IMG/VR virus record: IMGVR_UViG_3300030376_003544
Location: 1 to 30,102 of that record
Length of the DNA stretch: 30,102 nucleotides
DNA from: a virus
Taxonomy: Duplodnaviria > Caudoviricetes
Strand: one strand, 5' to 3'
Positions 1-30,102 of this stretch are shown here, one piece after another; the first letter of the stretch is position 1, and every line of letters begins with the position of its first letter. Made by a program: the position numbers and the translations under genes. The notes beneath the pieces were generated by a model. The model did not search any database. It was not told the origin of the DNA and saw only the letters and a list, made by a program, of their open reading frames with translations.

Positions 1-838
1 TTAAACATTTAGGATAAGGTCTTGACTTGGTTCTTTGTCTTTCTTTAAACTGTTCCCAGATAGATTCACCTACTATTAAACCAGCGGGTGACCAGGTTTC
101 TGCATCCCAGTAGCTTTGTAGTAAACTCTTAGAGCCATGCTTTAGTAGTTGTTCACACGGATCTTTCTCTAATAGCTTAGCTACTTTAACTTTACCAGCA
201 CCAATTATCTTAGCAACTTTCTGTACTGCTGCTTGACCAGCTTCATCTTTATCAAAGAATAATATTACGGATTCAAACTTTCTAATCCATTCTCTCTGCT
301 CAAGTACAACCTTACAACCTGATGCACTTGGTATAGATACTACAGGAAATATTCTATTGTATTTATCTAGGAAACTTTGTGCCACTGCACATGCATCTAG
401 CTCGCCTTCAGTTATTACAAGTGTCTTACCACCGTTACTTACTGCTTGACCGAACAATTCTATATTAGTAAAGTTACCGTGTGCTAGAAAACTTTTAGGT
501 AACTTACGTTCTTTAAATGCAATCACTTTACCATCATACTTATTTGTATACGGATAGAAGTGTGAACCACCGGAACCGTCAGGATTTACTGCCATCTTAA
601 TTCCGAAGTGATCTACTACTTGTTTACTTATACCACGAGAAGTAATTGCAAAACTATTTAACTCATGGATTTCATCGAGTGTTATGCTGCTATTAGGTTT
701 AGCAACAGGTTCTAAGTCATTCATATTATTTACTTTCTTAGTTGAATATTGACATGAAAAACAGTATGCGCCGTCTTCATAAATTGTAAACGCATCTGAT
801 GAATCACACTTTGGGCAGGCTGTCTGCTTGTAACTCAT
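1..838 (-). CDS. T7 gp4-like DNA primase/helicase, N-terminal part (runs off the window edge)
   Basis: Translated by hand from ATG at 838: MSYKQTACPKCDSSDAFTIYEDGAYCFSCQY (Cys4 Zn ribbon), then TOPRIM motifs LVITEGELDA and FFDKDEAG. Absent from the ORF track because there is no stop in the window. Confidence 0.93.
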   Translation of the reverse strand, partial: MSYKQTACPKCDSSDAFTIYEDGAYCFSCQYSTKKVNNMNDLEPVAKPNSSITLDEIHELNSFAITSRGISKQVVDHFGIKMAVNPDGSGGSHFYPYTNKYDGKVIAFKERKLPKSFLAHGNFTNIELFGQAVSNGGKTLVITEGELDACAVAQSFLDKYNRIFPVVSIPSASGCKVVLEQREWIRKFESVILFFDKDEAGQAAVQKVAKIIGAGKVKVAKLLEKDPCEQLLKHGSKSLLQSYWDAETWSPAGLIVGESIWEQFKERQRTKSRPYPKCL

Positions 839-1247
839 AATTAATTGTCCTTTCCAATAACTCTTTGTCATTTACTATTGTTAAAGGTAAAGCGTCTATC
901 CACTTTTCTACTTTCACATAGAGATATTCTTTACCTTTATTTGTTATGTGTTTATCTAATGTTATGTGATAAACTTTATTGTCATTAAACTTTTCAAAGA
1001 TACCTTGGTATGTATCTAACAGTGGCTTCACTACATTATCTAGGTCCGCCATTCTATTAGATACACCAGCAATAATCTCAAACTCCAGGAAATCTGAATC
1101 TTCAAAGGGCCATTCAACCCCTTGAAGTTCATCTCTCAATTCATTCTGATACTCTACGTACTTGATCTGCTTTATCGCTTTGTTCCTGTACGTCATCTGA
1201 TTTGCTGACAGAGGTTTCACCTTGAATGTGTGCTTTAATATCTTCAT
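804..1247 (-). CDS. RusA-like Holliday junction resolvase
   Basis: N-terminal KPLSAN and the catalytic DLDNVVKPLLD...FNDNKV motif of the RusA family; replication context. Confidence 0.8.
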   Translation of the reverse strand: MKILKHTFKVKPLSANQMTYRNKAIKQIKYVEYQNELRDELQGVEWPFEDSDFLEFEIIAGVSNRMADLDNVVKPLLDTYQGIFEKFNDNKVYHITLDKHITNKGKEYLYVKVEKWIDALPLTIVNDKELLERTINYELQADSLPKV

Positions 1248-1956
1248 ATTCCGTCCATGTCGTTAGCATTCTTAGTAGCTTATGACTAAGATCTAACTGT
1301 TTCATAGTTTGTTCATGCTCTTTCCAAGTAGCTTTAATCTTATTCCATTGTCTTGCTAATGGTACACCAGCTAATATCTTTGCTGCTTTCTTAGGACCAA
1401 TACCTTTAAGACCTGGAATGTTATCTGTATTATCACCAGTTAAACATTGAAGATACAAATTATGTAAGGCTTCTTCTTCATTAATAAGTTGCCAAGTATC
1501 TTTACCATAGTTATAGTGATGACCTGGTATCTGTAATAAATCTTTATCAATACCACAGATTACATAGTCTTCTTTATTTTCTAGTGCTTCGTGTGCCCAG
1601 ATAGAAACTAAATCATCTGCTTCCATACCATCTGCTTGGACAGCACCTTTAGATACAGCATATTTATGTAGATAATTTAAGCTATCTTTTATTTTCTTAT
1701 CAAGTTCAGGACGATTAGATTTATAATTAGGTGCTAAATCTTTTCTAAAGTTTCCTTTACCTTTAACTGCATATAAAACTACAAGCTTTTCTCTATCATC
1801 AAAAGGATTAATTAATTTATTAGATACTTCCATCTTCATATTATTACAGAAAGTATTGTAGCTTCGTCTTAATTCAGATTGATTCTTAGCTTTGTAAGCT
1901 ATCTTAAAGAATATAGAATCAGTATCTACCAACATAAACTTTTGAATTGGTTTCAT
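1141..1956 (-). CDS. 5'-3' exonuclease (T7 gp6/FEN-like)
   Basis: Motifs LVDTDS, NFRKDLAPNYKSNR, EADD, IDKDLLQIPG, and the H3TH motif GDNTDNIPGLKGIGPKKA. Confidence 0.93.
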   Translation of the reverse strand: MKPIQKFMLVDTDSIFFKIAYKAKNQSELRRSYNTFCNNMKMEVSNKLINPFDDREKLVVLYAVKGKGNFRKDLAPNYKSNRPELDKKIKDSLNYLHKYAVSKGAVQADGMEADDLVSIWAHEALENKEDYVICGIDKDLLQIPGHHYNYGKDTWQLINEEEALHNLYLQCLTGDNTDNIPGLKGIGPKKAAKILAGVPLARQWNKIKATWKEHEQTMKQLDLSHKLLRMLTTWTEYEDIKAHIQGETSVSKSDDVQEQSDKADQVRRVSE

Positions 1957-2459
1957 TTAGTTTTCCTTTCATCTTTTATTGTATACTTAGAAGTGTTAGG
2001 TGTTTGTTCTAAATACTTACGAACATCTGCATAGAATCCATTAAACTTAGAAGGTTTAATTAGATCTACTAATTCCCAGTACTCTAATATACCTAGGGTA
2101 TTTACTTTAACTGTATCTCCTGGAGTTAATAAACGCTGAGGTCTTTCATTCCATTCACAGAATATAAAAGCATTTGTTAATTCTCTTTGCTTTAATAAGT
2201 AAATCATTTTATTACATGGTATATTGTACCAGGTTTTAATAAACTTAACATCAACATTACCCCAGATCTGATCGACACCATCAACTTGCCAAGCATCATG
2301 GTCTTTCCATGTACCTCTATCAATTAAGTGCCACTCAAATATCTCGCATTCAATATCAAGTTTTAATTGTTCAAGCGAACGTCCTCTAGGATTATACTTT
2401 TCTGAACGTGCTTCTCTCTGATTAACAAAGTCTTTTGTTACATTAATTTCTACTATCAT
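1953..2459 (-). CDS. Putative PD-(D/E)xK endonuclease resembling T4 DenB (endonuclease IV)
   Basis: E...W...VDG...VDVK core and C-terminal LVDLIKPSKFNGFY, similar to my recollection of the DenB C-terminus (LRKVVRKSNYNGWY). Confidence 0.5.
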   Translation of the reverse strand: MIVEINVTKDFVNQREARSEKYNPRGRSLEQLKLDIECEIFEWHLIDRGTWKDHDAWQVDGVDQIWGNVDVKFIKTWYNIPCNKMIYLLKQRELTNAFIFCEWNERPQRLLTPGDTVKVNTLGILEYWELVDLIKPSKFNGFYADVRKYLEQTPNTSKYTIKDERKTK

Positions 2460-4303
2460 TAGTGAACCTCCGCATAGTTATTACCGATTGTACCTTCACC
2501 TGCCATGATTGTAACTCCTACTTTCTTAGGACCTTCAGCAAATGATTCTATTAGAATTTCTAATACACGATCAGCGTGTTCTTCTTTAACTGACCAAGCT
2601 ACTTCATCATGATAATAAAGTCGGGGTTCAGCATCCAGCTTTTCTTCTTTAATCTTATTCATTTGATAAGCTACTGCTGCTTTAGTTGTAATAGCTTCAC
2701 AACTTTGTAGTAAATAATTAAGTGTCTGATAATCCTGAGGTGTATATACTTTACGACCATCAAGACCAGGAACATAACCTTCAGTACTGCTTTGTGCATC
2801 TGTTGTATTCCATATAGAAACTAACTTATCTTTTAATGCTTTCAAACCAGGTATCGCATTACCGTATGCGTCAATAGATTCTTTACCTCGTTTAATATTA
2901 CCTACACCTGTTAATACTTTACCAAGTTTAGTAGCACCAGCACCAAATAGAAATGCATAGATCCAAGTCTTTGCAGTACGTCTATCAGTATCAATGATGT
3001 CTGCGTTATACTGATGTATATCTCCACTCATAATTTGGTTAGTGAGGTTATCATCTTTAGCATAATGTGCAAGAGATCTGAATTGATTACCACTAGAGTC
3101 AGCACCTACTATTTTTCTTCCAGGTTCTGCTGTTAATAATTCACGAAGTTCTTTACCAAGTTCAGCAGTTATTGCAGGTAGATTAGCGATAACTTCATGA
3201 CGACATCTAAATGTAGGCGTACCTACTACCCAGAGTTTACCATGTAATCTTCTACCGAACTGTAGGTTTTCTATCCAACCTTCTACTACACCACGTCTAG
3301 ATCTAAGTGTTGTCCAATGATGTATAGCAGATCCATCCCAACCTAATTTATCTAAAGAAGTTTTAGTTAGCTTAGGAGTTTTCTTAATGAACTCTCTACC
3401 TAATCTTTCCATCTTCCAATCATCAGGTTCCCATCCGATTGTGTAAAGATATTCTTTAACTTGTTCTAGATTACCTAGGTTTGCAGGCTTAGTTACTTTT
3501 CTTTGGAACTCTTTACCTGCTGCCCAGACTTTAGTGTTCTCTGGTTTAACATCTATCTTTAGGTACTCACTTAACATACGTGCAGTAGCTGCAGTATAAT
3601 AACCTTTCTTAGTATACTTCGGTGTCTTTGGTTGCTTATCAATTAACCGAGTGACAGCTGGAAGTTTAGGCTCAACAATCTTTTCTATTTCATTCATTCG
3701 AGATTTAATTTTATCTAATAAATTCAATGCCTTATGCTTATCGAATGACCATCCATAGTATCTACAGTATGCATCGAATTTAGCAGTTGACATTTCATTC
3801 TTTAAACCTTCACGAATGAGGGGTTGCTTGTCAGCTAACTGTTTAAGTTCTTCCATTAAAATATTAAATATTTTAGTATTCAGTTTAACATCTCTTACGC
3901 AATAGTCCATCATCTTCTCAGAGAACTGTGACCAATCATCGTAATCTCCTTTGTGATATTTAAGATACTCACCCCATCCAGCTAACCCATGTTTATGTGG
4001 TCGTCTGTAATTTAATACTTGAGATGCTATCCATGTATCGAAGAACCTATCTCCATCATACAAATCAATATCATAAAGTTTCTTTATTATTAAAGCATCA
4101 AACCCTATTCCGTTATGTGCTACTAATAACTTTGCGTGTTGTAATAATGACAGACCCATCTTAATATTGCCATCATATTTTCTTTCAATATCTGTAGTGT
4201 CTGCGTATCTCATGATGCGACCAGTGTCTATGTCTTGTATGACTAGACACCAGATTTTAGTTGCATCAAGACCGTCTGTTTCTATATCAAACGTTAGTCT
4301 CAT
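2459..4303 (-). CDS. polA: Family A DNA polymerase with 3'-5' exonuclease domain
   Basis: ExoI FDIETDG, ExoII HNGIGFD, ExoIII YCVRDV; motif A DSSGNQFR, motif B RRTAKTWIYAFLFG, motif C YHDE. Start moved to ATG 4303, which follows an AGGAGA RBS. Confidence 0.96.
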   Translation of the reverse strand: MRLTFDIETDGLDATKIWCLVIQDIDTGRIMRYADTTDIERKYDGNIKMGLSLLQHAKLLVAHNGIGFDALIIKKLYDIDLYDGDRFFDTWIASQVLNYRRPHKHGLAGWGEYLKYHKGDYDDWSQFSEKMMDYCVRDVKLNTKIFNILMEELKQLADKQPLIREGLKNEMSTAKFDAYCRYYGWSFDKHKALNLLDKIKSRMNEIEKIVEPKLPAVTRLIDKQPKTPKYTKKGYYTAATARMLSEYLKIDVKPENTKVWAAGKEFQRKVTKPANLGNLEQVKEYLYTIGWEPDDWKMERLGREFIKKTPKLTKTSLDKLGWDGSAIHHWTTLRSRRGVVEGWIENLQFGRRLHGKLWVVGTPTFRCRHEVIANLPAITAELGKELRELLTAEPGRKIVGADSSGNQFRSLAHYAKDDNLTNQIMSGDIHQYNADIIDTDRRTAKTWIYAFLFGAGATKLGKVLTGVGNIKRGKESIDAYGNAIPGLKALKDKLVSIWNTTDAQSSTEGYVPGLDGRKVYTPQDYQTLNYLLQSCEAITTKAAVAYQMNKIKEEKLDAEPRLYYHDEVAWSVKEEHADRVLEILIESFAEGPKKVGVTIMAGEGTIGNNYAEVH

Positions 4304-4487
4304 TCTCCTTAGCCTTTCTGCTGGCATTAAGCTCAGCTTTAAGTTGTTGATTATCTTTCATTAAATTATCAAATACATTTAATAACAAGAATTTATTTTC
4401 ATCACCTATTATTGCTCGCCTAACATCATCAACCGTTACAGGATTGTTATTAGCAACATTAGTTTCTTGTAAATCTTCTTTACTCAT
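4287..4487 (-). CDS. Hypothetical protein
   Basis: 66-aa ORF tightly packed in the operon, with GAGGAG RBS. Confidence 0.6.
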   Translation of the reverse strand: MSKEDLQETNVANNNPVTVDDVRRAIIGDENKFLLLNVFDNLMKDNQQLKAELNASRKAKENETNV

Positions 4488-4489
4488 AC

Positions 4490-4993
4490 TTACTCCTCAT
4501 ATTGTAGGTTAGCTACATTATTTTTAAGTTCATTTTCTAAATCTCTTTTGTCTCTATCTTCAGGATTTAAAATGTCAGGTAGTATACCACAATCTTCTTT
4601 AGTTATGTTAGGTCCTACCCATCCTTCAGGTTTTACCATGTCTGGTAAACCAAATGGATTTTGCCTGGATTTATTTGCTCCAGGTTCTTTAGCCATATTA
4701 GAATGATGTATCTTATCCCATACTACATCAGCATTACATTTAAATAAATCTAATGTACCAATTGCAATAACAATAAGATCAATCAAACCATCTACAACTT
4801 CTTTAGAATCATTCTTAAAGAAAGCTGCTTGAGTTTCTTCGAATTCTTCTTCAAGAAAATCTAATCTGAATGCTAGAAAATCTTTTAATAATTTATAATT
4901 CTTTGAGTGGTGCATATTTTCTACCCACTCTGTTGCACCAAACTTATAGTGCATATCATTTATATCTGATAGCCATTCACTTTTTAAGGTCAT
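4490..4993 (-). CDS. MazG-like/PRA-PH all-alpha dNTP pyrophosphatase (DR2231-like)
   Basis: EEEFEE...EVVDGLIDL acidic helices, plus IHHSNMAK and MVKPEGWVGP. Confidence 0.85.
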   Translation of the reverse strand: MTLKSEWLSDINDMHYKFGATEWVENMHHSKNYKLLKDFLAFRLDFLEEEFEETQAAFFKNDSKEVVDGLIDLIVIAIGTLDLFKCNADVVWDKIHHSNMAKEPGANKSRQNPFGLPDMVKPEGWVGPNITKEDCGILPDILNPEDRDKRDLENELKNNVANLQYEE

Positions 4994-5768
4994 ACTTTAT
5001 AAACTCCTTATGTTTATAGTCTAATATATTTAAATCTGTAGGTTCAAAGTCTGCGAATTCATGTTGACGTAGCAAACTGTATAATGGTGGGGCTGTTATA
5101 GCTCTACTCATTTGCTCAGTTACTTTATCAAAATGTTCTTTATAAATGTGACAATCACCTATGATTAAATTAATTCTTCTTGGTTTTAGGTTACTAAGAC
5201 TTGCTATATTTGCTAAGAAAGTTGCTGCAAATATCATATCACTAGGAACACCAACCATCCAATCACCAGATCTTTGGTATACTGTTAAATCTAAATTAAA
5301 ATTATCTACGTAAAATTGATACATAAAATGACAGCATGGTAAGCTAGATGTATGTGTATTCTTAGGATTCCATGCATTTATTAACAGCCTACGATCTTGT
5401 GGATGGTTTCTTATATTGTATAGTAATTCTTCTACTTGATTAACGCCATTATAATCAACCCAACTATTACCGTAGTCAATGCGTAACTCGCCAGTATCAG
5501 GATCTCCGAACTCATTCCAATAATTACACCCCCATTTCTGAAAATCTTTTATATTTTTAGGTCCTCTAATTATTGCAGCGTATTCACCTAACACACTGTT
5601 AACATTCATTTTACGTGTTGTAATTACAGGAAATCTATCACCACTCATATCGAAATGTAATGTCTGAGTAAATAAAGATTTTACCCAGCCATTTCTAGTT
5701 TCTCTATAATCACCATACGTTAGTATCTCATCAGCTATACGTAAGTATTTGCTTTCATATCTAGTCAT
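4977..5768 (-). CDS. Thymidylate synthase-fold enzyme, predicted dCMP C5-(hydroxy)methyltransferase
   Basis: ThyA motifs FPVITTRK, DRRLLINAWNP, LPCCH, YQRSGD and GDCHIY. RSGDWMVGVPSD places Asp at the position equivalent to E. coli Asn177. Confidence 0.85.
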   Translation of the reverse strand: MTRYESKYLRIADEILTYGDYRETRNGWVKSLFTQTLHFDMSGDRFPVITTRKMNVNSVLGEYAAIIRGPKNIKDFQKWGCNYWNEFGDPDTGELRIDYGNSWVDYNGVNQVEELLYNIRNHPQDRRLLINAWNPKNTHTSSLPCCHFMYQFYVDNFNLDLTVYQRSGDWMVGVPSDMIFAATFLANIASLSNLKPRRINLIIGDCHIYKEHFDKVTEQMSRAITAPPLYSLLRQHEFADFEPTDLNILDYKHKEFIKYDLKK

Positions 5769-6043
5769 ATCTTTTTATTTTCTAGGTACGCTGCAAACAT
5801 TGCACAATAGACTGCCATATCTACAAGCGTATCTTCTAAAGATTCAAAGTTAATTTCTTTATCTTCATTTTCTGCTAAGCTACGCATACGTAAATACTTA
5901 GTATGAATCATATGCATATAAGATTTATTTCCATACGGAAAGTAATCTTCTTCTGTCCACATATCTCCTTGATAATCAGCTTGCTTCTTTTCTTTAAGCT
6001 CAGCTGCTTCATGTAAGATTGTTGATGCTGTTACTTTAGCCAT
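5765..6043 (-). CDS. DUF1599 / nucleotide-modification-associated (Nmad1-like) helical protein
   Basis: EKKQADY...IHTKYLRMRSL...ESLEDTLVDMAVY pattern. Start reassigned to ATG 6043, downstream of AAGGA. Confidence 0.75.
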   Translation of the reverse strand: MAKVTASTILHEAAELKEKKQADYQGDMWTEEDYFPYGNKSYMHMIHTKYLRMRSLAENEDKEINFESLEDTLVDMAVYCAMFAAYLENKKI

Positions 6044-6080
6044 CTTATATTTATTCCTTTCTGCAATTAATTTTGCATGT

Positions 6081-6212
6081 TTATTTAGTACGGTTATCTT
6101 TTTCATTTGTTTTCTTTCTGTTATATTTCTTTTTACTAGGTATAACTTTAGGACGATACTTAGGGTCTTTAAGTGTTTTAGCAATTGGATTTATTTTAAA
6201 AATTATTTTCAT
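6081..6212 (-). CDS. Small basic protein, ArfA-like
   Basis: Translated by hand: MKIIFKINPIAKTLKDPKYRPKVIPSKKKYNRKKTNEKDNRTK (43 aa), with GGGAG upstream. Confidence 0.55.
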   Translation of the reverse strand: MKIIFKINPIAKTLKDPKYRPKVIPSKKKYNRKKTNEKDNRTK

Positions 6213-6256
6213 TACTGCATACTCCCGGATGTGGGTTTTTAAAATAAGCAGGGGAA

Positions 6257-6271
6257 AGAGGCAACGCCTCT
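6257..6271. promoter_or_regulatory. Triloop hairpin element, copy 1 (AGAGGC-AAC-GCCTCT)
   Basis: One of six covarying copies; lies upstream of the minus-strand replication operon. Confidence 0.65.
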
Positions 6272-6272
6272 C

Positions 6273-6290
6273 TTAAACGTCCCCTAAAAG
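6273..6290 (+). promoter_or_regulatory. Putative phage late promoter TTAAACGTCCCCTAAAAG
   Basis: A near-identical motif precedes terL at 13717-13734, at a similar distance from the start codon. Confidence 0.55.
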
Positions 6291-6309
6291 ATATTTATGG
6301 AGGTTAATT

Positions 6310-6714
6310 ATGGGTTATGAAAAATGTGGTAAACACCCGAATTCTCTTGCACAACTTAGGCCAGTTATAGATTCTGAAACTGCTCGAGAGATGCAAGCAC
6401 GTGGCGCAGAGAAGCGCCGACAAAATAAAGCACTCCGAGATGCTATGAAGCTGTCAGCCTCCGAGTTTAAAAAAATTCGAGATGAAGTTATTACTGAAAT
6501 GCCATCAGCTGTTGACATTCTAAAAGTTCAGCTAGCAAAAGCGATACAAGTAGAAGATCAAGAGACAATTGAACGACTGGCCATAGCGTTAGCCGAGTAT
6601 GAACAGCCAAAGTTGCAACGTATTGATCAAACGAATCTAGCTTTAGATACGTCAGACATGTCTGAAGAAGATCTGCAACGTAAAATCGCTGAGCTGTCCG
6701 CCGCAAGTGACTAG
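6310..6714 (+). CDS. Putative terminase small subunit
   Basis: HPNSLAQLRP...ETAREMQARG N-terminus and YEQPKLQRID...DMSEEDL C-terminus typical of TerS-like proteins. GGAGG RBS; shares an upstream motif with terL. Confidence 0.6.
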   Translation: MGYEKCGKHPNSLAQLRPVIDSETAREMQARGAEKRRQNKALRDAMKLSASEFKKIRDEVITEMPSAVDILKVQLAKAIQVEDQETIERLAIALAEYEQPKLQRIDQTNLALDTSDMSEEDLQRKIAELSAASD

Positions 6715-6741
6715 TGTCGGATGTGGGGTTCTAAAAAATTT

Positions 6742-6795
6742 AAAAAAGCCTAGAGTACTGTCAGAATTCTGACAATATACTCTAGGCTTATTTTT
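6742..6795. terminator. Bidirectional rho-independent terminator
   Basis: AAAAAAGCCTAGAGTA-CTGTCAGAATTCTGACAATA-TACTCTAGGCTTATTTTT, between convergent transcription units. Confidence 0.8.
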
Positions 6796-6899
6796 GCAAT
6801 CTCACCAGGCCGAGTGAGCTCAAGGAACCTGTCAAGAGGAGTCGCGTGGTTATTTAATTTCGTCGCTACCGACTAGGAGGCCTTGACTCTCATTGCAAA
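6793..6899. ncRNA. Unidentified multi-stem structured RNA candidate
   Basis: TTTGCAAT/ATTGCAAA closing stem enclosing CTCAC/GTGAG, GTCAAG/CTTGAC and AGTCG/CGACT helices; GC-rich and non-coding. Confidence 0.4.
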
Positions 6900-6933
6900 T
6901 TAAAGGCAAAATCAATTACTTGCGCCTTTAAAC

Positions 6934-7009
6934 TGGGGTGACTATTGAGATTTGAACTCAAACTAACAGAATCACAATCTATCGTGCTAACCATTACACT
7001 ATAGTCACC
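6934..7009 (-). tRNA. tRNA-His (GUG)
   Basis: G-GTGACTA TA GTGT AATGGTTA GCAC G ATAGA TTGTGAT TCTGT TAGT TTGAG TTCAAAT CTCAA TAGTCAC C CCA. Full cloverleaf, G-1:C73 His identity element, encoded CCA. Confidence 0.95.
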
Positions 7010-7255
7010 ATATAAAATCTTAAAATACCAGAAGCAAATATAAACAATGCTACTGCATTAATAAATATTAAAGCTCGATCATGCCAAAGTAAACCAACGC
7101 ACAGCCAGCCTACAACACCTATAAGATGAAACATCATATTATAAGGTTCAATACTTGCTGATGTTAATAACATGCCTATAAGTATTATAATGCTGGCAGT
7201 CCATTTAATAAACCAAGACAGATCGTGCTTAGGCGTTACTTTGAAATCGTGCATT
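6994..7255 (-). CDS. Small membrane protein (DUF6552-like)
   Basis: Three hydrophobic helices with WFIKWTAS and LWHDRALI motifs. Start at the third Met (MHDFK) is inferred. Confidence 0.65.
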
Positions 7256-7471
7256 CTTTTGCTCATCTCGAAGTATTTGAATATAGTCGTAGGCATCTTT
7301 CTTATTCTTGAAAGAACCTAAAGGAACCCAGTGAGTTCCATTTACTTTTTGTTTAGTTTTAATTTCTTCTTTAGTTATTAAACCAAGATCTAAAGCTGTT
7401 GCTTTTGCAAATGCTCTTACTTTATTATCTACAGAAGATCTTTCAGAAACGTCGAAGTGAAATAATTTCAT
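7229..7471 (-). CDS. Hypothetical protein
   Basis: 80-aa ORF, translationally coupled to its neighbours. Confidence 0.6.
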   Translation of the reverse strand: MKLFHFDVSERSSVDNKVRAFAKATALDLGLITKEEIKTKQKVNGTHWVPLGSFKNKKDAYDYIQILRDEQKNARFQSNA

Positions 7472-7827
7472 TAGTGTAAAGCCTTTCTACCTAGAAATTC
7501 TATTTTAGGTCTTAAATCGCCGATAGTTAGTTCAGATTCTATGTCATTGCCTTCTTCATCAGTACCTACAACTAAACCTTTACCTGCTAATAATACAGGT
7601 TCTACATAGAAATTATTGTTAGTATATCTAAAGAAGTAATTCATGTTCAATAACATTCCTTCATCATCTACATATAAGTAATTACCATTATCATCTAAAC
7701 GGATACCAGAAATTGTACGAACACTTAAATTATCTTGAATCCATTCTAATCTAGAAAGTTCTTTATTTTTATCATACCAAACTTCTTTAATGGTTTCATT
7801 AATTGGATTTATAAGTATAGATCTCAT
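7471..7827 (-). CDS. DUF3846-like protein
   Basis: ILINP...LYVDDEGML...LAGKGLVVGTDEEG pattern. Confidence 0.7.
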   Translation of the reverse strand: MRSILINPINETIKEVWYDKNKELSRLEWIQDNLSVRTISGIRLDDNGNYLYVDDEGMLLNMNYFFRYTNNNFYVEPVLLAGKGLVVGTDEEGNDIESELTIGDLRPKIEFLGRKALH

Positions 7828-8054
7828 TTCTTTATACCTGTAAATACATCAGAGATTTGACCATAGATATAATGTGATGCACCTGAGTTCATGACAACAC
7901 GTAGAACACCATCAGTCCATTCTTCAGCAGATTCGATTTGAGAAATCATGAGAGCTACTTTATGGTGTGAGTATCTTTCCCATGCTTTAAGAACAAAACC
8001 TGAAGCAGATATAACAGGTTTGTATTGAGATCTAGTAGTTTTAGGAATACTCAT
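7824..8054 (-). CDS. Hypothetical protein
   Basis: 76-aa ORF with ATGA overlaps on both sides. Confidence 0.6.
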   Translation of the reverse strand: MSIPKTTRSQYKPVISASGFVLKAWERYSHHKVALMISQIESAEEWTDGVLRVVMNSGASHYIYGQISDVFTGIKK

Positions 8055-8218
8055 ACTAAACGATCTCCTATTTTCTCAAGCATATCAAGTTCTTTACAAT
8101 CAGATTTCTTATTAGACTCATCAATTCTAGAACGAATTAAGAAAACTCTATGCTCTATGAGATCAATTAAAAGATCTCTTTCTTTTTCACTAAGTAATAT
8201 TTTATAATTTACTTCCAT
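8051..8218 (-). CDS. Hypothetical protein (55 aa)
   Basis: Translated by hand: MEVNYKILLSEKERDLLIDL...; AGGAGA RBS; fills a gap in the operon. Confidence 0.6.
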   Translation of the reverse strand: MEVNYKILLSEKERDLLIDLIEHRVFLIRSRIDESNKKSDCKELDMLEKIGDRLV

Positions 8219-8358
8219 TACATTTCTCCTAGGTATAATTTATGAGCTATCATTAAAGGAACTACAATTAACATTGCGAGTATATATTGCTCTTTATTCA
8301 TTTTCATATAATACGCAATCATTGAAACTACTGTAGTTGTGAATAGTATATGCAACAT
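8218..8358 (-). CDS. Small membrane protein (46 aa)
   Basis: Translated by hand: MLHILFTTTVVSMIAYY...; GGAGG RBS; stop/start overlaps at both ends. Confidence 0.5.
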   Translation of the reverse strand: MLHILFTTTVVSMIAYYMKMNKEQYILAMLIVVPLMIAHKLYLGEM

Positions 8359-8666
8359 TACAGACCTCCGAATTCTGAATTACAAGGATCTGCGAATATA
8401 CCTTGAACCATATCATCAAGATTTTCATATTCACCAATACCTTTGATAATTATATTAAGGTCATGATGACTTAAATTAGAAATACAAGAATTTTCATTAC
8501 TATCTATAATATCATTCCAGATTTTATCTTGAATTTCATTTTTTCTTTCTTGAATTATATCATAGAATATATTTCTAAGTTCATCCATTTCATTTTCAGT
8601 TTCTGATTCAATGAAAGTGTTGAGTTTTGAATATAAATTCTTAAGACTCATATGTGTATCACTCAT
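8358..8666 (-). CDS. Hypothetical acidic protein
   Basis: 102-aa ORF within the operon. Confidence 0.6.
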   Translation of the reverse strand: MSDTHMSLKNLYSKLNTFIESETENEMDELRNIFYDIIQERKNEIQDKIWNDIIDSNENSCISNLSHHDLNIIIKGIGEYENLDDMVQGIFADPCNSEFGGL

Positions 8667-8827
8667 TTATAACTCTCCATCCATTTTCCAAGAATATCAA
8701 GTGCTTCAGATCTAGTTAAATTAGGAAATTCATCCATTAGATATGGAACAGCACCAAACATATTAGTGTCTCCACTTTCTCGAAGGTCATCTAAGAAAGT
8801 AAAGTATATTTTAAAGTCTTCATTCAT
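8663..8827 (-). CDS. Conserved small phage protein (54 aa)
   Basis: Translated by hand: MNEDFKIYFTFLDDLRESGDTNMFGAVPYL...; the LRESGxTNMFGA motif is familiar from phage hypothetical proteins. ATGA overlaps. Confidence 0.7.
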   Translation of the reverse strand: MNEDFKIYFTFLDDLRESGDTNMFGAVPYLMDEFPNLTRSEALDILGKWMESYK

Positions 8828-9042
8828 AAGGCAATTCTTTCTTTAGTTTCATCGATCTTTCCACAATAACCTGAGTGTGGTAAGAGCTTGGTTTGAGGGA
8901 ACACATCAATTAGATCATCTTTCATTTCTTCAAGACGACTATGACATATTTCTGAAGTTTCGTATGGACCACGAGTATCTGATACGCCTTTGCAGTATTC
9001 AGGATTACCCATGAAACATACTAATACAAATGCTTCAAACAT
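8824..9042 (-). CDS. Small Cys-containing hypothetical protein
   Basis: Hydrophobic N-terminus, four Cys, DTRGPY motif. Confidence 0.65.
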   Translation of the reverse strand: MFEAFVLVCFMGNPEYCKGVSDTRGPYETSEICHSRLEEMKDDLIDVFPQTKLLPHSGYCGKIDETKERIAL

Positions 9043-9072
9043 TTTTTATACCTATTAGTTGTTAAAAGGAAT

Positions 9073-9099
9073 GAGCAGTTTTAAATCATACTCAGGATT
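9073..9099 (-). ncRNA. H-type pseudoknot leader motif, copy 1
   Basis: AATC-CTGAGTAT-GATT-TAAAAC-TGCTC on the minus strand. Confidence 0.7.
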
Positions 9100-9231
9100 A
9101 TAATGTAGAGGCTACACTTAATTGTGTCCGTTAGACTACGTTATCTATAATGGCAATAATAATATATAGTACGGATTATAAAGAAAACACCAAGTCCTAT
9201 ACCTAATACATTCCAAATAGTTGTTTGATCG

Positions 9232-9417
9232 TCATACATCTAGACTCTCCTTAAGCATTTCAAGTTCTTCAATAGCATCTTTAATGTATATTTCAAGCTC
9301 ATCAATAGTTTGAATATCACTAAGATCTATTTTTTGCTCAAGGTCTTTAGGTAATAGTTGTTGAGACGATAGAGCATCTTCAAGTATGAAGATTATTTTA
9401 TCAAGCCAATCACGCAT
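9232..9417 (-). CDS. Hypothetical acidic protein
   Basis: 61-aa ORF within the operon. Confidence 0.55.
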   Translation of the reverse strand: MRDWLDKIIFILEDALSSQQLLPKDLEQKIDLSDIQTIDELEIYIKDAIEELEMLKESLDV

Positions 9418-9910
9418 GCTTTACTTTATTCTTTGCTTTGAATTCTAGATGCCAGATTTCACTTCTAAGTTTACGTATTTTACTTTGATCTCCAGTACTT
9501 AGACCAGTGTTTATTTCAGTTCTTAAAGTGCTTTCCATTTCTCTGGATCTATGTACATAAACATCAAACTCTTCAGCAAACTTATGATTTAGATTAGAGT
9601 CTGCATTGAAATGTAATAGCTTCTGATTCTGAGGAACCATGTGTTGTCCTTTGAAGTATCTTACAAGAGACGATTTATATTTAGTATGCCATCTACGTGG
9701 TCCACGTGCCATGAGTCTGACAGTATAAAGTTTATCATAGTCACTAATTTTATTATATGCTCTAACACTTTTTCTTACTTGAGCATTTCTTAAAGCAATA
9801 CCTTCTTTAAGAGCAACTAGACTTGGATCATCTTTACTAGCTACTGTGAAACGATAACTAGGTGTACGATAATCATTTTTACGATTTCGAGGTAATCTAT
9901 AAACTGACAT
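9410..9910 (-). CDS. Hypothetical basic protein
   Basis: 166-aa ORF with AAGGA RBS. Confidence 0.7.
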   Translation of the reverse strand: MSVYRLPRNRKNDYRTPSYRFTVASKDDPSLVALKEGIALRNAQVRKSVRAYNKISDYDKLYTVRLMARGPRRWHTKYKSSLVRYFKGQHMVPQNQKLLHFNADSNLNHKFAEEFDVYVHRSREMESTLRTEINTGLSTGDQSKIRKLRSEIWHLEFKAKNKVKHA

Positions 9911-9922
9911 AAGCAGTCCTTT

Positions 9923-10105
9923 CTACATAATAACTTCTAAGTGGGTTTTAGCCCACTCACGATTAACATTAGCTTTCTTAATGATTTCTTCTTTGAGTTC
10001 AGCTGCATAATTCTTTTTGAACTCTTCAGTCATTAAAGGAACTGTGGTAGGTTTATCATTATCTATGACTTTACCTTTACCACTTAGGTATTTAGGATCA
10101 CTCAT
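9923..10105 (-). CDS. Hypothetical protein
   Basis: 60-aa ORF with ATGA overlap. Confidence 0.55.
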   Translation of the reverse strand: MSDPKYLSGKGKVIDNDKPTTVPLMTEEFKKNYAAELKEEIIKKANVNREWAKTHLEVIM

Positions 10106-10299
10106 TGTTTAATTGGAATTTTACAGTTTTCTTCAGATGCTGTAAGATCCTCACCTCTTTTAGTAATCCAGATGTAACTCCATACTTCTTCATTACATTT
10201 CTTACCGAATGTAGAAACATGAGGATCATTTAGTGGCGGTGGCATAAATGAGCAAGCACTAAGTGCACTTGCTGCTAATAGTACAATAATATATCTCAT
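10102..10299 (-). CDS. Small lipoprotein
   Basis: Signal peptide ending in the lipobox LSAC. Confidence 0.7.
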   Translation of the reverse strand: MRYIIVLLAASALSACSFMPPPLNDPHVSTFGKKCNEEVWSYIWITKRGEDLTASEENCKIPIKQ

Positions 10300-10300
10300 A

Positions 10301-10603
10301 TCATTTTCCTTCTTTGGGATTTAATTGAATTATATTAGCATTATTGCTATTGGTTCCAGAAACTATATCCCAATCTATAATTTCTTTTAGACTTCCTATA
10401 TATTCTATTAAGCCATGACTTGATAGAATTCCAAAAACATCTTCAAGATCATCACATTTAAATAATAGTATTTTACCTGATTCACTAACAGTACATGAAA
10501 TGTTATCAAGAGCGCTCGCTAAAGCGATTACACTAACGACTTCATCGTCTTCCAGAGGTTCAGTTAGAATTACCTGTTTAGTATTAGTACAACGCATTTT
10601 CAT
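10301..10603 (-). CDS. Hypothetical protein
   Basis: 100-aa ORF with GGAGG RBS. Confidence 0.65.
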   Translation of the reverse strand: MKMRCTNTKQVILTEPLEDDEVVSVIALASALDNISCTVSESGKILLFKCDDLEDVFGILSSHGLIEYIGSLKEIIDWDIVSGTNSNNANIIQLNPKEGK

Positions 10604-10630
10604 AAGATCCTCCGGATGTCGGTATTCTTT

Positions 10631-10670
10631 AAAAAGCGTAGTCTAAGGCACTTAACGTACCTTAGACTAT
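10631..10670 (-). terminator. Rho-independent terminator after ssb
   Basis: TAGTCTAAGG/CCTTAGACTA stem followed by a T-tract on the minus strand. Confidence 0.7.
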
Positions 10671-10682
10671 TCTTTCAGCTAA

Positions 10683-11174
10683 CTAAAACGGCATCTCTTC
10701 GGCAGTTTTAGGTTCTGCTGGTGTGTCCACAGACACTGGTTCAAACATAACAGCGCCAGAGTATTCTTTAAGTTCAATAACTTGAACAGCTGTTAGAGAA
10801 CTAGCGATACCACTACGACCAGCAGTTTCGTAGGGATACTGATAGATAACTACATTGCCAACAGAGCCATTTCCTAATGTGGAAACATCTGCAAATGGTT
10901 GAGCAGCAGCATCTACAACTTTTACAGGACCATTAGCAGATCCATCAGCTTTAACTGCTTTTCTCTTAAGAGACACAGTAAACTTAGAGGAATCTACTTT
11001 ATCCTGCTTAACGTTAAGATGGTTTTGAGTCCATCCATCTGCAATAGCTTTATCTGTTGTAGCTATTTGCAACTCCCATTGCTCAGTGCCAAATGGGTTA
11101 ACGGGTTTGGCTAATTTAGCCCAATTCAATTCAACATTATCAATACGATAATTTCTTGCTTCAAAGTTCTGCAT
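10683..11174 (-). CDS. Single-stranded DNA-binding protein (T7 gp2.5-like)
   Basis: WAKLAKP...LGNGSVGNV...LTAVQVIELKEY and an acidic C-terminus ending EEMPF. Confidence 0.85.
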   Translation of the reverse strand: MQNFEARNYRIDNVELNWAKLAKPVNPFGTEQWELQIATTDKAIADGWTQNHLNVKQDKVDSSKFTVSLKRKAVKADGSANGPVKVVDAAAQPFADVSTLGNGSVGNVVIYQYPYETAGRSGIASSLTAVQVIELKEYSGAVMFEPVSVDTPAEPKTAEEMPF

Positions 11175-11213
11175 GAATAGTACCTTTCTATGCTAGAGGG
11201 TTAAAATAAAAGA

Positions 11214-11310
11214 TTCATAATATAACTAGCTTGCTCTTCATACTAGTGAGTTAATGAATGGGTCTCACTCACTCGCTGACTAGTATAAAGTGTTCTAGTT
11301 ATATTATGAA
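11214..11310. promoter_or_regulatory. Long imperfect hairpin in the ssb leader
   Basis: Perfect 16-bp stem TTCATAATATAACTAG/CTAGTTATATTATGAA plus an inner ATACTAGT/ACTAGTAT helix. Confidence 0.65.
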
Positions 11311-11313
11311 GAT

Positions 11314-11345
11314 GAGCAGTTTTATTACAGCTTGCTCAGGCTGTA
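11314..11345 (-). ncRNA. H-type pseudoknot leader motif, copy 2
   Basis: TACAGC-CTGAGCAA-GCTGTA-ATAAAAC-TGCTC on the minus strand. Confidence 0.7.
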
Positions 11346-11444
11346 CAGTTACTATCTGTTTTGCTATAGGAATAGCTGGTAGGCTCTGTGATACTGTATT
11401 ACAAGTAAAGTAGCTCTACTATTTATAGATAGTATGTAGGGGAA

Positions 11445-11459
11445 AGAGGCAACGCCTCT
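11445..11459. promoter_or_regulatory. Triloop hairpin element, copy 2
   Basis: AGAGGC-AAC-GCCTCT; flanks are identical to copy 1 over more than 20 nt. Confidence 0.65.
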
Positions 11460-11672
11460 CTAAGAGGATTCTTTAAGCTCTATAGCTTTTGCTTGAGCTT
11501 TCCAAGAATGCATCATGTCTATTTCAGATTGAGACAAAAGATCTTCAGCATTAGGCTCAAGTTTATTTAAAATAAGATCAAGTTTCGCATTGATCTTTTC
11601 GAACTTTATGAAGATTAATAAGAACTCTGTTTTGAGATCTAAATCTTCGGATGAGGGTTGTACTGGTCGCAT
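11460..11672 (-). CDS. Hypothetical protein (70 aa)
   Basis: Start reassigned to ATG 11672 (MRPVQP), which follows GGAGA. Confidence 0.55.
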   Translation of the reverse strand: MRPVQPSSEDLDLKTEFLLIFIKFEKINAKLDLILNKLEPNAEDLLSQSEIDMMHSWKAQAKAIELKESS

Positions 11673-11723
11673 GAGCGATTCTCCATAGTTGGTTAAGGTT
11701 ATCAGTAAAAGAATGTTATAGGA

Positions 11724-11738
11724 AGAGACGAAGTCTCT
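11724..11738. promoter_or_regulatory. Triloop hairpin element, copy 3
   Basis: AGAGAC-GAA-GTCTCT. Confidence 0.65.
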
Positions 11739-11817
11739 AAGAAAAGATGTTAGGACGTCGGCGGGTATCTTTGAGCTATTCCTGCTAATCTCCAAGTAAA
11801 CTTCAACGATACTACCG

Positions 11818-11855
11818 CATGCCGGTACGCGTCAGCGTCACATGCCGGTACGCGT
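11818..11855. repeat. Direct repeat CATGCCGGTACGCGT x2 (variant at 11922)
   Basis: Exact 15-mer at 11818 and 11841; CATGCCGGATACATGT at 11922. Confidence 0.8.
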
Positions 11856-11866
11856 GTCGGTTATCT

Positions 11867-11898
11867 AAAAAAGGCGACAGCCTTTCGGCTGCCGACCT
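11867..11898 (-). terminator. Rho-independent terminator (GAAA tetraloop)
   Basis: Minus strand reads GGTCGGCAGCC-GAAA-GGCTGTCGCC-TTTTTT. Confidence 0.8.
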
Positions 11899-11947
11899 CT
11901 CCACCACGGAGTAACTCTAGACATGCCGGATACATGTCGGTATTCTT

Positions 11948-11980
11948 AAAAAACTACGGCCGCTCTAGGCGGCCGGAGTT
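11948..11980 (-). terminator. Rho-independent terminator
   Basis: Minus strand reads CGGCCGC-CTAGA-GCGGCCG-TAGTTTTTT, right after ORF 11989-12219. Confidence 0.75.
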
Positions 11981-11988
11981 TAGGAGTG

Positions 11989-12219
11989 TTAGACGAGAGT
12001 ATCGTCTTGCTTCTCAGCAGCCTTTACATTATTAGGCACTGGAGGAAGCTTGAGGTATTTGTTAACAAACAAATGGTTAACAGATACAGTGTACGTTACT
12101 ACCATTTCACCGGCATCAACGCGCTTTTGGATCTTAGGATCCTGGAGGAAGAGAACGAGTCTCTCCATCTGCGCTGAATTGTGAACAGGGTTAACGTGTG
12201 GTATGTTTGCGTTTTGCAT
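11989..12219 (-). CDS. Hypothetical early protein
   Basis: 76-aa ORF with AAGGAG RBS and its own terminator. Confidence 0.65.
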   Translation of the reverse strand: MQNANIPHVNPVHNSAQMERLVLFLQDPKIQKRVDAGEMVVTYTVSVNHLFVNKYLKLPPVPNNVKAAEKQDDTLV

Positions 12220-12267
12220 AACATGACTCCTTGGTTAGGGGACGTACAAGCATTATTGCATAGTACG

Positions 12268-12293
12268 AAGCAGTTTACAGACATGCTTAGGTC
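12268..12293 (-). ncRNA. H-type pseudoknot leader motif, copy 3
   Basis: GAC-CTAAGCAT-GTC-TGTAAAC-TGCTT on the minus strand. Confidence 0.65.
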
Positions 12294-12322
12294 AGGTAGT
12301 ATTAGAGAAATTTATGTAATAG

Positions 12323-12341
12323 AAAGAGCCGAAGGCTCTTT
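12323..12341. promoter_or_regulatory. Triloop hairpin element, copy 4
   Basis: AAAGAGCC-GAA-GGCTCTTT. Confidence 0.65.
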
Positions 12342-12367
12342 AAGATTTTAAAAGAATGTTATAGGAA

Positions 12368-12380
12368 GAGTCAACGACTC
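12368..12380. promoter_or_regulatory. Triloop hairpin element, copy 5
   Basis: GAGTC-AAC-GACTC; shares the flank AAAAGAATGTTATAGGAAGAG with copy 3. Confidence 0.65.
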
Positions 12381-12385
12381 ATTAA

Positions 12386-12422
12386 GTAGAGCCTAGAGTG
12401 TCTTGGTTTCTCTAGGCTCTAC
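12386..12422. other. 13-bp perfect hairpin after ORF 12432-12776
   Basis: GTAGAGCCTAGAG/CTCTAGGCTCTAC; no good T-tract. Confidence 0.6.
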
Positions 12423-12431
12423 AAGGATTAC

Positions 12432-12776
12432 TTAAAGATTTCTTTCCAGAATATCTTTAAAGCTATCCGGTATCCTGTTATCCACAGTACCGTTAGCATC
12501 AACCCTTTGAGCATATTTGAGGCAGTGCATCGTATACTCATGCGACCAGCTAATGTCATCCAACCACGTATTGTAGTCAGATACCTTAGCAGGATAGTAC
12601 TTCCAATACTGCGAAGTATTATCTATAAGGTCGAGTACGAATGCTATTGCATCCTGCTCACGGTCAAACCCAGTGACGATGTACGTCTCACCGTTCTTGA
12701 GTTTCCAACGATCCGCAGAACCATCGTGCGCACCGTAGTTTTCGAGACCTTGGGTCTCTATAACAAATTTAGCCAT
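12432..12776 (-). CDS. Conserved phage hypothetical protein
   Basis: KFVIETQGLENYGAHD...WKLKNGETYIV; AAAGGAGG RBS. Confidence 0.7.
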   Translation of the reverse strand: MAKFVIETQGLENYGAHDGSADRWKLKNGETYIVTGFDREQDAIAFVLDLIDNTSQYWKYYPAKVSDYNTWLDDISWSHEYTMHCLKYAQRVDANGTVDNRIPDSFKDILERNL

Positions 12777-12813
12777 AATGTACCTCCTTTACAGCTGTGG
12801 TGAAAGAAAGCGC

Positions 12814-13194
12814 TTAAGTGCGCTTCCTTATATGAAATGTTGTAGTACCTTTAGCTCTCGCAATTGAGAGCATGTGGTTAGTACCTCTACCACCTTCGAA
12901 TCCTATAACGTAGTCAGGATCCTGGTCAAGCATAAGCTGATTCCTTATTGGACCAGCCGATTTACCATGCACGTTCCATTGAGCAGGGAAGTCTTTCTGC
13001 TCAATACCTAAAGTAAATGCATAGTTTGCAGCAAGAGAGTCCGCACCTCGTGCAGCACCGTGAATGATAGTAGTTACCTCCTGGTCGAACTCACGTTTAA
13101 TGTAAGCACTGAAGTCGTCGAAACGCTTCATGAACCATTGGTAGTCGTTGAAGTCTCGTCCTCCGCAGACAAGAACAGTTACTCTTTTAGCCAT
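12814..13194 (-). CDS. SLOG-family protein (DUF2493/YspA-like)
   Basis: Motifs VLVCGGRDF, IIHGAARGADSLA, AGPIRNQLM and GGRGT. Confidence 0.9.
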   Translation of the reverse strand: MAKRVTVLVCGGRDFNDYQWFMKRFDDFSAYIKREFDQEVTTIIHGAARGADSLAANYAFTLGIEQKDFPAQWNVHGKSAGPIRNQLMLDQDPDYVIGFEGGRGTNHMLSIARAKGTTTFHIRKRT

Positions 13195-13235
13195 AATGTC
13201 CTCCTATAGCTGTGGTTAAAATTGAATGTAGTGGT

Positions 13236-13262
13236 GGCAGTTTAACGACTATGCCCAGGTCG
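13236..13262 (-). ncRNA. H-type pseudoknot leader motif, copy 4
   Basis: CGAC-CTGGGCATA-GTCG-TTAAAC-TGCC on the minus strand. Confidence 0.7.
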
Positions 13263-13500
13263 GAGGGATCAACTTACCTCATAGTTAGGATGCAGTCCTA
13301 ACCACCGGTAGAGGCTTAACCTCCTCTACTAAGGTAGCATCGTACGCCTGCCAGACGGTATACCCAGTATGTCCCAGGGTATACTTGGGAGTAGGAGCCT
13401 GTTCCCCGTCCTACTAGGGTGGTAAGAGATCCGCCTTACCTGTACGGGTTGCCGCATCTATCCTCCTTTCAGATGCGGGATGCCACCCTCCTCCTACCCC
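13263..13500. other. Array of consecutive GC-rich hairpins
   Basis: Seven clear stems of 5-8 bp spaced about 25-30 nt apart, in non-coding DNA. Confidence 0.75.
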
Positions 13501-13560
13501 GGATGTGTATACAGAAGAAGGAAGGTGGTAAAGAGAGAGAAGAAAGTTAATGTGAGAGGA

Positions 13561-13575
13561 AGGGCCAACGGCCCT
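13561..13575. promoter_or_regulatory. Triloop hairpin element, copy 6
   Basis: AGGGCC-AAC-GGCCCT followed by AAG. Confidence 0.65.
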
Positions 13576-13696
13576 AAGAGAATGTTGGAAAGAGAGTAGG
13601 AGAGAAGTTAGGGGGTAGAGGATCTAAAGGGGGTATATATATTTTTTGGGTTAATTAGACTTATTCTTAAGATAGTATATAATATATAGATCCCCC

Positions 13697-13734
13697 CTTA
13701 TAGGAGACGTTTAAATTTAAATGTCCCCTTAAAG
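13697..13734. promoter_or_regulatory. Back-to-back pair of the putative late-promoter motif
   Basis: Minus copy TTAAACGTCTCCTATAAG (13714 to 13697) and plus copy TTAAATGTCCCCTTAAAG (13717-13734). Confidence 0.55.
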
Positions 13735-13755
13735 TTAAAACCTGAGGAGGAGTTT

Positions 13756-15423
13756 ATGAATAGAAAGAAAGAACTATTGAAACTTCTCGAAGAAAAAAAT
13801 AAAAGAAACAAGTTAAAAGAATATGAAACTAATTTTACTTCCTTCGCTTCTGAGAATATTAAAATTATTACTAAGGATGCAAGGAGGGGCTTCATTGATT
13901 TTACCTTCAACAGTTGTCAAGAAAAAATTACAGAACTTTTAGAAAAACAGTTGAAGGATACAGGAAAGGTTCGCGCAATCATATTGAAAGCTAGACAGCA
14001 AGGTATTAGTACTTATTGTGCTGGTCGTGTATTTTGGAAAACATATTTCACTCCACATGCCCGCTCAGTTGTCATGGCTCATGATAGTGCAACATCTGAC
14101 GCGCTTTTTAATTTAAGTAAAAACATTATTAAGAACATGCAGTCAACCTATAAACCGAATGAAGTTAAATCGAATGCGAAAGAGATTGTTATATCTTCAC
14201 CTCACTTTATAAAAGAAGGTGGTGATAAACCTATATCATCTTATCGTTTGTATACTGCAGGATCTCCTGAAGCTGGTCGTGGTACAACACCAACGATTGC
14301 ACATTTATCAGAGGTTGCCTTCTGGCAGCATGATGAAAAGATATTAGCTGGTTTGTTCCAGGGTATATCAGAAGCTCCAGGTACAGAAGTCATACTTGAG
14401 TCAACAGCTAACGGCGCTCAAGGTGAATTCTATAGATTATGGAAAGGTGCCTTAGAAGGCGAGAATGAATACTTACCGATATTTCTTCCATGGTTCTCTA
14501 CACCCGAATATACTAGAGAGCCACCAGAAGACTTCGAACGTTCCTCGGAAGAGGAATTACTGGTAGAGCAACATGCGTTGAACGATGGACAACTCTACTG
14601 GCGTCGGTTAAAGATTGCTGAAGGTGGGGAACTAAAGTTCCGCCAGGAATACCCGGCAACTCCCGATGAAGCTTTTATTGTAGCAGGTAAATCTGTATTT
14701 GCTATGGATAAGGTAATGCAGTTAAAACCTGTAGAACCTGATAAGAAAATGATATTTGAATTTGATTCATTAACATGGGGACAATCAACAGACGGTAACT
14801 TACATATATGGGAATATCCTGATTGGGATAGTAATTATATTGTTGCTGCCGATGTTGCATTAGGTGTAGGTCAAGATTATTCTTGTGCTGTAGTTATGGA
14901 TACAGACAGAAGAGTAATTGCTTTGTATCGAGATAGTTATATTGATCCAAGTAAGTTTGGTGATTTGTTGTTTTATCTCGGTCGTTACTATAACAATGCA
15001 TTACTAATTGTAGAAAGTAATTCAATGGGTGTTGCAACGTTATCTAGACTATCACAGATGAATTATATAAATTTATACAAACAAACAAAGATCTCTTCAA
15101 TATCAAAAGAAGAAGGTCAGGTGCCAGGATTTAGAACAACACAAGTTACTAAACCTCATATTATAGGTAACCTTAAGAATGCTGTAGAGAATGATGATAT
15201 ATGGATTGTTTCTAAAACAATTATACAGGAACTAAAAGATTATGTTAGTACCGAATCCGGAAGAACTGAGGCTGCTCCTGGGTGTCATGATGATACTGTC
15301 ATGGCTACAGCTATTGCCTTAGAGGCACTAAGAACACACTACGACAAGTTAACTGCAAATAAAGTACCATGGTCTCAGAAGTCAGGAGAATCTTTTGTAC
15401 AAGACGAGACACTATGGCTTTAA
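13756..15423 (+). CDS. terL: Terminase large subunit
   Basis: Walker A ILKARQQGIST, Walker B AHLSEVAFW, coupling motif ESTANG, nuclease motifs AADVALGVGQDYS and HDDTVMA. Confidence 0.96.
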   Translation: MNRKKELLKLLEEKNKRNKLKEYETNFTSFASENIKIITKDARRGFIDFTFNSCQEKITELLEKQLKDTGKVRAIILKARQQGISTYCAGRVFWKTYFTPHARSVVMAHDSATSDALFNLSKNIIKNMQSTYKPNEVKSNAKEIVISSPHFIKEGGDKPISSYRLYTAGSPEAGRGTTPTIAHLSEVAFWQHDEKILAGLFQGISEAPGTEVILESTANGAQGEFYRLWKGALEGENEYLPIFLPWFSTPEYTREPPEDFERSSEEELLVEQHALNDGQLYWRRLKIAEGGELKFRQEYPATPDEAFIVAGKSVFAMDKVMQLKPVEPDKKMIFEFDSLTWGQSTDGNLHIWEYPDWDSNYIVAADVALGVGQDYSCAVVMDTDRRVIALYRDSYIDPSKFGDLLFYLGRYYNNALLIVESNSMGVATLSRLSQMNYINLYKQTKISSISKEEGQVPGFRTTQVTKPHIIGNLKNAVENDDIWIVSKTIIQELKDYVSTESGRTEAAPGCHDDTVMATAIALEALRTHYDKLTANKVPWSQKSGESFVQDETLWL

Positions 15424-15434
15424 GAGTTCCCATT

Positions 15435-15473
15435 GTCCTCGCTGCTCCGGCGGAAGCAGGGGATAAATCCGCC
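15435..15473 (+). ncRNA. H-type pseudoknot after terL
   Basis: GTCCTC(G)CTGCT-CCGGCGGA-AGCAGGGGAT-AAA-TCCGCC; loop GGCGGA pairs with TCCGCC. Confidence 0.6.
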
Positions 15474-15492
15474 ACCTACAAGGGAGAATTAT

Positions 15493-15609
15493 ATGAGAGA
15501 AAGATTTAAAAAATTTAGTGAAAAATTTGGTGAAGGCACAGCTTGGGATTTAGATTACGGTAAACTATTAATAATTGGTTTGTTAGTATATCATATCTTT
15601 ATACAATGA
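15493..15609 (+). CDS. Small membrane protein (38 aa)
   Basis: Translated by hand: MRERFKKFSEKFGEGTAWDLDYGKLLIIGLLVYHIFIQ; AGGGAG RBS. Confidence 0.6.
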   Translation: MRERFKKFSEKFGEGTAWDLDYGKLLIIGLLVYHIFIQ

Positions 15610-15758
15610 AAAAGATACGGCGTGCGGCTATACGTTATCAAAACGGTATAGCAGCTAAAGGCGTATACATACCATCAATGGCTGAGGCTATTGCTTTCGT
15701 TAAACGGGTGAGGGAAAGAAATGGTGACAACAACGAAACTACAAGAAGCAATGAGTAA
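15606..15758 (+). CDS. Hypothetical protein (50 aa)
   Basis: Translated by hand: MKKIRRAAIRYQNG...; ATGA overlap with the previous ORF. Confidence 0.45.
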   Translation: MKKIRRAAIRYQNGIAAKGVYIPSMAEAIAFVKRVRERNGDNNETTRSNE

Positions 15759-15918
15759 TATAGATAATTATTGTTCAGAAAATAAATTAGAAAGTCATTT
15801 CTATAATAGAAAAGTTCTATGGGATAATTTAAAATTATATTCAGATCTTAAAGAAAAACATACTGATGAGTTTATTGAAACGCATTTACATCAGTGGAAA
15901 AATGGATTATGGACTTAG
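15721..15918 (+). CDS. Hypothetical protein
   Basis: From the ORF track; the start could instead be 15751. Confidence 0.5.
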   Translation: MVTTTKLQEAMSNIDNYCSENKLESHFYNRKVLWDNLKLYSDLKEKHTDEFIETHLHQWKNGLWT

Positions 15919-16002
15919 AAGATAGAGTTAGCTTAATTAAAATGAGGATACATAAAGTTAGAAAAACTTATAACTTAGAAACTAAATTACCTGAGAAAAA
16001 AC

Positions 16003-16338
16003 ATGATCATGAAAGCAATTCAAAAAAACTTAGAGAAAAACTCAAAGTTCAACGAGTACGATGAAGATGGTGATGGTATTGTATCCGATGCAGAACTTGC
16101 TCATCTAAAAGAAATAAAATCAACTGAGTCATTATTACGTAAAGAACTTGCACAATTAAGAATGGCAAGGTATACTTTAATAGCTATGGGTGTGTTTACC
16201 GCGGCAATGTTTTTGCCGTGGGTCCCACTTGATAGAGTAAAAGCATTGTCAGATGTAAGTAATTTATTTTATATATCCGGTGCTGGTATAGTCGGTGCAT
16301 ACATGGGTGCATCAGCATGGATGAGTAGAAGAGGATAG
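16003..16338 (+). CDS. Two-TM membrane protein with EF-hand-like loop (holin candidate)
   Basis: DEDGDGIVSDAE loop, two hydrophobic helices, and a GIVGAYMGASAW ending. Confidence 0.65.
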   Translation: MIMKAIQKNLEKNSKFNEYDEDGDGIVSDAELAHLKEIKSTESLLRKELAQLRMARYTLIAMGVFTAAMFLPWVPLDRVKALSDVSNLFYISGAGIVGAYMGASAWMSRRG

Positions 16339-16340
16339 CA

Positions 16341-16553
16341 ATGATTTTAAAAGGGGACGGATGGAATAATCATGAGGAAAGTTTTGAAGAAACATTAAGA
16401 AGAGAGATGTTAGCTGCAAGACAAGAACTCTGGTTAATTAAAATGGATTTAAAAGAACATCAGAAAGCGCATTATAAATTATTAAAGCGTAATGCGGAAT
16501 TAATAGAAGAAGTAATAGAATTAAAAAAGAAACAATGTACATGTGATGATTAA
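16341..16553 (+). CDS. Hypothetical coiled-coil protein
   Basis: 70-aa ORF with GAGG RBS. Confidence 0.55.
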   Translation: MILKGDGWNNHEESFEETLRREMLAARQELWLIKMDLKEHQKAHYKLLKRNAELIEEVIELKKKQCTCDD

Positions 16554-16568
16554 TCCCAGGAGCGGAAT

Positions 16569-16733
16569 ATGTTTGAAAGATATATACAAGAGGGTAAAGA
16601 TCCAAAGTATTTAAGTGGTAAGAATAAAAAGAAAACAAAAGAAAGAACCTTACCTAAAGCTGGATCTTACACAGTAAAAGATATAGAAGCATCAAAGAAA
16701 AAGATGGCTACCTATGAAGGAGGTTTACAATGA
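16569..16733 (+). CDS. Small basic protein (54 aa)
   Basis: Translated by hand: MFERYIQEGKDPKYLSGKNKKK...; AGGAG RBS; ATGA overlap with the portal gene. Confidence 0.6.
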   Translation: MFERYIQEGKDPKYLSGKNKKKTKERTLPKAGSYTVKDIEASKKKMATYEGGLQ

Positions 16734-18883
16734 GTAAGCCTGATGGTTATAAAGAAAAGGTTACCGATGAACAATTAATACAAATGATTGAGACAGGAGT
16801 TGTAAACTCTACAGGTGATTGGTTAAATAGCGCAGATCTTTCACGAGAAAGATTAAAAGCTACGTACGAATATGCAGGATTAGCTGAGAGTCACTTAACA
16901 CCACAGGGTGTTAGTACTATTGTTGATACTTCAACTACTGAAGTTGTAGAAGCATATACCGCTATTATCTCAGATTTGTTCTTAAGTAACCACAGATTAG
17001 CACGATTTATACCATATGATGAGACTCCTGGTAGTTTTGCAGCCGCTAAAGATGCAGGTAATATAGTTAATTATTGTTTGTTTAAAAAGAATAATGGCTG
17101 GGAAATACTACAGCAATGGATAAAAGCATCTTTATTATGGAAGAATGCTGTATGCCGTTGGACATATATTGAAGATTATGATTATGTATTTGAAGAGTTC
17201 GAACAGATTTCACAGGCAAATCTAGATGAGCTATTATCTGATGATAGTGTAGAGATAGTAGGTGACTTACAATCTGAAAGTGTATTTACTGAAGCACCTC
17301 CTTTACAAGATGGTAGTATCCCTGAAACTCCTCAGGCAGAACTATTATATGTTAATGTACGTGTAAAGAAAACAATAGACAAGTCACGAGTTAAGATAGA
17401 AGTTATTCCACCAGAAAACTTTAGAATATCTAGAGATGCTACATCAATTGAAGATTCAACATTTGTAGGTGTACAAACTGAAATGACTCGTTCAGAATTA
17501 CGTAAGTTATATCCGGATATGGCTGAAGAGATACAGGAATGGGATGATCTATCAGATGAAGAATGGTTAGGTTCAACTAAATACTCTGAAGATGTTGCAG
17601 CTAGAAAAGAAATTACCGGTCAAACATATTGGCAGGGTGGAGCTCAGCATGATTTAATTCCATTAGAAGCAAATAGAAATATTGTATTAACAGAATCATG
17701 GATTAATGTTGATAGAGACGGAGATGGTATTGCTGAATTAAAACATATTGTTTCTGTTGGTGATGTAATATTACAAGAGACAGACATAGAAGATATACCG
17801 TTAGCTTCTATTGTTCCTATTGATATACCGTTTGAATTCTATGGATTGTCAATGGCAGATTTTAGCAGGTCTTCTACATTAGCAAGCACAGCAATTTTAC
17901 GTGGGTTTGTAGAGAATACTTACTTAACAAACTACTCACCTAAGTTAGCTGATCCGAATGTTGTAGACTTCAGTGCATTACAAAACATGAAGCCTAAGCA
18001 GATCATACCGACAAATGGTAATCCGGTAAATGCAGTACAACAGTTACCACCTGAAACAATATCTACAGGTACAGTACCGTTATTAGAATACTTACAGCTT
18101 ATAAAAGAGCAGGCAACGGGCATGTCGAAGGCCGCACAAGGCCTTAATGATACTTTGTATATATCAGGTAACTCAGAACAAAAACTACAGGCTGTGCAGT
18201 CTGCAGCGCAAAAACGTATACAACACATTGCTAGACGATTTGCTGAGACGGGCTTTAAAAGATTAATAGCCGGTATCTATGAAACAATGCGTAAGAATAT
18301 GAAAGGTAATATGTCTTATAACCTTGATGGTGTATATGGCACAGTTAATATAGAAGCATTACCAAATAAGATGGATGTAGAAATACTATTAGATATTGGT
18401 GAGAACTCTAACATTAATACTATTACTAAACTTGGTAAAGTAGGTACAGAAATATTACCTGCGTTAAACAACCAGGGTGTAGGCATGGTTATTAAACCTG
18501 AAGCACCTGCTGTCTTAGCTACGAAACTATTAGAAGCAATGAACTTAGATAGTAATGATTTCTTAGAAGATTATACTACAGATGAGTTTAAACAGATGAA
18601 GCAGCTAGAGCAAAAGAAGGCTATGGCTGATTCCGCTTTAGCGGAGGCCAATGTTGGTTTTACTCATGCACAAACTAAAAATACTCAAGATGATAACTCT
18701 AAACAATTAGCAGTATCAATTGATAGACACTTTCAAGAATGGGCTGACCTTACTATTAAGGCAACTAAAGAAGGTGCACAATTACCTAAGCATCCTGATT
18801 ATGCTCAGATAATAATGATGGCAAAGCAAATATTGCAAGGGCCACAACAACCTCAACAACAACCTCAACAACAGGGAGAATAA
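16730..18883 (+). CDS. Portal protein (podovirus type)
   Basis: 717 aa, downstream of terL; IPPENFRIS, DRDGDGIAELK and EQATGMSKAAQG motifs; Q-rich tail. Confidence 0.9.
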   Translation: MSKPDGYKEKVTDEQLIQMIETGVVNSTGDWLNSADLSRERLKATYEYAGLAESHLTPQGVSTIVDTSTTEVVEAYTAIISDLFLSNHRLARFIPYDETPGSFAAAKDAGNIVNYCLFKKNNGWEILQQWIKASLLWKNAVCRWTYIEDYDYVFEEFEQISQANLDELLSDDSVEIVGDLQSESVFTEAPPLQDGSIPETPQAELLYVNVRVKKTIDKSRVKIEVIPPENFRISRDATSIEDSTFVGVQTEMTRSELRKLYPDMAEEIQEWDDLSDEEWLGSTKYSEDVAARKEITGQTYWQGGAQHDLIPLEANRNIVLTESWINVDRDGDGIAELKHIVSVGDVILQETDIEDIPLASIVPIDIPFEFYGLSMADFSRSSTLASTAILRGFVENTYLTNYSPKLADPNVVDFSALQNMKPKQIIPTNGNPVNAVQQLPPETISTGTVPLLEYLQLIKEQATGMSKAAQGLNDTLYISGNSEQKLQAVQSAAQKRIQHIARRFAETGFKRLIAGIYETMRKNMKGNMSYNLDGVYGTVNIEALPNKMDVEILLDIGENSNINTITKLGKVGTEILPALNNQGVGMVIKPEAPAVLATKLLEAMNLDSNDFLEDYTTDEFKQMKQLEQKKAMADSALAEANVGFTHAQTKNTQDDNSKQLAVSIDRHFQEWADLTIKATKEGAQLPKHPDYAQIIMMAKQILQGPQQPQQQPQQQGE

Positions 18884-18885
18884 TT

Positions 18886-19194
18886 ATGGCAACTGTAGAA
18901 ACAGTAACAATAAGTGCTGCTGGTGCAGGCGCAGCTCAATCAGGAAATATCGCAACCGCTGCAGGTTCAGCTGCTGGCGTTATAATGGTTTGTAACGACA
19001 CTGATTCACCACTTACTTTTAATGTAGCAACTGGTGGTACTGATGTGCTAACTAACCAATATATAGCTGCAAAAGACTTTTCAAGAATAACAGGACTTAA
19101 TAATGGTAACCATACTTTAACTAGTGTTAAGACTGCACACGGTACTGCTGCACAAGTTAACGAAAAAGTTTATGTGCTTCAAGCTAGCGCTTAA
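18886..19194 (+). CDS. Putative virion structural protein
   Basis: A/G/T-rich, beta-type 102-aa protein following the portal gene. Confidence 0.6.
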   Translation: MATVETVTISAAGAGAAQSGNIATAAGSAAGVIMVCNDTDSPLTFNVATGGTDVLTNQYIAAKDFSRITGLNNGNHTLTSVKTAHGTAAQVNEKVYVLQASA

Positions 19195-19232
19195 ATAAAT
19201 ACTAACTAATATTAAAAAAAGAAGGACTCTAA

Positions 19233-20264
19233 ATGAAAAAATTATTTTCAATACTAACATTAATATTATTATTACCAACTCTTGCCTTTGCAGGCGGAGC
19301 TGTACTTAAGAACCATGTAAAGGCAGGATTTGTTTATGTAGGTCCAGTCGGAGATCATGGTTGGACATACATGCATGATCAAGGTCGTCAAATGGTTGAA
19401 GACGAGCTAGGTGATAAAGTATCAACAGTATATGTTGAGTCAGTACCGGAAGGTCCTGATGCTGCTAGGGTTATGCGTAACATGGCTCAAAGTGGTGTAG
19501 ACATTATATTTACTACTTCATTTGGTTATATGGATCAAACTTTAAAAGTTGCTAAAGAATTTCCAAATGTAAAATTTGAACATGCTACAGGTTATAAGCG
19601 CTCTGAGAATATAAGTGTTTATAGTAGTAGATTCTATGAAGGAAGATATATACAAGGTGTAATTGCTGGACATATGAGTAAAGCAGGTAAAGCTGGTTAT
19701 ATAGCTTCATTCCCAATTCCTGAAGTTATAAGAGGAATCAATGCATTTTATCTTGGTGCTACTAGTGTAAATCCAGATTTTGATTTAGATATAATATGGG
19801 TTAATACTTGGTATGACCCGGCTAAAGAAGCACAAGCTGCAGAAGTTTTAATTACTGGTGGTGTAGATATTATTACACAACATACTGATTCACCAGCACC
19901 TTTACAAACTGCTGCATCTAAAAATATATATGCATTTGGTCAAGCATCAGATATGATTGCTTTTGCACCTAAGACTCAGTTAACTTCTATTATGGATAAT
20001 TGGGGTCCTTATTATGTATCAAGAATAAAAGCCCTCATGAATGGTATGTGGGAAAGTGAAGATACATGGGGTGGCATGAGAACCGGAATGGTAGGCATGG
20101 CACCGTATACTAATATGCCTGATGACATTAAAGCAATAGCATTAGAAATAGAACATGCAATTCTTAATGGTGATTTAAATGTATTTGATGGCATAACTAA
20201 TGATAGTGGTTTGTTAGGAATGATGAACTACTTAGATGGTATTGACGCATCAGTACCTAATTAA
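19233..20264 (+). CDS. BMP/PnrA-family ABC transporter periplasmic substrate-binding protein (purine/nucleoside)
   Basis: Sec signal peptide (AFA); GFVYVGPVGDHGWTYMHDQGR, FTTSFGYMD, FEHATGYK, WVNTWYDP and QHTDSPAP motifs. Confidence 0.93.
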   Translation: MKKLFSILTLILLLPTLAFAGGAVLKNHVKAGFVYVGPVGDHGWTYMHDQGRQMVEDELGDKVSTVYVESVPEGPDAARVMRNMAQSGVDIIFTTSFGYMDQTLKVAKEFPNVKFEHATGYKRSENISVYSSRFYEGRYIQGVIAGHMSKAGKAGYIASFPIPEVIRGINAFYLGATSVNPDFDLDIIWVNTWYDPAKEAQAAEVLITGGVDIITQHTDSPAPLQTAASKNIYAFGQASDMIAFAPKTQLTSIMDNWGPYYVSRIKALMNGMWESEDTWGGMRTGMVGMAPYTNMPDDIKAIALEIEHAILNGDLNVFDGITNDSGLLGMMNYLDGIDASVPN

Positions 20265-20316
20265 TCGTAACGCCTTATAGGGTTACATAGATCTTGCTTA
20301 AGAAGGAGATAAACTT

Positions 20317-20739
20317 ATGAATCAAACATTAACTTTATTTGATCACTTTAATACATTAACACCTTATGCTGTAGGCTTTGATCGTTTGTTCGATCAGCTT
20401 GCTAATAGTTCTAGGGTAAGTAATTCATATCCACCTTATGATATTGTTAAGGAGGATGATTATAATTTTAAAATTGAAATGGCACTTGCTGGCTTTAATA
20501 AAAAAGATATTGAAGTTAAAGTAGCTGAGAATATATTAACTGTAAAGTCTGTTAAAGAAAATAGTGCAGATACTAAGAATGTGTACAAAGGAATTTCTTA
20601 TAGGAAGTTTACTAAAGAGTTTACTATAGCAGACGACATAATAGTTAAAGACGCAAAGTTAGAGGATGGTCTTTTAACTGTAGAACTGGAACGAGTTGTT
20701 CCAGAAGAAAAGAAACCCAAGCTTATTAAAATAAATTAA
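20317..20739 (+). CDS. hsp20: Small heat shock protein (Hsp20/IbpA-like)
   Basis: VGFDRLFD, YPPYDIVK, IEMALAGF, AKLEDGLL and VPEEKKPKLIKI motifs. Confidence 0.95.
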   Translation: MNQTLTLFDHFNTLTPYAVGFDRLFDQLANSSRVSNSYPPYDIVKEDDYNFKIEMALAGFNKKDIEVKVAENILTVKSVKENSADTKNVYKGISYRKFTKEFTIADDIIVKDAKLEDGLLTVELERVVPEEKKPKLIKIN

Positions 20740-20750
20740 AGGAGGACATT

Positions 20751-20864
20751 ATGGATCCGATTACATTTTCAGGCATCGTTAGTTTTGGCATCAAGCTAGT
20801 ACTAGCTCTAGGCCTAACAAAGGAAGTTGTGACACCATTACTAGTATCTGCATTCGGCGGATAA
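20751..20864 (+). CDS. Small hydrophobic protein (37 aa)
   Basis: Translated by hand: MDPITFSGIVSFGIKLVLALG...; strong AAAGGAGG RBS. Confidence 0.55.
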   Translation: MDPITFSGIVSFGIKLVLALGLTKEVVTPLLVSAFGG

Positions 20865-20867
20865 GTA

Positions 20868-21209
20868 ATGGATAAATACCGTGAGACAGCCGAGAAGAGG
20901 CTGGGAAATAAAAAATCATACGGTAATCATAAAATACATCCTGAAGAATTAGCGCGTCGTGCCCACGTTAAAGGGCACTTCGCATCTAAAGAAAGAACTG
21001 AATTTTATGATGAAGTATATGGGGAAGTCTTAATAGATCTATTTGTAGAATGGTTAAAGACTGATCCTCATGAAACTAAATCTCGAGAGTTCCTCTACTC
21101 TTCTGCTATGGCACTAGGAAGTGTCAAAGAGAAAATGATAAACTTCGAGACTTATGGAAAGAACATTCCGTATTTACAGGAGGACAATAATGACAATAAG
21201 GGAAATTGA
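20868..21209 (+). CDS. Head-module hypothetical protein
   Basis: 113-aa helical ORF upstream of the scaffold gene. Confidence 0.7.
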   Translation: MDKYRETAEKRLGNKKSYGNHKIHPEELARRAHVKGHFASKERTEFYDEVYGEVLIDLFVEWLKTDPHETKSREFLYSSAMALGSVKEKMINFETYGKNIPYLQEDNNDNKGN

Positions 21210-21402
21210 TTACAATACATTAATAATAAATGTTAATGAAATGATTAATACATTAGAATATGATTCGAGTAGGAGTGGTGGTAAAACTAAACTTAACTGT
21301 GATAAAATATATTATTTATACGATATGAAAGATAGATATTCTAAAATATTAGAACAAAAGAATTCTAAAAAGCCTACTATTAAAAAAAAAGAGGTAAGCT
21401 AA
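21190..21402 (+). CDS. Hypothetical protein
   Basis: Start reassigned to MTIREID, which follows AGGAGG. Confidence 0.55.
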   Translation: MTIREIDYNTLIINVNEMINTLEYDSSRSGGKTKLNCDKIYYLYDMKDRYSKILEQKNSKKPTIKKKEVS

Positions 21403-21403
21403 T

Positions 21404-22525
21404 ATGAGTGAAAATACCGAAGCACAAGTAGACTCTACTCCACCTAGGATTGACTCTACTGCACCGGATGGTCGAACTGAAGAACAATTGCTGGCCGACA
21501 TTGTTTCTAACTCGGACTTTGTACCGAGCGAAGAACAATCTCCAACCGAAGAGCAAGTACCTGAAATCGATCCGGGTGAATCAGAAGATATACAAGACCC
21601 ACAGGAAACTGATGAACCCGCAAAAGAAGAAGTTGAAGAAGAAGCTAATACTGAAGAAGTTGAGAGTGAAGGTGAGGATGCCGATGTTGAATCCGCTACC
21701 CAAGATACTACATTATTTACTCCAGAAGAATTAGACTTAGAAGCTAAAGTAGCTATTAAGATAGATGGCGCTGATACTGAAGTTTCTTTTAATGATCTTA
21801 TTAAAGGTTATTCTACTGAACAATCTCTATCCAAAAAGGGTCGTGAACTTGGTGACGCAAGGAAAAGCTTTGAAGAAGATTATAATAATAAGTTGCAAGA
21901 AGTACAGACAATGTCTAATGCTTCAGTAGCTGTATTATATAAATCTGAACAAGAACATGCAAAAGTATTTCATGATCTTGAAAAGCAAATTGATGAAGCT
22001 CGTAAAGATGGTAATACATACGATCTTGGTGATCTTAAAGATAAGAGAGAACAAAAGCAAAAAGAATATTGGACCGCTCGCAAAGAGCGTGAAAAACTTC
22101 AAAAGACTGTAGCAGAAAAATCTCAGGAGCAAATGCAAAAAGTTTGGGACGCTCAATTAAATTTATTTAGTGAAGCTATTCCAACTTTAATTCCTGGATT
22201 TAATGAAACAGTTGCTAAAGATATTCGTGAGTTTGCACTTAAAGAAGGTATTAACGAACAAGTACTAGATACTATTGTTGATCCTGCTATTGTTAAGTTT
22301 GTTAATGATTATCGTATTTTAAAGCAAGGAGTCAGTAAAGGTTCTGTAAAAAGAAAAGCAGCCCCTCTTAAAAAGATTCCTACCAGAAAGTCTAGACCTG
22401 TACAACAAAAGAAAATTGATGCAGCACAGGCTTTAAGGAAAAGAGCTTTAAGTAAAGATTCATCTAAAGCCGATCAAGATGCTTTTCTAAGAGGTTATGC
22501 CGAGCGCTCACTGTCTAACTTATAA
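21404..22525 (+). CDS. Capsid scaffolding protein
   Basis: Acidic N-terminus, KIDGADTEVSFNDLIKGY motif, coiled coil and basic tail; immediately upstream of the capsid gene. Confidence 0.85.
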   Translation: MSENTEAQVDSTPPRIDSTAPDGRTEEQLLADIVSNSDFVPSEEQSPTEEQVPEIDPGESEDIQDPQETDEPAKEEVEEEANTEEVESEGEDADVESATQDTTLFTPEELDLEAKVAIKIDGADTEVSFNDLIKGYSTEQSLSKKGRELGDARKSFEEDYNNKLQEVQTMSNASVAVLYKSEQEHAKVFHDLEKQIDEARKDGNTYDLGDLKDKREQKQKEYWTARKEREKLQKTVAEKSQEQMQKVWDAQLNLFSEAIPTLIPGFNETVAKDIREFALKEGINEQVLDTIVDPAIVKFVNDYRILKQGVSKGSVKRKAAPLKKIPTRKSRPVQQKKIDAAQALRKRALSKDSSKADQDAFLRGYAERSLSNL

Positions 22526-22543
22526 TTACAGGGAGAAAAAAAT

Positions 22544-23698
22544 ATGGCTGTAAATTTAGGTGTTCGCGGTACTAGAGGCCCAGGTGGTCCAGCCCGTGGA
22601 TCAAGCGCAGATGTTTCTGAAAGAGAAGATCTAGCTAATTTTATAACAATGATTACCAGAGATGAGACACCTTTTACATCATCTATTGGTAAAGGTAAAG
22701 CAACTGCTATTTATCATGAATGGCAAACAGATACACTAGAAGCACCTGGCAATTCAGTAATAGCTGAAGGTCAAGATTGGGTAGCACCTACTGCTAGCCC
22801 AGGCGATACATTTAGTGTAAGTGGTCCTGACAGAAGCAGACTAGGTAACTACACACAGATCAATGGTAAAACTATTGCTGTGTCAGGAACTAGACGAGCT
22901 GTTGATCAAGCAGGTGTTGCAGATGAATATGCATACCAGCTTAAGAAGCGTGGTACAGAATTAAGAAGAGACGTTGAATTTGATATGATTCATTCAATGA
23001 ATACTGCTAATTCTAGTGTACCTACTTTAGGTAACGATAATGCAAGAACTGCTGCTGGTTACCAAGCTTTTATTAACAGTCCTTCTACATGTGTCTATGT
23101 AGGTCAGTTTACAGATCCTGCTACAGGTACTGGAAGTCATACTGATAATAACGGTACTCAAACAGCAAGAGCTACTATTAACGTAGGTGGAAGTACAGCT
23201 CCAACAAGAGGAAGCTTAGCACTTACTGACGTTGATTCTGTTATGCAGAAGATCTATGAAGAAGGTGGTAAAGCTACTAAGGTTATGGTTTCACCAAAAA
23301 TACGAAGGGACTTCTCTGACCTAATGGTTAGTGATACTGGAGTAGTTAGAAATATTGACGAGAAAGGAAAGCTGAGACAATCAGTTGACGTTTACATGTC
23401 AGATTTCGGTGACATCATGGTAGTTCCAAACTATATTATGGGTCTATCTTATACTAATGCTCAGATGTTAGGTGATAACCATGCAAGTACTTTCTTGACT
23501 GGTAACGCTAGACCAGACATGGCTAACTTCTCTGCATTGATTTATGATCCAATGTGGTTCTCTACAGCTTACCTAAGACCTCTACAAGAGGTTGACGTAG
23601 GTCAGCAGGGTGATTCAACTAAAGGTATGATGGTTGAAGAATGTACTCTTGAAGTACGTAACCCATTAGGATGTGGAGCAATCTACGGACTTAACTAA
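22544..23698 (+). CDS. Major capsid protein (DUF5309/SU10-like)
   Basis: REDLANFI...ETPFTS...HEWQTDTL, GNYTQI, ELRRDVE, VDVYMSDFG and ECTLEVRNP motifs. Confidence 0.93.
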   Translation: MAVNLGVRGTRGPGGPARGSSADVSEREDLANFITMITRDETPFTSSIGKGKATAIYHEWQTDTLEAPGNSVIAEGQDWVAPTASPGDTFSVSGPDRSRLGNYTQINGKTIAVSGTRRAVDQAGVADEYAYQLKKRGTELRRDVEFDMIHSMNTANSSVPTLGNDNARTAAGYQAFINSPSTCVYVGQFTDPATGTGSHTDNNGTQTARATINVGGSTAPTRGSLALTDVDSVMQKIYEEGGKATKVMVSPKIRRDFSDLMVSDTGVVRNIDEKGKLRQSVDVYMSDFGDIMVVPNYIMGLSYTNAQMLGDNHASTFLTGNARPDMANFSALIYDPMWFSTAYLRPLQEVDVGQQGDSTKGMMVEECTLEVRNPLGCGAIYGLN

Positions 23699-23707
23699 AT
23701 ACTATTC

Positions 23708-23740
23708 AGGAGAGGCTTTAATTAGTCTCTCCTTTTTATT
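23708..23740 (+). terminator. Rho-independent terminator after the capsid gene
   Basis: AGGAGAGGCT-TTAATT-AGTCTCTCCT-TTTT. Confidence 0.8.
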
Positions 23741-23752
23741 GGGAGAATAAAT

Positions 23753-23941
23753 ATGACTACTAAATCAGTATGTCCAAAAGGAGAAAAGTATGATGTAGCT
23801 AAAGGCTACTGTGTTCCAATACCAGGTTTCAAGAAAAGAGAGCTTACAGATAATATACGTATAACTGGAACAAAGTATGCTACGGGCGGTAAAGTTTCAA
23901 GCTACTATAAAAAAGGCGGTAACGTCATAACAGGGAGATAG
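23753..23941 (+). CDS. Small basic protein with GGxV motifs
   Basis: CPKG...C motif, YATGGKV and YKKGGNV. Confidence 0.65.
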   Translation: MTTKSVCPKGEKYDVAKGYCVPIPGFKKRELTDNIRITGTKYATGGKVSSYYKKGGNVITGR

Positions 23942-23943
23942 AT

Positions 23944-24183
23944 ATGCCTCAAGCAAATCCAATAGCTAAGAAAAAAGTAGAAGCTCAAAAGGCTTATAAA
24001 AAAGCAGTGACTGCAAAAGCTCAACAAAAAAAAGGAATGTGGAGAGCTGGAATGTATTCAAATATTGACAAACCTACACCCAGACCTAAGTTTAAAGGTA
24101 ATACTGATAGCAAAGGTAATCCTACTAATTTAAAAACAGCTAAGTATTATAAAGGCGGTGGTAACATCGTATCATGTAGATAA
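23944..24183 (+). CDS. Small basic protein with GGxI motif
   Basis: Ends YYKGGGNIVSCR, paralogous to the previous ORF's C-terminus. Confidence 0.65.
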   Translation: MPQANPIAKKKVEAQKAYKKAVTAKAQQKKGMWRAGMYSNIDKPTPRPKFKGNTDSKGNPTNLKTAKYYKGGGNIVSCR

Positions 24184-24202
24184 TAAAATAACGGAGGGAA
24201 CT

Positions 24203-24448
24203 ATGTACGTTATAAAAACAAATGCAGGAAATATATACCCAGTAGAAAAGTGTGTATACAGAATAGGTGCAGCTACAGGTGGTGGTTATAAATTAACTCA
24301 CTTACAACTTCTTCAAACAAATGAAGCTGCAGGTGCTTCACCTATACCAATATTACAAGGAACTCCTAGTACAGCAACAGCTGGAGACTTATTAGGTTAC
24401 ATTGGTAAGACTGGTAGATTTATTGCTATCACAGAACCAGCTACTTAA
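24203..24448 (+). CDS. Hypothetical virion-module protein
   Basis: Start reassigned to MYVIKT, which follows GGAGG. Confidence 0.65.
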   Translation: MYVIKTNAGNIYPVEKCVYRIGAATGGGYKLTHLQLLQTNEAAGASPIPILQGTPSTATAGDLLGYIGKTGRFIAITEPAT

Positions 24449-24460
24449 TAGGGGTTGAGG

Positions 24461-24808
24461 ATGGCAAAAGAAAACGAATTTACATTTGGTAGTTCTACAA
24501 TAAAACCAAAGGAAGGTATTAGAGCAGGATTTGATTTAGCTACAGGTAACTGGGAAGCTAATCAAGATGTTTCACAATATTTAAAAAGTGCTCAGCTAGA
24601 TAGAGATAGAGAGTCATACTTTGGAAGAAAAGAAAATAAAAGTGGCTTTAGAAAAATGGCCACTATACCTGATATTGTAGCTATTAAAATTAAAGAAGAT
24701 CACGGAATAGATCTACATGAAACTACATTTATGCGTGATAATGATAAAATGAAAAAGCTAAAGTACATATTACAGACGGAATATAAACATTTGCTTGTAA
24801 ACACTTAG
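24461..24808 (+). CDS. Conserved post-capsid protein
   Basis: FRKMATIPDIV...GID motif, typical of genes following this capsid type. Confidence 0.7.
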   Translation: MAKENEFTFGSSTIKPKEGIRAGFDLATGNWEANQDVSQYLKSAQLDRDRESYFGRKENKSGFRKMATIPDIVAIKIKEDHGIDLHETTFMRDNDKMKKLKYILQTEYKHLLVNT

Positions 24809-24818
24809 GGAGATAATT

Positions 24819-25922
24819 ATGCCAACTTATGCAAACTTTACAGCATTAGTAAGGGATTGGTCTAATAAAGATTCATCTGTATTATCTGATACCAGGATTC
24901 AAGATTGTTTAAGATATGCTGCAGATAAGTGTTATAGGAATCTTAGAGTTGCATCTCTTGAAAGTACTATAACTTATACTTCAGCTGCTTTACTTGATGC
25001 TACTACATCTGGAAATGCATTAGTTCCTAGTAAAACTGAATTAACTTTACCAGCAGATTTAATAGAATTTATACAGATAAGAGAAATAGATTCAGCTGGT
25101 AGAACTTGTAGAGTATTTAATGAGAAGACTGATCTCAGAACTTATAACGATTGGTATGCAGAAAAATATGATTACATGGCTTATTGGTCAAGAGTCGGTA
25201 ATACTTTATTACTATCACCTGGATTTAATCAGGGAAACGTAGGAAAGCCTGATAAGATAGAATTACATTATTATAAAAGATTACCAGCATTAAATGCTTT
25301 GTATTCAGTTAACCCATCTAACTACGCTGCAGGATTTTTAACACAATCAAACAGTGGAACTACTAGATTATATTTTGTAGATGGTAATACTAATACTGCT
25401 TATGCTACACAAGAAGAAGCTAATGCTGCCGATACAACTAGAGTAACTGCTAAAGTAAATGTGGCTGTAAATAATTCTCAAGCAATTACTGTTGATGATA
25501 TTAAAAATGTTTCTGGAGCTACAGGAACTATTACAGATACTATGGAGTTATCAGGTACTGGCGTAACACTTAATACTTCTACTGGTAGAGCACCTCTAGT
25601 AACTAATGATAATAATCAAGCTAGTATTGTTGTAGATACTGCACAAACACTCAGTGATAATATTGATTTAACATTTTCAAATACTAACAGTGATAAGTAT
25701 GTAGGTAATGAAACATACAACTGGTTAAGAGATGATAATGAAAGAGTTCTATTAATGGGAGCTTTAGCAGAAGCCTTTGCTTATTTACAAGATGATGATC
25801 AAGCTGCTAAATACAAACAATTATTTAATGAAGAAATATTAGAACTAAATGATGAGGATGCTAAGCGTAATGCTTCTGGAGGAAATATTCAGGTAACTTA
25901 TAACGGAAGAGGGTTAATCTAA
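24819..25922 (+). CDS. Head-tail adaptor / tail tubular protein with an inserted domain
   Basis: YANFTALVRDW...LPADLIE...IELHYYKRLPAL and NWL...LLMGALAEAFAYLQDD halves, separated by a T/N-rich insert. Confidence 0.75.
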   Translation: MPTYANFTALVRDWSNKDSSVLSDTRIQDCLRYAADKCYRNLRVASLESTITYTSAALLDATTSGNALVPSKTELTLPADLIEFIQIREIDSAGRTCRVFNEKTDLRTYNDWYAEKYDYMAYWSRVGNTLLLSPGFNQGNVGKPDKIELHYYKRLPALNALYSVNPSNYAAGFLTQSNSGTTRLYFVDGNTNTAYATQEEANAADTTRVTAKVNVAVNNSQAITVDDIKNVSGATGTITDTMELSGTGVTLNTSTGRAPLVTNDNNQASIVVDTAQTLSDNIDLTFSNTNSDKYVGNETYNWLRDDNERVLLMGALAEAFAYLQDDDQAAKYKQLFNEEILELNDEDAKRNASGGNIQVTYNGRGLI

Positions 25923-27730
25923 TGGCAACACCAGCAGCTCCAGATACAACAAATAAAATAGGATCGACTACTGATGAATCTAAAGGTGGTCTATTCAATA
26001 CAGGTGATAGTGTAATATTATCTACATTATCTACTGCAATAGCAGCAGATGTAACAGCAGCTCAAGCTTCCGCAGATTCAGCGGCAGCTAGTGCAACAAC
26101 AGCAACTGAGCAGGCTGCATTAGCCGCTGCAAGTTTTGATGAATTCGATGACAGATATTTAGGAAGCAAAAGTAGTGATCCTAGTGTAGACAATGATGGT
26201 AATGCATTATTAACAGGTGCATTGTATTTTAATTCAAGTGATAACTTAATTAAATCCTGGACAGGTTCGGCTTGGATATTAATTAAACCTACAACTACAG
26301 AGCAAGGTCATATTAATACTGTTTCAGGTATTGCAGGTAATGTAACAAAAGTTGCAAATATAGATGCTAACGTAACAAAAGTTGCAGATATAGATGCTAA
26401 TGTAACAAAAGTTGCAAATATAGATGCTAACGTAACAAAAGTTGCAAATATAGATTCTAATGTTACTACCGTAGCTGGAATAGATAGTGATGTAACAACT
26501 GTTGCAGGTAAAGCTACAGAGATTGGAAGGTTAGGCACAACTCAAGCAGTAGCAGATATGTTAGCTTTAGGTACAAGCCAAAATGTAACTAACATGAATA
26601 ACTTAAACGGTACTAATGTTATTACACATATGAATAATTTAGGTACAAGTACTAACGTAACTAATATGGCTAACTTAAATGCTAGTGGTGTTATAAGTAA
26701 TATAGCTGCTTTAAATGCTAGTGGTGTTATAAGTAATATTGCAACAGTTGCAGGAATAGATAGTGATGTAACAGCTGTTGCAGGTAAAGCTACTGAAGTA
26801 GGAAGATTGGGTACAACTCAAGCAGTAGCGGATATGTTAGCTTTAGGTACAAGTCAGAATGTAACTAACATGAATAACCTTAATGGTACTAACGTTATTA
26901 CACATATGAATAATTTAGGTACAAGTGCTAATGTAACTAACATGGCTAACTTAAATGGTACCAATGTTATTACACATATGGCTAACTTAAATGGCACTAA
27001 TGTTATAAGTAATATGGCTGCTTTAAATGCTAGTGGTGTTATAAGTAATATTGGTGTTGTAGCTAGTAATGTTAGTCATGTAGAAGACGTAGCTGATGAT
27101 ATAGCAAATGTTAATACGGTTGCTACAAATATAACTAATGTAAATACTTTTGCCAATACTTATTTTATAGCTAGCTCTGCGCCTACAGGCGGTACAGTAG
27201 GTGAAGGCGACTTATGGTATGATACTGCTAATGACGAAATGAAAGTGCATAATGGTTCTTCATTTGTAACTTTTATTTCAACTTATAATACAGGTAATTT
27301 ATCAGAAGGATCTAATTTATATTATACAAATGCAAGAGCTGATGCCAGAATTACAAATGCTTTTAATAGTAATGTAACTCTTGCTGGGGAACTTAGAGGT
27401 CCAGCTACATTTGTCATTGACCCAGCAGTGGTAGGAAATAATACAGGCCTTGTTCAGATTAAAGGAAACTTACAAGTAGATGGTACTACCACTACAGTAA
27501 ATTCTCAAACATTAGATGTGGCAGATAAAAATATAACTGTTGCAAATGGTGCTGCAAATAAAGGAGCTGCAGATGGTGGTGGTCTTACAGTTGATTGTGG
27601 AAGTGATACTGATGCAACATTAACTTATGCAAGCTCAGATGATACTTGGAATGTAAATAAAACTTTCAAAGTAAACTCAGCTGAAGTAGCAACACAAGGC
27701 TTTGCGGTGGCAATGGCAATAGCATTATAG
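25922..27730 (+). CDS. Tail fibre protein with internal repeats
   Basis: FDDRYLGSKSSDP..DNDGNALLTGALYFN, VANIDANVTK repeats, GDLWYD, GNLQVDGTTTTVNS and FAVAMAIAL. Confidence 0.85.
   Translation: MATPAAPDTTNKIGSTTDESKGGLFNTGDSVILSTLSTAIAADVTAAQASADSAAASATTATEQAALAAASFDEFDDRYLGSKSSDPSVDNDGNALLTGALYFNSSDNLIKSWTGSAWILIKPTTTEQGHINTVSGIAGNVTKVANIDANVTKVADIDANVTKVANIDANVTKVANIDSNVTTVAGIDSDVTTVAGKATEIGRLGTTQAVADMLALGTSQNVTNMNNLNGTNVITHMNNLGTSTNVTNMANLNASGVISNIAALNASGVISNIATVAGIDSDVTAVAGKATEVGRLGTTQAVADMLALGTSQNVTNMNNLNGTNVITHMNNLGTSANVTNMANLNGTNVITHMANLNGTNVISNMAALNASGVISNIGVVASNVSHVEDVADDIANVNTVATNITNVNTFANTYFIASSAPTGGTVGEGDLWYDTANDEMKVHNGSSFVTFISTYNTGNLSEGSNLYYTNARADARITNAFNSNVTLAGELRGPATFVIDPAVVGNNTGLVQIKGNLQVDGTTTTVNSQTLDVADKNITVANGAANKGAADGGGLTVDCGSDTDATLTYASSDDTWNVNKTFKVNSAEVATQGFAVAMAIAL
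26340..26460 (+). repeat. 30-nt tandem repeat x4 inside the tail fibre gene
   Basis: (T/C)GTAACAAAAGTTGCA(A/G)ATATAGAT(G/T)CTAA units encoding NVTKVANIDA. Confidence 0.9.
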
Positions 27731-27740
27731 GGAGAAAATA

Positions 27741-28076
27741 ATGGCACAGAATTTTAGACAATATAAAGAAAGAAACATAGGGGCGACTCCAGTAGATATG
27801 CCTAATGGTTCTAACTTTGATAGTTATGATTGTATTGTAGGAATACGATTAGCAAACACTCATACACAATCAATTACAGTAGAAGCTTATATAACAAGTG
27901 GTGGTGCAAACTATTATCTTATTAAGAATGCACCGATTCCAAGTGGTTCAAGTTTAGAGCTTATAGATGGTGGTGCTAAAGTAGTTTGTATAAGTGGAGA
28001 TAGACTATATATTAAATCAGATACAGCAACTTCATTAGACGCAATTGTTTCTGTTGTAGATGCAATTAGTACATAG
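27741..28076 (+). CDS. Tail-associated structural protein
   Basis: IVGIRLAN...YLIKNAPIPSGSSLELIDGGAKVV, a family common in marine podoviruses. Confidence 0.75.
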   Translation: MAQNFRQYKERNIGATPVDMPNGSNFDSYDCIVGIRLANTHTQSITVEAYITSGGANYYLIKNAPIPSGSSLELIDGGAKVVCISGDRLYIKSDTATSLDAIVSVVDAIST

Positions 28077-28084
28077 GAGGAGTT

Positions 28085-29275
28085 ATGCCATACGTAGGAA
28101 ATCCGTTAGCTGATGCTTATTCGGCTAGGGTAAAACAAGATCTTACAGGGGGAAGTGGTACTAGCTTTACTTTAAGTCATGCAGTATCAAGTCCTAATGA
28201 TTTATCTGTTTATATAAATCATGTGCGACAAGAACCAACTACTGCTTATACAGTTAATGGAACTGCATTAGAAACTACAGGTACTGTTGCAGGAACAGAT
28301 GACTTTTATATTATATATGATGAGTTAGCAGTACAAAGTATTTCACATCCGACTAATCAGGCTCTGACTGCTACAGCTGGTACGTTTACTAGTGGGTTAG
28401 TGGGAACTACTGGAACTTTTAGTGGAGCTTTGAGTGCAACTACTGGTACGTTCAGTGGTGCTGTAGATATTCAAGGGCAAGAATTAATTCTAGATGCAGA
28501 TAATGATACGAGTATAACTGCCGATACAGATGACCAAATCGATTTTAAAGTAAATAGCATTGATAGTTTTCTTGTAGGTCAAGACTATGTAAGAGTTAAG
28601 GGTGTTCACCCAGACCTTTATATAACCGATACTGATGATGGTTCTAATAATGATGCTGGTTTATTCTATAATAATGGAGTTTTATCTATAAGTGCAGATC
28701 ATTCTAATGTTGCAGCTAATAGTGCAATGGTATTCTTTACTGATGGTACTGAAAGAGCAAGATTTAATACTGCTGGTAATTTAGCTTTTGCAGCTAACAA
28801 AGGAATAGACTTTGCTAATGCTTCTGCTGGAACTGGTGGTAGTGGAGGTGCAGAAACTTCAACAGCTACTGTCCTCGATGATTATGAAGAGGGAACTTTT
28901 GCAGTTTCTTCAAATAGTGTAACTGGTGGTTCAATTACAGAAAAGGGTATGTATGTAAAAGTAGGTAATATGTGCACTTGTTCTGTAAGATTTACACCAA
29001 GTGGTTCTAGTACAAATGGTCATCAATTTGGTATATATTTGCCTTTTAAAGCTGGCACAACAGAAGGCAGTGGTTCATACAATACTTGGTTAGGTTCTGG
29101 TATGTTTCCTTCTGCTAGTGGTAATGGTCAACATAGAATCTGGACATTAGGTGGAGACAGTAATTATGTTGATATAAAAACACAAAATGCAAGTGATACA
29201 ACACAAGTAACTGGTAATTCAATGGGTGGCAGTTTCAATATGAGTTTTAGTATAACATATCAAACAATAGATTAG
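28085..29275 (+). CDS. Tail fibre / receptor-binding protein
   Basis: MPYVGN, VYINHVRQEP, LILDADNDTSITADTDDQIDF, TERARF and LDDYEEGTF motifs. Confidence 0.85.
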   Translation: MPYVGNPLADAYSARVKQDLTGGSGTSFTLSHAVSSPNDLSVYINHVRQEPTTAYTVNGTALETTGTVAGTDDFYIIYDELAVQSISHPTNQALTATAGTFTSGLVGTTGTFSGALSATTGTFSGAVDIQGQELILDADNDTSITADTDDQIDFKVNSIDSFLVGQDYVRVKGVHPDLYITDTDDGSNNDAGLFYNNGVLSISADHSNVAANSAMVFFTDGTERARFNTAGNLAFAANKGIDFANASAGTGGSGGAETSTATVLDDYEEGTFAVSSNSVTGGSITEKGMYVKVGNMCTCSVRFTPSGSSTNGHQFGIYLPFKAGTTEGSGSYNTWLGSGMFPSASGNGQHRIWTLGGDSNYVDIKTQNASDTTQVTGNSMGGSFNMSFSITYQTID

Positions 29276-29283
29276 AGGTAAAA

Positions 29284-29598
29284 ATGGCTTTAACAGAAAA
29301 AACAATATACGATAAAGTAGAAGTAGTCGGAGACGAAGGTTGGACTATTCAATGGCGAAGAAATGACCAAGTTTTAAAAGATGGGAATGTGATAGCTAAT
29401 AGTTATCATAGAGGATTAGTAGAACCTATTAACTCATCTTATGATTTAGAAAATAAAGAATGGGTTTATACAGAACATGATATGTCTAAAGAACCATTTA
29501 GTGATGCTAAAATAAAAACAATAGCTACAGCACTTTGGACAGATGATGTAAAGACAGCTTTTAAAAAATATGTGGAAGATAATAGGACACCTAAATAG
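29284..29598 (+). CDS. Tail fibre-associated (chaperone-like) protein
   Basis: MALTEK..DKVEVV...KDGNVIANSYHR...ALWTDDVK; this type usually follows LDDYEEG fibres. Confidence 0.7.
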   Translation: MALTEKTIYDKVEVVGDEGWTIQWRRNDQVLKDGNVIANSYHRGLVEPINSSYDLENKEWVYTEHDMSKEPFSDAKIKTIATALWTDDVKTAFKKYVEDNRTPK

Positions 29599-29609
29599 GA
29601 GAATAAATA

Positions 29610-30102
29610 ATGGCACTATCAAAAATAATAACTGCAAGTATCACAGATGCTGCTGTTACTGGTGTAAAAATAGGTGGTTTTTCTAATATAACTGGTGGTG
29701 TAGAACAAGAATACGAATCAGGTGGAACTAATTATAGGTCACATTCTTTCTTGACTCCTGGCACTCATAGATTTAGTACAAGCACTGCATTAACTATAGA
29801 TCTTCTTATAGTAGCTGGAGGTGGTGGTGCAGCCCAAGCATCAAGTAACACTGTAACAACTGGTGGTGCAGGTGCTGGTGGATTAGTTGAAGGAACTTCC
29901 CAAACTTTAGCTGCTGGAAATTATACGATCGTTGTTGGTGATGGTGGTGCAAAGTCAACAGGTACAACAACAAATGGTAGTAATGGTGGAAATAGTACAT
30001 TCAATAGTTTCACTGCAACTGGTGGTGCTGGAGCTCCTACCTATGAAGGTGGTGCAAGAAATGGTGGAAGTGGTGCTGGAGGTTCTGAAGACAATGAACC
30101 AG
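29610..30102 (+). CDS. Glycine-rich tail protein (partial, runs off the window edge)
   Basis: Translated by hand: MALSKIITASITD...YRSHSF...DLLIVAGGGG...GGAGAGG; AGGAGA RBS. Confidence 0.8.
   Translation, partial: MALSKIITASITDAAVTGVKIGGFSNITGGVEQEYESGGTNYRSHSFLTPGTHRFSTSTALTIDLLIVAGGGGAAQASSNTVTTGGAGAGGLVEGTSQTLAAGNYTIVVGDGGAKSTGTTTNGSNGGNSTFNSFTATGGAGAPTYEGGARNGGSGAGGSEDNEP

Follow-up and report, generated by a model that had tools for sequence, protein, structure and literature searches.

A predicted cytosine-substitution cassette in the T7-type replication operon of CRP-7-type marine phages

Pre-replicative substitution of cytosine is known from T4-like and Xp12-like phages, and Asp177 variants of thymidylate synthase beside PRA-PH and PolA genes are known from metagenomes. 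Whether a marine phage with a T7-type replisome also substitutes its cytosine is the question raised by five nearly contiguous genes at 1953..6043, all on the minus strand, of a 30,102-nucleotide phage sequence (the window, meaning the whole stretch analysed). A preliminary description had read them as a T4-like module making 5-methyl- or 5-hydroxymethyl-dCMP, removing dCTP, polymerizing the analogue and destroying unmodified host DNA. The five genes were confirmed; they are real, and a clade of marine phages (~58 kb), relatives of the Roseobacter podovirus CRP-7, carries them together. At ~53% completeness the window is a fragment of a larger genome, and a complete relative measures 58,008 bp. 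Contigs of two public DNA runs (contigs only) covered the region in 30/30 and 28/30 bins, which rules out an assembly artefact. RNA runs yielded just a few short contigs, and a promoter scan gave chance-level results. Judging from sequence, the cassette probably substitutes 5-methylcytosine for the cytosine of the phage DNA before replication, with unmodified host DNA likely destroyed.

The gene at 4977..5768 (minus strand) encodes a thymidylate-synthase homologue (Pfam, 220 bits) predicted to be a dCMP C5-methylase. In its own numbering the enzyme has Leu143, Cys146, His147, Asp169 and Asp177 (codon 5238-5240), and alignment to solved thymidylate synthases places Asp where those enzymes carry Asn177. 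Catalytic Cys146 with Asp177 marks a dCMP methylase, and Leu143/Asp169/Asp177 is its published signature, a hydrophobic residue 143 with Asp169 indicating a 5mdCMP product (PMC13326640). The predicted product is therefore 5-methyl-dCMP made from dCMP; the methyl half of the earlier product assignment stands, and Leu143 speaks against the hydroxymethyl half. Leu143 and Asp169 recur in 41/41 of the methylase-type relatives in which the motif is visible. The canonical ThyA residue Asn177 occurs in 0/54 clade enzymes, and the window protein scores over the broad TIGR03284 cut-off and under the PRK01827 cut-offs. Identity to the Xp12 synthase is only 22%, a point against the prediction. Neither the acidic residue 143 and gp42 kinship of gp42-type enzymes (no BLASTP line to gp42) nor the Asn169 of 5-hydroxy-dCMP synthases was found in the window enzyme. 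We know of no assayed member of this lineage, and the residue rules rest on few tested enzymes; the enzyme might accordingly make 5-hydroxymethyl- or 5-hydroxy-dCMP, or still use dUMP. This is very improbable, however: Leu143 and Asp169 do not fit the signature published for either of those products, and Asp177 has been described as the residue that turns such enzymes away from dUMP (PMC13326640; PMC8670742). Of seven synthases predicted as methylases by the residue rule, five made 5mdC and two gave none (bioRxiv 2024.12.05.627091).

Some relatives carry a different enzyme at this position. Among 55 clade synthases, 41 have the L/D/D residues, 13 have the gp42-type D143/D169/D177, one is truncated, and Asn177 occurs nowhere among them. 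In the 13 corresponding contigs a T4 gp42-type hydroxymethylase replaces the methylase, mostly at the identical slot, flanked by the same Nmad1 and MazG genes; two that were compared are 41 and 44% identical to T4 gp42. The replacement is found in two separate PolA lineages, as taken from a quick tree. To our knowledge a hydroxymethylase cannot make dTMP, and thus the swap favors cytosine modification over thymidylate supply. ThyX was considered as the occupant in relatives lacking a tblastn match and ruled out, since the gap there holds the gp42-type enzyme. The co-occurrence of the cassette genes anticipated in the preliminary description was borne out. Across 43 contigs spanning the terS-like gene to the 5'-3' exonuclease (1141..1956, minus strand, Pfam/PHROG; the next gene of the replication cluster), Nmad1 and the nuclease were present in 43/43 and the synthase and MazG in 42/43, many contigs being near-copies and 42 loci having been fetched with synthase queries, so that they carry the synthase by construction. 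Genes, residues, folds, co-occurrence and the swap are direct observations; each activity, and the base content of the DNA, is a prediction from them.

A further component, a dCMP-family deaminase, belongs to the system and was absent from the earlier gene list. It lies outside the window, which ends within the primase-helicase gene (5' part, 1..835, minus strand; Pfam/PHROG). In the nearest relatives (L006, L007 and L087; 99-100% PolA identity), the deaminase and a T7-type RNA polymerase follow the primase beyond that end, and the deaminase sits behind the primase in 50/50 relatives with primase and RNA polymerase in view. With a deaminase beside a dCMP methylase, dTMP could be made by a plain route, a point against substitution. 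The cassette might then serve only to make thymidylate by way of cytosine: the deaminase would turn all 5-methyl-dCMP into dTMP, phage DNA would keep ordinary cytosine, MazG and Nmad1 would clean pools and the nuclease would attack host DNA in general. The constant presence of the deaminase favors such a route, as do the absence of ThyX (none in three near-complete relatives, 0/10 records overall, and 0/7 partial genomes of 5hmC lineages), of a second synthase in the complete relative and of any kinase found to channel 5mdCMP into DNA. Against it, the same slot takes a hydroxymethylase in two lineages, the cultured SAR11 siphovirus Kolga retains an Asp177 synthase with no detectable deaminase, and Asp177 synthases in MetaGPA data lie mostly on contigs with protected cytosines (PMC8670742). 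We consider this explanation unlikely and favor cytosine substitution.

Two further proteins flank the synthase. The MazG/PRA-PH-family pyrophosphohydrolase (4490..4993, minus strand; PHROG 671, Pfam PRA-PH 36 bits, above cut-off) has the acidic motifs EEFEE at 49 and DGLID at 68 together with the MazG/PRA-PH fold, is 38% identical to residues 53-137 of an Xp12 fusion protein, and likely removes dCTP or dUTP. Nmad1 (DUF1599, 92 aa; 5765..6043, minus strand) scores 24.9 bits against a Pfam cut-off of 25. It is all-helical and 39% identical to residues 166-253, the C-terminal half, of the same Xp12 MazG-Nmad1 fusion; its best phage matches are Kolga (64%), then Xp12/PaMx74-type phages (34-42%). 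With the Nmad1 model (pLDDT 72), the top Foldseek rows were dCTPP1 and PRA-PH, both weak (E at least 0.16, none at E<=0.001), and a wide structure search returned generic helical hairpins. Nmad1 is predicted to be a second MazG-superfamily nucleotide pyrophosphohydrolase domain. The Nmad names reportedly come from Iyer et al. 2013. By BLASTP, neither pyrophosphatase matches T4 gp56.

The nearest known system is Xp12 (5mC) and not T4, for Xp12 carries these Nmad1 and MazG domains as one fusion beside its synthase; the cytosine-substitution cassette proposed in the preliminary description is supported, but T4 is not its closest model. Likeness to Xp12 and PaMx74 (Mesyanzhinovviridae) extends to an Asp177 synthase adjoining MazG and Nmad1 domains and to a dCMP-family deaminase, so that genes for synthase, MazG, Nmad1 and deaminase stand together, as in Xp12, once the relatives beyond the window end are counted. 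In Xp12, whose cytosine is fully replaced by 5mC (PMC7653180), the fusion, synthase and deaminase stand in one row, whereas in the window clade MazG and Nmad1 are separate and flank the synthase, and the deaminase is several genes away. The window clade also differs in its T7-type replisome and RNA polymerase, SU10-type head and AT-rich marine genome, and in a DenB-like nuclease; the Xp12 record (63.8 kb) showed no such gene over its first 50 kb. Xp12 has an annotated DHFR; none was found among 60 of the 68 ORFs of relative G001 that were scanned. As for T4, the logic of its 5hmC system (gp42, gp56, DenB) is the same, a gp42-type enzyme occurs in sister lineages and a remote DenB relative is present, but the window enzyme is methylase-type, and no gp1-type kinase was found, nor any glucosyltransferase among the scanned ORFs of G001 and G004. 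The dNMP kinase noted earlier as missing from the window is missing also from three near-complete relatives (G001-G003), in which we found no DNMK or P-loop kinase; kinase PF21448 occurred in 0/5 records, and a scan for a P-loop near the N-terminus in G001-G005 returned one spurious short ORF only. A phage kinase for 5-methyl-dCMP is described for Xp12 in older literature, its gene not being pinpointed in the comparison here, so a kinase of novel fold may exist in the window clade. Both the missing kinase and the missing DHFR count against substitution; the published in vivo synthase assays co-expressed a phage dNMP kinase (PMC13326640; bioRxiv 2024.12.05.627091).

The 168-aa protein at 1953..2459 (minus strand) has no Pfam, PHROG or NCBIfam match. 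Its modelled structure (pLDDT 94.7), which matches restriction-nuclease folds, and its homologue alignment indicate a PD-(D/E)xK nuclease fold, with core residues E42, D60, D70 and K72, of which E42, D60 and K72 are invariant in 88/88 aligned homologues. A profile comparison matched it to T4 DenB (probability 80%, pairwise E 1.4e-5), the alignment spanning the catalytic core (E-D-ExK in DenB) and a C-terminal S-x-Y/F-N-G-x-Y motif, and in a ranking of 194 templates T4 DenB came first. Ser137 (Ser in 84/88 homologues) aligns with DenB Ser176, which is needed for restricted dC cleavage (PMC2175332). Conversely, a 9-sequence DenB profile misses the protein at E<=1e-4, and no PHROG match named DenB was obtained among 88 nuclease-family members. 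The DenB-like call made earlier is thus upheld in the form of a predicted remote DenB/endonuclease IV relative, not a family member. The family comprises 110 representatives at 50% identity. A tblastn search of 50,697 phage records with the nuclease returned nothing; a 156-aa ORF of T4-like contig L151 (profile probability 3%) was not counted as a relative. Top BFVD matches (E 3e-8 to 6e-6) carry no protein names; one of them, at 181 aa, has the length of Ac42 DenB, and, its identity not being confirmed, was left out of the DenB evidence.

Modification might instead be partial, or full and unaccompanied by a dC-specific nuclease, the 168-aa protein being structure-specific or cutting the modified DNA of competing phages. 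The remoteness of the DenB homology is compatible with this, and the missing kinase could limit analogue supply. The best solved matches are NhoI/BisI-family and Holliday-junction resolvase folds; the top two, NhoI and Eco15I (Z 7.5 and 6.2, not specific), have methylated target DNA in their entries. Yet the nuclease accompanies both synthase types in 54/54 contigs with MazG to exonuclease in view and is absent from CRP-7, as expected for a reader of unmodified cytosine, and the DenB match covers both the catalytic core and the C-terminal motif. This variant is improbable, and we retain full substitution with destruction of dC-containing DNA as the preferred reading. The Asp177/Leu143 synthase would methylate dCMP, and host kinases, needed because no phage kinase was found, would raise 5-methyl-dCMP to the triphosphate. 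MazG and Nmad1 would strip dCTP, and perhaps dUTP, to monophosphates that feed the synthase. Thymidylate would come through the deaminase seen in relatives, which could draw on a share of the 5-methyl-dC pool, as proposed for Xp12, or act on dCMP and rely on the host synthase. Incorporation of the analogue would fall to PolA, and cleavage of dC-containing DNA, with recycling of host dCMP, to the DenB-like nuclease.

PolA, a T7-type family A DNA polymerase of 613 aa recognized by profile matches (2459..4300, minus strand), most likely starts at 4300, where the sequence offers a ribosome-binding site, and not at 4327; a sixth small ORF (66 aa; 4287..4487, minus strand), restricted to nearer relatives, separates it from MazG. 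Gln406 and Phe452 replace the Glu of motif A and the Tyr of motif B of T7 Pol, in 78/78 clade rows with motif A visible. The preliminary description had tied this atypical site to the analogue. That connection fails: CRP-7, which lacks the cassette genes, has the same Gln and Phe, DSS3_VP1 has the Gln only, and in Edwardsiella phage KF-1 an Asp177 synthase occurs alongside a polymerase that has the usual Glu. The odd site is a lineage trait. Nor does PolA resemble the aminoadenine polymerase DpoZ (NF038380; 27 bits versus a cut-off of 500). No PolA close enough to indicate a host turned up in 185,579 genomes of bacteria and archaea (28% at best).

Two cultured phages bracket the cassette. Pelagibacter phage Kolga EXVC016S has the core trio in the same order (Nmad1 64%, Asp177/Leu143 synthase 46%, MazG 46%), and the PolA downstream of it shares the Gln; nuclease and deaminase were not found there by profile search, and its virion genes differ. 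Its isolation paper mentions neither thymidylate synthase nor modification or restriction (PMC8163748). Roseobacter phage CRP-7 (58,106 bp) gives the best capsid match (55%) and shares the head layout and the order PolA, exonuclease, primase, RNA polymerase, but has none of the genes for the synthase, Nmad1, this MazG, the nuclease or the deaminase, and is thus a natural negative control for the cassette. Modified MetaGPA contigs likewise co-locate Asp177 synthase, PRA-PH, PolA and dCMP deaminase; in passages of those studies, Nmad1, the DenB-like nuclease, the CRP-7-type group and the one-locus swap go unmentioned (PMC8670742; bioRxiv 2024.12.05.627091), and members of this clade may be among their contigs.

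If the prediction is true, cytosine substitution extends to a common group of marine phages whose replisome is T7-type and to a cultured SAR11 phage, for neither of which our literature search found a report of it. Kolga with its core trio, CRP-7 without the cassette, and lineages differing by one swapped enzyme form a matched experimental set. The locus further suggests a small new family of nucleases, candidates for acting on unmodified cytosine, and a possible function for Nmad1, and raises the question of how modified nucleotides are phosphorylated with no phage kinase. Fully methylated phage DNA would confound marine methylome studies. More speculatively, this widespread clade may switch between 5mC and 5hmC genomes by a one-gene swap with no kinase of its own; the 5hmC lineages keep the deaminase, neither ThyX nor an Asn177 synthase having been found in them, and, were it to act on the modified triphosphate, 5hmC and 5hmU would both be substituted. 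mSCD-B5 deaminates 5hmdCTP. We hold this to be a long shot, the ordinary reading of the deaminase in those lineages being dCMP deamination for the host synthase.

Word use in the genomes bears on base content as well. Pooled palindrome avoidance separated the groups poorly, and only single words told them apart. Five methylase-type genomes keep CGCG and have GATATC 2 times against 64 expected, whereas CRP-7 has CGCG once against 28.6 and GATATC 21 times against 21.8, in a post hoc test with CRP-7, whose host probably differs, as single control. GATATC is weakly or not avoided in Kolga (11 observed/15.9 expected) and the hydroxymethyl types (9/18.2, 11/9.9, 2/8.6 and 4/7.3). According to the supplement of PMC7653180, 5mC and 5hmC both block BstUI, which cuts at CGCG, and EcoRV cuts 5hmC DNA, the EcoRV result covering 5hmC DNA only. 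Word use in the methylase-type genomes and CRP-7 agrees with cytosine modification.

All five genes of the cassette are present and nearly contiguous, as the preliminary description had stated, and a 66-aa ORF positioned between MazG and PolA makes a sixth (window 1953-6043, minus strand). The stretch is covered by independent contigs from two DNA runs. Alignment of the synthase with solved thymidylate synthases bears out the reported Asp177, which replaces the Asn of the GVPFN motif; its other marked residues are L143, C146, H147 and D169 in its own numbering. By the residue rules of PMC13326640, Asp177 makes dCMP the substrate, residue 143 tells methyl (Leu) from hydroxymethyl (Asp/Glu) products, and Asn169 marks hydroxylases. 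Asp177 and Leu143 without Asn169 lead us, under these rules, to predict 5-methyl-dCMP as the product. Of the two products first proposed, the L143/D169/D177 signature retains 5-methyl-dCMP; 5-hydroxymethyl-dCMP is dropped for this enzyme, which lacks Asp/Glu143. The synthase is 22% identical to that of Xp12, a Xanthomonas phage with 5mC DNA, and 46% to gp35 of Kolga (the cultured Pelagibacter phage EXVC016S), and in bioRxiv 2024.12.05.627091 five of seven enzymes predicted under the same rules produced 5mdC. That the window enzyme makes another product is very improbable. In the cultured phages KF-1 (L157:4998-6952) and VPMS1 (L004:7995-9899), PolA and a pyrophosphohydrolase likewise neighbour an L143/D169/D177 synthase, KF-1 having a deaminase in addition; both phages are further candidates for 5mC genomes.

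The strongest argument for cytosine modification, comparative rather than direct, is a gene swap. Six relatives by PolA (70% identity) have no match to the window synthase; where Nmad1 and MazG flank the synthase gene in the window, these relatives encode a T4 gp42-type protein of 224-238 aa. Two such proteins were compared with gp42 and share 41 and 44% identity with it. Of the 55 synthases in the clade, 41 carry L143/D169/D177 (methylase-type), 13 carry D143/D169/D177 (hydroxymethyl-type) and one is truncated; Asn177 occurs in none. A quick PolA tree of 45 rows places the hydroxymethyl label as two changes, one such group nested within methylase lineages and the other sister to them. On contigs L143 and L145, the hydroxymethylase gene lies a few genes upstream. 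Since dTMP cannot come from a hydroxymethylase, the most likely role of the slot is cytosine modification, and that the cassette provides thymidylate and nothing else is unlikely. ThyX was found in 0 of 10 records, and a dCMP-family deaminase in 50 of 50 contigs with primase and RNA polymerase in view.

Some hydroxymethyl-type contigs carry additional genes. A 279-aa class I SAM methyltransferase (Pfam Methyltransf_23) sits inside the cassette, in the MazG-nuclease interval, of L144 (11814-12653) and L149 (10816-11655), and is absent from L143 and L148; it could modify 5hmC further or be unrelated cargo. In one such lineage (L082:5033-7316), MazG and the nuclease are separated by two inserted genes, one of the tryptophan-halogenase family and one encoding 256 aa. 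A T4-like marine myophage contig (L151:4106-12092) encodes MazG, Nmad1, a gp42-type enzyme and directly thereafter a deaminase, together with an alpha-glucosyltransferase homologue, sugar enzymes and a C5 DNA methylase. This contig may represent a pool from which the swapped gene was drawn.

Loci were fetched by synthase (25), PolA (79) and hydroxymethylase (17); with duplicates merged and the four most distant hydroxymethylase loci (L150-L153) excluded, 91 contigs were examined, 82 of them in the clade. The cassette genes co-occur across related contigs as anticipated: where the terS-like gene to the exonuclease was spanned, Nmad1 and the nuclease were present in 43 of 43 and the synthase and MazG in 42 of 43, counts drawn from contigs that are not independent and that, when found by the synthase query, carry the synthase by construction. 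The exception, L070, ends early, and in the similar L095 the synthase-MazG pair is located past the terS-like gene. The nuclease was found in 54/54 contigs with MazG to exonuclease in view. In relatives with 99-100% PolA identity the deaminase directly follows the primase, a spot whose equivalent falls just outside the left end of the window.

MazG and Nmad1 are predicted, from sequence, to be pyrophosphatases. The best phage matches of Nmad1 are Kolga, then Xp12- and PaMx74-type phages; its model is all-helical, with dCTP pyrophosphatases and PRA-PH as top Foldseek rows at E 0.16 or worse. BLASTP gave no match of T4 gp56 to either protein. Xp12 has a single 257-aa protein directly before its synthase, the first half resembling the window MazG and the second half Nmad1; the synthase is followed by a deaminase and DHFR.

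The atypical PolA active site, initially counted as part of the module, is a trait of the lineage. Motif A has Gln against the Glu of T7 (window 3083-3085) and motif B has Phe against the second Tyr (2945-2947), E480 and Y530 in T7 numbering. The motif A Glu is the steric gate, E710 in Klenow, and the Gln a natural change there. All 78 clade rows in which motif A can be seen, some of them duplicates, have both replacements. Motif A Gln is shared by Kolga, Roseobacter phage CRP-7 and DSS3_VP1, the last a dU phage. CRP-7 has the Gln and none of the cassette genes, and KF-1 pairs its Asp177 synthase with a Glu polymerase; thus the cassette does not require this site, nor is the site confined to phages with the cassette.

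The 168-aa nuclease has 110 representatives (50% library). Across 88 aligned sequences E42, D60 and K72 do not vary, an acidic residue (Asp or Glu) occupies position 70, and 84 retain S137. Its model (pLDDT 94.7) has a restriction-nuclease fold, the best solved folds being Hjc, NhoI, Eco15I and DpnI with non-specific scores, and an Atlas search returned PDDEXK_14 (score 0.92). Against a nine-sequence DenB profile, hhalign gave 80% probability and a pairwise E of 1.4e-5 over 92 columns spanning the catalytic core and the C-terminal motif, and in a scan of 194 single templates, of which 40 were shuffles, the top score went to T4 DenB. S137 aligns with DenB Ser176, required for that enzyme's restricted dC cleavage (PMC2175332). 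Family-level tests did not place the nuclease with DenB. The proposed DenB likeness is hence read as remote kinship, and family membership is set aside. Given modified phage DNA, specificity for dC is reasonably probable; that cytosine is replaced only in part, or that the nuclease has another specificity, is improbable.

Word use was compared across whole records. Five methylase-type genomes (the window, G001, G002, G003 and G005) contain GATATC 2 times where 64 occurrences would be expected, with no avoidance of CGCG, whereas CRP-7 shows the reverse, avoiding CGCG and not GATATC. Kolga and the hydroxymethyl types show the pattern weakly or not at all. Both 5mC and 5hmC in DNA block BstUI (CGCG), EcoRV (GATATC) cuts 5hmC DNA, and Xp12 has no EcoRV site (PMC7653180). 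Word use is compatible with protected cytosines, as a post hoc comparison with one control, CRP-7, probably of a different host. Near-total GATATC absence suggests an EcoRV-like system in the host and is a possible clue to its identity.

We consider it quite likely that the whole scheme operates: the phage would convert dCMP to 5-methyl-dCMP, remove dCTP, rely on host kinases for the triphosphate, obtain thymidylate by the deaminase route, copy its genome with 5mC and cut unmodified host DNA. What this scheme chiefly leaves unexplained is the missing kinase. No dNMP kinase had been seen in the window, and the wider search agrees, with DNMK in 0 of 5 records and no P-loop kinase in G001-G005. 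Scans of 60 of the 68 ORFs in G001 and 51 of the 58 in G004, which passed over PolA, exonuclease, terminase and the large structural genes, likewise detected no DHFR, second synthase or glycosyltransferase. Completeness reaches 90% or more in just three of the records searched for missing genes, all methylase-type.

This kind of system is already known from Xp12, T4 and MetaGPA reports, the last describing modified contigs that carry synthase, PRA-PH, PolA and deaminase (PMC8670742; bioRxiv 2024.12.05.627091). Supplements of the latter list IMG/VR deaminases chosen beside Asp177 synthases and may include the present clade. New are the group of phages, the occurrence of Nmad1 and MazG as split genes alongside a DenB-like nuclease, and the one-gene switch between methyl and hydroxymethyl; no earlier report of these features appeared in the literature searched, which covered few subscription papers. 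Kolga, a cultured SAR11 phage, becomes a test case for cytosine modification; the accessible text of its description mentions neither thymidylate synthase nor modification (PMC8163748).

The window is an entire, linear IMG/VR record of ~53% completeness. T7-type replication genes lie on its minus strand together with numerous small early genes, while terminase, SU10-type portal, capsid and adaptor genes are on the plus strand. CRP-7 is the top capsid match (55%, among 50,697 phage records) and is a podovirus of 58.1 kb whose RNA polymerase is distantly T7-like (PMC6918029). The complete relative G001 (58,008 bp, terminal repeats) encodes RNA polymerase and the ribonucleotide reductase large subunit. 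At least half of the region's sampled words are present in 14 public DNA runs, 12 labelled marine metagenome. A tRNA-His (GTG) gene lies upstream of the cassette (6934-7008, minus strand), and a YspA/cpYpsA-related SLOG-family protein (12814-13194; Pfam 50 bits) is encoded amid the early genes. The portal-Hsp20 interval encodes a Bmp/PnrA-family periplasmic binding protein (19233-20264; Pfam 197 bits), a family that includes nucleoside-binding proteins; G001 has no Bmp/PnrA match and encodes a PstS-family protein elsewhere. A clade-conserved 134-aa gene (6310-6714), the lone plus-strand gene among the minus-strand early genes, may be a displaced small terminase, because its weak homologue in CRP-7 adjoins the large terminase.
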